Source: a virus
Taxonomy: Duplodnaviria > Caudoviricetes
Strand: one strand, 5' to 3'
IMG/VR virus record: IMGVR_UViG_3300035492_000236
Length of the DNA: 64,000 nt
Shown here one piece after another: positions 1-64,000 of the stretch. Position 1 is the first letter of the stretch, and each line of letters opens with the position of its first letter. Position numbers and translations under genes: made by a program. The notes beneath the pieces are model-generated. The model was given only the letters and a program-made list of their open reading frames with translations. It was not told where the DNA came from and did not search any database.

Positions 1-120
1 CTTCTCTTCTCACTCTCACCCCCCTTGGGGGGGGGGTCTTCTCTTCCGCTCCGCGGGTCCCTCCCGCTCGTCCTCTCTCCCCTACCCCCCAATCCCCCCT
101 TCCCCATCGAGGGAAGGGAG
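1..120. other. Non-coding low-complexity pyrimidine/purine-skewed tract with hairpins and G4-capable G-runs on the minus strand
   Basis: The plus strand is mostly C/T. C-runs at 79-82, 85-90, 94-99 and 102-105; inverted repeats C6-TT-G10 (19-36) and CCCTTCCC/GGGAAGGG (97-118). Confidence 0.75.
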
Positions 121-174
121 CATATTTACATAAGTATACAAAGCCTGTAAAAAATAACAGGAAACAAAAAACAC

Positions 175-210
175 AAAAAAAAGACCAGGGACCCGCAGGT
201 CCCAGAGTCT
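175..210 (-). terminator. Intrinsic terminator
   Basis: GGGACC/GGTCCC stem followed by a T-tract on the minus strand, directly after the stop of ORF 210..491. Confidence 0.7.
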
Positions 211-491
211 TAATTGACCACGATAACGACGTCTGGCCAGGCAGTCATCAGGTCCATGGGGATACTGTCTTTGTTCTTGAAAACCAGCTTCTCGATCTGG
301 CAACGTAGCATCAGGTCTGAGAGCCTCCCAATCGCTCCAGATTGAATCGCAGTATGTATCTCATCCAACGTGTCGGGTGGGACACTGACCGGCCTCAGAT
401 CGCCGCTGAGGGCCTTTCCTGATAAGTTAAGTACATTCATGTTGGCATCCATATAACGTGTGGTATCGACATCATGCACATGATCGGCCAA
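210..491 (-). CDS. Hypothetical protein
   Basis: ORF in a tightly packed minus-strand operon, followed by a terminator. Confidence 0.65.
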   Translation of the reverse strand: MADHVHDVDTTRYMDANMNVLNLSGKALSGDLRPVSVPPDTLDEIHTAIQSGAIGRLSDLMLRCQIEKLVFKNKDSIPMDLMTAWPDVVIVVN

Positions 492-703
492 TCGAAATGA
501 CAGCGTAGAGGTTTGATGACATCGCGAGGTCCGTTACGCGCTACCATTAATGCATACACCACGACGGATGCGACAGAGAACGCTGTGCATATTAGCAGGA
601 ACCACATCAGCCCTGGCGAGTTGATGTGGTTGTTGGTTTGCTCTTCGCTGTGCAATACTAAAATACACATCGAGAGTAGCAGTGGAATAACGTAGTCGAT
701 CAT
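437..703 (-). CDS. Hypothetical membrane protein
   Basis: Two hydrophobic segments; start overlaps the stop of 700..1098. Confidence 0.5.
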   Translation of the reverse strand: MIDYVIPLLLSMCILVLHSEEQTNNHINSPGLMWFLLICTAFSVASVVVYALMVARNGPRDVIKPLRCHFDWPIMCMMSIPHVIWMPT

Positions 704-1098
704 GCAGCGCTCGGCATCACGTACATGGTCTCCTGCGTGTGGTCGTCAACGTACGTGATGACCGGGTCCCGTCCGATGTAGTCACGACCATCCCGATGAT
801 GGTAGAGTCCCAGGTGGGTGATAACGTACCCTTCATCCCGCAGTCGTGCCGACAGATCACGGAGTAACGGTCTGCGACTCAGGGTCTCGAAGTCGTACTT
901 GGACTGGAGGGCCATCAGTTTGTGCACGTGTCCTTCGGAGATATCGTCCAGCGTGACACAGACCACGTAGCGTCCATGACGGACGTTATCGGTCAGGGTT
1001 AACAGATCATTGCCAAACACATCGTCGTAGATGCGAATATCTTGATTGGCCTCAACAATAACTTTAGAACGACTAATGCGGCTCACTGGTAAATCCAT
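700..1098 (-). CDS. Hypothetical protein
   Basis: GGAG RBS upstream of the ATG; operon packing. Confidence 0.7.
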   Translation of the reverse strand: MDLPVSRISRSKVIVEANQDIRIYDDVFGNDLLTLTDNVRHGRYVVCVTLDDISEGHVHKLMALQSKYDFETLSRRPLLRDLSARLRDEGYVITHLGLYHHRDGRDYIGRDPVITYVDDHTQETMYVMPSAA

Positions 1099-1109
1099 GG
1101 TAATACTCC

Positions 1110-1862
1110 TTATCGATCGAGAATAAACAGACCAACTGGGGAAGAAAAGTTCTTCAGTCGATCGCCAGGCACAAAGGTGGTGTATTGTATTTTCATCCGT
1201 CGGCCGATGATGCTGTCATGGTCTTGCTCCACCATGCCTTGCAAGGTGGTGGTCATGCTGGTCACGGCAGTGGTGTACGTCATGCCGTTGTGCTCGATAT
1301 CCACCACGAGCTTAGTACGCTCACCATCGTCGGTGACGCTGCTGATAACGCCGTCGCAGTAGCGCGTCGGGACCATGTGGTAGCGCTGCATGCCTTCGAT
1401 GGTTTCCGCCTCGATCAGCAGACCATCGAAGTTGTTATCGGTGGACAGTTTGTCGATCACCTGGCGCAAGTCATCCACATTGATCTCTAGCGGATGGAGA
1501 GTTTCAATGGGGATGTGGCCGACTTTCTTCGGTGTTTGGCCGAATAGGAAGATTTTGATTTCTTTGCTCCAGTCGACAAAGTCAGAATGGTGATGGTGGT
1601 ACGTCAACCATTTCGGCACGTTACGAGAGTTGGTAAGGTGATGAATCAACACCTCACCTTCAATCCCCAACCCACTCAGGTATTCACTCAGCTCACTGTT
1701 AACGAACCGGTACTCACCGTTCATCAGACTGGTGGTGTCGCCAGTGCGTCTCACCTCACACAACGCTCCAGTCGGCTTAGAGTAAGCCGTGATGGTGTTG
1801 TTGACCAGCCGCAGCTGTCCGTTGTTGTAATGTCGATAGAAATCGCCGCGCTTTAAGATCAT
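1110..1862 (-). CDS. Divergent ATP-dependent DNA-ligase-like protein (nucleotidyltransferase plus OB-like domain)
   Basis: Motif-like strings KPTG (I), IEGEVL (III), FDGLLIE (IV) and an OB-like tail CDGVI...IIGRRMKIQY...SPV. Start moved to ATG 1862 (MILKRG), downstream of a promoter-like motif. Confidence 0.5.
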   Translation of the reverse strand: MILKRGDFYRHYNNGQLRLVNNTITAYSKPTGALCEVRRTGDTTSLMNGEYRFVNSELSEYLSGLGIEGEVLIHHLTNSRNVPKWLTYHHHHSDFVDWSKEIKIFLFGQTPKKVGHIPIETLHPLEINVDDLRQVIDKLSTDNNFDGLLIEAETIEGMQRYHMVPTRYCDGVISSVTDDGERTKLVVDIEHNGMTYTTAVTSMTTTLQGMVEQDHDSIIGRRMKIQYTTFVPGDRLKNFSSPVGLFILDR

Positions 1863-1901
1863 GATTAAGACTCCAAGGTTATTCGTGATGTTGTAGCATA
1901 T

Positions 1902-1928
1902 GGATAATATATGCCTGTGAATGTTTTT
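1902..1928 (-). promoter_or_regulatory. Putative phage early-promoter motif
   Basis: Minus strand AAAAACATTCACAGGCATATATTATCC, similar to the copies at 6164, 18817, 51468, 52545 and 59847. Confidence 0.5.
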
Positions 1929-1987
1929 GCTAGGACTTGAACATCCTTTGGCAAGAGGGTTAAACAAAAATCAATGAAGGAGTTCGT

Positions 1988-3304
1988 ATGTCGGTGCAAT
2001 TGAACAAAGACGACATCCTTGCAACGTTCCAGAGTATTCCTAACACCACAGGAATAGCCTTGGAGGCGAGGGCTGACCCGACGTGGGGCGAGATCAGTTC
2101 GTTAAAGGATGCCTTCGTGGCTGGGGCGGATAACACCACCGCCACTATAGCAATGTGCAAGAGAGTGATTAATTACAGCAAGTCTATCGCCAACCGGACA
2201 GAGAACATTACCTACTTCGGCGGGAACTTGTTGGGGACGGACCGTATCCGCTTTTACTCAACAGATCGCGATCGGTGGTTCGATGAGGTCCTACAAATCG
2301 ACGAAGCTTACCTGCAAGAGTGTATTCATGCAGTCCCTGCAGTGGATAAAGACTGGAAGGTGGCAGGCGATGCATTCAACCTGAGCGTGATTTGGTTCGT
2401 ACATCGGGCCATCAACGACATCGGCCTCCGGGATAAAACCGCATATGAAGCGATGGTGGAGGCGTTGATCATGCTGCAGTTCCGGCTGATCACATCTGCT
2501 TATACCAACTTCTTCGCCCAACCTGTGGATGAGGCGGCGGCAGAAGCCACGTATGCCGCCTCCAGCATGAAGTTCCGTATTCGTCAGTTAGGTTCCTGGG
2601 GGGCGGTGTTACGGTGGCGTGCTGAATCGTATCTGTCGAAGGACAGTACCCACGCTCGCACACTGCAGAAGTTTGAAGATGACGCTGCCGTAATGTACGT
2701 GGTGACAGACATTTCCACTCGAATCCGTAAGATGATCAAAGACCAGTATGCAATCCTCGATCGGATCCGTTCTGGTAACCTACGCATTCAGACCACCTCG
2801 AACAGTATCGAGATTGACGGTGAGAAGATCATCCGTGATACCGTGAACGCGTACAGCACTGCAAAGTACTACCTGCTGGACGTGGCGGGGAACGAATCGA
2901 GCTTCATTAAGCTGGAATTGGTCGATGTGGTACTCGACGTGATGTCCACAGCCTCTAAACAAGCCCTGCTGGACGTTTTGGTATCGGTGGCAAGGACACC
3001 TACCGGTAAGAAGCGGGATGTCGTAGAATCGATCCTAGACGATACCTTGCTGTATTGTTTCGAGTACATTGCCAAGCACCGTATTCGATTCACAGACGTG
3101 GGGTACATCCTCAGTAAAATGCGAGCGATGATCACTTCATCCAAGTCGGATGACCCGCGTTTGCACAGCCTTCGTGAACGCTTAGAGAAGTACGCTAGAC
3201 AACACACCCATCTGCGAGCATCAAGCGCGTTAGCATCGGTGCGCACCGCAGTGATGTTATATGTCCTACTGAGAGCTTTGTCAGCCAACGTATACAGCAA
3301 ATAG
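1988..3304 (+). CDS. Conserved phiKZ-like protein, probably virion-associated
   Basis: 438-aa ORF with GGAG RBS and a terminator; lies next to the terminase block as in phiKZ-like genomes. Confidence 0.7.
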   Translation: MSVQLNKDDILATFQSIPNTTGIALEARADPTWGEISSLKDAFVAGADNTTATIAMCKRVINYSKSIANRTENITYFGGNLLGTDRIRFYSTDRDRWFDEVLQIDEAYLQECIHAVPAVDKDWKVAGDAFNLSVIWFVHRAINDIGLRDKTAYEAMVEALIMLQFRLITSAYTNFFAQPVDEAAAEATYAASSMKFRIRQLGSWGAVLRWRAESYLSKDSTHARTLQKFEDDAAVMYVVTDISTRIRKMIKDQYAILDRIRSGNLRIQTTSNSIEIDGEKIIRDTVNAYSTAKYYLLDVAGNESSFIKLELVDVVLDVMSTASKQALLDVLVSVARTPTGKKRDVVESILDDTLLYCFEYIAKHRIRFTDVGYILSKMRAMITSSKSDDPRLHSLRERLEKYARQHTHLRASSALASVRTAVMLYVLLRALSANVYSK

Positions 3305-3306
3305 TC

Positions 3307-3332
3307 GAGGAGGGCGCTCGCCCTCCTCTTTT
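3307..3332 (+). terminator. Intrinsic terminator
   Basis: GAGGAGGGCG...CGCCCTCCTC hairpin followed by TTTT. Confidence 0.75.
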
Positions 3333-4383
3333 ATGCGTTATTTTTTAGTAGGGTAACCTCGTCCGCCGTTAATTCGACGTTGTAACGTCGGATGCCTGCA
3401 ATGTAACCCTCAGCGTGTTCATCCTTGTAACCTTGCCCCACTCGATAAATGCTGCCTGCGGTGGAGAAAGCAGTACCGTTTAACTCATGCGCTAGCGTGC
3501 CATTAATGTAAACTCGCAACCGGCCATTGCCGTCGTAGGTAAATACAAGATGGTGCCAGGCGTTGGTGTTGATGGTGCTACTTCCATATTGACTACCAGT
3601 GGAGGAGCTGTGGAAATATGGCCTCGCTTCACTGACTCCCGTGCTGGTGATTTTAAGAGCAAAGACTGCTTGCGTTGGGTAGGCTGAGAACAGGTGCGTA
3701 TACCCTATGAAATTAATGGGGTAATAATGCATGCTATAAGACCACGCACCACTGTGTTCCAACCACGGGCTTTCAAGGTACTTTGAGCCACCAACACGAA
3801 AACAAGACCGTCCATCAATAACCGCAGGTACTGCACCCGACACGATGAAATCGGCAGTATCAATCGAGTCGATCGCATCAGTTTCCAATTGCCACAAATT
3901 CGACATGCGTCGCGCATTCGTAAAGGGAATGCCGCCCACCATCGCTGGATGACCGCTTTCCGCAACCACGTGCCAATCGTTGGCTATCTTGGTAATAAGC
4001 AAGTTATGATCTTCAGCAACAGCATACCGCCGCGCAAGCTCTGCACGCACCCTTCCCAGATCGGGATCTCCAGTCACCACATCATCAGTATGGTTAAGAT
4101 GGCACCCCACTTCACTGAATAGCGTTGATAAATCAATACGGTTGTAGTAAACTGTCGCGGTGGGAACATCGACCTGTGGTCCTGGCTCATCCACCGCCAA
4201 AGTAATGCGGCTATTGTAATTACCATACGTGCCAGACACTGGACCGTCTGAAATGTGCAACTCACCTTCGGTGTACGTGGTGTTGTTTGCGTAATTGAAC
4301 AGCTCTCGCAATAACGTTATTGGTGGTTTTAGGGTATCGACAATATAAGACATGTAGTTCTCCGAGATGTATCTAGGGCCCAC
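3331..4383 (-). CDS. Putative tail fibre/receptor-binding protein with C-terminal LamG (concanavalin A-like) domain
   Basis: N-terminal VYYNRIDL motif typical of jumbo-phage virion fibre proteins; C-terminal WHHLVFTYDG...YING...IRRYNVELTADEV LamG signature. Confidence 0.65.
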   Translation of the reverse strand: MGPRYISENYMSYIVDTLKPPITLLRELFNYANNTTYTEGELHISDGPVSGTYGNYNSRITLAVDEPGPQVDVPTATVYYNRIDLSTLFSEVGCHLNHTDDVVTGDPDLGRVRAELARRYAVAEDHNLLITKIANDWHVVAESGHPAMVGGIPFTNARRMSNLWQLETDAIDSIDTADFIVSGAVPAVIDGRSCFRVGGSKYLESPWLEHSGAWSYSMHYYPINFIGYTHLFSAYPTQAVFALKITSTGVSEARPYFHSSSTGSQYGSSTINTNAWHHLVFTYDGNGRLRVYINGTLAHELNGTAFSTAGSIYRVGQGYKDEHAEGYIAGIRRYNVELTADEVTLLKNNA

Positions 4384-4443
4384 AATATCCCGCTTAAGCT
4401 AGGTCTGGGTAAATTTATTTTATAGCTTTAATTGAATTATCGC

Positions 4444-4475
4444 AAAAAAAAAGAGGACCGAGGCCCTCTTTTTTT
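4444..4475. terminator. Bidirectional intrinsic terminator
   Basis: A9-GAGG...CCTC-T7. Confidence 0.65.
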
Positions 4476-4479
4476 GTCT

Positions 4480-5754
4480 TTAAAAGTCGAGCTCTGTCAG
4501 CTCGACCTCACCACGTATATTGTAAGCCGCGATGTAGTATTTGTAGTGGTTCCCACTTCTCCGTCTGCGTGCTGCTCGCTGCCAGCGATCGTACCTGTCG
4601 TCGTGGCCATCGTCGTCCCGGTCGCTTCCATGCGTACGATTAATGAGATTACCGATACCACCAACACCTACCGCAACCGCATACGGGTCGCCGTCGAGAT
4701 GCCCTTCTGAGACGATGAACCCTTCAACCTGGAACTCAATACCAGACTGATTATGGATCCATGGTAACGTTGGCAATGCAACCACTGGACCTTGGTCACC
4801 GACATGATCTTCCTCAAGATCGCAGAAGAGCGCCAGCCGTACCACTGCTGCAGGTACGAGTTCCGCATCGAAAACTTTCATAAACACGTCTTTGATTTTC
4901 TCCAGCACGGTTGCACCAGCCACAATATCCGGCGTAAAGGTTCCTGAAATCCAAACGCTGTCGTTGTTATCATACTCCCATGACATGTCAAATGAGAGAT
5001 GTCCGCGTGTTGCATTAATCGACAACAGGCCGTGATTAGCATAGCAGTGAATTACAACATCCCCGCTCATGATAACACGATCTAACTGACCGTGTCTGAT
5101 CGGGAATGTGCCGTACTGCTCGAGTTCCTGATTAACAATAGCCACCGCTTCACCAATTACGAGTTGCCCCAGCCCGGCATACGAAAATACCGAGGCTATG
5201 TCGTTGGGATGCGTAGGGCCTTCCATGTAAGACTTTCCTGTATTCAGCACGTCGCCCGATAGGCAATGTTGGTTGTTTTTCTCATGGTAACGTTCCATGC
5301 CCGACCGCGTGTCGTGGCGCAAGCCCCATTGCGATGCAACATCTTCACTCGATACCATATAGCCACTCACAGTAACCGAACGTAGGCCCCCGTTAACAAC
5401 CTCCAGGTCGAGCCTAACAGTAATTAACAGCTGCTGGTATTGATAGACGACATCGGCACTGTTTCTGTTTCTACTAACAAGTAGATTACTGCGTGTTAAC
5501 TGTTTGCCGCATTCAATGAGCGATTTGAGTTCATCGAATTCGACCACGGTTAAGCTCATGCGGCTTTTGAATTCGCCCAAATCTGACTCGTCATTGAAGT
5601 ATGCAGTTCTGGTACCGTCGCCCCAAGGCCGCGTATACCACCCTTTCAGTACGTGTTTTGTAATGGTGACTTTGGCTTTTTCCAAACTCCCTTCAGTCAC
5701 CACTATGTTGAAGGCTTGTTGGTCGTCGTTGGTGTAATTAAAGGTGTAAGGCAT
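4480..5754 (-). CDS. Hypothetical protein
   Basis: 424-aa ORF with GGAG RBS, ending at a terminator. Confidence 0.75.
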   Translation of the reverse strand: MPYTFNYTNDDQQAFNIVVTEGSLEKAKVTITKHVLKGWYTRPWGDGTRTAYFNDESDLGEFKSRMSLTVVEFDELKSLIECGKQLTRSNLLVSRNRNSADVVYQYQQLLITVRLDLEVVNGGLRSVTVSGYMVSSEDVASQWGLRHDTRSGMERYHEKNNQHCLSGDVLNTGKSYMEGPTHPNDIASVFSYAGLGQLVIGEAVAIVNQELEQYGTFPIRHGQLDRVIMSGDVVIHCYANHGLLSINATRGHLSFDMSWEYDNNDSVWISGTFTPDIVAGATVLEKIKDVFMKVFDAELVPAAVVRLALFCDLEEDHVGDQGPVVALPTLPWIHNQSGIEFQVEGFIVSEGHLDGDPYAVAVGVGGIGNLINRTHGSDRDDDGHDDRYDRWQRAARRRRSGNHYKYYIAAYNIRGEVELTELDF

Positions 5755-5781
5755 AGCAGTAGCTCCAAGATAATATTTAAG

Positions 5782-6087
5782 TTAAATGCGAACGGAACGG
5801 AAGCTGGGCGACGCCAGTTCGCCGAACAGTCCAATTCGTTCTGCGTTATAGCGGCTGCGAATATCAGCCACAATGACCTTGAATTCATCTTCCTGACAAC
5901 CCACTACGTGGTAACGCTGACCGTCGATGACGAGCATGTTCCACCAGCGGGCGCGTTCACCGCGCTTTGCCAGGTCCAACCGGTAACCGCGCTTTTTCAA
6001 CTCGCGCAGAATCTCACGTTTACATTCCATTGCAGACTTCGGATTGATCGCGTCTTTGATACGTTCGATAATGCCCATGATACCCAC
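5782..6087 (-). CDS. Hypothetical protein
   Basis: GAGG RBS; downstream of a promoter-like motif. Confidence 0.7.
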   Translation of the reverse strand: MGIMGIIERIKDAINPKSAMECKREILRELKKRGYRLDLAKRGERARWWNMLVIDGQRYHVVGCQEDEFKVIVADIRSRYNAERIGLFGELASPSFRSVRI

Positions 6088-6163
6088 CTCACACTGTTGA
6101 CATAGAAGGCAGGCACCCTAGCCTGCAATGATATTCACTTTACGTATGTGAATTCACTAGGAT

Positions 6164-6186
6164 GATATATATCTGAGATTATTTTT
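6164..6186 (-). promoter_or_regulatory. Putative phage early-promoter motif
   Basis: Minus strand AAAATAATCTCAGATATATATC, about 75 nt upstream of ATG 6087. Confidence 0.6.
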
Positions 6187-6197
6187 ATTCAATAAAC

Positions 6198-6237
6198 AAA
6201 AAAAAAGGCCTCCAGAGGGAGCCGAAGCTCCCTCTGG
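6198..6237 (-). terminator. Intrinsic terminator
   Basis: 11-bp stem CCAGAGGGAGC/GCTCCCTCTGG with TTCG loop on the minus strand, then T9. Confidence 0.8.
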
Positions 6238-6489
6238 GTAACCGGTCTCATATGGTCCTCCGCACACGCACCGCCTGCAGTGGTGTGGTCCTATGCACCC
6301 CGACAGCATCACTCCGAACAATTGCTCAGTGTGGCGATCGTTGCGTGTGGGTGCTCCGTCATGCGCGATCATGGCGCAGGCTATCCTCCAGATGTGTTCC
6401 ACAGGACCAATGTAACGCATCCACGCCAGAATGGTTCCGATCATAGCACCTCCTAGCACAGGATAGACACCTTTGGTATTTTTTTTTTA

Positions 6490-6699
6490 TCAGGGTAGTG
6501 TTTTTGACACTGCACTTATGAATGTGTTCGCCGCCACGGCACCGCTAAACAGCAGTAACGTGGCAAATGCAACCAATTGAATTCTAAGAGGATTTCCCAA
6601 TACAGAATAATAGGAACGCACTTGTTTAAACACATGCCAAATCAACAATATCCCGACAAAATTAATGATGGTCAGCACCACTGCTAAGCCTATACTCAT
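6490..6699 (-). CDS. Small membrane protein
   Basis: Two hydrophobic helices; ATGA overlap with the terminase stop. Confidence 0.6.
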   Translation of the reverse strand: MSIGLAVVLTIINFVGILLIWHVFKQVRSYYSVLGNPLRIQLVAFATLLLFSGAVAANTFISAVSKTLP

Positions 6700-8813
6700 T
6701 TCAAATACCTCGACTGAAGCCGTTCGTTTCGAATTAACTCTTGCAATTCCCCCACAGTTGCCGCTTGTGACGTATCTAATTTGAGCTCGGACAACAATAC
6801 TCGCAATTCACGATCCAGCGTGGTCTTGATGAAGGGATTGCGGTTCCTGGCAATCTTTGAACACAACTCATCAATCTGCTCAGTAAGCGCCTCCTGTTCA
6901 GCCTGCTCCTGTTCGAACTGACGCTCATCAAACTCCACGTCGTTCGGATTCGCAGCGTTCCTTCGCATCAGCATGCGGTTAGAAACCCCGTAATGTTCCA
7001 GTCGGCGGCCAAACAGCATGAACCAACATGCCAACAACCAAGCCACCACCATATCGTCGTTACCGCTGGCTTTGTGATCCACGCGCCCATCTTTCACCAC
7101 CAGACTCAATAGCTCGTCGGCTAACTGACGATCGTGGATCTTATCGCCGGCCATGCGAACTGCCGTCTGTAGTACCTCCCCATAAAGAAGCTTCCGTGAG
7201 GTGCCAGTGGTGTTAAAGCCAAAGTGCTTGCGGTAGGTCTCATAGAATGCTTCACTGCGAGGACTTGCCGATTTGCGAAACTCCTTTAAATCAAGGTCAT
7301 CGGCATCACGATCCTGGATGATGCGGTTAAAGATCCGTCGGCTGGCTTCGATGCCACGTGCCGGCAAGGTAATCAGTAGCGAATCGATAATGGTTGGGGC
7401 GGACGACTTACGCTCGATCACCAGCACGGTTTTCGGGTACTTGGTCATGATATCTGACAGCCAATTCGAGAACACCACCAAGTTACTTTCGTTGACCAAG
7501 CCAGTCCCTGCCACACCCATGGTTTCTGAGTGCGTGATCACCATGGCGATGTTGTCTCGGCCCACGGCGTCGGAAGTATCCAGTCCGATGATGTGCATCT
7601 TATCCAAGCGGTGTGCCATCTCGTTCCGCTCGTAATACCACTTGATGGTGTAATTGTTCGGGAACACTTCGATGTGTTTCGCTGGGGCAATCACGCTCCC
7701 GCTGACCATTTCGGCTTCTTCCACTGACAGTGGCGAGGACAATGAACCTGCAGTCCATTTCAAACCAAAGTCCCGTTCCTGTTCTTCTCGGGTACCGCCG
7801 GCGTTGGCCATAGCCTTATACAAGTCGATGTCAGTTAGGCCCAGCTGACGGTGGGTGAAAGGGGCATGTATCAGCACCCGGTCACCCTTCGATGCTTTGG
7901 TAATCAAGTCAATCAGTTCTGCACGTGTCGGTACGTCCAGGAGGTTCTCATCCCAATAGTAACCATCGTGGAACATCTTGTACACCATCTTACCATCTTC
8001 TTCATCGCGCTTACCGGGCGTGGTTGTGAACACGTTACCGTAAGGAATGCCGGCTTCTTCGGCAATGCGTCGAGCGGTGGTTCCGGCAGCCAGGGCCGCA
8101 GGTAACATGATACGTATGAACTTGGTAAATGCAGTTTCGTCACTGAACAGACGGGCAGTGGTCAAACCCCGACCAGCACCCAATGCGGCCTCTTTACTGT
8201 TCTGTGCGATGCAAGTCACCAGACGGTTACCGCGCGAGTTGTAGGTGAAGATCTCCGTGTTGTCTGCGTCGTTTTGCGCATTCCAACTGTATGGCGGTAG
8301 CGCATCACGGATCTGTTTCATCTTAGAGATGGTCTCAGTCCGCAGGGTGCTGTCCTTCGTTAGCAGAATGGTCCGACTCCCTTTCAGGATACGAATCAAA
8401 TACACCAGCAGAGATGCCACCACCACGGTTTTCCCTTGCTGACGAATCAACAGTAGTGCGATATCGATGTTGTTGAAGAATGTCCATATCAGCGCGAACG
8501 AGCCCCGGTGGATTTTAAACGGCACGGGGTCAGCGCCATCCTGCGGCACTCGCACAAACTCCCGGAAGTAATACCAAGGGTTGATGAACATTTCATAGAC
8601 CACGGCGTTTTTGGTTGCCATGTCTAAATTAGGGTCGTGGGGGTCAACATGTTCCAAGTCAGGGTTGATCAACGCCAAACAACAGTACCAATGTTCGATC
8701 TTCATCTCGCGATGGATATACGCCAGTTTCAGGAACGATTCGTTTTTGGTAGAGTAGTGGATGATCGCGTCTTCGTGACCTGGTAGTCCCCAGTCAGATT
8801 TTCGTAAAATCAT
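6696..8813 (-). CDS. terL: Terminase large subunit (phiKZ gp25-like)
   Basis: Walker A-like IRQQGKT, Walker B-like LFSDE, nuclease motifs IIGLDTS and DDMVVAW; precedes the gp26-30-like block. Confidence 0.92.
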   Translation of the reverse strand: MILRKSDWGLPGHEDAIIHYSTKNESFLKLAYIHREMKIEHWYCCLALINPDLEHVDPHDPNLDMATKNAVVYEMFINPWYYFREFVRVPQDGADPVPFKIHRGSFALIWTFFNNIDIALLLIRQQGKTVVVASLLVYLIRILKGSRTILLTKDSTLRTETISKMKQIRDALPPYSWNAQNDADNTEIFTYNSRGNRLVTCIAQNSKEAALGAGRGLTTARLFSDETAFTKFIRIMLPAALAAGTTARRIAEEAGIPYGNVFTTTPGKRDEEDGKMVYKMFHDGYYWDENLLDVPTRAELIDLITKASKGDRVLIHAPFTHRQLGLTDIDLYKAMANAGGTREEQERDFGLKWTAGSLSSPLSVEEAEMVSGSVIAPAKHIEVFPNNYTIKWYYERNEMAHRLDKMHIIGLDTSDAVGRDNIAMVITHSETMGVAGTGLVNESNLVVFSNWLSDIMTKYPKTVLVIERKSSAPTIIDSLLITLPARGIEASRRIFNRIIQDRDADDLDLKEFRKSASPRSEAFYETYRKHFGFNTTGTSRKLLYGEVLQTAVRMAGDKIHDRQLADELLSLVVKDGRVDHKASGNDDMVVAWLLACWFMLFGRRLEHYGVSNRMLMRRNAANPNDVEFDERQFEQEQAEQEALTEQIDELCSKIARNRNPFIKTTLDRELRVLLSELKLDTSQAATVGELQELIRNERLQSRYLK

Positions 8814-8867
8814 AGCGCATGCTCACAATGAATAAAAAGAGTAGGGTGGTTGCCCACCCTACTCGAG

Positions 8868-10532
8868 TTATGGCCGTTGGTGTGCCAGCATTGGTGTAAG
8901 TCCCAGTTGCAGGTCGTCGTTGGGTGTACGACGGATCCAACGGAGAATAACGGTGTCGGCCTCGTTAACTTGGAAGTCGACATGGAACGGCGCCACCCAC
9001 TCGTTGATCAGTTTGAGGTAAGACTTGCCCCCAACAATGACTTCGAAGTGGGTAGGTTCGGGCGGTGTTGCCTCGGTACGGCGATCGTACAGCGGGTATG
9101 CCTGCGTATACAGGCGCTGAAGCCATTCCGCCTTGTCCTTAGCCCCACAGGTCACGTCCAGCATCCAATGCGTGACGTTGTCGTAGTGGAACAGGGCAAA
9201 GCAATCGTCGCCCACGCCTGGTTGGTCGTGCACGTAGTGGATGATGAAGTTATCCTGCTGCGCATACCCAGGTGATAACAGCGAGATGTGGAACGACTGC
9301 GGGTGGATATGTGCGTTGTACGTCGGACTGACTTTCGACAAGTCCACGTTCACAGCCAGTCGCTGTTTCACGCCGTACAGTTTCGGGTCAAACACTGGAG
9401 AGTTAACGGCAGGGTAAACGTACGGTGTTGCGTCAAACACGTTACCTCGCTCCAGACTGTACAGGTAATAGTGCAGGCGGTAACCGCGTTCCACATCCAG
9501 CCATTGCGGCACCACGTACAGTTTCACGCTGTATGCGCCATCCACTTCCAGGGTGGTGGCCCCATAAGCCTTATTGATCACCCCATCCACAACGTCATCA
9601 CCCGCATAGGTTTCATTACGACCCATGTGATACGACAGCGTCAGCGGCATGGTCTGCCCGACATTCGAACTGATGTAGAAAGTGTCGTGCGAACCGGAGT
9701 TGCGCAGGCCGTGCAATATTGCCCGTGTACCGTCGATAGTGACCCGACGACTGCCATCGGTGTAACGCACCTCCGCATGCAGCGGGATGTCTTCCAGCGG
9801 GATGTTAGTTGGCAGTACCAGTAACCGATCATCTTCCGGTGAAATGAACGGGCTGATCAGTTTCACATCGGTGATCTGACGACTGGGGTTTTCTAACGCC
9901 ATGACCAAGTTGGTCTTCACCACATGACAGCGCCGAATCAGGGACGGTACGCCTGCGTCGGTGTACACCACCACAGTCACCAGTTCACCATCGTCGATGG
10001 GTTTGGTGCAGACGCCGGGCAGTGGCGACTTGATTGTGACATTGGTGACGTTGTTTACCGCCGCCAGTGTCAATGGGATGGTGTCACTCACCAACCGACC
10101 GTTGACGTAGTACCCGGAAATAACCACGGCATTGTCGGTTGAGATGTCTACCCCTTTAAAGATACGGATGCAATCGTTATCTGAGCCAGGCCACCGTAGC
10201 GACGCGTCGGTGTGGAGTGTCGCCGGATGTTTGGAGTCGTCGACATACACCCGGAAGGTGTCCGGAGAGAAGTACCCGCAACTGCCGGTGATCTCAGTTT
10301 CGTTTTCGGTGCTGGTGGGGGTGAAGTTTTTGAACCGGTACGAGTAGTTGGTGTAGTCAGCATCAATCACCCGCAGGAATTGACCGGTGGTGTAATCGAT
10401 GACCAAGTCGTCGTTATTGGGGAACACTTGCCCTTCGCCAGTTGGACCGGTGTACAGTTCTTCAATGCGCCACACGGTGAAGCGTCGCGCTTTGTCCACC
10501 AACGGTGTGCCGTAAGGCAGAGTACTAGCCAT
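8868..10532 (-). CDS. Virion structural protein (phiKZ gp26-like)
   Basis: 554-aa ORF in the conserved position next to terminase. Confidence 0.75.
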   Translation of the reverse strand: MASTLPYGTPLVDKARRFTVWRIEELYTGPTGEGQVFPNNDDLVIDYTTGQFLRVIDADYTNYSYRFKNFTPTSTENETEITGSCGYFSPDTFRVYVDDSKHPATLHTDASLRWPGSDNDCIRIFKGVDISTDNAVVISGYYVNGRLVSDTIPLTLAAVNNVTNVTIKSPLPGVCTKPIDDGELVTVVVYTDAGVPSLIRRCHVVKTNLVMALENPSRQITDVKLISPFISPEDDRLLVLPTNIPLEDIPLHAEVRYTDGSRRVTIDGTRAILHGLRNSGSHDTFYISSNVGQTMPLTLSYHMGRNETYAGDDVVDGVINKAYGATTLEVDGAYSVKLYVVPQWLDVERGYRLHYYLYSLERGNVFDATPYVYPAVNSPVFDPKLYGVKQRLAVNVDLSKVSPTYNAHIHPQSFHISLLSPGYAQQDNFIIHYVHDQPGVGDDCFALFHYDNVTHWMLDVTCGAKDKAEWLQRLYTQAYPLYDRRTEATPPEPTHFEVIVGGKSYLKLINEWVAPFHVDFQVNEADTVILRWIRRTPNDDLQLGLTPMLAHQRP

Positions 10533-13065
10533 GTTGGTTTACCTTTATCTTGAGCAGTTTGTTCAAAACCACTTTGTTGTTGAGGTAGCGATGATTGATG
10601 CGCTCGACGATCGAGTACTGCAACGGCGAAAGTTCCAGATAATCCATGCCGTCATACGGGTGGATATCAGTGTACTCAGGATTGAACCCGTTGAATAACG
10701 GGTCGAATTTGAGCAGCTCGTGGTAATCTGCCATGATCGCATCAAACTGCATCGTACTGATGTAGTGCGTTTCGCTGTCCTGTACCGGCACTAGCCAGCC
10801 GTTGATCATCTGCCGAATCACTGCGTTCAGGATTGGGCTGAACACACAGTGCTTTTTGGCAATGGGGTTGTGTTCGATCCCTGGCGGCGTAGGGTAGTAG
10901 TTGGACATGTACTCTGCTACCCGTTTATCGAGCTCGCGACTAACGTCACGGTATTGGTAGGTGTCTGCCGATACTAGCCCACGTAGCGGAACTGTTGGGT
11001 CGTCTACAGAGTAAGGAAGACCGTTGAGGTTGCTGTCGATACCCACCAGATGATCCTCACGGAACTGGAGGTTGTCGCGATGGAACACGCCGCCACCTAC
11101 GGTAACCCGCACCACCTTGTCGTCGCGCAAATCATACTCGGTGTTGTTACTCAGTAAGCCATTCACCACAAACCCGGTTTCTGCCTTACGGATGGTGTCA
11201 GCAAGACCACGACATCGCACGTCAATCCATGGACGGTATTGCATGTTACCATCCTCTAGGTAGGTCTTGTTGTAAACGATGATCTCAGGCCACTCAATGT
11301 GGTAATCGATGTCTTGGATCAAGGCATGTCCATTCATCCACAACTCCACCGTTTCCGGAACAAACGGCATCGGCATCGCCAGTGTGGGCGTGACCAGGTG
11401 TGTGACTGTGAATCGAATCAAACCATTGCGCAGATCAGCCTCAAACCCGTACGTGAGGAATTTGAGGTCGCTGACCACTGTAGGTAACCGGCGTGTCAGG
11501 TCCACCGACCAGCTTAAGGTACCGTCATCCAACAGCGTGTAAGCGTCAGATCCCGTTACGTCCTCGTAAACCTGGGTAGGGGTGCCGCTGGACAATTTGT
11601 TCAGATAGAACCGGTAGTTGTTCGCACGATCCAGGACAGTAGAGTCAGCACCTTCGCGAATGTCTAGCGTCTGACCGCCCTCACCTTGAATGACTTCAAC
11701 CAGAGCAGTGTCGTCATTGGCACACACGTAATAGTCAGACACGTCGGATGTGTGGTTATAGTAACCCAGTAGACGTCCTTGTACATCGTATTCATAAACG
11801 GTACAGACCTTTGCGAGCAACGGCGAAAGCTTGACTTGTAGCACCCCACCTAACAATTCTGGACGCTGTGGTGTATCGCCCGCATACCGACTGACTGCGT
11901 TATAGCCATAAGCTTCGGTCGCCAACTCGTTAGTGATGGTGGTGTACCGAGCCGCCATGATGCGGTTATAGGCCGATCGTTCTAACGTGGCCGCCTGCCA
12001 TTCTGGCACTTGTGCATTCATGCCGACCAAGGCCTCGACGATTTGCTCGTCTGACAGTTTATATAGCTCGCGAATGCGGTGAGCTTCATGCGTCAGTGGT
12101 CGTTCCAATCCACTATGACGGACCAGTACCAGGATGTCCAGATCGTCCAAGTTGTGCCAGTCGTCGAGTTGATGGATATAATCCATGACCCGCGCCACGC
12201 TGATGGCGTAGTCATTGTGCGTCACCTGCCGCAATGAGTCTGCCCGATGCTGATGGTAGATGCGGCCGGTATTGTTATTGAGAACGTACAGCTCCAGATC
12301 GTTACTGAAATGGATGTCTGTAATTTGCTTTGGCAGGTGAAGCAAGTACTTTCGCCGACCATCCAACTGGCTGTGGAACGTACGCAGTTCATTCACATTA
12401 AAATAATGCGCCGCCCTGACAGTACCGTCGCGAACTACCTCAACATAATCCCACAAGGTAATGTCGGTTTCTTTGAGGCTGTCGGTGTAATGACCGTTGA
12501 TGTAAGCGGCAGTGTGTCCACTCAACATACGCTGTTGTTGATAATACTGAACCATGGCGAACCGGTCTGCGGGATTACGAACAATATCGCCCTTCACCGT
12601 GGCGTTAAATTGCACGTCGTAGCTGTTGGTTTGTCGGTAGAAACCACCATAAACGCTGATAAACAGCTGATCATGTGAGAAGTCTGCTTGTTGCTCTACC
12701 ATCTCTACTGCGATGATGACGTTGCGGTTAGGTAATTGACGCAGCCAGGCGTAACCAAGCGGTAGCGTCCGACCCACTTCGTTGTACAGCTTAAACAGGG
12801 TTCCGGTAGCATTCACCAGGTCGCTCAGGTTACGCCACCGGTTGTCCAGTGCAATGCCGAGTGCTTCTGGATCAATGTTGCCCAGTTGAAACACATGGAA
12901 CCAAGTCAGCTTCTTCGGCAAGCGAATGCTGTACTCAGTCACCATCATGCCGAACATCTCGCCGTGAGTGGCAGATAGCCGGCGCGGTTCCACCAGATAC
13001 AACTGGTCGTTGTACGGGTGACACCAGATGTGTTCGTGGGCGTGTGCGACTAACCAGTTCTTCAT
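10525..13065 (-). CDS. Virion structural protein (phiKZ gp27-like)
   Basis: Long ORF in the conserved position; start moved to ATG 13065, which has a GGAG RBS. Confidence 0.75.
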   Translation of the reverse strand: MKNWLVAHAHEHIWCHPYNDQLYLVEPRRLSATHGEMFGMMVTEYSIRLPKKLTWFHVFQLGNIDPEALGIALDNRWRNLSDLVNATGTLFKLYNEVGRTLPLGYAWLRQLPNRNVIIAVEMVEQQADFSHDQLFISVYGGFYRQTNSYDVQFNATVKGDIVRNPADRFAMVQYYQQQRMLSGHTAAYINGHYTDSLKETDITLWDYVEVVRDGTVRAAHYFNVNELRTFHSQLDGRRKYLLHLPKQITDIHFSNDLELYVLNNNTGRIYHQHRADSLRQVTHNDYAISVARVMDYIHQLDDWHNLDDLDILVLVRHSGLERPLTHEAHRIRELYKLSDEQIVEALVGMNAQVPEWQAATLERSAYNRIMAARYTTITNELATEAYGYNAVSRYAGDTPQRPELLGGVLQVKLSPLLAKVCTVYEYDVQGRLLGYYNHTSDVSDYYVCANDDTALVEVIQGEGGQTLDIREGADSTVLDRANNYRFYLNKLSSGTPTQVYEDVTGSDAYTLLDDGTLSWSVDLTRRLPTVVSDLKFLTYGFEADLRNGLIRFTVTHLVTPTLAMPMPFVPETVELWMNGHALIQDIDYHIEWPEIIVYNKTYLEDGNMQYRPWIDVRCRGLADTIRKAETGFVVNGLLSNNTEYDLRDDKVVRVTVGGGVFHRDNLQFREDHLVGIDSNLNGLPYSVDDPTVPLRGLVSADTYQYRDVSRELDKRVAEYMSNYYPTPPGIEHNPIAKKHCVFSPILNAVIRQMINGWLVPVQDSETHYISTMQFDAIMADYHELLKFDPLFNGFNPEYTDIHPYDGMDYLELSPLQYSIVERINHRYLNNKVVLNKLLKIKVNQHG

Positions 13066-13069
13066 GTGG

Positions 13070-13963
13070 TTACTCCGTGGTGTACTTCTCAATCAGCAGT
13101 TTCAGTGCCCGGTGGAAGTTGGTGTAGTTGGAGCCCCGGTTCGCACGGTCTGTGCGATCGCCGATGGCTGTCCGCTTATAAAAGCTGTGTCGCGTCGCCA
13201 TGTATACCATGCCAGCAAAGGCGGGAGGGTATTCAAGCCCCAACGCTACCAGTTGCGGCGAGTTGACGTTGGCCCACCAGCTACCATTCAACAAGTTATA
13301 AAGAATGGTGCTGTTGAAGTCTTTCAGCCGAGGGCCGAGGTCAAGCTTACGTACCGCCTCGACGAATTCGTCGATGTCGCGCGGGAAGTGGTTCTCAACA
13401 CGCTCAGCCACTTCTTTCATGACCTGGAAGTCCACGGGTACGTGGCGAGTCAGGTTCTGGAGGTGACGATCGATGGCCAGTTCATCATCCAGGTTATTTT
13501 GATAAAGGCCAATGCAGTACATGCCACAAAGGGCAGTCAGGCGACTGGATTGATATGGCGTGAGACCATGGCGACGTCCGATGGTGTCGGACAGCCAACG
13601 AATGAAGATCTCGTTGGCAAACATCAGGGAGCTGTATACTTGGTCGGGACGGTCGGTGCGGTTCCACACCAACTCCAGTCTGGCCAGCAGTTGGTACAAC
13701 TCTTCATCGAGGCTGTTGGTGATTTTGACCGACCCGTCGCGTTGTAAAGAACTGAACGGGCGAATGTCAACGTGCACACGATCGTGCTCTTTATCGTAAA
13801 GAGGGTAAAAAAAAGGAGACACGTCAAACTGTTCAGTGATTTGCTGAATATCACGTTGCGGGTCGCCGGACATTTTAAGCTGACTTTTGGAAATTTCCAG
13901 CAAGATGTCGGACACTTTAAAGCCTTTCGTCAGCTTCGAATCGTACGCGTGGGCTAAGCTCAT
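13070..13963 (-). CDS. phiKZ gp28-like protein
   Basis: ORF divergent from the tail sheath gene, as in phiKZ-like synteny; start moved to ATG 13963. Confidence 0.7.
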   Translation of the reverse strand: MSLAHAYDSKLTKGFKVSDILLEISKSQLKMSGDPQRDIQQITEQFDVSPFFYPLYDKEHDRVHVDIRPFSSLQRDGSVKITNSLDEELYQLLARLELVWNRTDRPDQVYSSLMFANEIFIRWLSDTIGRRHGLTPYQSSRLTALCGMYCIGLYQNNLDDELAIDRHLQNLTRHVPVDFQVMKEVAERVENHFPRDIDEFVEAVRKLDLGPRLKDFNSTILYNLLNGSWWANVNSPQLVALGLEYPPAFAGMVYMATRHSFYKRTAIGDRTDRANRGSNYTNFHRALKLLIEKYTTE

Positions 13964-14038
13964 ATTAAACCTCTGGTTTAAATTAACAAATACATATGAC
14001 GATATGTCGTTTTTGAACACTATTAGGAGACTTTAGAC

Positions 14039-16078
14039 ATGTCTATAGTTAAGAACGGTACACCACAGCACGTGATGTACGGCGTGGATGATCGCTCGAT
14101 CCCCCCGCTGGTGGCAAATCGTGCCGGTACCCCGATCCACCTGCCGCTGATGTTTACCTTCAGCGCCAAAGGTGATCCGGGCGAAGCATACGTCGTTTCT
14201 GGCGATGCCATGAAAAAAATGTTCGGCGATGAGATCCTGGATCCTAAGTCCCCGTACGCGACCATCAACACCCCTTACATTGAACTGTTCAATCGTAAAG
14301 CGAACGAAATGATGATTCAGCGACTGGTGGCGGATGACGCCACCACCGCCTCGTTTCGTCTGTTTGCAGAGGTGTTGGAAACCAAAGTACCGAATTACCT
14401 CCGCAATCCGGACGGTTCCATCGAGTATGATGCGCAAGGCCAACCCAAACAATCAGGCGAAGTTGACGGTGTGTTGATCGTCTGGCGTGCTGGTGAAATC
14501 AACGAGCTGTCTGGCCTGTTCCGTGCCGGCAAAGTGTTTGATGGCACCCTGACCAATGCGTCCGGCGGCGTATCCAAGATCTACCCGATTCTGGATATGC
14601 CGGCCCCGTACGTTGGTGCCAAACCGTCCGACTTCGGTTTCTCCCTGTCCTGTCCCAACATCAAGTCGACCGTGCCGGTGAATGCTGACATCGTGTCGTC
14701 CATTGGTGCTCGGGTCATGACCATCCAGTTCTACGATCAGCGAGTCAAAGGTCAGTCTCCGTCTATCATTCGTACGCTGTCTGGTCAGACCTCCGTGAAC
14801 TTCTCGTTCAAGCCAGGTGCGTACTACGCGCCAATGCGGATGGAACTGGATGCAGACGACGTAGTCATGGCCAACTACCGGAAAATGAATCCGGATACGG
14901 GTTACACTCCGGAACTGGGTCCGGTTAAAGACTTCTACGTCTACCGTGACAACCTCGAGCTGATCGCTAACCTGGCACTCACTGCAATCGCAGATCCGGA
15001 ACTGACCGACCCGTATATGGTCGATATCTTCAGTGGTCTCGATGTCTATGGCAATCCATATAATGGTGTGGTCGTGGACGACGGTGCGAACGATGGCGAG
15101 ATCCTGAACGAGCGCCATGTCCACTACCTGATTGGTGGTAGCGATGGTACCATGAACGCCGAAACGTTCGATGCGTTAGTGCGTCGGGAAATGCTGGAGT
15201 TCGGCGAAGGTAAGGTTAACTACCTGAACATCCTGAAATACCCCTGTAACTTCTTCTGGGATACTGGCTTCAGTATCGAAACCAAAGAAGCCATCGGTAA
15301 CTTCATCGGTCGCCTGAAAACCACCAACGTGTGCTGGTCCACCCACATCCATGGTCATGGTCCCAACACCATGCAGGAAGAAGAGTCCATGAAGGTGGCC
15401 GTGGCTGCCATGGCGCGCGCCCATCCTGAGTCCGTGCGCTATGGTACTGGCACCATGCGTGGCGTGGTCGTCGGCCACAGCATGCGCCTGCACAACAACG
15501 GTTACAAGCACTATGTGCCAGCCTCGTACTCACTGGCCGCCAAGGTCGCTTCCTACGCCGGTGCCGGACAGGGTCGCTTTAAGTCCGAGTACAAGTTCTC
15601 CCGCGGCGAGCTGGCAATCATTGACGAAGGCTTCGATCTGAACCTGCGGTACAAGCCGCACGAAGTGTACAGCTCCGACTGGGAAACTGGCCTGATCAGT
15701 ATCCGGTCCTATGACCAGTACCGCTACCACTTCCCGGCCCTGTACACTGTGTACGAGAACGACCGTTCCGTGTGTAACAACTTCCTGGTGGCCCTGATCG
15801 TGGCCCACTTGAACTACCTGGCACAACAAACCTGGGCTGAGATCACCGGTGTCAGTGACATGACCGATGGTGAAGTGGTGGCCATGGTAAACCGGAAGCT
15901 GACCGAGAAGACCGAAGGTATTTACGACGGCGTTGTTACCATCGTGCCGGATGCGTACTTCACTCCGGAGGACAAGTCCAATGGATACAGTATCTCCGTG
16001 GACCTGCACTTGTATGGTGCCGTCATGAAGACCGTAATGAAAACAACTGTGGTTGCACACCGCAACCTGGAGGGCTAA
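14039..16078 (+). CDS. Tail sheath protein (phiKZ gp29-like)
   Basis: 679 aa, GGAG RBS, strongly biased codons; N-terminal sequence and synteny match the phiKZ-like sheath. Confidence 0.88.
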   Translation: MSIVKNGTPQHVMYGVDDRSIPPLVANRAGTPIHLPLMFTFSAKGDPGEAYVVSGDAMKKMFGDEILDPKSPYATINTPYIELFNRKANEMMIQRLVADDATTASFRLFAEVLETKVPNYLRNPDGSIEYDAQGQPKQSGEVDGVLIVWRAGEINELSGLFRAGKVFDGTLTNASGGVSKIYPILDMPAPYVGAKPSDFGFSLSCPNIKSTVPVNADIVSSIGARVMTIQFYDQRVKGQSPSIIRTLSGQTSVNFSFKPGAYYAPMRMELDADDVVMANYRKMNPDTGYTPELGPVKDFYVYRDNLELIANLALTAIADPELTDPYMVDIFSGLDVYGNPYNGVVVDDGANDGEILNERHVHYLIGGSDGTMNAETFDALVRREMLEFGEGKVNYLNILKYPCNFFWDTGFSIETKEAIGNFIGRLKTTNVCWSTHIHGHGPNTMQEEESMKVAVAAMARAHPESVRYGTGTMRGVVVGHSMRLHNNGYKHYVPASYSLAAKVASYAGAGQGRFKSEYKFSRGELAIIDEGFDLNLRYKPHEVYSSDWETGLISIRSYDQYRYHFPALYTVYENDRSVCNNFLVALIVAHLNYLAQQTWAEITGVSDMTDGEVVAMVNRKLTEKTEGIYDGVVTIVPDAYFTPEDKSNGYSISVDLHLYGAVMKTVMKTTVVAHRNLEG

Positions 16079-16081
16079 TCG

Positions 16082-16936
16082 ATGTCAACTTCTCTTCGTG
16101 ATCGGTTGGTGGATCCGAACTACAGCCAGTTCGCCACTGCACCGATGGTAAACGCCGTGCCGGGAGCCCAGATGGGCTCCCTCATCGACGTGGGCAAGTA
16201 CGTCCAGAACGCGCACTATGTTCGCAAGAACGTAATGGTACGTGTTGTGGAGTATCCCAAGTGGATTTCCTACATGCCCAACCCGCAGCCTTACCGGGAA
16301 GCCATCAAATCCTGGTTTGAAACCCAGACCAAGGTTGATGGTCTCAACAAGGCCCTGACCGCGGAATTCGTTCGTACTCCGATCGGTCCGTCTGGTCACC
16401 AGCAGGCCGACTTCGCCAAGACCGTGGAAGCGCAGTCCGTGATCACGCACACTGCGGTGGAAAAGTACGGCCGGTACTTCCGTACCCTGTTCGAGCACTG
16501 GCTCCGCTTTGGTATGGGTGATCACCTGAGTGGCGTGCCGCTGGTGTCGATCTTCAACCCTGAAGTGACCGATGCCCTGCCGGACCTCTACTCCTGCTCA
16601 GTGATCTACTTTGAGCCGGACCCGCTGCACCGCTATGTGCAAGACGCGTTTTTGGTGACCAATATGGCGCCGGAAAGCGCCGGTCCTGACGACTACCGTA
16701 AAGACCCCGAGTCTTCCGGCGAGTCAGTGGAGCTGCCGATTCAGTTCACCGGTCTGCAGCAGACCAGCTACGGTGTGAAACTGTGGGCGCAGGAACTGCT
16801 TGATCAGACCAACCGTGGTGGTTTCAACTCCATTGCACAGCGTTCTGTACGGTCTGCCATTGATGCAGACGTCCAGGCCACTAAGGGTGGTTGGAACGAC
16901 GGTGCGGCAGAAAAAGCGGCTTCTGTTGTCGGCTAA
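16082..16936 (+). CDS. Tail tube / major virion structural protein (phiKZ gp30-like)
   Basis: 284 aa, directly after the sheath gene; ends at a bidirectional terminator. Confidence 0.82.
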   Translation: MSTSLRDRLVDPNYSQFATAPMVNAVPGAQMGSLIDVGKYVQNAHYVRKNVMVRVVEYPKWISYMPNPQPYREAIKSWFETQTKVDGLNKALTAEFVRTPIGPSGHQQADFAKTVEAQSVITHTAVEKYGRYFRTLFEHWLRFGMGDHLSGVPLVSIFNPEVTDALPDLYSCSVIYFEPDPLHRYVQDAFLVTNMAPESAGPDDYRKDPESSGESVELPIQFTGLQQTSYGVKLWAQELLDQTNRGGFNSIAQRSVRSAIDADVQATKGGWNDGAAEKAASVVG

Positions 16937-16939
16937 GAC

Positions 16940-16986
16940 AAAAAAAAAAGAATCCAGAGACCGGCACTTGCCGGTCTCTGTTTTTT
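16940..16986. terminator. Bidirectional intrinsic terminator
   Basis: A10...CAGAGACCGGCA/TGCCGGTCTCTG-T6 between convergent genes. Confidence 0.85.
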
Positions 16987-16989
16987 GTG

Positions 16990-17220
16990 TCAATGTGTTC
17001 TGTCCGCCCGTCGAGAGATGGCGCCCATAAGCCCGTTTGATGCGACATACTGAAACGGTTCCGTGTGTTTGATCAGTCTTTCCATATCGTCATGACTGAA
17101 AGTTCTGTTTTTAGAGCGAACGCAAACTGAGGTCTGATGGTTGTCGGACCAAGACTCAGTTAGATACTCCGGTTGCTTATTCATGGCGTTTTGTCCTACC
17201 GTATAGGTTAGTAGAACCAC
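16990..17220 (-). CDS. Hypothetical protein
   Basis: Small ORF ending at the terminator; true start possibly the internal ATG (MNKQ). Confidence 0.45.
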   Translation of the reverse strand: MVLLTYTVGQNAMNKQPEYLTESWSDNHQTSVCVRSKNRTFSHDDMERLIKHTEPFQYVASNGLMGAISRRADRTH

Positions 17221-17418
17221 CCCACCGATTGCCTGGCCCGCCGGTAAGTTTTGTCAAGCAGTGCTTGAGACTCTTCCTCGTCGAGTTGGTGTATGGTAGC
17301 GATGGTTCCAGTTAGTCGTTGTTTAACCACGCCATCCATCTCAGTCTTGCCTGCTTCTAGGTCAGACATAGCTGTGAAAACGATGTCGCGGGCAATCGTT
17401 AAATCCAATTTACTCATG
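17208..17418 (-). CDS. Hypothetical protein (start about MSKLDL)
   Basis: ORF 17208..17459 with the start trimmed to lie downstream of the terminator at 17434-17460; start coordinate approximate. Confidence 0.55.
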
Positions 17419-17483
17419 GTACAAACAGTCCCAAAAAAAAGATGGGGACGAATCCCCATCGTTGTTATTGTTTTTGTTTCTTG

Positions 17484-17936
17484 TTAGTCAGCCAGGTCAT
17501 ACAGGCTGAGCAGTTGTTCTTCAACACCAGACAGTTGGTCGGACAGCTTCACTTCGTGGCGGAACGCGAAGGAAGAGCGTGCTTGTTCACGGGTCGGCTT
17601 CTGACCATCCTTGAGGTCCAGACGGGCCACACTGAAGCCGAAATCGATCAGCGGAGTGTGGAGGCGGTGTTCCATATTGGCCACGTCCTTGTTGGACTTC
17701 ATGTGGTTGATGCAGGTTTCACCGGCCACGGTCTGGTAGGCCACATCGAATTGACGGTGGTGTTCGGCAATGCTCTCCAGCAGTTCAGTGGTCACACCCT
17801 TCGGTAGAGTGTCCTTGAACACGTCGAAGCCGTCCGGCATGTCCACTGCGTTCTTTTCATTGGCCTTGGTATTGGCACGCAGGCGCTCGATCATGGCGGT
17901 GGCTTGAGCTTCAGCGGATTTGTTAGTATTAGCCAT
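17484..17936 (-). CDS. Hypothetical protein, probably highly expressed
   Basis: AAGGA RBS; codon usage like the sheath and tube genes; followed by a terminator. Confidence 0.8.
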   Translation of the reverse strand: MANTNKSAEAQATAMIERLRANTKANEKNAVDMPDGFDVFKDTLPKGVTTELLESIAEHHRQFDVAYQTVAGETCINHMKSNKDVANMEHRLHTPLIDFGFSVARLDLKDGQKPTREQARSSFAFRHEVKLSDQLSGVEEQLLSLYDLAD

Positions 17937-18047
17937 TGTACTGATTTCCTTATTGGGTTTGTTGGTTCAGATAATAGATCGTGCTGATAAGATTTTACCG
18001 GCTACGTCACTTCGATAAAATATACTTGTTTTGCTTTTGATTAAAGG

Positions 18048-18326
18048 CTACTTAATCAGGTGCAGCCGCAGGCTTGGCCGGAAGAGGTCTCCGCCAATCC
18101 CCAACACCTCTTCGACGATGTCGTCAAGTACACTGTCGTCGTAGCAGTGCATCATGTCCTGAAAGTCATCGAAGTCGTCGTTGTCTATCGATGACGATAT
18201 CTCAGACATGAGGTCCATCGCATCCTTAGTTTCTTCGAGACTGTGCGCATCAATATCGCGAATAGTCATTGCGAGCTGATGTCGCCCCTTACCTATATCA
18301 AACGTGGCCATGTTGCTCACCTTCAC
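18048..18326 (-). CDS. Hypothetical acidic protein
   Basis: ORF in a packed small-gene cluster; start may be at MATFD. Confidence 0.6.
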   Translation of the reverse strand: MKVSNMATFDIGKGRHQLAMTIRDIDAHSLEETKDAMDLMSEISSSIDNDDFDDFQDMMHCYDDSVLDDIVEEVLGIGGDLFRPSLRLHLIK

Positions 18327-18543
18327 ATGCGTCGTTAAGCTCTTCTATGATGCCTTGTGCCAGGATGCTGTCTGGTGCAGGACAATCGTAGTTATCGTTC
18401 AGCGGGTCCGCCTTCACATCGTGAATCAGCAACTTAGTGACGAAGTTGGCACCGTTTCGAACTGTCTCCAAGGGATAGGTTTTTTCACCTACGATGGATA
18501 GGGAGACTTGATGTTGGTCTGAGTGGATGTTGCAATTGTTCAT
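18298..18543 (-). CDS. Hypothetical protein
   Basis: GGAG RBS upstream; packed cluster. Confidence 0.6.
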   Translation of the reverse strand: MNNCNIHSDQHQVSLSIVGEKTYPLETVRNGANFVTKLLIHDVKADPLNDNYDCPAPDSILAQGIIEELNDACEGEQHGHV

Positions 18544-18548
18544 AACAG

Positions 18549-18776
18549 CTACTCCTTGAAGTGTATAGTGGTTTCACCCGCATTGAACGCCGTCCCCGAA
18601 TAAATGAACTTGCATGCGAATGGCGGACAGAGCGGTTCTTTGGATGTCCTCCCCAACATTACGGAACGTGAACGCGTTACTCCTTCATCCATTCTCTTGA
18701 GTGAGGTTGCCCTGCGCCCCCGCTTTACAACACTCGTCTGATGGTCATCCATAGTTACTGTGTAAATTACAGCCAT
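18549..18776 (-). CDS. Hypothetical protein (start MAVIYT)
   Basis: AAGGAG RBS before the ATG at about 18776; promoter-like motif at 18817-18844. Confidence 0.6.
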   Translation of the reverse strand: MAVIYTVTMDDHQTSVVKRGRRATSLKRMDEGVTRSRSVMLGRTSKEPLCPPFACKFIYSGTAFNAGETTIHFKE

Positions 18777-18887
18777 GAGGTACTCCTTTATTCCAATGAG
18801 TGACGAAGCCTCACCCAATAACATATACCTCTGAATTATTTTAAACACACAAGCAAGGGTCTGGGTAAGTTCGCCTACCCAGACGCG

Positions 18888-19601
18888 TTAAAACCGGCAG
18901 TGGCGCTGTCGCAAAGCTTGCTGTTTGGTTTTCTCCTCAGGCGTGTACGTCAGGCGGTACTTGTGTGCTACTGATAGGAACTTAAGGATATACTGACATT
19001 GGTTCTGCGGCGGCAACCATTCCAGCCCCTGATCCGATTTTTGACTATTCAAGTTACCTTCAACTGGCCATAAGTTATCGGTGTCGTTGGCGAACTGGAC
19101 GCGCGTTGTGTGATCCCACTGGTCCGCTCCGTGCATCCATGCGTGTTTTAAGGGCACGATGTGGTCTATCTCCAACACCGACGGGTCGGTGATGTGGTTG
19201 TTGGTAAATGGTGACATCCACAACCCGCCTACCACTTTACAATCTCGAATAATGACGTTTCCTCGAGAAGCGATTGCCAGCAACTGGTGTCGGGTGTTCA
19301 GGCAGTTGCTGTCTTCATCAGTCCACCGCCCAAAGTTACCCTCTCGGTCGTAGTTCGTTGTGTTGACATCACGGACATAACACATGCCGGCAGCGACACA
19401 GTCGTCGACCGTGCCGTAGCCAATGTTACTAGCACATGCATCCAGACTATCGTAGCTAATGTAGTGCTGTACATTCGAGTAATAAGGCGATGTGATATCG
19501 TGGCATTTATTACTAGAGACGGCCAGTTTGGTTTCAGCGAACACTTTCGCCCCACCGACAACTACAACTACGATAAACAAGTAACGTAATATAATCAACA
19601 T
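18888..19601 (-). CDS. Exported HNH (DUF1524-like) endonuclease
   Basis: EIDHIVPL...ANDTDNLWPV...N HNH signature; N-terminal signal-peptide-like MLIILRYLFIVVVVVGGAKVFA; Cys-containing CHDITSPYY...SLDAC module. Confidence 0.78.
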   Translation of the reverse strand: MLIILRYLFIVVVVVGGAKVFAETKLAVSSNKCHDITSPYYSNVQHYISYDSLDACASNIGYGTVDDCVAAGMCYVRDVNTTNYDREGNFGRWTDEDSNCLNTRHQLLAIASRGNVIIRDCKVVGGLWMSPFTNNHITDPSVLEIDHIVPLKHAWMHGADQWDHTTRVQFANDTDNLWPVEGNLNSQKSDQGLEWLPPQNQCQYILKFLSVAHKYRLTYTPEEKTKQQALRQRHCRF

Positions 19602-19650
19602 ATTCCACACCAACGCAAAAAAAAGATAGGGGTCCATGGACCCCTACGGT

Positions 19651-20178
19651 TTAGGCCATCGCTGGCAACTTGGCAGCCACCTGATCCGCCAATCCAATTG
19701 GACAATACCAAACACGATCGACATGTACAGCGATGCCACCTGCCGCTTCCCACTGTCTGCAGTTAGACACGAAGTCATCTACCAATACAGCCTGCTCGTG
19801 CGCATACTGGTGTTTGTCACTTGATGCCTGCGTAATGATCACCCGGTCTTCTTCGATCCCAAAGCGCTGCTTCAACCACAGCAACTTATCGTTTTTCACA
19901 GTCTCATACACCGGATGATCATCCCCGGCAGCAGTCAGTATTTTCCACGGAATGTCACGGGCAGTCAACGCATCCAGAAACTGACCGTACTGCGGAATAA
20001 CTGGCAGGTTAAGAAACAGTCTGGGTTCGCGCTTGTACATCTGCCGCAGCAACTGTAAACGGTCTGGATGTTGGTTCAGCTCGTCAATTGACATTCCTTT
20101 AAAATGCCGAGAAATAACATAGCTTTGCCAGTTGGCACCCACGCCGTCCAGATCCACGTAACATATCGTCGTGCTCAC
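19651..20178 (-). CDS. 5'(3')-deoxyribonucleotidase (NT5C-like HAD hydrolase)
   Basis: YVDLDGV motif I, ILTA motif II, K in motif III, LVDDFVSNCRQWEAAGG motif IV. Confidence 0.85.
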   Translation of the reverse strand: MSTTICYVDLDGVGANWQSYVISRHFKGMSIDELNQHPDRLQLLRQMYKREPRLFLNLPVIPQYGQFLDALTARDIPWKILTAAGDDHPVYETVKNDKLLWLKQRFGIEEDRVIITQASSDKHQYAHEQAVLVDDFVSNCRQWEAAGGIAVHVDRVWYCPIGLADQVAAKLPAMA

Positions 20179-20182
20179 TCAA

Positions 20183-20509
20183 TTATCCTCCTAGGACACG
20201 GATAGTACAAATACCACGTGCATAAGACGTTCGCATGGTGAACTTCGTTCTCCGTGTGACGCCACTAGCCCGCAGCATATCCAATTCATCGTTGAAAGTA
20301 TCCAAGTCTTCGTCGGTCACAATGCGTAACACAGCCCTTGCGGCCCGACGTCGGTTGGGATACCTTCGCTCCAGCAACCAATGTACATCATCTCGACTAA
20401 TCGGTCGCTCTAACCCGGTAATGATCAGGTCTTCGACGTCCGCGTTGCCAAGACGTTGTATGGTCAGCGGTATTTCTACGTTGTGCGTTACAACCATGGC
20501 ACGCCTCAT
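20183..20509 (-). CDS. Hypothetical protein
   Basis: Packed ORF in the minus-strand operon. Confidence 0.6.
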   Translation of the reverse strand: MRRAMVVTHNVEIPLTIQRLGNADVEDLIITGLERPISRDDVHWLLERRYPNRRRAARAVLRIVTDEDLDTFNDELDMLRASGVTRRTKFTMRTSYARGICTIRVLGG

Positions 20510-20567
20510 TAAATTGCTTCACAGATCAAATATAACGGCGCACACCGAGAATACCTGCTGTGAATGA

Positions 20568-21242
20568 CTACGTTTTGGCGTGATTATCAACAATGGTTTG
20601 GAATTCAGCACCGGAGATGACCTTTAACTTTTCAACGGGACTTGTGGTTCCGCCACCCACCACCGAAAGAGAGCCGTGTAAGTCAAACTGATAATGACCA
20701 GGGTGAAGCAACTCATCTTCAAGCTTGATTGGTTTAACCACTTTCATTACAAAGGTGTTGAGCTGGTAATGGCGCCCTTGGTCGTGTACATCCACTGCTT
20801 TACGTAGTAAAAGCTGACCCACACGTTCCGGCTTAACCGCGCAGGCTTCCGGCGCGTATGGTACCACCCACAGCTCCCGCGTACGTACCGCATCCATCAC
20901 TAACTTTTTACTAGGACGAACGAGCTCCTCCACATTTAGCCGGTAGATGTAAAACACCGGGCATTGTAGATCTTGCCATTCAGTTCCGGTAAACACCTCC
21001 TTTTCGACACTGACGTCTCGCACGGTAGAGTGACCATAGATGCAACCTACCACCGTTTCGGAACAGCAGATGCGGGGAATGGTGCGGTCTTCGGTTTTGG
21101 TCTGACGACTACCGATGCGGGGCACTAAAGTGCCAAGCCGGGGATTGGTGCTGATGTGAAGAGCGTCGATGTCCTTCAGTGCAGTCATACCCTTCGCTGC
21201 TGTTGGGTTTTGTTTGCTAATCCACGTGGTTAGCCGCGACAT
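20568..21242 (-). CDS. Conserved jumbo-phage protein (phiKZ gp174-like position)
   Basis: HIS...LVPRIG...EDRTIPRICCS motif; directly downstream of the prohead protease. Confidence 0.65.
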   Translation of the reverse strand: MSRLTTWISKQNPTAAKGMTALKDIDALHISTNPRLGTLVPRIGSRQTKTEDRTIPRICCSETVVGCIYGHSTVRDVSVEKEVFTGTEWQDLQCPVFYIYRLNVEELVRPSKKLVMDAVRTRELWVVPYAPEACAVKPERVGQLLLRKAVDVHDQGRHYQLNTFVMKVVKPIKLEDELLHPGHYQFDLHGSLSVVGGGTTSPVEKLKVISGAEFQTIVDNHAKT

Positions 21243-21251
21243 ATTGTCCCC

Positions 21252-22004
21252 TTACCATTGCATGGCTCCAGGCCGTGTCAGGCTAGTGGCTGGTCGCTGA
21301 TAGCGTGCCACGACCTCACGCAGACCGTCGATGTCTGCTGACTCCAGCCCGTACCCACGGTGTGCGGTGGCGGTGTTGATCACATTCATCACCGCTTCGA
21401 CGGGGATAGCGATGTCGCTATGCGCCTCCAATGCCGGAGAGTTGTACTTGTGCGCCTTGCTGATACCGGGCTCTACCACCCAGTCGAACGTCACCACATC
21501 GGTCAGAGTACGCACTACGCGGCCACCGATGTATTGGTCGTCGCACAGGGCGCGGATACTGAAACACACGTTTTGGTCGGGGTTGTCCAGCGCTGCCTTC
21601 AGAAGATGTCCGCGTTCCCGGTCTGGCTTGACCGACGCATAGATCAGCATCACCTGCTTGCCGGCAATGATCTCGCCCGGAACGATTTCAATGTCACGGA
21701 TGTGGGCACAGATGTTCTTCGGATCGATGCGCTTGATACGGGCGACGTAATCCTCGAACTTCCCACCGATGGGCCACTGCGGGTGATCTTCTTCAGAGTA
21801 CAAATTGCCTGCCGACATCCGCCGCATGAAACTGGCAGAATTGTCAAACAGATGTTTACTGGCTTCGTAATCGTACCAGATCCCAGCCGAGTTGTAGATG
21901 TTGAGCGCACCAATGCACAGCCGATAGTAGCCATTGGCGTCAGGTTTAATGATGCCTTCTTTGTTGGTGCCCACCAACGCAGAACAGGCGTATTTTAACG
22001 TCAT
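21252..22004 (-). CDS. Prohead (head maturation) protease (phiKZ gp175-like)
   Basis: NICAHIRDIE (catalytic His), NVCFSIRA (catalytic Ser) and TFDWVVEPGI motifs; synteny. Confidence 0.9.
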   Translation of the reverse strand: MTLKYACSALVGTNKEGIIKPDANGYYRLCIGALNIYNSAGIWYDYEASKHLFDNSASFMRRMSAGNLYSEEDHPQWPIGGKFEDYVARIKRIDPKNICAHIRDIEIVPGEIIAGKQVMLIYASVKPDRERGHLLKAALDNPDQNVCFSIRALCDDQYIGGRVVRTLTDVVTFDWVVEPGISKAHKYNSPALEAHSDIAIPVEAVMNVINTATAHRGYGLESADIDGLREVVARYQRPATSLTRPGAMQW

Positions 22005-22009
22005 GATCG

Positions 22010-22726
22010 TTACTCCATAAATAACTCTTCAAGCATATCCTTCCGCGTCGGTTCAGCCAACATAGCGGTACGGATCCCGACCTGGAGTTCGGAGCCGTTG
22101 ATCCGAGCCAGGTTAGACGCCGTGTTGTTGGGAATGTCTCGCAGTGGAATGATATTCGGTTGGGTGCGTACGTCACTATCCGACTTAAGTGTGTAACGAT
22201 ACAATCGCTTCACGTTAGCCGGATCGCGACACAGCTTGGCGGTAATGATATCCAAAATCGCTTGACTGCGCGCCATCGACAGGTCATTAAAGTACTTGGC
22301 ATTCTTAAACAGCTCCGCATGGTCCACCATGTCCATGAACCAGGGGACCCGTGCGTAGTCAACAAAATAGTTCATGATTTCGTTGACGAACTTTTTGTTC
22401 TTAACCACGGATGTGTTCTTGATGACCACGTCTCCAGGTTGAAACGAGAACTCCAAGTAATCCTCACCTTCAATTTGGACATTGTCGATGCTACAAGGTC
22501 CTAACGTCAGCATGCCCGATGCTGAGGATACCCCGTAGTGATTGCCAATGACGATGGCATAAACGCCAAGAATGGATATCTCCGCCGACAGCAGCGCCAA
22601 CGAATAGTTGGTGTAGTTCGCCGGGATTGAAATCTTGCATGCTGCTTTGGTGAGCACCTGCCCGTCCTTGCTGACCAGGTTTTGGTGAATGGTGTTCGCA
22701 TTTCTGGTGAGTTTGGAGATATCCAT
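22010..22726 (-). CDS. Virion protein (phiKZ gp176-like)
   Basis: 238-aa ORF in the conserved position between gp177-like and the protease. Confidence 0.75.
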   Translation of the reverse strand: MDISKLTRNANTIHQNLVSKDGQVLTKAACKISIPANYTNYSLALLSAEISILGVYAIVIGNHYGVSSASGMLTLGPCSIDNVQIEGEDYLEFSFQPGDVVIKNTSVVKNKKFVNEIMNYFVDYARVPWFMDMVDHAELFKNAKYFNDLSMARSQAILDIITAKLCRDPANVKRLYRYTLKSDSDVRTQPNIIPLRDIPNNTASNLARINGSELQVGIRTAMLAEPTRKDMLEELFME

Positions 22727-22733
22727 TGCTCAA

Positions 22734-24188
22734 TTACCCTTTGTAAATTAACAGACCAGAGATAATCCAGTCGGTGATGTACTCGTTGGTGACTTCCGTG
22801 GCTGCTTCCTCAACGTCCATTCCCATTTCAACCTTACGACTGATCTCAGACAGGAAGCGGTACGCGTTGGTGTGTGGGAACAGCACATCGCACACGTACT
22901 TCATGCAGATCGCGCCCACGTCGTTAAGATCGGTCGGGCGAATATCTGCCAGCACGTCTTTGGCACGCGCAATCACCTTGACCTTTTCCATTCCGGGCGG
23001 GTAGTAGCGTGGGTCCAGGTCGTCGATTTCAGACAGGACGCAGGAGTACATCGCGTCCTTGACCTTGCGCAGCCGTTCGGTCTCTTGCAGGCGCTTTTGA
23101 CTGTTGTGGTAGTTGGACCAGGCGGTCTGATTAACCTGCGCATTGTCGAGCATGACTTGGAAGTTCATATCGCCAGACGACTTGCGGTTCATGTGGGCGC
23201 CGAAGAGTATTTCCGGACTGCCGCCGGCATCCAACCACTGATCGTACACCGGACTGTTCAAATACAGGATACGTCCATCGTCACTGATGCCATGGAACAC
23301 GATTCGGCTTTTCAGTTCGGTCTCGTAGATGCTCAGGATCATGTTGCAGGCATCGGCATACGCCGTCACCAGTTTGTGCAGCAATGTTTCCCAAGTCTGC
23401 AATTCCAGACCGCTGCCTTCCACCGGGTTGTCCAACAGCACGTTCGCAAACAGGTAGCACAACAGCGATTCGTTGCGAGTCAGGTACACCGGGTGAGTGA
23501 GTCTGCCGGCATCCTGACGACCATTGAAGATCAGGTTGAACACATCAGTTGCAGACATGCCGGTCTCGCGCAGCAGGGCCGCAAAGACACCGTCGATGTT
23601 GGACGAACCGGTGACAACCAGTGAATCAACGTTGGCGGGCACCGGAATCCGCGGAATAGCGGCGCGTTCCACCGGACTCAGTCGACCGCGGAACGGATGG
23701 TTGTCCAACGCAGTGCGTACGATGGGGTTGGTCCAGGCATCCAACAGACCAACTTCTACCAGCTCGAACGGTTCCACGATGGCAGTGCTGTGATCGATAT
23801 AAGTCTCCATCTTGTCCAGCATGGAGTTGATCACCGGCTTAGCCACGTTCTGGGCATGACTTCGGGCGTTCATGGCGCCCGTGGCCACGAATGACACCGC
23901 TTCATCCATGGACAGAGAATGGAGTGATTGTGGCAGTAGTACGATCTCGTCGCCGTCGGCGTCATCAGTCACCGGTTCAGTGCCGCCAGTGACCGGGTGT
24001 CGTGTCAGGGTGTGTTGCCAGGCCTCAATGAAACCGGAGTCGCCTTCATAAGTGTCAATCAGCGGAGTGAAACTGGCGCTGTTCAACGCACCAACTGGGG
24101 ACTGTTCGGTGGTCGCCAGTCGATAACAGGCTTGGTTGATCTGATCTGCCAAGGGGTGAATGGCGGTAAGAACTTCAATACTGATCAT
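22734..24188 (-). CDS. Virion protein (phiKZ gp177-like)
   Basis: 484-aa ORF in the conserved position. Confidence 0.72.
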   Translation of the reverse strand: MISIEVLTAIHPLADQINQACYRLATTEQSPVGALNSASFTPLIDTYEGDSGFIEAWQHTLTRHPVTGGTEPVTDDADGDEIVLLPQSLHSLSMDEAVSFVATGAMNARSHAQNVAKPVINSMLDKMETYIDHSTAIVEPFELVEVGLLDAWTNPIVRTALDNHPFRGRLSPVERAAIPRIPVPANVDSLVVTGSSNIDGVFAALLRETGMSATDVFNLIFNGRQDAGRLTHPVYLTRNESLLCYLFANVLLDNPVEGSGLELQTWETLLHKLVTAYADACNMILSIYETELKSRIVFHGISDDGRILYLNSPVYDQWLDAGGSPEILFGAHMNRKSSGDMNFQVMLDNAQVNQTAWSNYHNSQKRLQETERLRKVKDAMYSCVLSEIDDLDPRYYPPGMEKVKVIARAKDVLADIRPTDLNDVGAICMKYVCDVLFPHTNAYRFLSEISRKVEMGMDVEEAATEVTNEYITDWIISGLLIYKG

Positions 24189-24193
24189 GGGTA

Positions 24194-24388
24194 TTAGCCT
24201 CGCAGGTGGTCGTCAAGCCGGACACGGAATTTGGCGACGGTGGCGTCAGCCAGGATTTGGCGGGTCAGTTTGTTACCGCCCGAGGTCTTGTTGCCATGCT
24301 GTCGCATGGTGTGCATCTGAGCACGTACGGCCAATTCTACAGCATTGGCCAGGGTAATGGTATTACGCCGTTCATTTGAAACGTGCAT
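24194..24388 (-). CDS. Small conserved protein downstream of vRNAP beta
   Basis: GGAG RBS, ATG start; occupies the small-gene slot between gp178-like and gp177-like genes. Confidence 0.6.
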   Translation of the reverse strand: MHVSNERRNTITLANAVELAVRAQMHTMRQHGNKTSGGNKLTRQILADATVAKFRVRLDDHLRG

Positions 24389-24456
24389 GTCATTCTCCGG
24401 AGTGTTTTAAAGTTAGAGGGGTGGGAGCGACCCACCCCACGTAGTGCAATAAGGAA

Positions 24457-25590
24457 TCAACCGCCCTCTTTCAGAATCGCTTGTGCGCCCTCAGAGATCA
24501 GTTGACAAACCTTGTTCGTGGTGCCGATCTGGTACACTGACAACACGATCCGCGCATCGACCGATTTGCGTCCAAAGATGGCGTCAATAGGTAGACCCGT
24601 TTCGGTTTCATTAACGCCAACCATGACGCGTCGAAAGGTTGATTTCAACTGGTTGGCAAACACGGCCTTGTCGCCACCAATGGCCGGCACTTCCTGCGTC
24701 ATATACAGACGGATGACCATAGTCTCCAGCTCTACAGGATTACCTTCAATCCGCAGAGAGCTGTCAACCCGACCATGCTCCGCCAGCCGTTTGGGACTGC
24801 GTTTGGCTTCCCGCCTACGCTTACGATCGCCCCACTCTGCTAGTGCCCGAACGGATTCCGACATGTCTTCATAATCGCCGTGGTAGAAGATCTCGATACG
24901 ATCCACCACCCCGTTGAGCTTGGCGCGAGGTGCCTTAGCTGCCAACTTACGTAGCGTTTCAATGGATTTATCGCTGAAGCCTTGCATACCAGCAGAGACC
25001 GCATCTTCGATCACGCAGAGTACAGTGTCGGGGGTCAGCTTCTTACCTTCCTTCACCATGTCATGTATGGCTTGATCGAAACGCACCGTGATATGTTTCA
25101 CCTTGGAGATCTGTGTGGTTAGCTTCTCCGACAAAGCTGGCGAGATCGCGCTGGAGTCTTCAAGGGTGTCGGTGCCTTCCAGTAGGACAACGTTAGCCAT
25201 CACTCCCGCTTTCCAGTTGACCTGGTTAGGCGTAACAGGATCGACCTCGAAGAACTTCTCGTTGTAGGTCAGTACATCACCCTTGGCGAACTTCTGACCA
25301 ACCTTAACATTAGGAACCAACACATGCGGGAAGACCCCGCCCTCATGTCGACCGAAGGTTTTTCCGACAGGGTATGACTTAGTGGTCTTGGGCTTGGTGT
25401 CGTATTCCACGGTAATACCATACTCATCCATCTCGACGACTTTACCGGACTCTGCAGCCACTACTGCCTGACTGCTCCCCGTACGGTGGGCCACTAACTT
25501 CTCCGCCCCAGTACGGAATGCGGTGACTTCATATCCGTTGGCAGACATGCCTGAGCCATGCTGAATTCCAACAAAGCTTGCTCGTTTTCC
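24457..25590 (-). CDS. rpoB: Virion RNA polymerase beta subunit (gp178-like), exon 2
   Basis: Open frame from GGA at 25590 (GKRASFVGIQHG...) continues into ORF 24457..25548; beta motifs EDSSAIS and GDKAVFANQLK. Confidence 0.9.
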   Translation of the reverse strand, partial: GKRASFVGIQHGSGMSANGYEVTAFRTGAEKLVAHRTGSSQAVVAAESGKVVEMDEYGITVEYDTKPKTTKSYPVGKTFGRHEGGVFPHVLVPNVKVGQKFAKGDVLTYNEKFFEVDPVTPNQVNWKAGVMANVVLLEGTDTLEDSSAISPALSEKLTTQISKVKHITVRFDQAIHDMVKEGKKLTPDTVLCVIEDAVSAGMQGFSDKSIETLRKLAAKAPRAKLNGVVDRIEIFYHGDYEDMSESVRALAEWGDRKRRREAKRSPKRLAEHGRVDSSLRIEGNPVELETMVIRLYMTQEVPAIGGDKAVFANQLKSTFRRVMVGVNETETGLPIDAIFGRKSVDARIVLSVYQIGTTNKVCQLISEGAQAILKEGG

Positions 25591-26060
25591 CGAAATGTTC
25601 AGAGTGGTCGTTAATCACTCCCGCTATCACGGACCTCCCGGTCGGCGACGCTGCTCTGGGGTTTCCCCAGATGTCCAGACTATATTATCATCTCACCTTA
25701 ACAAGCGCACCTAATGCGCTACGATGAGAGCTTTCTCTTTCCTAGCCACTTGGCCAGTACGAGGGCGACCCCTCTAGTCGTTGAACGTTCTCCTTGGTGC
25801 GTCTCCCGACGCCGGTAGGAGCTTCGCTGCTCGATTGTCCATTGCATAACCCCTTAGCGGCGCGTCTCCCGACAGGCACTCCTTTAAGCGTAGGGCATCT
25901 CAACTGGCCTCCTCAGGAAGCCTTTGACTTTTTTCTGTCTTTCGACCGCGTATCGCACTCGTCCTTTCGGACCATGCTGTAGCGAGTTGAGCTTTAGGGT
26001 GTTCCAGCAATTAAGAAAGTTATCACTCCACAATCACTCGTAGAGGCGACGTTTATGTCC
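25591..26060 (-). mobile_element. Group I intron (470 nt, no ORF) in vRNAP beta
   Basis: 5' exon ends in U and intron ends in G; P element AATTGCTGGAA (26002-26012), R GTTCAACGACTA (25775-25786), S ATATAGTCT (25677-25685); P7 GACTA/TAGTC, P3 CTTTCT/AGAAAG, P9 CTGGG-GAAA-CCCAG. Removal restores HDD|GKR in frame. Confidence 0.92.
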
Positions 26061-29000
26061 ATCGTCGTGCATAATGCCCGGTGCTAACTGGTTAGAAAAT
26101 GACAGGTATTGGTTCACCTCCAAGTTGTCACGGTCCAGCGGTTTAATCAACCCATCAACATCATCAAAGATGGGGTTGTTAGTCAGGTACTCGGTAATGC
26201 CAACGTCACCACTGTCAACGTTGTCGCCGGAGATCACTCCCAGGTTGTTCTTACCGAACACCCGCGTCCTCTTCACCATCGATCTGCGAGAGCGTCCGCC
26301 GGTCCCGCCGAAAGTCACGACATCAGCTTCTTTGATAGACTGAATTGGGTTGGAGTCGGATGCCGGCATTACCGACGGGTCTTGTGCAATCGCGCTCCAG
26401 ATTTGGTTGGGCGGTAAGATGATCTTCTTCCGACTACCTGGTTTATTGCGGGAGTCTCGAATTGCTTTAACCAACTGCCCATACACTGCCCCAGCAATGC
26501 GCTGATGTCCGTAGATATGCATGCTGTCCATATCGGTCTCGTGCGGATGTTGGTCATAGGTCAACATTTCGTTCGCACGTCGGATAAGTCCCCTAAACGT
26601 GGTCGGTTCGCCCATCTTTTTCAAGATGCGTTCACTGATTGGATCCACGTACATGGCGTCCATCTGATCCAGCTCCAGCAGATACCTAACCGTCAACCCG
26701 TCTTTCTGAATCAGGTTCAGATACACGTCTTGACGGTTCAGGTCTTCCATGGAGAAGTCGCGCGTGATCTTGACGTAATGACGCAGACCATTGAAGATCA
26801 GTGCTTGCTCCTGGTTTGCGTAGGTGATAACGTATTTACCGTCTCTGCAGGGAATTATCAGATCGCCTTCATCGGCCTTGACACGCTCACCTGCTTCCGC
26901 CAGACGATAGTCGACGCCGAACTCCTTCAGCGCACTCTCCAGCCCGTAGTAGTACGCAATCACGAGCCCGGTTGGAATTGCCTTCCCCATCATCGACAGT
27001 TCACTGTGTTCTTTCGGCGCCTTGCTGATATCGAAGCCAAGCACTTCTGCGAGAGTCCCCACTTCGGTCAGGCCTTTGCCGTCTTCCTTGTACATCATGT
27101 TAAACGGATCCATGACGTAAGTGGCGCCACGTGATTTACCGACAGGTACCAGCTTCTGCTCTTTCAGTTCGGCCACCTTCTCCACACCGAAGGTTTTATC
27201 CACCGTGCTGTAATCGAAGTTAAACACGATGCCTTGTGAGGTGAAACCGGAGAGTCGCTGCGATACGGAAGTGTAGTCGCGTGGTAACTCCACAGTAGGG
27301 TCGAAAACATTAGCAAACCGCAAATCGCTCACGCTCAGGTTACTGGCATCAATGCCTGCAGTGATGATGTTGTTGGTCAGCCACTTGGGCCAATCATTCA
27401 CCACCTTGTCACTACGCCGAATGAAGTTCTTATTGTAGAATGTAGTGAGTGCGACGGTGTCTGGCGCAGTCTTTCGAATAGGGAGGTCGACCCGCTGCCT
27501 CCTCATGGTGTAGCGCACGTCGTTCGCTGTCCAATACCCTTCATCATCAAATAGTGGTGTGGGGAAATGGATCGTGGACGACTCACCCTTCACCGGAGTG
27601 ATTTTGAGGGTGTGGTATACCAGACCGTTGGCAGCGTCCACTACTTCCTCGGCTTTGTAGTCATTGACAACTATGCCCATTTTCTGCACAGCCATGATTG
27701 AACTACAAATGTCTTTCGGCAGCACTTTCTGTATGTATTTGCGGTTGAGGTTCGTGACTGTACTCTTCGCTAGACCAGGATCCAACAATACCGGATCCTC
27801 GAGCAACAACTCTTCCTCCAACGCCACTTCCTCGGACGTGACCTCCAGCATATCAGCCAGCGTCCCCTCGCCAAACGGGTTAGGGATGGCCTTGTAGCTT
27901 TCTGACTGATCCAGCATCCGCTGGTATTCCTTGGTGGTCAGTTGGCCGGCCTCGATATAACGCAGGCTTTCTCGCTTGATGCCGTTGTCAATAGTGATAG
28001 TGGTGTGTTTGACATCCTCCACCTCGACCTCATCGGTAGTCTGGACTATCTCAAAATCTTCCTCTTCGTCAAGGTCAACCTGCTCATCAAACGCTTCAAT
28101 CTCCTCTTCAACCGAGCGATCGTCACCATCAGTAAGTTCAGGCGGATCGAATTCACCACTGTCTTCCAGCAGCTCGGTCTCGACGATCTCGCCATCAGCA
28201 TCCTCACGTACAGACACCGGTTGGGTGGACTTCACCTCTTCCGGTAATTGCTCCGTTGCTAGTTGGATGATGGACTTGTACAGACGCCGCTGCATTTGGA
28301 TAGGATCAATGCGTCCACCGGTGTCGCCTTTACGCCAGAAATCCAACTCACCCAAGTTCATGTTGATGAATCGATCATTGAACGACACGATCACGTTGAT
28401 CCGCTTGAGTTGCTCTGCCGTGAGTTTACCCAACATGCCGCGGTCACGGTTAGGACCAAACCAAGTCCATAGTTCCAGGAAGAACAGTACGTTATCGTCA
28501 CGCATACTGTCGAGGGTGTTGAGGTCGCGTCGCTTCTCCGCCTTACGCAACTTAGCAATGGACGGCAACTTGGTCGGAATGGTCAACAGTAGGTAGTTCT
28601 GTCGTTGGAAAGTAGAGCTGTCGTGGCCCAGCTGGGTAACCACAGTTAGGAACAAGTTGTACCAGCGCTCATACCACGACATCAACGTTTCGGGGTAACG
28701 ATAAACCCGACGCAACGGAGCATAGTTCTCCACCATCATGACCCGATCGTCACGCTCCACCAATTTGGTATTGTGCATCATCCGCAGACGTTTGTTGATC
28801 CGATGATATTGAATCACGTCGCGAGCAATGGCGGTCTCCACACGACGGGGTCGGCCGACAGTGCCATGTTCGGCCAGGTGCAGTACGTGGTTAACCTGAA
28901 TCAGTTTTTCCGCCTTCTCCAAAATCGGGTGATTCTGCGGCGGGCCAATTTCAGACACCCCATCGGTCGGGATGTAGTGCAGAATACTACCCCTGGGTAG

Positions 29001-29090
29001 TTCGAGCTTCGACAGTGATGCGATACGTGGATTGCCGAACTGTTCGACCCGAATCACTGAAAACTGTCGGTTAAAGTTGCGAAGTAACAT
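26061..29090 (-). CDS. rpoB: Virion RNA polymerase beta subunit (gp178-like), exon 1
   Basis: 1010 codons ending ...LAPGIMHDD, equivalent to bacterial beta PFLEHDD; spliced product about 1387 aa. Confidence 0.9.
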
Positions 29091-29118
29091 TCTGTCCTTC
29101 CTTGCCTATCGGTAAGAA

Positions 29119-29292
29119 TTATTCAGGGTCAGCCAACAGGTTAAACATGGTACGTTCAATCAAGTCGGTGTTGACATCAATCTTTAGACGGTCACCATTC
29201 ACCCAGAACGATGCCTTTTGCATTTGTTTGCGGTTTTCTTCCAGTGCTTCGTCGGTGTAGACGGAATCACCAGATCCAGTGTCACCATCGAA
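29119..29292 (-). CDS. rpoC: Virion RNA polymerase beta' subunit (gp180-like), exon 2
   Basis: Begins FDGDT, completing the catalytic DFDGD motif; 57 aa plus stop. Confidence 0.9.
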   Translation of the reverse strand, partial: FDGDTGSGDSVYTDEALEENRKQMQKASFWVNGDRLKIDVNTDLIERTMFNLLADPE

Positions 29293-38378: not shown

Positions 38379-40502
38379 ATGGCAATCCGAATGGAGGACA
38401 CACGCTGGATACGCGGGGCTTTTGGTTTAGCGCCAACTGCCCGCGGTCGACGAACGAGCAGTCGTCCCCGCACCAGTGCTGAGTTTAAATTTGCAGACAC
38501 CTCACTGGGCGGCAACCAAGCATTGAACCCACCTCCGCAACACACCCGATTTGCGGACCCGAAGGTGGGTGGGTTGCTGACGCGTGCCGATCTGAGCGAG
38601 GCGTACCAGAGTAAACTCATTAAACGGGAAGATCGGGTGGGTAGCTACAGCATGGGACGGTTCTACTCCGAAGTTATTGACGATAACTCGCAGTACGTTC
38701 ACATGCGCTTTGGTGTACCCAAGTACACCGGGATGATTGCGTTCTTCGCTAACATGTACGATCGAGACGCCGCCCGTCTGGCTAAAACCGGTAAGTACTC
38801 CAGTGCCATGCGGGACCTGGGTCGCGCTGCTGGTCTGGGGGCGATGTTTACCTTAATCCCGCTGGGAGTACTGATCCCACTCATTGTTACCTCACAAGTG
38901 TTGAAAATGGTAACGGGAAAGAAGCCCTCTAAGTACTATTACCTGAAACCGACACCGAACCTGTATTTGCAGGCCGTGCAGGTGATGGCGGATACGCAAC
39001 TACTGCATAGTAAGTTGGTGCCGTACAGCGAGCCTTTTGGCATGGATCGAAAGCAGGACGTGACGGAATCTGGTAATGTCTTGAATAGCCAGATCGAAGA
39101 GCTGTATGAGTCACTGCCCGACATTTGGAAGGCCAACGGTAAGTTTGACGTGTTCCGTGCAGTTAACCGGTTCCAGGTGTTGGCGAATTACCAGGCGGAA
39201 GAGGTTGAGCGCATCTACCGGCAGTCTAAAAGTGAGGATGAGTACCTGTTCAAACTGCAGGCATACGTTGACCAGGTTAAACGTACCAACGTTATGCAGA
39301 GTCAGGTGACTGAACGGGAAATGTCACTGAAAGCGCTGGCCATGTCGTACGCCAATAACCCGATGTATCAGCAGAACGCTGATGAAGAACGGGAAGAGGC
39401 CAAAACGTGGGACGCGGTACAGGCCCATGCCGCTTCACAATCGGGCATCAGCGGCATCAACATCGTCAACGAGCAGGAAGAAGGACAAATCGCAGACACA
39501 GCCACAACGTCTGCGTCGTCGGGGGTGGATCCTAACCAAACCAACAGTTCGTTTTGGTCTGGCCTGTGGGAATGGGCGGTTGATGGTAACGAAGCAGCAG
39601 CATCTACCGTGGCTCGAGCTGGAGACATGTTGGCCTCGGAACTGAAGGAGGGGGGTGACTGGATCACGTTCCGTGTCGACGCCAAAACGACTCTGTCAGA
39701 TTCGTTTTCTAACAGTACTCGCGAACCTGAGATTGCCAGTACGATGAATAGCCTGTCGTCAGCGGCCCGCTCGTTGGAGGTCAATACGTCCGGCGGTAAA
39801 ACTGGCTTCGATATCGTCGATCAGGCAATGTCGGGGGTAAAAGACTTCGTAGGCGGCGCCTTGGAAGCGTTCCACATTACCGGTCTGGCGGCAATCTACG
39901 GCAGCTCCATCATTGACATCCCGGAAGTATGGGACGCCTCCACTGCCCAAGTGGGGACGGAATCGTTTACGATCCAGTTGCGTACCCCCTATGGTAACGA
40001 CTTGGCCATCTTCCAGAACATCACCCTGCCGTTGTGTTTCATCCTGGCGGGCTGTTTGCCGCTTGCTACTGGCAAGCAGACCCACACCAGCCCGTTCTTG
40101 GTGGAGCTGTATTCCCGTGGCCGACAGAACATTCGGTTGGGCATTATCGACTCGGTCAGTATTCAACGCGGTACTGGTAACGTGGGGTGGCGGTCGGATG
40201 GTAAGATGTTGTCATGCGACGTGACTTTCAATGTGAAGGACTTGTCGAAAGTCATGCATATGCCGATCTTGAAAGATCCTGGTATGTTCGACGATGACAA
40301 CATGTATACGGATTACATGGCCACCATCGGCGGAGCGTCGTTGCAGGAAATGACCTCAAGTGTGGAGAAAATGATTTTCAACGCCAATAAGTGGAAACAA
40401 TCGTGGAAGTCCGCATTCATGGAAGGACGGATTACCAACTCGTTTGCTAACACTTTCCCCATCAACGTGCTGAAGGCCTTCTCGGCCAGCTCGTCCCGCT
40501 AA
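38379..40502 (+). CDS. Virion structural protein (phiKZ gp182-like)
   Basis: 707 aa, AAGGAG RBS, follows the tape-measure gene. Confidence 0.8.
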   Translation: MAIRMEDTRWIRGAFGLAPTARGRRTSSRPRTSAEFKFADTSLGGNQALNPPPQHTRFADPKVGGLLTRADLSEAYQSKLIKREDRVGSYSMGRFYSEVIDDNSQYVHMRFGVPKYTGMIAFFANMYDRDAARLAKTGKYSSAMRDLGRAAGLGAMFTLIPLGVLIPLIVTSQVLKMVTGKKPSKYYYLKPTPNLYLQAVQVMADTQLLHSKLVPYSEPFGMDRKQDVTESGNVLNSQIEELYESLPDIWKANGKFDVFRAVNRFQVLANYQAEEVERIYRQSKSEDEYLFKLQAYVDQVKRTNVMQSQVTEREMSLKALAMSYANNPMYQQNADEEREEAKTWDAVQAHAASQSGISGINIVNEQEEGQIADTATTSASSGVDPNQTNSSFWSGLWEWAVDGNEAAASTVARAGDMLASELKEGGDWITFRVDAKTTLSDSFSNSTREPEIASTMNSLSSAARSLEVNTSGGKTGFDIVDQAMSGVKDFVGGALEAFHITGLAAIYGSSIIDIPEVWDASTAQVGTESFTIQLRTPYGNDLAIFQNITLPLCFILAGCLPLATGKQTHTSPFLVELYSRGRQNIRLGIIDSVSIQRGTGNVGWRSDGKMLSCDVTFNVKDLSKVMHMPILKDPGMFDDDNMYTDYMATIGGASLQEMTSSVEKMIFNANKWKQSWKSAFMEGRITNSFANTFPINVLKAFSASSSR

Positions 40503-40505
40503 GGC

Positions 40506-40547
40506 AAAAAAAAAGAACCGAGGAGGGCACTGCCCTCCTCCTTTTTT
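40506..40547. terminator. Bidirectional intrinsic terminator
   Basis: A9...GAGGAGGGCA/TGCCCTCCTC...T6 between convergent genes. Confidence 0.85.
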
Positions 40548-40550
40548 GCG

Positions 40551-41054
40551 TCACATCGCATTCCAGACTTCATCGCAGCAACGCAGTCGACCGCGCAAAA
40601 TCGACAAACTGTAAATGCACAGGTCTGGGCAATACTGCATGGTATCGAATGGTAGTGTTCTCGGCACCCAGTGTTTGATGGTGCGCTGGTGCTGTGGCGT
40701 GATGCCATAAATTACCAATACCGCGTGGCCGTCCTCGGCAACCTCATAGTGATGTTGGTCGCACTTTGGTACTGTGGTGCTAGCAGTAAGGCACTCAGCA
40801 AATGCCACGTTGCGAAGCTGCCATTGCACGTTCGCCCACTCACGCCTAAATCGTGGTGTGAGGTTGGGTCCGTGAAGGCGAATGCGGCGTAAGCAATAAC
40901 CGAGCAGGCGCTGCAGTTTCAGATGTACCGAGCTGTATTCCAGATTGGGCCGTGCGATTAGACGTGTGAGAATGCCGACCGCTTCGTGCAAGTTGACTGA
41001 TGATTCCACGTTGGCGAGTAGGCCGTTCAACAATGCCTGTTCAGGGTAGTTCAT
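40551..41054 (-). CDS. Hypothetical protein
   Basis: ATGA overlap with the upstream ORF; ends at the terminator. Confidence 0.65.
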   Translation of the reverse strand: MNYPEQALLNGLLANVESSVNLHEAVGILTRLIARPNLEYSSVHLKLQRLLGYCLRRIRLHGPNLTPRFRREWANVQWQLRNVAFAECLTASTTVPKCDQHHYEVAEDGHAVLVIYGITPQHQRTIKHWVPRTLPFDTMQYCPDLCIYSLSILRGRLRCCDEVWNAM

Positions 41055-41566
41055 ACAGACACCTCTCGGTGAAGCACCATGCCGGCATCAAACTGCAGGT
41101 TGTACGCTTGCGCGCCACGGATCACTTCCCGAAGTGTGGAGTTGTCGTACGGCCCTTCCCGCTCATGATTTCGTTTAGAGATGGCCGCAACAATGGTGGT
41201 GCTGAGATCAGGCCGACGCGCGCCTACGGTACCTGCAATAAAAAACCCGCCCATGACGTTTTCGATGTCGACAGCGTATTGATTGTTTTGAAACGTGAGT
41301 TTAGATGACTCAGTCACCTCGGGTAATTTATCCACAAGAGACTTAAGCACACGGGCACGGCGACCGTAACCCGCGATGCGCAGTCGCTCCCGCATCAGCT
41401 TCGTCGGATAGACGTCTGGATGCTGTCGCAAGTGCCACTTTGCACGCAAAGATAACTGGGTCGCAGTGCGTCGTTCTGCCGCTGTGGCGTATTGGCCAAG
41501 AGCCAAAAATAAAGCGCAGGTGTCGATAATAAAATGACATGCGTTCTTAGTGTCGGGGCTTAACAT
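41051..41566 (-). CDS. Hypothetical protein
   Basis: Packed ORF. Confidence 0.65.
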   Translation of the reverse strand: MLSPDTKNACHFIIDTCALFLALGQYATAAERRTATQLSLRAKWHLRQHPDVYPTKLMRERLRIAGYGRRARVLKSLVDKLPEVTESSKLTFQNNQYAVDIENVMGGFFIAGTVGARRPDLSTTIVAAISKRNHEREGPYDNSTLREVIRGAQAYNLQFDAGMVLHREVSV

Positions 41567-41625
41567 TGGGAAATAGTCTCATTGATCAAAGATGGAAGCA
41601 TGGAGGGGCATCCCCTCCATGCACT

Positions 41626-42162
41626 TTACAGTACCGCGTAGATACGTTCACACAGCCAATCAAACCGTTTCTTATAGAAGGCAGTACCGTCAGGCAATAC
41701 GTAGTAGTGCACCAGCGGCACTCCGTCCTCCAGCACCAAAGAAAGCCGCTCGGCCATTTCTGGATTACGTTCCAGTTTTTGCAGAAGTGCTGCTTCAAAT
41801 GCACGGTTCGTGTCGTCAGACGGACGGTTGGGCGTACGTAGCCCCAGTTGCAGCAGTTGCTGCTTTACATCGCGTCCCCACGTCTGAGCGACTTTGCCGG
41901 TAAGTTGTTTAAGGCGTTCGATGCGGCGCTGCAACATGTTGTTTGGGACATGTCCGTGTTCCGTCAGCGCCTGTTGAATTTTCAGGTAATGGTAATAGCC
42001 TTCTAAAGACACGAACTGACCTTCCGGCAAGTCCAGCTCAGTTCGGGTGAAGTTAGATAACCAACGACCTAATTCAGTAGATGCTTGGGAATACACGTTC
42101 AGGTGCGTGACGCCATCATCGCCCACGCGGTAATCAGTACCGTCAATAGTTACAACAGCCAT
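41626..42162 (-). CDS. NADAR-like (T4 gp30.3-type) protein
   Basis: NVYSQASTELGRWLSNF...FVSLEGYYHYLK resembles the NADAR LSNF...F.S.E motif. Confidence 0.6.
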   Translation of the reverse strand: MAVVTIDGTDYRVGDDGVTHLNVYSQASTELGRWLSNFTRTELDLPEGQFVSLEGYYHYLKIQQALTEHGHVPNNMLQRRIERLKQLTGKVAQTWGRDVKQQLLQLGLRTPNRPSDDTNRAFEAALLQKLERNPEMAERLSLVLEDGVPLVHYYVLPDGTAFYKKRFDWLCERIYAVL

Positions 42163-42168
42163 GGATTA

Positions 42169-43047
42169 TTAAGAACTCCCTATGGTTACGACCGATTGAA
42201 GTCCGCGATGTCGAATTATTTTACGCACATCATCATCGGACATATCGTCAGTGATCCGAATAACATGCCAGCCCCGCTGACCGTTGAAGTGTTCCCCCAC
42301 TAACCCGCCTGCGGTAGTGGTGGGGTTGGCCTTCATCAGGTACTCCCCTCCTTTCTCAAGGAAGCCCACATCGTACATGCTGGCTGCCAGATACGTCACA
42401 TCCACACACGTGACTTTGTCATGCGGGTCGGTACTCCGTGCCCGGAACAGATGAGACAGGCTCACGAACCCGGTCAGGGCTTGATCGTAGGCACTTTCTG
42501 CAGCCGGCAAGTCAAAGTCCGCCCCGAGATTATCCCGATCCACGAACCGGAGGTGGCCTGCATCCATCTCCTTACTGAGGATTTGTCGCAGCTCGTCGAC
42601 TGTCCGCATCCCTGAGTCCGTGATGCTGATCACGGATCCGTTGGGCTTTTCCACAGTGTTCACCATCTCACGACTGACTTCCCAGCCGCGGACAAAGTCA
42701 AAGGTATCGATTAGCCACGTCTGTAGCAGCAATCGATGGCAGAACGTGCCAGGCGCACAATAACAACCGAGGATAATATCGGTGATGCCGTTCTCACCAA
42801 GCGCCAGGCGCTCAAACCGGTGACGGCAAACATCGGTCATGTGCGACAGCCGATCCCGGTAGAGGTCAGTGTACTCCCGCTCGCTCAGCTTACCTGCCTT
42901 AAAGGATCGAACCATCTCCCAGGTGGGGGCGATGTTCTCCCTGACCATCTCAGTCCCGCTACTGACTGTGGTGTCTATGAACACCACGTTACCGTTTCGC
43001 GGAATACACTTTCCTACGTTCATTTGTGCAGTATGTACTCGGATCAT
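42169..43047 (-). CDS. DUF488-like N-terminal domain plus unknown C-terminal domain
   Basis: IAPTWEMV...SEREYTDLYRDRL...LGCYCAPGTFCHRLLL DUF488-type signature. Confidence 0.62.
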   Translation of the reverse strand: MIRVHTAQMNVGKCIPRNGNVVFIDTTVSSGTEMVRENIAPTWEMVRSFKAGKLSEREYTDLYRDRLSHMTDVCRHRFERLALGENGITDIILGCYCAPGTFCHRLLLQTWLIDTFDFVRGWEVSREMVNTVEKPNGSVISITDSGMRTVDELRQILSKEMDAGHLRFVDRDNLGADFDLPAAESAYDQALTGFVSLSHLFRARSTDPHDKVTCVDVTYLAASMYDVGFLEKGGEYLMKANPTTTAGGLVGEHFNGQRGWHVIRITDDMSDDDVRKIIRHRGLQSVVTIGSS

Positions 43048-43071
43048 GACAGGTTCCTTTTGCCAGTGACA

Positions 43072-43722
43072 TTAGAAGGATTTTGCGCGAATGGCTTGCT
43101 CCTGGTCAATCAGTCCCACGGCCAGTGCCCAATCGGTCAGGGTGTCCGGCGCTCGCCCCGAGATAATGTTCTCAATCGGCGCATCCATCAGATCGACCCC
43201 ATCCTTGGGTTTCAGGATATATCCGTAATGCAGCTCCAGTACCCGAGCAATCAGCGGACGGAGTTTATCCTTGGCGGCCAGAGTCGGCAGTACCTGATGC
43301 TCGTTCTCAGCAACACGCTTCACAATGGCAGGGTCAAACAGACTGCCGATGACGCGATACGCAAAGCTGAGGCGGTCGGTGGTTTCTTTTTGGAGCCCTT
43401 GACTGCCGTACAATACGAAGCTGGAAAACAAACCACGCACTCTGGTCAGGACCTCGTGGTTGGACTGCAGCACCGTCCGATACGTAGTCACTGGGTCCGT
43501 GACATACACCGCGATCGATTCTACGGCTTCCGGCGATGTTGGAATAGTCAGCACCTGCCGTTCGTTGTAAGTGTGAGTAACACGAATTTGGTTACCGTCA
43601 CGAATCAGCTTGACCGGATGATCGTCTGGCAGTTCAACTACCGTGTCGCCTGCCGCCAGTCGACTGATGCGGAGGTGGTCGCCGACAGTAAGGGTTACGT
43701 TATTGATTTCAAGGGTTTGCAT
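43072..43722 (-). CDS. Hypothetical protein
   Basis: AAGGAG RBS; packed operon. Confidence 0.7.
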   Translation of the reverse strand: MQTLEINNVTLTVGDHLRISRLAAGDTVVELPDDHPVKLIRDGNQIRVTHTYNERQVLTIPTSPEAVESIAVYVTDPVTTYRTVLQSNHEVLTRVRGLFSSFVLYGSQGLQKETTDRLSFAYRVIGSLFDPAIVKRVAENEHQVLPTLAAKDKLRPLIARVLELHYGYILKPKDGVDLMDAPIENIISGRAPDTLTDWALAVGLIDQEQAIRAKSF

Positions 43723-43724
43723 GT

Positions 43725-44726
43725 TTACTCCTTAGTGAATTGAGGGAAGAGTCGATTAAATAAAGTGTCAAAGCGCTCCACCTTGACGTTCTGACCAGCA
43801 GTGGCTAACGCCCACCGGTCTGTGTGACATAGCGCCGCGTATGTGTCTTCGCTGGCACCTATGTAGGGTGCCAGTTCAGCAGCGCCGGAAGGGTGCACGT
43901 CCCACTGAGGATTGATGCGACTGCAAAACGCCAGAAGTTCCTGACCGACTTCCTTCAGTGAGCGGGTGTCATTGAGCGGGCGGCGGTAGCTGGTTAACAT
44001 GCCGCGGATGAGTTCTATCTCCACCTGTCGTGTGCGGGAGGTGGGCAGCTTGTCGAGAAACCGGTTCGTTTGGGATAGGTCGCCCATGTTGGCAGCACGT
44101 ACCGCATTTTCCTGCCACAGATCCTCTTTAGCTTTGTCATCCTCAATCGAGTCGATCAGCAGCTCGACCAACTGCGGTGCCTTCCACGCCAGTAGGCTGG
44201 CGGTGAGCCCGCGCACCAGCGCCGACTGTCCGGTCACGTCCACCACCGAAAACAGCATGTCTGAGGTTTTCCCGATGGCAGAGTTTACCAGCTCCACCAT
44301 GGGTCCCACGTTAATCGCATCGATGGCACTGTCCACATACTGAGCAACGCCATTATACATAACCTTTACTTGATTCAGACCGTCAAAGTTCTTAACTGCC
44401 TGCACTAACTCGGTTTTCTCCAAATCGCCCACTAGCCGATCCAGGTTGGGAATGTCAAATGCCTGCTCAAGTTGCGACTGGACGTTAGAAAACTCAGAAG
44501 AGATGTTTTCCAGAAAGCTGTCTGCTCGAGTGGTGAGTGTAGCCAGCACTTTATCTGGGTCCAATACGTCTTGTTTCAGGTAGTTGGCCGCCGCCCTGCG
44601 AAGCGGGTCATCGCCAATTAACTGGTTCTTTTTCTGGAGGACGTCCTCGCGAAACACGTCCACCACCGTCGGCACCTTTTTCGGGTCCGTGTTAAAGATG
44701 AGGGGTCTGACCTCACTCATGATCAT
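43725..44726 (-). CDS. Conserved phiKZ-like protein, probably virion-associated
   Basis: 333-aa ORF with AAAGGA RBS; operon packing. Confidence 0.7.
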   Translation of the reverse strand: MIMSEVRPLIFNTDPKKVPTVVDVFREDVLQKKNQLIGDDPLRRAAANYLKQDVLDPDKVLATLTTRADSFLENISSEFSNVQSQLEQAFDIPNLDRLVGDLEKTELVQAVKNFDGLNQVKVMYNGVAQYVDSAIDAINVGPMVELVNSAIGKTSDMLFSVVDVTGQSALVRGLTASLLAWKAPQLVELLIDSIEDDKAKEDLWQENAVRAANMGDLSQTNRFLDKLPTSRTRQVEIELIRGMLTSYRRPLNDTRSLKEVGQELLAFCSRINPQWDVHPSGAAELAPYIGASEDTYAALCHTDRWALATAGQNVKVERFDTLFNRLFPQFTKE

Positions 44727-45135
44727 CGTCCTTTGTGTTGCTGTGGTCGTGACGGGTATCGATATCCATGAGGTCGGAAATCAACGTCACCTCGACGGGT
44801 TCTATACCGCGCTTGCGTCGAACCTTGATGGTCAGCTCGATCTCAGAAAAACCGGCTGACTTCAACCCCTCGATAAACCGATTCCAGCTCAGGCGGTCAT
44901 ATTTAGTCAGGGCAGCCATCAGGTTAGATCGCCGTTCGCTCCGCCGGTCCGGCGTTTGCTCGGGCACGTTCTGCGGGTTATTCACAAACTTGGTCATGTA
45001 CCTATCCCATTGCGGGTAGGTGATGTTGGCCCGATCGATGATGGTCCAAAACAATTTGCCGAGTAAGTTGCCGTGAGATAATTCAATCTGACGTTGTGGG
45101 TTTTCCGTGGCCTCTCTGGCCCGTTTCTTTGACAT
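44713..45135 (-). CDS. Hypothetical conserved protein
   Basis: Packed ORF with GAGG RBS. Confidence 0.7.
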   Translation of the reverse strand: MSKKRAREATENPQRQIELSHGNLLGKLFWTIIDRANITYPQWDRYMTKFVNNPQNVPEQTPDRRSERRSNLMAALTKYDRLSWNRFIEGLKSAGFSEIELTIKVRRKRGIEPVEVTLISDLMDIDTRHDHSNTKDDDHE

Positions 45136-45180
45136 AGTGACCTCTGATGCTTAACAACATCGCGTCCTAAATGGACGAGC

Positions 45181-45717
45181 TCATAACAATGCCTCGCCAA
45201 AGCGTATCACTTCTTGATACAATCGACGAGACTTCTTTTGGTAATACGTAACCAGCTCTGCGTTTACGGTCGCAGGCATGGCATGTCGGATCTCCTGCAA
45301 TTGAATAGCGATGGTTTCGATGATCTCCTCAATGTTAAGCAGATATCCACGATCAACCATAAACTCGATGAGTGTGGTTGGGGTGGGGGTATCCGCGTAC
45401 CAATCTGGCATTTGAGTGTAGTACTTCTGGCTCGGACTGTCCGCAATCACGCAATTACGGAACGTCGCCAGCGCTTGCACCACCTCGCCAATATCATGTG
45501 CCCGCATGTCAATATTAACCTGACGTTGTTCTGCCAAGGTAGGCAATTCACGGTACTCCAATAGAAACTGGTAAAGTGCATCGGCATACACGATTTCCCC
45601 GACCTGCTTCATTTTATGAAGACGTTTCTCTGCAAGCCACAGTCGTCGCTTACGTGGAGATAAAATATATCCTAAAAACTTTTTCATGGAGGCATTGAAT
45701 CCAATGGCTGAAGACAT
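45181..45717 (-). CDS. Hypothetical protein
   Basis: ORF divergent from 45704..46144; start possibly MKKFLG. Confidence 0.65.
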   Translation of the reverse strand: MSSAIGFNASMKKFLGYILSPRKRRLWLAEKRLHKMKQVGEIVYADALYQFLLEYRELPTLAEQRQVNIDMRAHDIGEVVQALATFRNCVIADSPSQKYYTQMPDWYADTPTPTTLIEFMVDRGYLLNIEEIIETIAIQLQEIRHAMPATVNAELVTYYQKKSRRLYQEVIRFGEALL

Positions 45718-46144
45718 TGTAAAAGATCCCGATGATGATCGCCTGCTACAAAACCAGACGTTGCGTCACGACATCATCAATCACCTGATCTCGGACAAAG
45801 ACGGCAAGCGCAATATCCCAGATGACCTGGATGCCCTGACGTTGGTGAAAAGTCTGCTGAAAGACAGCGACTCGTCCGTGTTCACGAAGAAACGCCTGAC
45901 TGTTGATGAGATCGGTGCTGAGAACGACCGTCGTGCTGCCGAGCTGTTGGATCAGGTGTTGAACCGAGCACCGCGCATCGACCGCAACGCTGAGCGTAGC
46001 GTGCGTGGTCCTGATATCAGTCGTGGCCAGTTGCCTGACTTTAACTTGACCCAAGGCGAGACGAGTCAGGTGGGTGATGTGGTTGACCTCGACCAAATTG
46101 TGGCCGAGGGTCGTGCTAAGCTGAAGGGGATAACGGAAGACTGA
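45704..46144 (+). CDS. Hypothetical conserved protein
   Basis: GGAGG RBS upstream of MAEDIV. Confidence 0.7.
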   Translation: MAEDIVKDPDDDRLLQNQTLRHDIINHLISDKDGKRNIPDDLDALTLVKSLLKDSDSSVFTKKRLTVDEIGAENDRRAAELLDQVLNRAPRIDRNAERSVRGPDISRGQLPDFNLTQGETSQVGDVVDLDQIVAEGRAKLKGITED

Positions 46145-46847
46145 AATAACTCGGCTTCCACCAATGCAGGCTGAAGTATTCCGCCAGTTGTTGCTTCACC
46201 CGAACGAACGGGTCGATCGATTCCCGTTCAATGTGGGCTAGCAGTTCAGGGTCATCATCGATAATAACCCCTTGCGTATACAGCGTCACCCGCGGAATGC
46301 GGTGTGACGCTAACGCTTCTTTTTGTGCGTCCATCCACGGGATAGCATTATACATGATCATGGCGCTATAGCGATCGCCAACCAGTTTGGGCGTTAACTC
46401 AGTCACGGGGTGTGACACCATGGACACTAACGTACCTTCGATAGCCAGTTCGCTAATAGCCGCCACAAACTCGTCCTGAAGCTCCTCAGTGAGTCTGTAC
46501 GGCCAGTAGTTAATGAATAGGTGTAACCGGTCATGTATTGGAGAAACGTCGCCACGGACCTTATGTGGCGCTAGGAGACGCCCTAAGGTTTTTGCAAACA
46601 CGGTAGCGTGTGATGACTTAATCACGCTGAGGTCCCGCTCTGCCCAGGCCGAATCCCATTCATTTTTATTTACGCCAAATAATTCAGGCAAATTGTCTTT
46701 ATAGCGGTTGACATATGCTGCCATATCAACCGTGGGTACGCGCGAGGGAAATCGGGCCCGCAATAAACCAATACGGGTGTCGAGCAGGGAATCAAGGTCA
46801 ATTAACACATCTTGCGATTGCATATCACACTCCAGCAGACAACTCAC
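46116..46847 (-). CDS. Hypothetical conserved protein
   Basis: 243-aa ORF beginning IDLDSLLDTR; part of the block around the vRNAP beta C-terminal gene. Confidence 0.7.
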   Translation of the reverse strand: MSCLLECDMQSQDVLIDLDSLLDTRIGLLRARFPSRVPTVDMAAYVNRYKDNLPELFGVNKNEWDSAWAERDLSVIKSSHATVFAKTLGRLLAPHKVRGDVSPIHDRLHLFINYWPYRLTEELQDEFVAAISELAIEGTLVSMVSHPVTELTPKLVGDRYSAMIMYNAIPWMDAQKEALASHRIPRVTLYTQGVIIDDDPELLAHIERESIDPFVRVKQQLAEYFSLHWWKPSYFSLPLSPSA

Positions 46848-47286
46848 TCAGAACGGAGCGGAAGGCCGCCGTGATTAAATAGATCACCAGCGGTCCACCA
46901 CTTTCAATCAGACTGTGGTCGATGCGGTCCGTTACCTGAGTATCGAACAACTCCATAACACCAAGATCTCCTAAGGTCTCGGAGAATACATTCTGCAGTT
47001 TACTGAAACTCACATCTGGACCCATGGTGTCAAGATCCATCCGCAGGTGTATTGCCGTCCGTGCAATGAAGTTGGTGAGGTATGCCTGGGTGGCTGCTTG
47101 CTGCGCATCGATACCCTGGAGGATATTTTGGTAGCCTTCATGAGTGAAGATCGACAGCGTCACCGAGCCAAAAACCCCTGCGAACTGTTCGATACGTCCC
47201 GAAGTGTCGTCAGCTGTGTTGAGCTCTTGCCGTATTTGATCGCGGACGAGATTGAGCGCGTACTGATAAATGGATGACGTGTTCAT
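46825..47286 (-). CDS. Hypothetical conserved protein
   Basis: Packed ORF directly after the vRNAP beta C-terminal gene. Confidence 0.7.
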   Translation of the reverse strand: MNTSSIYQYALNLVRDQIRQELNTADDTSGRIEQFAGVFGSVTLSIFTHEGYQNILQGIDAQQAATQAYLTNFIARTAIHLRMDLDTMGPDVSFSKLQNVFSETLGDLGVMELFDTQVTDRIDHSLIESGGPLVIYLITAAFRSVLSELSAGV

Positions 47287-47288
47287 CG

Positions 47289-47951
47289 TTAGTATCCCAG
47301 GTTAGTGCCGATGTGCATGCAGCGGAAAATGATGCCAGTGGTGACCACCGACTTGGTGCGGGTTTTATCCGCCCCTTCGAAGGATTGGGAGGCGCTACCA
47401 AACTGACGTAACTGCCGATCAACCGCCTGGCGGGCTTTGTTATCGCCGCCACGGATCTTGATCAGTTCGCGAATGGTTTCTTTATATCCTTTCGTGGCCA
47501 TAACGTAGATCTGCGGAAATGAAAAGGAAGAACCTTTCGACGCACCAGTGGCCTGACCCGTGGTCTTGTCAATCGTCCGGTTGTGGTCGGCGATGGAGAT
47601 CTTTTTATCGATCATCTGAGTTTGTCGGCGAACCGGCAACGGCAGCACGATATGCTTCTTGCGTGTCAGGGAAGTCACCCCTGTACGTGGGTCCGTCAAC
47701 CAACACTTCTGCTCTGGCTCATACCCAAGCTTTCGCATGATCTCTACGTTGCGCATGTGGTCGATCCTCACCTTACCGCCATTGGGCGCATAGATTGGGA
47801 TTGGCCGTGCAATAAATGCTTCCAGGGCCTTATCGTCAAGGCGGGGGAAGATCTTTTCTTGGTACAGTCGTTTGTTTTCCCCTGAGGGGTCGACCTGGTG
47901 TACATAATCGAGGATAAACGCCTCGATTTTCTTACGGGTTTGCGGTTTCAT
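47289..47951 (-). CDS. Virion RNA polymerase beta subunit, C-terminal piece (phiKZ gp149-like)
   Basis: WLTDPRTG...DKKIS...TTGQATG...SFPQ...IRELIKIRGGD aligns by eye with the bacterial beta C-terminus (YDGRTG...DDKMH...VTQQP...QEMLTVKSDD). Start moved to ATG 47951. Confidence 0.85.
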   Translation of the reverse strand: MKPQTRKKIEAFILDYVHQVDPSGENKRLYQEKIFPRLDDKALEAFIARPIPIYAPNGGKVRIDHMRNVEIMRKLGYEPEQKCWLTDPRTGVTSLTRKKHIVLPLPVRRQTQMIDKKISIADHNRTIDKTTGQATGASKGSSFSFPQIYVMATKGYKETIRELIKIRGGDNKARQAVDRQLRQFGSASQSFEGADKTRTKSVVTTGIIFRCMHIGTNLGY

Positions 47952-48123
47952 ACTGGGTTCCTTGCGTGCGTGGCTCGCTGAGGATGGCGGTGAGTTCCTC
48001 ACTAACGGCCCGAACAATGGCCGCTCGTAACCGATCGACCTGGATGCGATCGTGGACTTCGGTATAAATAGTGGTAACGACGCCCTTGTCAGTGATGTCG
48101 GTTTTCACACTAACGTTACTCAT
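47932..48123 (-). CDS. Hypothetical protein
   Basis: Small ORF overlapping both neighbours' ends. Confidence 0.5.
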   Translation of the reverse strand: MSNVSVKTDITDKGVVTTIYTEVHDRIQVDRLRAAIVRAVSEELTAILSEPRTQGTQYETANP

Positions 48124-48629
48124 GTGGTTTTCCCCTGCTTTATTTTTCTCACCGTGACCAGGCGCCCTTCCTGGATCGCTTGCTCGGTGATATACTTACA
48201 TTCCTTACTTAACCCTTGGGTGATCACAACGACGACATGGGATGCGGCCACCATGCGCCGATCGCGCGCTTTGGTTAAGCGCACAGACGGTTGGGTCCAC
48301 TCTTCGATTTGACCAGAGTCGTGTATGTCCACCTCAATGTGATTGCGTGTTGCATATTGACGCACAATAGCTTCAACGCCGTCATGTTGCCCAGTTTGAA
48401 TGCGCACATTGACCTTGCGTTCAAAAATAGACAAGATAGAAGTAATGCAGTTGGATACCGCCGCTTTATCTGTCAGATCGCTATCGCCTGTGATGGCGAC
48501 AGACACCTGGTCCATGGTGTCAGGATCAAGTCCTGCAAAAAACAGTTCTGCATGACCGACGTTTGTGTGCGAAAATAACCCACCGTGTTCCAAGGTGTCA
48601 AGTAGCTTGTCAAAGATGGGATTGCGCAT
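48120..48629 (-). CDS. SLOG-family (YspA/DUF2493-like) protein
   Basis: VAITGDSD...QTGQHDGVEAIVRQYA...ARDRRMV...VVVITQGLSKECKY pattern. Confidence 0.6.
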   Translation of the reverse strand: MRNPIFDKLLDTLEHGGLFSHTNVGHAELFFAGLDPDTMDQVSVAITGDSDLTDKAAVSNCITSILSIFERKVNVRIQTGQHDGVEAIVRQYATRNHIEVDIHDSGQIEEWTQPSVRLTKARDRRMVAASHVVVVITQGLSKECKYITEQAIQEGRLVTVRKIKQGKTT

Positions 48630-48967
48630 TATCTATCCAACTTAATATAAGTGGGGAAATAGCGGTCCATCAAGTTGCGGATCCAACCAGCTACATCTTG
48701 GGACCGGTTCAAAGTCCCCAGGCTATTGCGGGCTCGACGAACTTCTTCGTGCAGTCGCTGATTATCACGTCCACGATGCTCACGATAACGGGACAACAAC
48801 TGCCAGTTCAGAAAACTGTTGATATCTCGCACTTCTTCGTGCCAGTGGGTATTAATAGAACGGGTGCGCGACTTCCAATCGTGGTAGGCTTCGCGCAGCT
48901 CGCAACTGAGTTCAGGATATTGGTACTGGATCTCCAGTTCCAATTCCCGCATAATGCGTCCAGTCAT
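48629..48967 (-). CDS. Hypothetical protein
   Basis: GGAG RBS; packed. Confidence 0.6.
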   Translation of the reverse strand: MTGRIMRELELEIQYQYPELSCELREAYHDWKSRTRSINTHWHEEVRDINSFLNWQLLSRYREHRGRDNQRLHEEVRRARNSLGTLNRSQDVAGWIRNLMDRYFPTYIKLDR

Positions 48968-49004
48968 AATAACTCCTAGGCGGGGACTACCCCGCCCGTT
49001 GTTG

Positions 49005-50456
49005 TCACTTTGAACAGGAGAGCATCTTAGGTTTAAGGTTGCCCAATGCCATGTCCAACAGTGTCATAATGGTGATAGTGGGCTTGCCAATCTCTTCCTC
49101 TTGGTCTTGGAAGTACCAGTACTCAACCGTGTCTTGGAGGATCTGGTTCCAGTCAAAGCCCCGTTCTTTGATTTTGTCGTACAGCTCCTGCGCACTCATC
49201 CGATATTCAGGGTCAAGGTGGAACCAGTTCATGTTGATATATGCCAGAGACGCAGTGATGGCCATGGCTCGTTTGAACTTGGCATTGGCCTCGAGCAGCT
49301 CGCGCAGGTTCTTCCGGGTGAATGTTACCTCCGGGTAGATATCGAGCTTCTTGAACGCCCCACCTGAGCCGGAGGATGTCACGCCAAACTCCTTCGCATG
49401 TTCGCGAATGTAGTTAAATTCAGTTACACCGACCAGTAGGCCTTCGATTTGTGAAAAAGCGATTTCGATGCTGGCGCCAGTTGGACCGGATTTGCCTCGC
49501 AGTTCAGTGAATTCAATGAACCGCAAGTCGGTGTCGCCCACACGCGGTTCCACGTCCGGGTGGGGGTATTCTGGCATCTTATCGGATTTGTTGAGACCGT
49601 TACGAAACCCGGTGGCCAACAATACACTGTTCGGCAGGAAACTAAATCCGCGTCCAGGTACGCCTTTGAACTTCAGGTTGCCTTTCAACCCTTCCAACTT
49701 CTTCTGGGAGGGGGCGTACATGTCCATCTTCAGTTCGTCATCCGCGTGAGCGATCAGGCCAAAGTAGTAGTTACCACGCGCCGCCACGGTAGGCATCTGC
49801 TTCATCAGCTGTGCTTTGGAGCGTGCATCATCCATAGCTTCAGTGTTCAGGTCAGACTCACCCACGGTGCCTTTGTCGTACTTCTTCTCAACGGAGCCAG
49901 TGTGGAATTCTGACAAGGAATCGACGGTAAAGATCCACGGGTTGAGCATGGTGGCGTAGGTGCCGTCCATTTCTTTGAATGGAGTGATGCGATGATCTTT
50001 CTCTTTGATTTTTTCACGGTTGGCCAGTTCACCCCGACAGTTGTCCCGCCACCACAGCTCGCCCGGCTGTACCGCGGAGTTGGTCATGTTCCACGGGGTG
50101 TCAGGGTCGTCCAGCAACTGAAGGATGTCAGGCCGCTCTTCCCAGTGATGGTCGCGTACTACGCTGTCAATGTAGTCTTGTATGCGTCCAACTTTCATTG
50201 ACAGTTCTGAATCGTAAAACTCGGTGTATTCGAACTGGTACCGCAATGAGGCAGTGGAGGCCAGTGTACACGACAGCGCTGACTTGAACGTATTGCCGCG
50301 TCCGCCGAAGCCCATGATTTGTCCATACCCGCCATCGAGGTACCAGAGGTTATCTTTTCCTTTCAGAAAACGACCGGTCATCAAGTCCAAGATGGAGAAG
50401 ACGTTAAACCGTGGGCGGATGGTTTTCGCACGAACGCGTGAGCTAGGTCCAGCCAT
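49005..50456 (-). CDS. uvsX: UvsX/RecA-like recombinase (phiKZ gp152-like)
   Basis: Walker A GRGNTFKS, YDSE, Walker B FTVDSLS; synteny. Confidence 0.88.
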   Translation of the reverse strand: MAGPSSRVRAKTIRPRFNVFSILDLMTGRFLKGKDNLWYLDGGYGQIMGFGGRGNTFKSALSCTLASTASLRYQFEYTEFYDSELSMKVGRIQDYIDSVVRDHHWEERPDILQLLDDPDTPWNMTNSAVQPGELWWRDNCRGELANREKIKEKDHRITPFKEMDGTYATMLNPWIFTVDSLSEFHTGSVEKKYDKGTVGESDLNTEAMDDARSKAQLMKQMPTVAARGNYYFGLIAHADDELKMDMYAPSQKKLEGLKGNLKFKGVPGRGFSFLPNSVLLATGFRNGLNKSDKMPEYPHPDVEPRVGDTDLRFIEFTELRGKSGPTGASIEIAFSQIEGLLVGVTEFNYIREHAKEFGVTSSGSGGAFKKLDIYPEVTFTRKNLRELLEANAKFKRAMAITASLAYINMNWFHLDPEYRMSAQELYDKIKERGFDWNQILQDTVEYWYFQDQEEEIGKPTITIMTLLDMALGNLKPKMLSCSK

Positions 50457-50549
50457 GTTATCATTTCCCCTTTAATCATTCTATGTGTGGTTCATTCAAA
50501 AGATGATGTCCTATCCTAAAAAATAAACTTTTTGTGAGGTACTAACCTG

Positions 50550-51401
50550 ATGCAAACGTTACCTAAGCTCATTGAGCTCCAACGACTCAATGTTGCGATC
50601 GAACACGAGGCCGCGTCCAGCTTTTATGAGAACTTCGCACGGGTGTTTAAAAACTCCCTATTTGGGCGCATGTCTGAACGGGTTAGCGAACTGTTCGGCA
50701 AGAACATGGCCAGTCATTACAGCTGGTCGCCAAGGGTTGAGCAAGATCTGCTTGCGTGGGCGGACCGGGAGTCTTATATGGTACTGGGCGATGTGACACT
50801 GTTTGTACCAGTCGGTCTGAAAGTGACGTACCTGGAGTACTTGGACGCACTGGAAAATGCACTGCCGCATATTCTCAAGCTGAACGAAGAGCTACTCCAG
50901 CCAGCCATCGAGACCGTGGGTGTGCTGATCAACAATCCCGGCCTGGCGGCGTCCAAATCCGGTCTCAAAGGCACTGCCTTCACTGGCAAACTGTTTGGGG
51001 TTAAGCCGGAAGACGTGGCCAAAGAAATCAGCAAGTGTTTCGATGCAGCGAGCCGCGATGACACCGCCAAATACAAACAGGTGCTGAAGCGAAACCAAGA
51101 CCTGTCCGTGACCGTGCAGCGACTGGCTCAACTCCAGGACAACTTGCCACTCAGCCATATGCAAGCTGTCGAGCGCAACATGCGACAGTTGATACAGCTG
51201 GCCGATGAGCTGGTAACGCAAATGAAAGACGATGAGCGCTATCAATCGCTCTCACCGAAGATGGGTGGAATGATCTCCGATCAGCTGTACCAATGCGCGG
51301 TGTGGGTAGAGTTCTTTGCTGTCTACCAACGTCAGGTGCTGGTGTTGAGCACTGCACTGGAAGACAGTGTGAAGAAACTGAAAAAGATCTCAAAAAAATA
51401 A
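50550..51401 (+). CDS. Virion protein (phiKZ gp153-like)
   Basis: 283 aa with GAGG RBS, divergent from UvsX; IEHE/A sequence resembles a head-protease processing site. Confidence 0.7.
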   Translation: MQTLPKLIELQRLNVAIEHEAASSFYENFARVFKNSLFGRMSERVSELFGKNMASHYSWSPRVEQDLLAWADRESYMVLGDVTLFVPVGLKVTYLEYLDALENALPHILKLNEELLQPAIETVGVLINNPGLAASKSGLKGTAFTGKLFGVKPEDVAKEISKCFDAASRDDTAKYKQVLKRNQDLSVTVQRLAQLQDNLPLSHMQAVERNMRQLIQLADELVTQMKDDERYQSLSPKMGGMISDQLYQCAVWVEFFAVYQRQVLVLSTALEDSVKKLKKISKK

Positions 51402-51444
51402 AAAAAAAAGAACCGTCGGGAGGGCTAGCGTCCTCCCGCGTTTT
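51401..51444. terminator. Bidirectional intrinsic terminator
   Basis: A-tract, CGGGAGG/CCTCCCG stem, TTTT. Confidence 0.75.
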
Positions 51445-51467
51445 GTGCAGATACCGAACGATCAGAC

Positions 51468-51485
51468 TATATATCTGAGATTACT
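51468..51485 (-). promoter_or_regulatory. Putative early-promoter motif
   Basis: Minus strand AGTAATCTCAGATATATA; TAATCTCAGATATATA is identical to the copy at 6164-6186. Confidence 0.5.
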
Positions 51486-51515
51486 GTTACTGACGATAGC
51501 CAGATATGACGAAGG

Positions 51516-52097
51516 CTACCGCTGCCCTGCCTTTTTATACCTAGGACCTATACCGCGCAACTTTTCCCGTGTGATGCCAGTCAGGGTCAGTGTAGCACCG
51601 CCACGTCGAACTGTAACATCGCAGTCCACATCATACAAACCCAGCCGGTACAGATCTGCTGTAATGACGTTCTCGATCTCAGCATAGGCGTCGAAGTGCG
51701 GTAGACACTCCTGCACCATCCACGCGACGGTTACAGGTGAGAGGTCGTTGGGTCCGTACGGGTCATCCTCGTCGTCAATGGTCTCCAACATTCCCGCGGC
51801 AAGTCGACTACCATCTTCCGCCAACTCTTGCAGGTCTTGTGGGCTCAGTTCGATGTACGCACCTTCTGCAAACACCAACGGTCCGGTGATGTCCAATAGC
51901 GCCCGGTAGCGGTGCATGTTGTAACTGCCGTTCATGATGTATGAAATCAGCTCCTCAACTTGCATGATGAAACAATCGTACACTAGCTGTCGTGCGGCAT
52001 CAGAAAATACCCCCAGGTCATGATCGGATTCTATTTTCGTCCAAAGTCGACGAATCGCATCACGGGATCGCCGTCCCAAGTTTAAAGTTACTTCCAT
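51516..52097 (-). CDS. Hypothetical protein (possible paralog of 52088..52528)
   Basis: GGAG RBS; shared N-terminal pattern. Confidence 0.7.
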   Translation of the reverse strand: MEVTLNLGRRSRDAIRRLWTKIESDHDLGVFSDAARQLVYDCFIMQVEELISYIMNGSYNMHRYRALLDITGPLVFAEGAYIELSPQDLQELAEDGSRLAAGMLETIDDEDDPYGPNDLSPVTVAWMVQECLPHFDAYAEIENVITADLYRLGLYDVDCDVTVRRGGATLTLTGITREKLRGIGPRYKKAGQR

Positions 52098-52528
52098 GTC
52101 TCCACCCTCACCCTAACATAGTTTAGTGCTGGACTGACGTACACTCGATCGATGGCCAATGCATCATCAGGTACTGACCGTTCGTAAAGTTTCCGTAATG
52201 GAGCTAACAACATACATAGCTCTGCCGGTCTTGGGATGGTGTGACCAAAGAAGTCAGACAGACTCTCATGTGAGCCAACCTCGCGCCACACACTGGCGAA
52301 ATCTGCAAACCGTGCAGTGGGCATGTCATAGCTCAGCATTGTGTCGATACATTCCTCAATGGCCAACCTAAACACCCTCGTGTACAGACTGTGCATGTGG
52401 TCCCCTTCCGACAGTCCCAGCTCTAATACCCCAGCGGAGTATAAACTTCGCAGGTTGTCACGCACATCCGGCGGGATGTCTATGGTGACGTCAATGACAC
52501 GATAATCGTTACTCACGACAAACTCCAA
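52088..52528 (-). CDS. Hypothetical protein
   Basis: ORF below a promoter-like motif (52545-52569); start uncertain. Confidence 0.65.
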   Translation of the reverse strand: MEFVVSNDYRVIDVTIDIPPDVRDNLRSLYSAGVLELGLSEGDHMHSLYTRVFRLAIEECIDTMLSYDMPTARFADFASVWREVGSHESLSDFFGHTIPRPAELCMLLAPLRKLYERSVPDDALAIDRVYVSPALNYVRVRVETWK

Positions 52529-52573
52529 GATAGTTAGTTCATGATAATAACATATAACTGAAATAAAAACCGG

Positions 52574-52595
52574 TCAGGGACCCGAAGGTCCCTGA
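52574..52595 (-). terminator. Intrinsic terminator
   Basis: TCAGGGACC/GGTCCCTGA stem, then a T-rich run on the minus strand. Confidence 0.65.
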
Positions 52596-52601
52596 TGGCG
52601 G

Positions 52602-52994
52602 TTAGGATATTGTTGTCTTTTGCCGTTGTTCTTTCCACGCAGTTTGCCGCAAAATCAGATCGATCATGTCATCAGTGCGCCAGTCGGGCAGCCGAAAGGC
52701 ATCCTTACGGAAGTGTGGGTTTGGTACGTATTGCGGCGTCCACCAGCGTACGGGCCATTTCCATTTAGTCTTCCGGCAGAGTCCGTTGATAACCCGCTGC
52801 GTAAGTGTAAGTCGCTTTGGCACTACCCGCGGTGGTTCCAGCAACACACCCAAGTTATTGTACACTTCGGCATACTCCACTTTACATAACCAGTTACCCT
52901 CTGCCTTTCGCGACATGGGAACTTGCTCGTACTCCAATCGTCCCGCGTCCGGACCACTCATCACCACATAGTACGGCTTCCTTACAGTATCCAT
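52602..52994 (-). CDS. Hypothetical protein
   Basis: GAGGAG RBS. Confidence 0.7.
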   Translation of the reverse strand: MDTVRKPYYVVMSGPDAGRLEYEQVPMSRKAEGNWLCKVEYAEVYNNLGVLLEPPRVVPKRLTLTQRVINGLCRKTKWKWPVRWWTPQYVPNPHFRKDAFRLPDWRTDDMIDLILRQTAWKEQRQKTTIS

Positions 52995-54610
52995 GCTTGC
53001 TCCTCAGTAGACAAGATACGCTTATTGCGATACACGCCGGCCCAAATGCCCACGCCGTCATCGCAATCAAGTACAAAACCATAATTGTACAGAATGCGTG
53101 AGAACTTCCACGTCACAATATAAACTTTGGGGTTCTTGTCGGTAAGCTTTGCCAGCATGTTTCGTGACGGCAAATCGATTCCCCGCGCCAGGATTAACTT
53201 CACCGGCTTGCTTACTCCGTCCAGATTCGCTTGGACCTCGATGGAGCGGTCGACGTTGGTGTAGAACTCAGTGAGCTTGACAGCACCCGCCTCTCCGTTC
53301 TTCTTGACCTCCTGCTGGAAAAACGCGTCAGTCAGGTCGGTCAGCGCAATCTTGGTCTGTGAGGGGTTGTCGTCGCCATCCACGATGCAACCCTTAGTCA
53401 TCAGGTAAGCATTGAGAATGTCCCGCAGGTTACGCTCTTCGTCCAACACCCGGTACGATAATCGCGGCGGTCTTTGCACTTTCGCCACCAGCTCCTTGTC
53501 GATAGTTAACAGGTCGTCATGGTCATTGCCCATCCACAGGCACTCTCTGCCCGCACGCTTCAACTCCCAGATAATCCGCGGCGACATGATCGACGACACG
53601 TTGACCATGCCGACCAAGGCCGACTGATACATCTCACACTGTGTGGTCCACATGTTGTTCCGATGATAATCTAACAGCTCATCGATTAACGCAGGCCGCT
53701 CCTTTGACAATACCACAGAGAAGCCCGCATCGGGGATAATCTTACCTAGCAGTTCAACGTCATCTTTGTTCTTAGAATGGTCGCCCAAGAAATACTGATG
53801 GTAGGTTTCGCCATCGATATCAACCTGCTGCCGCTCTTCCGACGTTAACGCATAACACCACTTTTGGTGCAGCATGGGCGGTACTGGTTTCTCCGGCTCC
53901 CAGTAGTCCTGGTCGTGCACGTCGGTGGCGATCCAGTGGTTAGTCGGCTTGCCGTTAATACCGGCCACGACAGCAAAGGTGGCGTTGCGGTCCGCCGACT
54001 CATTTCCGAAGTGCCCTTTATGGGCCTTGATCTTTTTCACTTCCAGCCGGTCTTTCCATACCTCGAGCAACTTATCGATGCGTTGCCAGATTTCCAGGTT
54101 CTTAATTTCAGTCCCGTCTGCTCTGCACCAATTGCGCGCCTTCCAGTTGACCAGGTCGCGACGAATGCCGTCGACCAGATACTGACTGTCGGAATATACT
54201 AACATGTACTCCACATCCAGTTTGTCAGTTTCCAGGACCTGGCACAATGCTTCCAATTCCCCTACTTGAGAGGTGCCGTCGGGGAAAGAAATCCAGGCAT
54301 CGACGATAGCGATGTCAGCCCCCTCTTTAGTAACTCTACAGACACCATCATCGGCTTTCAAACTGATTTTCTGATCCCACTGCTCATAGGTCGGGTTGTG
54401 TTTTTCGTCTTTCAGCTCCGGGCCGGTTGGTTTGGGATGGTAACCTGTCGGGGTGATGATGTTGGGTACTTTACTGTAACGGACGGTGGGAAGTTCGTTA
54501 TATAGGTAACCATGAATACCGGAGCCGCCGGAGCCACGATGAGTTCCTTCACGTCGACCACCGTCAGTGTACATCACTGCGTATTTGTATTTAAGAGGTT
54601 GGGTTATCAT
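52982..54610 (-). CDS. rnhA: Ribonuclease HI (phiKZ gp155-like, long form)
   Basis: YTDGG, ELEA, YSDSQY and KAHKGHFGNESAD RNase H motifs. Confidence 0.92.
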   Translation of the reverse strand: MITQPLKYKYAVMYTDGGRREGTHRGSGGSGIHGYLYNELPTVRYSKVPNIITPTGYHPKPTGPELKDEKHNPTYEQWDQKISLKADDGVCRVTKEGADIAIVDAWISFPDGTSQVGELEALCQVLETDKLDVEYMLVYSDSQYLVDGIRRDLVNWKARNWCRADGTEIKNLEIWQRIDKLLEVWKDRLEVKKIKAHKGHFGNESADRNATFAVVAGINGKPTNHWIATDVHDQDYWEPEKPVPPMLHQKWCYALTSEERQQVDIDGETYHQYFLGDHSKNKDDVELLGKIIPDAGFSVVLSKERPALIDELLDYHRNNMWTTQCEMYQSALVGMVNVSSIMSPRIIWELKRAGRECLWMGNDHDDLLTIDKELVAKVQRPPRLSYRVLDEERNLRDILNAYLMTKGCIVDGDDNPSQTKIALTDLTDAFFQQEVKKNGEAGAVKLTEFYTNVDRSIEVQANLDGVSKPVKLILARGIDLPSRNMLAKLTDKNPKVYIVTWKFSRILYNYGFVLDCDDGVGIWAGVYRNKRILSTEEQAWIL

Positions 54611-55301
54611 GCTCAGGTTCCACTATCGGAATAATACTGTCAGAAACAGAAGTCCACTTTTCGACTTCTTTTAACATACCATCGTAACCGATGGTTTTTA
54701 TTAAGTGCAGACAATGGTACATGCGTGCAGTTTCGTACCCTTCATAGCCGGCGTCATATACCGCCACATGCGGAATCCGTTCCGGGTAGTTCCAGAATCG
54801 CTGTATTTCGATGTCACTAATCGGGGGTATTTCCAGACCGTGATTAACACGCTCCACGGTCCGAGATGAGTCTAGAGGGCGGGCATGGAGTGGGGTACGG
54901 TACATACCTAACTGCCGCAACGCATGGCGAAGAATCACATAGTCAAAGTCCGGCCCCTTCATCGGCATGGCAAACTTGCCGTAAGGAAGCGATCGGAAGT
55001 AACTGTCGACCTGTTTCATGCCTTCGTTGAAGGTCGTGCGTCCATGCCAGGTCATGTCGTGTGCCAACTGTGTGGGGTGGCCTTCGCCGCGCCCGGCCCA
55101 CCAGTCGAGGGTCTGAGGGCTGCTAGTGCGACTGGCCTGTTCAGGGTCCTCGGGATCGAAGGTCACGTTTAGCACACTAACCGGCTTCAAGGTGTAGTTA
55201 TCGAACATCACCGCACCAACGGACAGGAGGTAGGCAGAGGCTTCAGTGTCCTTGGTCTCAATGTCCGCGCCGACTGTGTATCTGGGAATCGTTATACGCA
55301 T
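54591..55301 (-). CDS. DEDD-family 3'-5' exonuclease
   Basis: DIET, LLSVGAV, TLDWW, GPDFD and HVAVYDA motifs. Confidence 0.82.
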   Translation of the reverse strand: MRITIPRYTVGADIETKDTEASAYLLSVGAVMFDNYTLKPVSVLNVTFDPEDPEQASRTSSPQTLDWWAGRGEGHPTQLAHDMTWHGRTTFNEGMKQVDSYFRSLPYGKFAMPMKGPDFDYVILRHALRQLGMYRTPLHARPLDSSRTVERVNHGLEIPPISDIEIQRFWNYPERIPHVAVYDAGYEGYETARMYHCLHLIKTIGYDGMLKEVEKWTSVSDSIIPIVEPEHDNPTS

Positions 55302-55364
55302 AATGAACTAATCCAAAGTTAGCGGGGTCTATAGTATCGATAACTTAGTAATAAATAAAAATAA

Positions 55365-55388
55365 CGATGGGGACCGAAGTCCCCATCG
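55365..55388 (-). terminator. Intrinsic terminator
   Basis: CGATGGGGAC/GTCCCCATCG stem, T-rich downstream on the minus strand. Confidence 0.7.
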
Positions 55389-55396
55389 CACGTTGG

Positions 55397-55846
55397 TTAA
55401 TATACGCAAAACTTTAATTGGGTCTGGTAGGCCCTGCGCACTGTGACCACGTCGCGATTATGACGCAGTCGCAACTCGCGAATAAAGTCGGTCAGGTCCC
55501 ACTCGAAGTCGTCACGACGTCCTTGACGGCGTCGCTCAAACGTGGGGAATGGCTCCAGCTGCGGCGGTTCAGTGAGACGACAGAGCGCTGGATCGGCAGG
55601 GGGCGTCCATCCTAAGCTGACTGCGTACTGGTTCAGGTTTTTCGTGTAAGCAAATAAATAACCCAAGTACAGGTTCATGTCATCTGCGTACTGGCGGATC
55701 TCTTCACGCGTGGGTGAGTCTTCCCTCTGCGTGATTAATTGGGGTGGTTGGGTAACTATACCGATAGGGATAGTGGTCGTATCTCGGTTTAGGACGCAGC
55801 CCCCCAACTGCGCCACTATGAGCAACGCCAAAAGTAATCTCATCAT
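55397..55846 (-). CDS. Putative lipoprotein (o-spanin-like candidate)
   Basis: Lipobox LGGC after a hydrophobic leader; Pro-rich mature region. Confidence 0.55.
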   Translation of the reverse strand: MMRLLLALLIVAQLGGCVLNRDTTTIPIGIVTQPPQLITQREDSPTREEIRQYADDMNLYLGYLFAYTKNLNQYAVSLGWTPPADPALCRLTEPPQLEPFPTFERRRQGRRDDFEWDLTDFIRELRLRHNRDVVTVRRAYQTQLKFCVY

Positions 55847-55850
55847 TACC

Positions 55851-56267
55851 TCAGTTTGTTCCGTTGATCCAGTCGATCATCCGATCCTGATTCACTGTCC
55901 GTGTATCCTCCTCTCTGACAACGAGCCGATTGCGGTCACCGCGTTTATCATATGGCTCGGGCGTCTTAGGCGGCTCTTCAACAGCTGATCGTGAATGCGC
56001 ATGCACCAATTCGCCGATACGCAGTTGTTGAGCCTCGACGGTGTCATTCAGGTGCGCGATGGTGGTGTTCAGCCGGACGTTCTCGCCATGCAAGACGAAG
56101 AACTGCTCACCAACATACACCAGCATGCAGAACAGGCTGACGATCACCAGTACGCTAACGCGTTCCAGTACCGTACTGCGCTTGTTCTCTGCCTGAGGAT
56201 TGAGGATCTCTTTGCCGTACTCCAAGAGAATCGGAAGAAGTACTTTTATCCAAGATAAGGCTCCCAT
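55851..56267 (-). CDS. Membrane protein with coiled coil (i-spanin-like candidate)
   Basis: Single TM segment followed by a heptad-like region; directly upstream of the lipoprotein. Confidence 0.5.
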   Translation of the reverse strand: MGALSWIKVLLPILLEYGKEILNPQAENKRSTVLERVSVLVIVSLFCMLVYVGEQFFVLHGENVRLNTTIAHLNDTVEAQQLRIGELVHAHSRSAVEEPPKTPEPYDKRGDRNRLVVREEDTRTVNQDRMIDWINGTN

Positions 56268-56326
56268 ATCAGTTTTACCTTCTATTTCATGTGTTACCTA
56301 TTAAAAAATGGCTTTGGAGTGCATTT

Positions 56327-57649
56327 ATGTTTACCTTGAAAGGGTTTATATCCATTACTGCGTTGGCAAACAACACGCCTAACCTCGTGTCTCCTCTTGG
56401 TGAATTGTCGAGCGTATCAGAAAGTTACGCCCGCGAAAAGGGCTTCTATAACAAAGCGGACGCGCCGAATGTTCAGCTGGTAACGTTCACCAGTGAACGA
56501 GACGGTAATGTGATCACCACACCGGCCGCGTTTCACAGTCACGTCCTGACGATTGCTCAGTGGGTGTTTAATAACGCAGTCAGTAATACCATCAACGACG
56601 ATCCTGAAGCGTTTCGTCAACTACTACTCACCCAATTCGGCGTCGACATTAAAAACGTGGAAGTGGGTAAGATGGTGGTGGCCAAATCCAACTGGATGCC
56701 CTCTTATATTCAATGGACACTGGATAAAGCCGGCGTCGAAGAAAACACCATCCGAATTTGGTTTGCTGACGAAGCGTTCCAAAACCAGTATGATGATTAC
56801 GAAATCATTGTCATTCCGCCCATTGAGCCCGTGGACACATTCCAGAAAGTTAAGTCAGTGGTACAGACCGCGTTGGCGACGTTTAACCAACCAGACCATC
56901 TCCTCAAAGTGCTGGAAAAGACAGATGGGGTACCGTACACCTACCTGATCTCGAAAGAATACGACTGGTACGATCGTGAAGATCCAACTGCGACCCTTCC
57001 CACCACCTGGTCGGTGGCGGTGTATGGAATCGCTGGTAGAAACCCGATTGTGATCAAAGAAGCCATCGCCGACTACATCCTTGAGAATTCCGCGTATGGT
57101 CGTCCCGATTGGATACCGGTGTTTCCGGATATCTTCACCTCCACCGAGTTCGTGTTCGTTCCGATGTGGCACCGTAACAGCATTCCCGATGAAACAGTAA
57201 GGGGGTCCTTGTACTCTCCTTTGGTTTCATATAATGATGCGCTCGCAGTCACTAACATGTTCGTGAAATACACTAAAGCCGGGCATGTGCAGGAGAATTT
57301 AGAGTTTGGTACAGTGCATTTTAAATCGCTGGCATTCACCGTGGTGGGTGGCCAAGATAACCGGAATGCGGTGTTTAATCTCAGCGCTTATTTCCCGGAC
57401 TATGCCCTGATCCCGAGCACATCTATCGAATTCAATCGGATGTCGGCGGACACTGTGGAATGGATGACCATGTTTGTGCGGGCGGTGATTACTGCTGAGG
57501 AGATGGATGAGTATTCTTACGTTGATGTGGAGTTTTCGCGCATTGAACGTGACGGAAACATGTACATCGGCTTCTCGCATGAGAACGTGCTGTACTTGAT
57601 CTTGACACGCAACGCGCTGTTGGAAGGTCTGGCTGCTAACGCTGGCTAA
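56327..57649 (+). CDS. Conserved virion structural protein (phiKZ-like)
   Basis: GGAG RBS before MFTLKGF; conserved block position. Confidence 0.72.
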   Translation: MFTLKGFISITALANNTPNLVSPLGELSSVSESYAREKGFYNKADAPNVQLVTFTSERDGNVITTPAAFHSHVLTIAQWVFNNAVSNTINDDPEAFRQLLLTQFGVDIKNVEVGKMVVAKSNWMPSYIQWTLDKAGVEENTIRIWFADEAFQNQYDDYEIIVIPPIEPVDTFQKVKSVVQTALATFNQPDHLLKVLEKTDGVPYTYLISKEYDWYDREDPTATLPTTWSVAVYGIAGRNPIVIKEAIADYILENSAYGRPDWIPVFPDIFTSTEFVFVPMWHRNSIPDETVRGSLYSPLVSYNDALAVTNMFVKYTKAGHVQENLEFGTVHFKSLAFTVVGGQDNRNAVFNLSAYFPDYALIPSTSIEFNRMSADTVEWMTMFVRAVITAEEMDEYSYVDVEFSRIERDGNMYIGFSHENVLYLILTRNALLEGLAANAG

Positions 57650-57664
57650 CTCGTAGGAGGATAA

Positions 57665-58303
57665 ATGGCACAATTAACCACGCGCCGTACAGTCACCCCG
57701 CCAATTAATACGTCCGGCTTTTACCAAGTGTATCAGCCGTTTGTACTTAGCGATCGATTGACGTACCGGTGCGACGCCATTCGTAGCTTTAGCGAATTGG
57801 CCAAACGCGACATCGATGTCTATGTCACCTACTACAAACCGTTTGGAATCAGTGAGGCCGACTACCAGAAAGACTTGGACCTCAATGCTTCTATCGTCAC
57901 CTTGATCTCCTCTGAAGGCGAGTTTGTTTACGTCCCTAACACGTACATTGAAGCATATCCCGGCATGTCTGGGGTGTCGTATCAACGTACGGTGTTGGTG
58001 GTTGAGATGGGTCCACTGCCAGAATCTGCTGATGTCACTTATCTGCTGCCGGAAGTGGAGTCATTAGTATCGTCTGCATCAGGCACGTCCGCTAAGGCAA
58101 CAGTTGCAGTGGTACCGTTGGAGAGTCCACTGACCCATGAAGAGCATCAGCAGCTAGAAGGTGCCCGACGAGGCGCCCTTGCTCTAAGAACCTCCCTGGT
58201 TGAAGAGAACGCTACGCTGACCGCAAGAAACGACGAGCTGACCAGGCAGGTGGATGAGTTGATGGCTATCATCGCCAGCCGGCCTGAGTTCGTTGCCGAC
58301 TGA
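57665..58303 (+). CDS. Conserved virion-associated protein (phiKZ-like)
   Basis: AGGAGG RBS; TPPINTSG start; C-terminal coiled coil. Confidence 0.72.
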   Translation: MAQLTTRRTVTPPINTSGFYQVYQPFVLSDRLTYRCDAIRSFSELAKRDIDVYVTYYKPFGISEADYQKDLDLNASIVTLISSEGEFVYVPNTYIEAYPGMSGVSYQRTVLVVEMGPLPESADVTYLLPEVESLVSSASGTSAKATVAVVPLESPLTHEEHQQLEGARRGALALRTSLVEENATLTARNDELTRQVDELMAIIASRPEFVAD

Positions 58304-58304
58304 C

Positions 58305-58346
58305 AAAAAAAAAAGAAAGTCTGCCGTGTGGGGTTGCCCCCACACG
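58305..58346 (-). terminator. Intrinsic terminator
   Basis: CCGTGTGGGG/CCCCACACGG stem, then a spacer and T10 on the minus strand. Confidence 0.75.
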
Positions 58347-58352
58347 GTGGTG

Positions 58353-59201
58353 TTATGCTGCTAACTCGCGATCACGTATCACGGCATCTTGCAGGTTCCA
58401 GTCGGGAGCAAGCGGATCGCGCTTGGATTGGAACTTGCAATGGACCTTGAATGTGCTGTGTACCATTGTGGATGTAGGTGTCAGGCGCACGTCAGGTTTG
58501 GTTAATACTGCAGGCATGCAGGTGGATTGCATGGCCAGCACTAACTCCTGTTGCCAGCGTCGCCTCTCCTCTTGGCGATCCAGATATGCCACTAACGCTT
58601 CCTTGGCCATTGGTCCATAGGTACTGCGTGCCTTATCAATCTTGGCTTTCAATACACCAATGAATTGGGCAACGTTACGCGCTCGACCTTCGCGGTAGAA
58701 CAGGCGACCATTGACAGCAGCCAGCTTGGGATACATATCGGCCACGTTCTGATGCCAGGGGGCGCGAGCGATCTCAGCGGCCCGGCGTGGGGAGAGCAAG
58801 TGTGCCATATACACCTCGGTCAGTGTGGGCTCGCGTCCGAGGTAGTTACGTAACGTTCGCCGGTTCTCTTTAAGGTACTCGGCCCCCATCACTGCGTTAT
58901 CGTACGCTGCTCGACGATTAGCAGTTCGCGCAATGCCATACTGGTGACCGTAACGCTGCACAGTCACCCGCCAAGTGCGGTTGGTGAATTGGAACAGTCC
59001 GGTGGCGGTTGATTGATCGTTCTTTACGGTTGGTCGGAACGATGACTCAATGGCCGCAAAGGCGGCCAACTCTTCCACGTTGGTGTTGCTGTCTAAGCTG
59101 GCACGAACGATGTCGTCGGCCACACGATGCCAATTGGCGGAAGCCATACTGCTGGTGAACAATGTAGTCACGAAAATAAAGACGGTGTACAAGTTAAGCA
59201 T
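58353..59201 (-). CDS. Lytic transglycosylase (SLT; gp144-like catalytic domain) with N-terminal signal peptide
   Basis: IESSF, ATGLFQF and YMAHLL SLT motifs; hydrophobic leader ending SMASA. Start could instead be 59213. Confidence 0.82.
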   Translation of the reverse strand: MLNLYTVFIFVTTLFTSSMASANWHRVADDIVRASLDSNTNVEELAAFAAIESSFRPTVKNDQSTATGLFQFTNRTWRVTVQRYGHQYGIARTANRRAAYDNAVMGAEYLKENRRTLRNYLGREPTLTEVYMAHLLSPRRAAEIARAPWHQNVADMYPKLAAVNGRLFYREGRARNVAQFIGVLKAKIDKARSTYGPMAKEALVAYLDRQEERRRWQQELVLAMQSTCMPAVLTKPDVRLTPTSTMVHSTFKVHCKFQSKRDPLAPDWNLQDAVIRDRELAA

Positions 59202-59232
59202 AAGTCTCTCCAAGATTTCTGGTCTGGTTTGG

Positions 59233-59808
59233 TTATGCGACGGTTGCCGCTTCTTCGTTTTTCTGTACTTTCTTTTTCGGATAGGGAATAACGTTAATAA
59301 CTTTCTTCAATTTAAAATGAGGGAAGTGGCCAAAGTACGATGATTTAAAGGTGGCGACCCGGCCTTTGTGGAGCACGTAACCACCATTAAAGATTGCAGA
59401 ATAGAGCGCGCCTAAATGCGTACGCTCACAGGACGTTAGTTCGGAATCACATTGACGACCCAGGTCAGTGTCGATACAAATGTCCAAGGACAGCTGGGTT
59501 GGTCGCGGGTAGTGTTGTGTGAGCCTTGCTCTAGTGTGTTTGTATTGTTCAGGATCGGCGCCAGACAACTTCTTTGACAGTGACATACTCTTGCGCTCGA
59601 GTCCACGCACGTAGTGCTCGAACAGGCGGCTTGCCACATCACGGTGTCCGTCCGTAAACCCATGGCCAATTTCAACACTGCATATATACAGCTGCGGTTC
59701 GCCTGTTGGGGTATTAAAAATAGGAACCGTGACATGAATCGAATCCAGGTCACGCAGGGTTAAATCCAGGTACTCGTTTACGTATTCAGTGAAGTGAGGA
59801 TGGTACAT
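59233..59808 (-). CDS. Hypothetical protein
   Basis: Start moved to ATG 59808 (MYHPHF, AAGGA RBS) below a promoter-like motif. Confidence 0.65.
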   Translation of the reverse strand: MYHPHFTEYVNEYLDLTLRDLDSIHVTVPIFNTPTGEPQLYICSVEIGHGFTDGHRDVASRLFEHYVRGLERKSMSLSKKLSGADPEQYKHTRARLTQHYPRPTQLSLDICIDTDLGRQCDSELTSCERTHLGALYSAIFNGGYVLHKGRVATFKSSYFGHFPHFKLKKVINVIPYPKKKVQKNEEAATVA

Positions 59809-59846
59809 ATCAAAGTTCCTTGATGATACACGCGCTAATTCAAGAA

Positions 59847-59872
59847 GATGATATATACCTGAGGTAAAATTC
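59847..59872 (-). promoter_or_regulatory. Putative early-promoter motif
   Basis: Minus strand AATTTTACCTCAGGTATATATCATC. Confidence 0.55.
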
Positions 59873-60338
59873 ACTCGTCCTGATAGAGCACGCTGTCCAG
59901 GGGGATGTCTGAAAGCACATCATGAATGGCTTGCCGTACCCTCGTCTTATCCTCACCTGCCAGCCGGCCATTGAGCTGCCCTAGAGGTGGTAGTGCCAGC
60001 GAGGTGATTTTTAACGTGGGGTAATGGTTTGCCAGTTTATGGAGATTGTCAATAATCAGTTCTGGCGGGGACGGGTCCCGCCAGTCAATCTTCGTAGGAA
60101 ACAACAAGATCCTCCGCTCGGTTGACACACGATAACTCATTAGGCTGTTTGGTAATACTAGCCCGGCTTTGCAGCGCTTGCGGTAGTGTTGGTAAATGGC
60201 GGGGTGCCGCTCCCGCAGCGACAATGCCACACCGCGCCCCATAGCGCCGACCACGTTGATGGTGATCAGCACCGTTTGTTCTGGAGCGTTAAGGATGTCG
60301 CGGCCTGGCAATGCGTCACGCGACCGAACGGTGTGCAT
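59871..60338 (-). CDS. Macrodomain protein (DarG-like ADP-ribosyl hydrolase)
   Basis: DILNA...INVVGAMGRGVAL...FPTKIDWR...SLALPPLG macrodomain motifs. Confidence 0.85.
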   Translation of the reverse strand: MHTVRSRDALPGRDILNAPEQTVLITINVVGAMGRGVALSLRERHPAIYQHYRKRCKAGLVLPNSLMSYRVSTERRILLFPTKIDWRDPSPPELIIDNLHKLANHYPTLKITSLALPPLGQLNGRLAGEDKTRVRQAIHDVLSDIPLDSVLYQDE

Positions 60339-60669
60339 GAGTTACCTTACTGTCCAAATGTGCAAGGATGGTGGGCGCCTCTATTGCCAGCAGTCGGCGT
60401 GCATTGGCCGTGACTTGAGGTCGTGTGTTCGGGTGGGTCAATACACGCATCAGACTGCGAGCATTGTTGATGTATTGACAACGACCACTCTCATCGTTGT
60501 AGAGCACCATCAGATCACTGTCGTCCATGACCGCCACCGTCAGGTTGACGTTGTCAGTGGTCGGGATATTGGTCGCCAAACTGACACGGCTAAAGTTCAG
60601 TCGACGTGCCTCACCAATCAGTTGCTGATAAATGTCGGCTGGAATACGATTGAAGTTCTTTGCTTTCAT
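60316..60669 (-). CDS. Hypothetical protein
   Basis: Packed between SbcC and the macrodomain gene. Confidence 0.65.
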   Translation of the reverse strand: MKAKNFNRIPADIYQQLIGEARRLNFSRVSLATNIPTTDNVNLTVAVMDDSDLMVLYNDESGRCQYINNARSLMRVLTHPNTRPQVTANARRLLAIEAPTILAHLDSKVTHAHRSVA

Positions 60670-60684
60670 TGGAGCTAGTTCCTA

Positions 60685-63186
60685 TCATCCTGCGTACGTG
60701 ATGGTGACGCGTTCGTTGTACGATTGTGGCAACGTAATGCCTTCCGGATCAATGACCACGTTTGCCGCATTAGCCAATTTAAAATGACTGGCAGGATCGT
60801 GGCTAACCATAAACACCTGACTACAAAATCCACCACCCAATAACCCCTTCACAAAGTCAATCATGGATGCGCGATGGCCTTGGTCGAAACCACTACCCAG
60901 CTCATCCAAGAACAGCGGGTAACGCTCCAACCCGCGGGCACGGTACACTGCCAACACAAACACGAAGTCAAACACTTCCTTCTGCCCTACCGACCCGAGG
61001 GAAATGTCCGCTTTGGGTCGAGAGTCGTCGCCGCTCCAATATGGGAACTTGTAGTCCATATCGGCATCGGACACGTCACAGGGCAGGACCTGCATACGAT
61101 AGCCCCATATTTGCTCTACGTATTCTGTCATCAGGTTGGTGATGCGTTCAATACATTGGTAAAGATACTTAGCCAGGACCCCAGAATCGGGAGACATGGA
61201 CTCCATGATGTGCTTGACCGCATTGAGGCGCGTGGCTTGGGTCGCAAGCTGCTGCTCCTGGTCTTCCAGACGCAGTCGCTCCCGTTCCATCTCATCGTAA
61301 CGTTGCCGACAAGTGATGAGTAGGTCCCAGAGTTGTTGGCGGTGCTCAGCCAGTAGCTCTTGCTTAATGTTAGCCACCACCACATCACTCAGCCGCTGAT
61401 GCTCGTCCAAATAGCGCTGGTGCTCGGCTTCCAGTTCGGCCGCTCGCCGCTGCCGTAGTTCCACATCGTGGAATAGCTGAAGGTGGGTCTTGGCAACGTG
61501 CTTACGCGACAGTAAGTCGTTGATGCGTTGGTTGAGCTCGGTCTCCAGCTGCTTGAGCTGATCCACATCTTCAGCCTGCGTGGCCTCTGCCAGCTTGATC
61601 TCGTCAGCGATGCGTTCTATACGCGCGTCTATATTGGCACGGCGTGCCATGGCAGACAGTTCGGTCTGGAATCGTTGAATGCTGGGCAAGTAGGACAGCG
61701 GATCCTTGGAGAAGGCGTCATTGACCGACAGGTAGCTAAATAGGCTCATCACGGGCCGTGAGGATTTGAAATACCGCCCCACGTCATTGATGCGGTCTTT
61801 AACATGCAGTAACTCACCTAATTGTTTCAGCGCACTCTCCCCAGTCTTCAGCCCTTCACGTACCACTGCTAAGTCATTGGCGACAATAGACAGTTCGTGC
61901 TGTAACCTCGCCACGTCTGACTGACGCATTCCTGGCTTGAAGGTGTGGTTGCAGTGGTCACAAACTACTTCTTTGGCCTCGTGATATGCTTTGAGTCGCA
62001 TGGTTAACTCATGCTCACGTCGCTCCAGCTGCGTCAGTTGATTAGCCAGGACCGCCACTTCTTGCTGCTTGGCCGTATATTGTCCCTGCAAATCCGCAAC
62101 GGAAAAGTCCACGGCAAATGCTTTAAGACCATTCACCAGCGTTTCAATGTAGCTGCCTGTGCTTTCTTCGGCGTGTGAAAGTTCAGCCAAAGTGTATTGG
62201 AGTAAGTCCGGGAACAACAACTGTCCTAATTCGTTGTCCAGTGTCTGTTTGGTGCGCATGAGCTCTTGTTCTTGCATGCGCAGTTCACCAACGTCGATCT
62301 GTGTCACCTGGATGGCCTTGTTAAGTCGGCCTTGCAGGTCCTCTAACCGCTCCAGGGTTTGTTGGTAGTGTGCGTCGATGGCTACCAGCTCCTGTTCCAA
62401 CTCACGCGTTGACAGGGCCTGTAAACTACGTGGTACAGCGATGTCCAACTTCATCACTTCGTTGTGAATATGTTGGAGCTTGGCTTCCACTCGTTCAAGG
62501 TTCGTGATAGATACGTCGGGGTTGGATTGACAGCGGTCAATCTCTCGATCAAGGGCGGAGATGTCCTGCTGGAGTTCTTGTAGCCGCGTTCGAAGGGCAT
62601 TGCGTTCTTCCTCCGACGCCACCACTCGCGGACGCAACTCGCCAATGGTGTATTGTAGCGACTTAATACTACCCGTCAGGTCGCGGTGGTGTTCTTTGGT
62701 CTTCTTGTAGAAGGTAAGCGCGTACGACAGGTCAGATTCTGACAGCGAACTAAACCACTTCTTCCGATCGCCTACTGACATCGAAGTCAGCTTGACGCGT
62801 CCGGTGAGCAAATCGTGCAGGTCTTTGTCATAATTGAACAGTTGTTTGATCAGCTTGTTAAACACCGCACTGTTGGCGTCTTTAACCAGCACTACGTTAT
62901 CGGTCAAGTTGATCAGGGTGTTCTTGATATGGCCGTTGCGATTCACACTGCGCAATTCGTAGCGTACGTTGTCCAGCCGCACCACTTGAGCTTTGTGTCC
63001 GTCTGCCAAGATGTCAAACCGAGTCGGTGCCAGCGGACTCAACATCGCAATTAGACGTGACTTACCGCAGCCGTTACGACCAAGGATAATGGTGATGGCT
63101 TCCTCGATGGTCATTTTAAAGCTTTCTATTTTATTCAGCCACATGCCGTCGAAGTTTTTCAGTTCGATTGATTCAATGAGGTACAT
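60685..63186 (-). CDS. sbcC: SbcC/Rad50-like SMC ATPase (phiKZ gp165-like)
   Basis: Walker A GRNGCGKS, long coiled coil with CDHC zinc hook, signature GSVGQ, Walker B LFLDE. Confidence 0.92.
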   Translation of the reverse strand: MYLIESIELKNFDGMWLNKIESFKMTIEEAITIILGRNGCGKSRLIAMLSPLAPTRFDILADGHKAQVVRLDNVRYELRSVNRNGHIKNTLINLTDNVVLVKDANSAVFNKLIKQLFNYDKDLHDLLTGRVKLTSMSVGDRKKWFSSLSESDLSYALTFYKKTKEHHRDLTGSIKSLQYTIGELRPRVVASEEERNALRTRLQELQQDISALDREIDRCQSNPDVSITNLERVEAKLQHIHNEVMKLDIAVPRSLQALSTRELEQELVAIDAHYQQTLERLEDLQGRLNKAIQVTQIDVGELRMQEQELMRTKQTLDNELGQLLFPDLLQYTLAELSHAEESTGSYIETLVNGLKAFAVDFSVADLQGQYTAKQQEVAVLANQLTQLERREHELTMRLKAYHEAKEVVCDHCNHTFKPGMRQSDVARLQHELSIVANDLAVVREGLKTGESALKQLGELLHVKDRINDVGRYFKSSRPVMSLFSYLSVNDAFSKDPLSYLPSIQRFQTELSAMARRANIDARIERIADEIKLAEATQAEDVDQLKQLETELNQRINDLLSRKHVAKTHLQLFHDVELRQRRAAELEAEHQRYLDEHQRLSDVVVANIKQELLAEHRQQLWDLLITCRQRYDEMERERLRLEDQEQQLATQATRLNAVKHIMESMSPDSGVLAKYLYQCIERITNLMTEYVEQIWGYRMQVLPCDVSDADMDYKFPYWSGDDSRPKADISLGSVGQKEVFDFVFVLAVYRARGLERYPLFLDELGSGFDQGHRASMIDFVKGLLGGGFCSQVFMVSHDPASHFKLANAANVVIDPEGITLPQSYNERVTITYAG

Positions 63187-63278
63187 GTTGTTCGGACCAT
63201 GGTTGAGGTTCTATATCATTTCCCATGGCGGTAAAAAATCAGGCATCCTATAGACGCAAACTAAATCGGAGTCAGTCC

Positions 63279-64000
63279 ATGGAACTTTCACATTTGCACT
63301 TTCATTCCTGGGGGTTAGTGGCTGAAAACGCTGCGATCGGTCAGCAGGTGGTGAGTGTGGTGCCGGTTGAATACCGGTTCGGCCATAAAGAGGTGGTGAT
63401 TGATAACCCACAGGAGGATGTGGTCACCTATCCGTCTGAGGACGGGATGGAAACTGTCAAGGTTTTCCACAACGGTGCCGTCCCCTGTCAGTGGCTTAAT
63501 CTTAACGGTAACCGAGTCACCCCGCCCAACGTTCGACGTAATGACGACGTCATCATCTTACGCATGGGCAACACTGACCAGTATTACTGGATGGACTTTA
63601 ATATCGCCAATGTAAAGCGACTGGAAACGGCCGTGTGGGCATGGTCAGGCGATCCCAACAACCCCATTAAAGACGACCTCTCTAATGCGTACCGGCTAGA
63701 AATATCCACGCATGGTGGTCTGGTTACGTTCACTACCTCCCGGGCCAATGGCGAGCCATTCGGTTATGTGCATCAATTCAACACCAAAGACGGTAAGGTG
63801 GTGTTAGAGGACACAGCCGGGAACCGTATCTACATGGATAGTTCCCGCACGGACATTGGCATGATCAATGCTGACAAAACGTTTCTCCGTCTCAACCGCA
63901 AGAACATCGAGGCCTACGCGCCGGACAGTATACACTGGACCGCTGTGAAACACGTGAGCTTCAAATGTCAGACCATGTCAATCCAAGCCGCCGACAGCTT
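63279..64000 (+). CDS. Baseplate central spike / tail-tip protein (phiKZ gp164-like), partial
   Basis: Frame open from ATG 63279 (MELSHLHFHSWGLVAEN...RVTPPNVRRND...) to the window end; divergent from SbcC as in phiKZ. Absent from the ORF track because no stop lies in the window. Confidence 0.8.
   Translation, partial: MELSHLHFHSWGLVAENAAIGQQVVSVVPVEYRFGHKEVVIDNPQEDVVTYPSEDGMETVKVFHNGAVPCQWLNLNGNRVTPPNVRRNDDVIILRMGNTDQYYWMDFNIANVKRLETAVWAWSGDPNNPIKDDLSNAYRLEISTHGGLVTFTTSRANGEPFGYVHQFNTKDGKVVLEDTAGNRIYMDSSRTDIGMINADKTFLRLNRKNIEAYAPDSIHWTAVKHVSFKCQTMSIQAADS

Follow-up and report, generated by a model that had tools for sequence, protein, structure and literature searches.

Group I introns of phage subgroup IA2, which include those of T4 td, nrdB and sunY and that of Twort, sit next to catalytic residues of nucleic-acid enzyme genes. 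In the T4 introns, it is P6 or P9 that houses an ORF or a short loop, and P5 lacks a large extension. Introns of the phiKZ gp55/gp56 type, which interrupt the NADFDGD motif of the non-virion RNA polymerase (nvRNAP) beta' gene, form part of a broad family in the polymerase genes of chimalliviruses. In the virion RNA polymerase (vRNAP) beta gene, one of the closest described systems is that of phage PhiPA3, in which an intron with the HNH endonuclease gene gp210 separates gp211 from gp209 at a site directly after two conserved Asp residues (Birkholz et al., Science 2024, PMC11620839). A same-site intron in phage 201phi2-1, between gp273 and gp274, is backed by proteomics and by two spliced ONT long reads (PMC11512511).

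We analysed a 64,000-nt stretch of DNA (hereafter the window) from a viral record of the Duplodnaviria; Caudoviricetes (IMGVR_UViG_3300035492_000236) and found that the same gene is interrupted at the same codon. The segment at 25591..26060 on the minus strand is, judged by its sequence, a group I intron; it is 470 nt long, has no ORF, starts with GGACAU and ends with ..UUUCG. It is very probable that this element is an ORF-less ribozyme of subgroup IA type in the vRNAP beta gene of a pVa-21-like chimallivirus, and that it would splice itself out of the transcript to yield one subunit of 1387 aa.

The ORF list gives two minus-strand calls at this locus, 26034..29090 (1018 aa) and 24457..25548 (363 aa), with 485 nt between them that hold no long ORF. 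In PHROG 3148 ('RNA polymerase beta subunit', 1424 positions), exon 1 matched positions 2-1051 (E=0) and exon 2, read from GKR, matched positions 1052-1422 (6e-153), so that the two pieces abut in the profile. Among isolated phages, the nearest relative is Vibrio phage pVa-21, whose beta gene pVa21_167 (gp167) is uninterrupted and encodes 1384 aa. Aligned end to end with pVa21_167, the 1387-aa joined product showed 62% identity and no gap at the junction (..LAPGIMHDDGKRASFVGIQHGSGM.. in the joined product vs ..LAPGTLYDDDKRANFIGIQHGSGM.. in pVa-21 gp167). Exon 2 was 70% identical to the C-terminal part of the pVa-21 protein and 46-47% identical to the phiKZ-like sequences and PhiPA3 gp209. Furthermore, a beta'-like gene (phrog_2986) lies upstream of the beta gene, the same as in pVa-21 and PhiPA3. 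Both homology and gene neighbourhood thus point to a vRNAP beta gene orthologous to phiKZ gp178, and packaging of its product in the virion would be expected from orthology only. The HDD motif before the junction would correspond to the bacterial beta motif HDD(ANRALM), in agreement with Birkholz et al. (2024, PMC11620839), who equated the second Asp of the pair with E. coli RpoB D675. Pfam gave no match for either ORF or for the intact pVa-21 gp167, even at E<=10, and neither phmmer of the junction region against the PDB nor a megablast search of GenBank phages with the whole gene returned a match; a search for related loci with exon 2 returned only three distant loci, at 41% identity.

On the minus strand, the 5' boundary at 26061/26060 reads ...ATG CAC GAC GAT before the cut and GGACAUAAACGUCG... 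after it (as RNA, ..GGC AUU AUG CAC GAC GAU followed by GGACAUAAACGUCGCC..), and the 3' boundary at 25591/25590 reads ...AACAUUUCG before the cut and GGA AAA CGA... after it (as RNA, ..CUGAACAUUUCG followed by GGA AAA CGA GCA..). Exon 1 (26061..29090, minus strand) thereby comprises 1010 codons, ends with ..GIMHDD and has U as its last base, and exon 2 (24457..25590, minus strand) comprises 377 codons plus the stop and starts with GKRASFVGIQ. Excision of the 470 nt at 25591-26060 left a 4164-nt CDS of 1387 aa with one terminal stop, which reads ..LAPGIMHDD-GKRASFVGIQ.. across the junction. The predicted nucleotide junction of the spliced exons is ..CACGACGAU-GGAAAACGA.., the predicted site without the intron is ..ATGCACGACGAT-GGAAAACGAGCA.., and the predicted tryptic peptide spanning the HDD-GKR junction is DNLEVNQYLSFSNQLAPGIMHDDGK. 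GGA opens both the intron and exon 2, and the splice pair can slide by 0-3 nt with the mRNA unchanged; a U before the 5' site together with a G as the final intron base is found only when 26061/26060 is combined with 25591/25590. We also considered 25654, where the Rfam match stops, as the intron end and rejected it: only 8 codons would then be read before a stop, and the frame of exon 2 opens only at 25614.

The first 14 codons of exon 2, (25590-25548)/3, precede the ATG of the downstream ORF call and are hence missing from that call. They are conserved with pVa-21 and, having no start codon of their own, would be translatable only after splicing. The upstream call errs in the other direction and includes 8 extra read-through codons (GHKRRLYE) from the intron. 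Taken together, these data support the reading of 24457..29090 minus the intron as a single vRNAP beta gene that is split after HDD.

The sole Rfam family matched in the 64-kb window at gathering thresholds was RF00028 (group I catalytic intron), at 25654-26074 on the minus strand, and the full model (1-253) was covered. The score of 50.5 bits lies barely above the gathering cut-off of 50 bits (E 7.3e-10 for the whole 64-kb window), which we attribute to large insertions in P5 and P7.1/7.2. The alignment to the model includes the elements P (AAUUGCUGGAA), Q (AAUCGAGCAGC), R (GUUCAACGACUA) and S (AAUAUAGUCU) as well as P3, P6, P8 and P9. The catalytic core of P3-P8, P4-P6 and P7 is present, and GACUA/UAGUC is able to form P7, the guanosine-binding site.

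From its 5' end, the RNA begins with P1 (26047..26064, minus strand, as are all elements below), in which the exon CGAU and the intron base G1 (26064-26060) would pair with the guide CGUCG (26051-26047). The CGAU/GUCG helix, extended by G1-C10, places the wobble pair U26061.G26050 at the splice site, and it also formed when the intron and 6 exon bases were folded without constraints to the minimum free energy (MFE). This fold has an MFE of -170.5 kcal/mol (z = -2.57), a value matched by 1 of 100 shuffles. The P1 of the Rfam register (CGACG/CGUCG, five Watson-Crick pairs) was discarded, as only CGAU/GUCG puts a U.G at the splice site and the MFE fold concurs. P2 (26026..26045) is an 8-bp hairpin with a GUGA tetraloop (GNRA); when the three paralogous introns of this phage, described below, were folded together with RNAalifold, 6 of its 8 pairs were changed on both sides with pairing kept. 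The 5' strand of P3 (CUUUCUU) and the P element, or P4 5' strand, lie at 26002..26019 in the Rfam alignment. Next to them, a peripheral extension of ~150 nt in the P5 loop (25844..25991) stands out as an insertion relative to the Rfam model. It holds several helices, GAAA tetraloops and the A-rich stretch GAAAAAAG, and its helices show compensatory changes among the paralogues and relatives.

The Q element, or P4 3' strand, is followed by P6-P6a in the Rfam alignment (25787..25836), and P6 also appears in the RNAalifold consensus. The R element (J6/7 plus the P7 5' strand, 25775..25786) corresponds to the Rfam consensus GUUCAaAGACUA and is invariant in the three paralogues. Between P7 and the 3' strand of P3, the Rfam alignment shows an insertion of 34 nt with two hairpins, GAGGG/CCCUC and CUGGCC/GGCUAG, which are P7.1 and P7.2 (25742..25774) and which recur in the MFE and consensus folds. 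The 3' strand of P3 (AGAGAAAG) and P8 with its extension occupy 25691..25738 in the Rfam alignment, P3 being also in the RNAalifold consensus, and the S element, the 3' strand of P7 that provides UAGUC for pairing with GACUA, occupies 25677..25686 and is conserved in all same-site introns. P9 (GAAA loop), P9.1 (GGGA loop) and P9.2 (UAACGA-type loop) follow at 25602..25670. The RNA ends in an 11-nt tail, UGAACAUUUCG (25591..25601), which carries the terminal omega G at 25591 and aligns with the tails of same-site introns.

RNAalifold of the three paralogues gave 107 consensus pairs, 44 of which are still paired after changes on both sides; the covariation overall comes from a small sample, these three paralogues and a few distant relatives, and consensus folding misses the long-range pairs of P4 and P7 and prefers local alternatives. 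The compensatory changes among the paralogues suggest that these RNAs are under selection for structure. The same P/Q/R/S core, with P7.1 and P7.2 between P7 and the P3 3' strand, is seen in IA2 introns, and the presence of P7.1 and P7.2 would place the intron in subgroup IA (IA2-like), as assigned from the helix inventory only. As with the IA2 introns, catalytic residues of a nucleic-acid enzyme adjoin the insertion point, which lies beside a conserved Asp pair near the active site.

In the splicing pathway that we propose, the pre-mRNA would fold and bring the guide GUCG onto the exon end CGAU, forming P1 with its U.G wobble. An exogenous guanosine in P7 would then attack after U26061, and the freed exon 1 would attack after the terminal G25591, ligating ..HDD to GKR... 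A variant of this pathway, in which the intron is spliced in vivo and is not autocatalytic alone, would call for a phage or host cofactor (a maturase or chaperone), possibly tied to the P5 extension. Some group I introns do require protein cofactors, and here the proximal P5 stem is weak and ill-defined and P10 is minimal, with one G-C pair, both of which would fit such a need. However, P5abc-like extensions usually stabilise the core and so lower the dependence on protein, related phage introns generally self-splice in vitro, and no maturase-like ORF was found in or beside the intron. We therefore regard a cofactor requirement as unlikely and favour autonomous self-splicing.

Less likely still, and in our view quite improbable, is that the segment is a decayed remnant that no longer splices and that beta is made as two polypeptides (1018 + 363 aa) which come together as a split subunit. 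Natural splits are common among the RNAP subunits of jumbo phages (PMC7598289), an in-frame ATG is available at 25548, and the Rfam score is only just over the threshold. Yet every core element and both boundary nucleotides are intact, the helices covary with those of the paralogues in a way that implies selection on structure, and translation from that ATG would lose the 14 conserved codons before it. In addition, the break falls right after the conserved Asp pair, where the uninterrupted homologues are continuous. These features favour a functional, self-splicing intron in one beta gene over a split subunit.

No endonuclease is encoded in the intron. The longest stop-free frame inside 25591-26060 is 65 aa; tblastn of PhiPA3 gp210 and of the HNH protein of phage Totoro against the intron gave no match at E<=10, and Pfam gave no match, HNH included, on the five small ORFs within it. 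Nor was a gp210-like or HNH_3 gene found in the 174-kb viral record, which is ~75% complete. The homing endonuclease that characterises a mobile group I intron is thus lacking in the beta-gene intron. Far from the beta-gene intron, at the contig end, is a free-standing ORF of 313 aa with a GIY-YIG domain (33 bits; G000:C1:173374-173604, minus strand, L033). No other gene resembling a homing endonuclease was found in the record, and this one adjoins none of the three introns.

Most of this had been anticipated by the original prediction, made from the sequence and an ORF list. It had merged the two ORFs into one gene by in-frame removal of 25591-26060, named the exon-final U and the CGAU/GUCG P1 with its U.G wobble, recognised P3, P4, P7, P9 and the intron-final G, and stated that an endonuclease ORF is absent and that the ORF track calls two genes and omits 14 codons; all of these points stand, and the upstream call is now seen to carry intron codons as well. 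The two comparisons it had proposed, with group I models and with an intron-less gp178 homologue, came out in its favour in the RF00028 match and the pVa-21 gp167 alignment. What did not survive is its claim of novelty, which it had placed in the insertion site and in the compact ORF-less form: the site is published for PhiPA3, annotated for 201phi2-1 and also occupied in phages HPP-Temi, HHBS8_1 and Totoro, and compact introns occur there in 201phi2-1 (~336 nt, without an ORF) and HPP-Temi (~348 nt). Both the site and the ORF-less form are therefore already known, from PhiPA3 and 201phi2-1.

We inspected the PhiPA3 DNA and found that exon 1 ends with ..SMNDD and exon 2 starts with M-KRVGFISIQ; the phiKZ gp178 orthologue is interrupted at the same codon as here, after the Asp pair and before x-KR. 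An interruption between DD and x-KR is also present in 201phi2-1, HPP-Temi, HHBS8_1 and Serratia phage Totoro, the last with an intron of ~1.7 kb that contains an HNH gene. The introns of 201phi2-1 and HPP-Temi scored 87 and 70 bits with Rfam. The 3' domains of these introns are homologous to that of the beta-gene intron, with AUAUAGUCU, the P9 hairpin, a UAACGA-loop hairpin and a UGAA..CG tail in common. The UAACGA-loop hairpin, P9.2, is common to the PhiPA3, 201phi2-1, Temi and Totoro introns, with compensatory changes in 6 of its 7 pairs. In five same-site introns, the last base before the x-KR codons is a G that aligned with the terminal G25591. Blastn matches between the same-site introns and the beta-gene intron span only 35-85 nt.

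The PhiPA3 intron, homologous to the beta-gene intron in the S element, in P9, in P9.2 with its UAACGA loop and in the G-terminated tail, is 1352 nt long, contains the gene for the HNH/NUMOD endonuclease gp210 close to its 5' end and has a ribozyme core of ~290 nt without a large P5 extension, whereas the beta-gene intron has neither an ORF nor a remnant of one. The intron of 201phi2-1 resembles ours in its site (..AHDD before M-KR..), in the absence of an ORF and in the joined CDS annotation of gp273/274; it differs in coming from a Pseudomonas phage, in being shorter and in having no P5 extension, and only its 3' domain aligns readily. The phiKZ gp55/gp56-type introns, in contrast, occupy another subunit gene and another site. 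The intron described here is thus real, correctly delimited and of an ordinary kind, and its evolutionary interest is modest. Particular to this phage are the ~150-nt P5 extension, a nearest relative in its own DNA polymerase gene and a third paralogue in beta'.

The annotation of several relatives is affected in the same way as that of the window. In the GenBank records of HPP-Temi (L019), HHBS8_1 (L020) and Totoro (L021), the halves of vRNAP beta are given as separate CDSs, with small spurious 'hypothetical proteins' in the intron. The main value of our analysis lies in annotation, namely that the two ORF calls of the window should be joined as one vRNAP beta gene of 1387 aa, and the same joining applies to these three records. 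Three distant, chimallivirus-like IMG/VR contigs (L015 at 3134-3501, L016 and L017) have a group I intron 4-5 codons downstream, between DDPKRVN and NFISIQ (57 bits). With the DD/x-KR insertions also counted, at least two sites near the Asp pair are used, which makes this region a hot spot for insertion.

This phage carries three related ORF-less introns, whereas pVa-21 has no group I match at all. The second intron (29293-29761, minus strand, 469 nt, no ORF) splits the adjacent vRNAP beta'-like gene (phrog_2986) between ..ELGAD and FDGDT.., inside the catalytic Asp motif. Its Rfam score of 32.2 bits is below the cut-off; it has the P5 extension in common with the beta-gene intron, to which it is 74% identical over 140 nt, and the exon 2 that it precedes (29122-29292) matches the pVa21_166 C-terminus at 67% identity. 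The third intron lies outside the window, in the DNA polymerase gene (L006 ~1381-1867, which is G000:C1 ~28196-28682, plus strand), and scored 51.4 bits. It splits a match to phrog_3011 at profile positions 468/469; its 3' end reads ..AACAUUUCG, and its 5' end is approximate. This DNA polymerase intron is the nearest relative of the beta-gene intron; over 426 nt, a span that takes in the P5 extension, the two are 72% identical. Both are ORF-less and have the P5 extension, P7.1/7.2, P9-P9.2 and a 63-nt identical run; the DNA polymerase intron differs in its host gene (phrog_3011), exon context and guide, and is without one 23-nt hairpin of the P5 extension.

The run that is 100% identical in the pairwise alignment of these two introns occupies 25630..25692 (minus strand). 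At the observed identity, 63 nt of identity would arise by chance with a probability of ~2e-7, and the same 63-mer forms a separate unitig of ~2.3x depth in four DNA runs; both findings suggest recent ectopic gene conversion between the paralogues. The interval 25630-25692 is also a spot where assemblies can break. That the locus is merely a chimeric join made through this exact repeat, which does break unitigs there, is next to impossible, as both flanks of the repeat are intron-specific and run continuously into the correct exons in contigs of 19.5 kb and 62 kb from several runs, and as the frame is restored exactly at a known homing site. Contigs with the intron-bearing DNA were found in four runs, all of DNA, from a tar pit metagenome that may be its source; no RNA run was found to contain the stretch. 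In those contigs no intron-less joint was seen, the sole joint there being a cross-mapping of the paralogous intron at ~29643-29707, and a degenerate IMG/VR search for an intron-less allele (G-I-M-H-D-D-G-K-R-A) gave 0 matches.

With respect to the evolutionary route of the beta-gene intron, we infer that the intron most likely homed into the site and then lost its endonuclease ORF, or else was mobilised in trans, because the site is an established homing site of the PhiPA3 gp210-type HNH intron. Later, the intron may have exchanged sequence with the paralogous DNA polymerase intron of the same phage. In a bolder reading, a single lineage of ORF-less ribozymes would have colonised three polymerase genes at their catalytic motifs (DNA polymerase, vRNAP beta' inside DFDGD and vRNAP beta after HDD), with copies that still exchange sequence. 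The copy in beta resembles that in the DNA polymerase gene far more than it does any same-site intron of another phage, and so may have come in with no nuclease of its own, whether by reverse splicing or through a nuclease acting in trans or supplied from a co-infecting phage. The 63-nt identical run suggests continued exchange by ectopic gene conversion, and we hold the scenario as a whole to be tentative and rather doubtful.

With our results, the chimalliviruses that have an intron at the homing site of PhiPA3 gp210 come to include a Vibrio-phage-like lineage found in an environmental metagenome. This site matters for interference competition between phages. Cleavage by gp210 targets the intron-less site (PMC11620839), and the occupied site should hence be immune to a gp210-type nuclease. 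In addition, three ORF-less paralogues with a recent identical tract in one genome provide a small natural case for the spread and homogenisation of group I introns that lack their own endonuclease.

The P5 extension is not confined to this phage. The nvRNAP beta' introns of FishSpeaker, Miami, ACP1 and pAEv1810 have it too, with 74-81% identity to the beta-gene intron over the P3-P5a region. The pattern TGCTGG..CGAAAGRCRGAAARAA, which covers the region from P4 to the P5 extension, was found in at least 80 IMG/VR stretches (L035-L114), many of them on viral contigs of 100-280 kb. None of the 80 pattern matches listed has a vRNAP beta junction, and 10 of the 80 could be assigned to the three other polymerase host genes tested; with only these 10 in homologues of the tested polymerase genes, the P5-extended subfamily would seem to be widespread in other genes. 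Unannotated P5-extended introns were observed after ..(N)ADFDG exons, the catalytic motif of RNAP beta', in FishSpeaker (L002 ~5000-5360), in Miami (L003 ~4000-5400) and in L030, L031 and L032. The genes that flank these beta' introns are annotated as hypothetical or as truncated RNAP, and in Miami the intron falls in a 1.4-kb unannotated gap.
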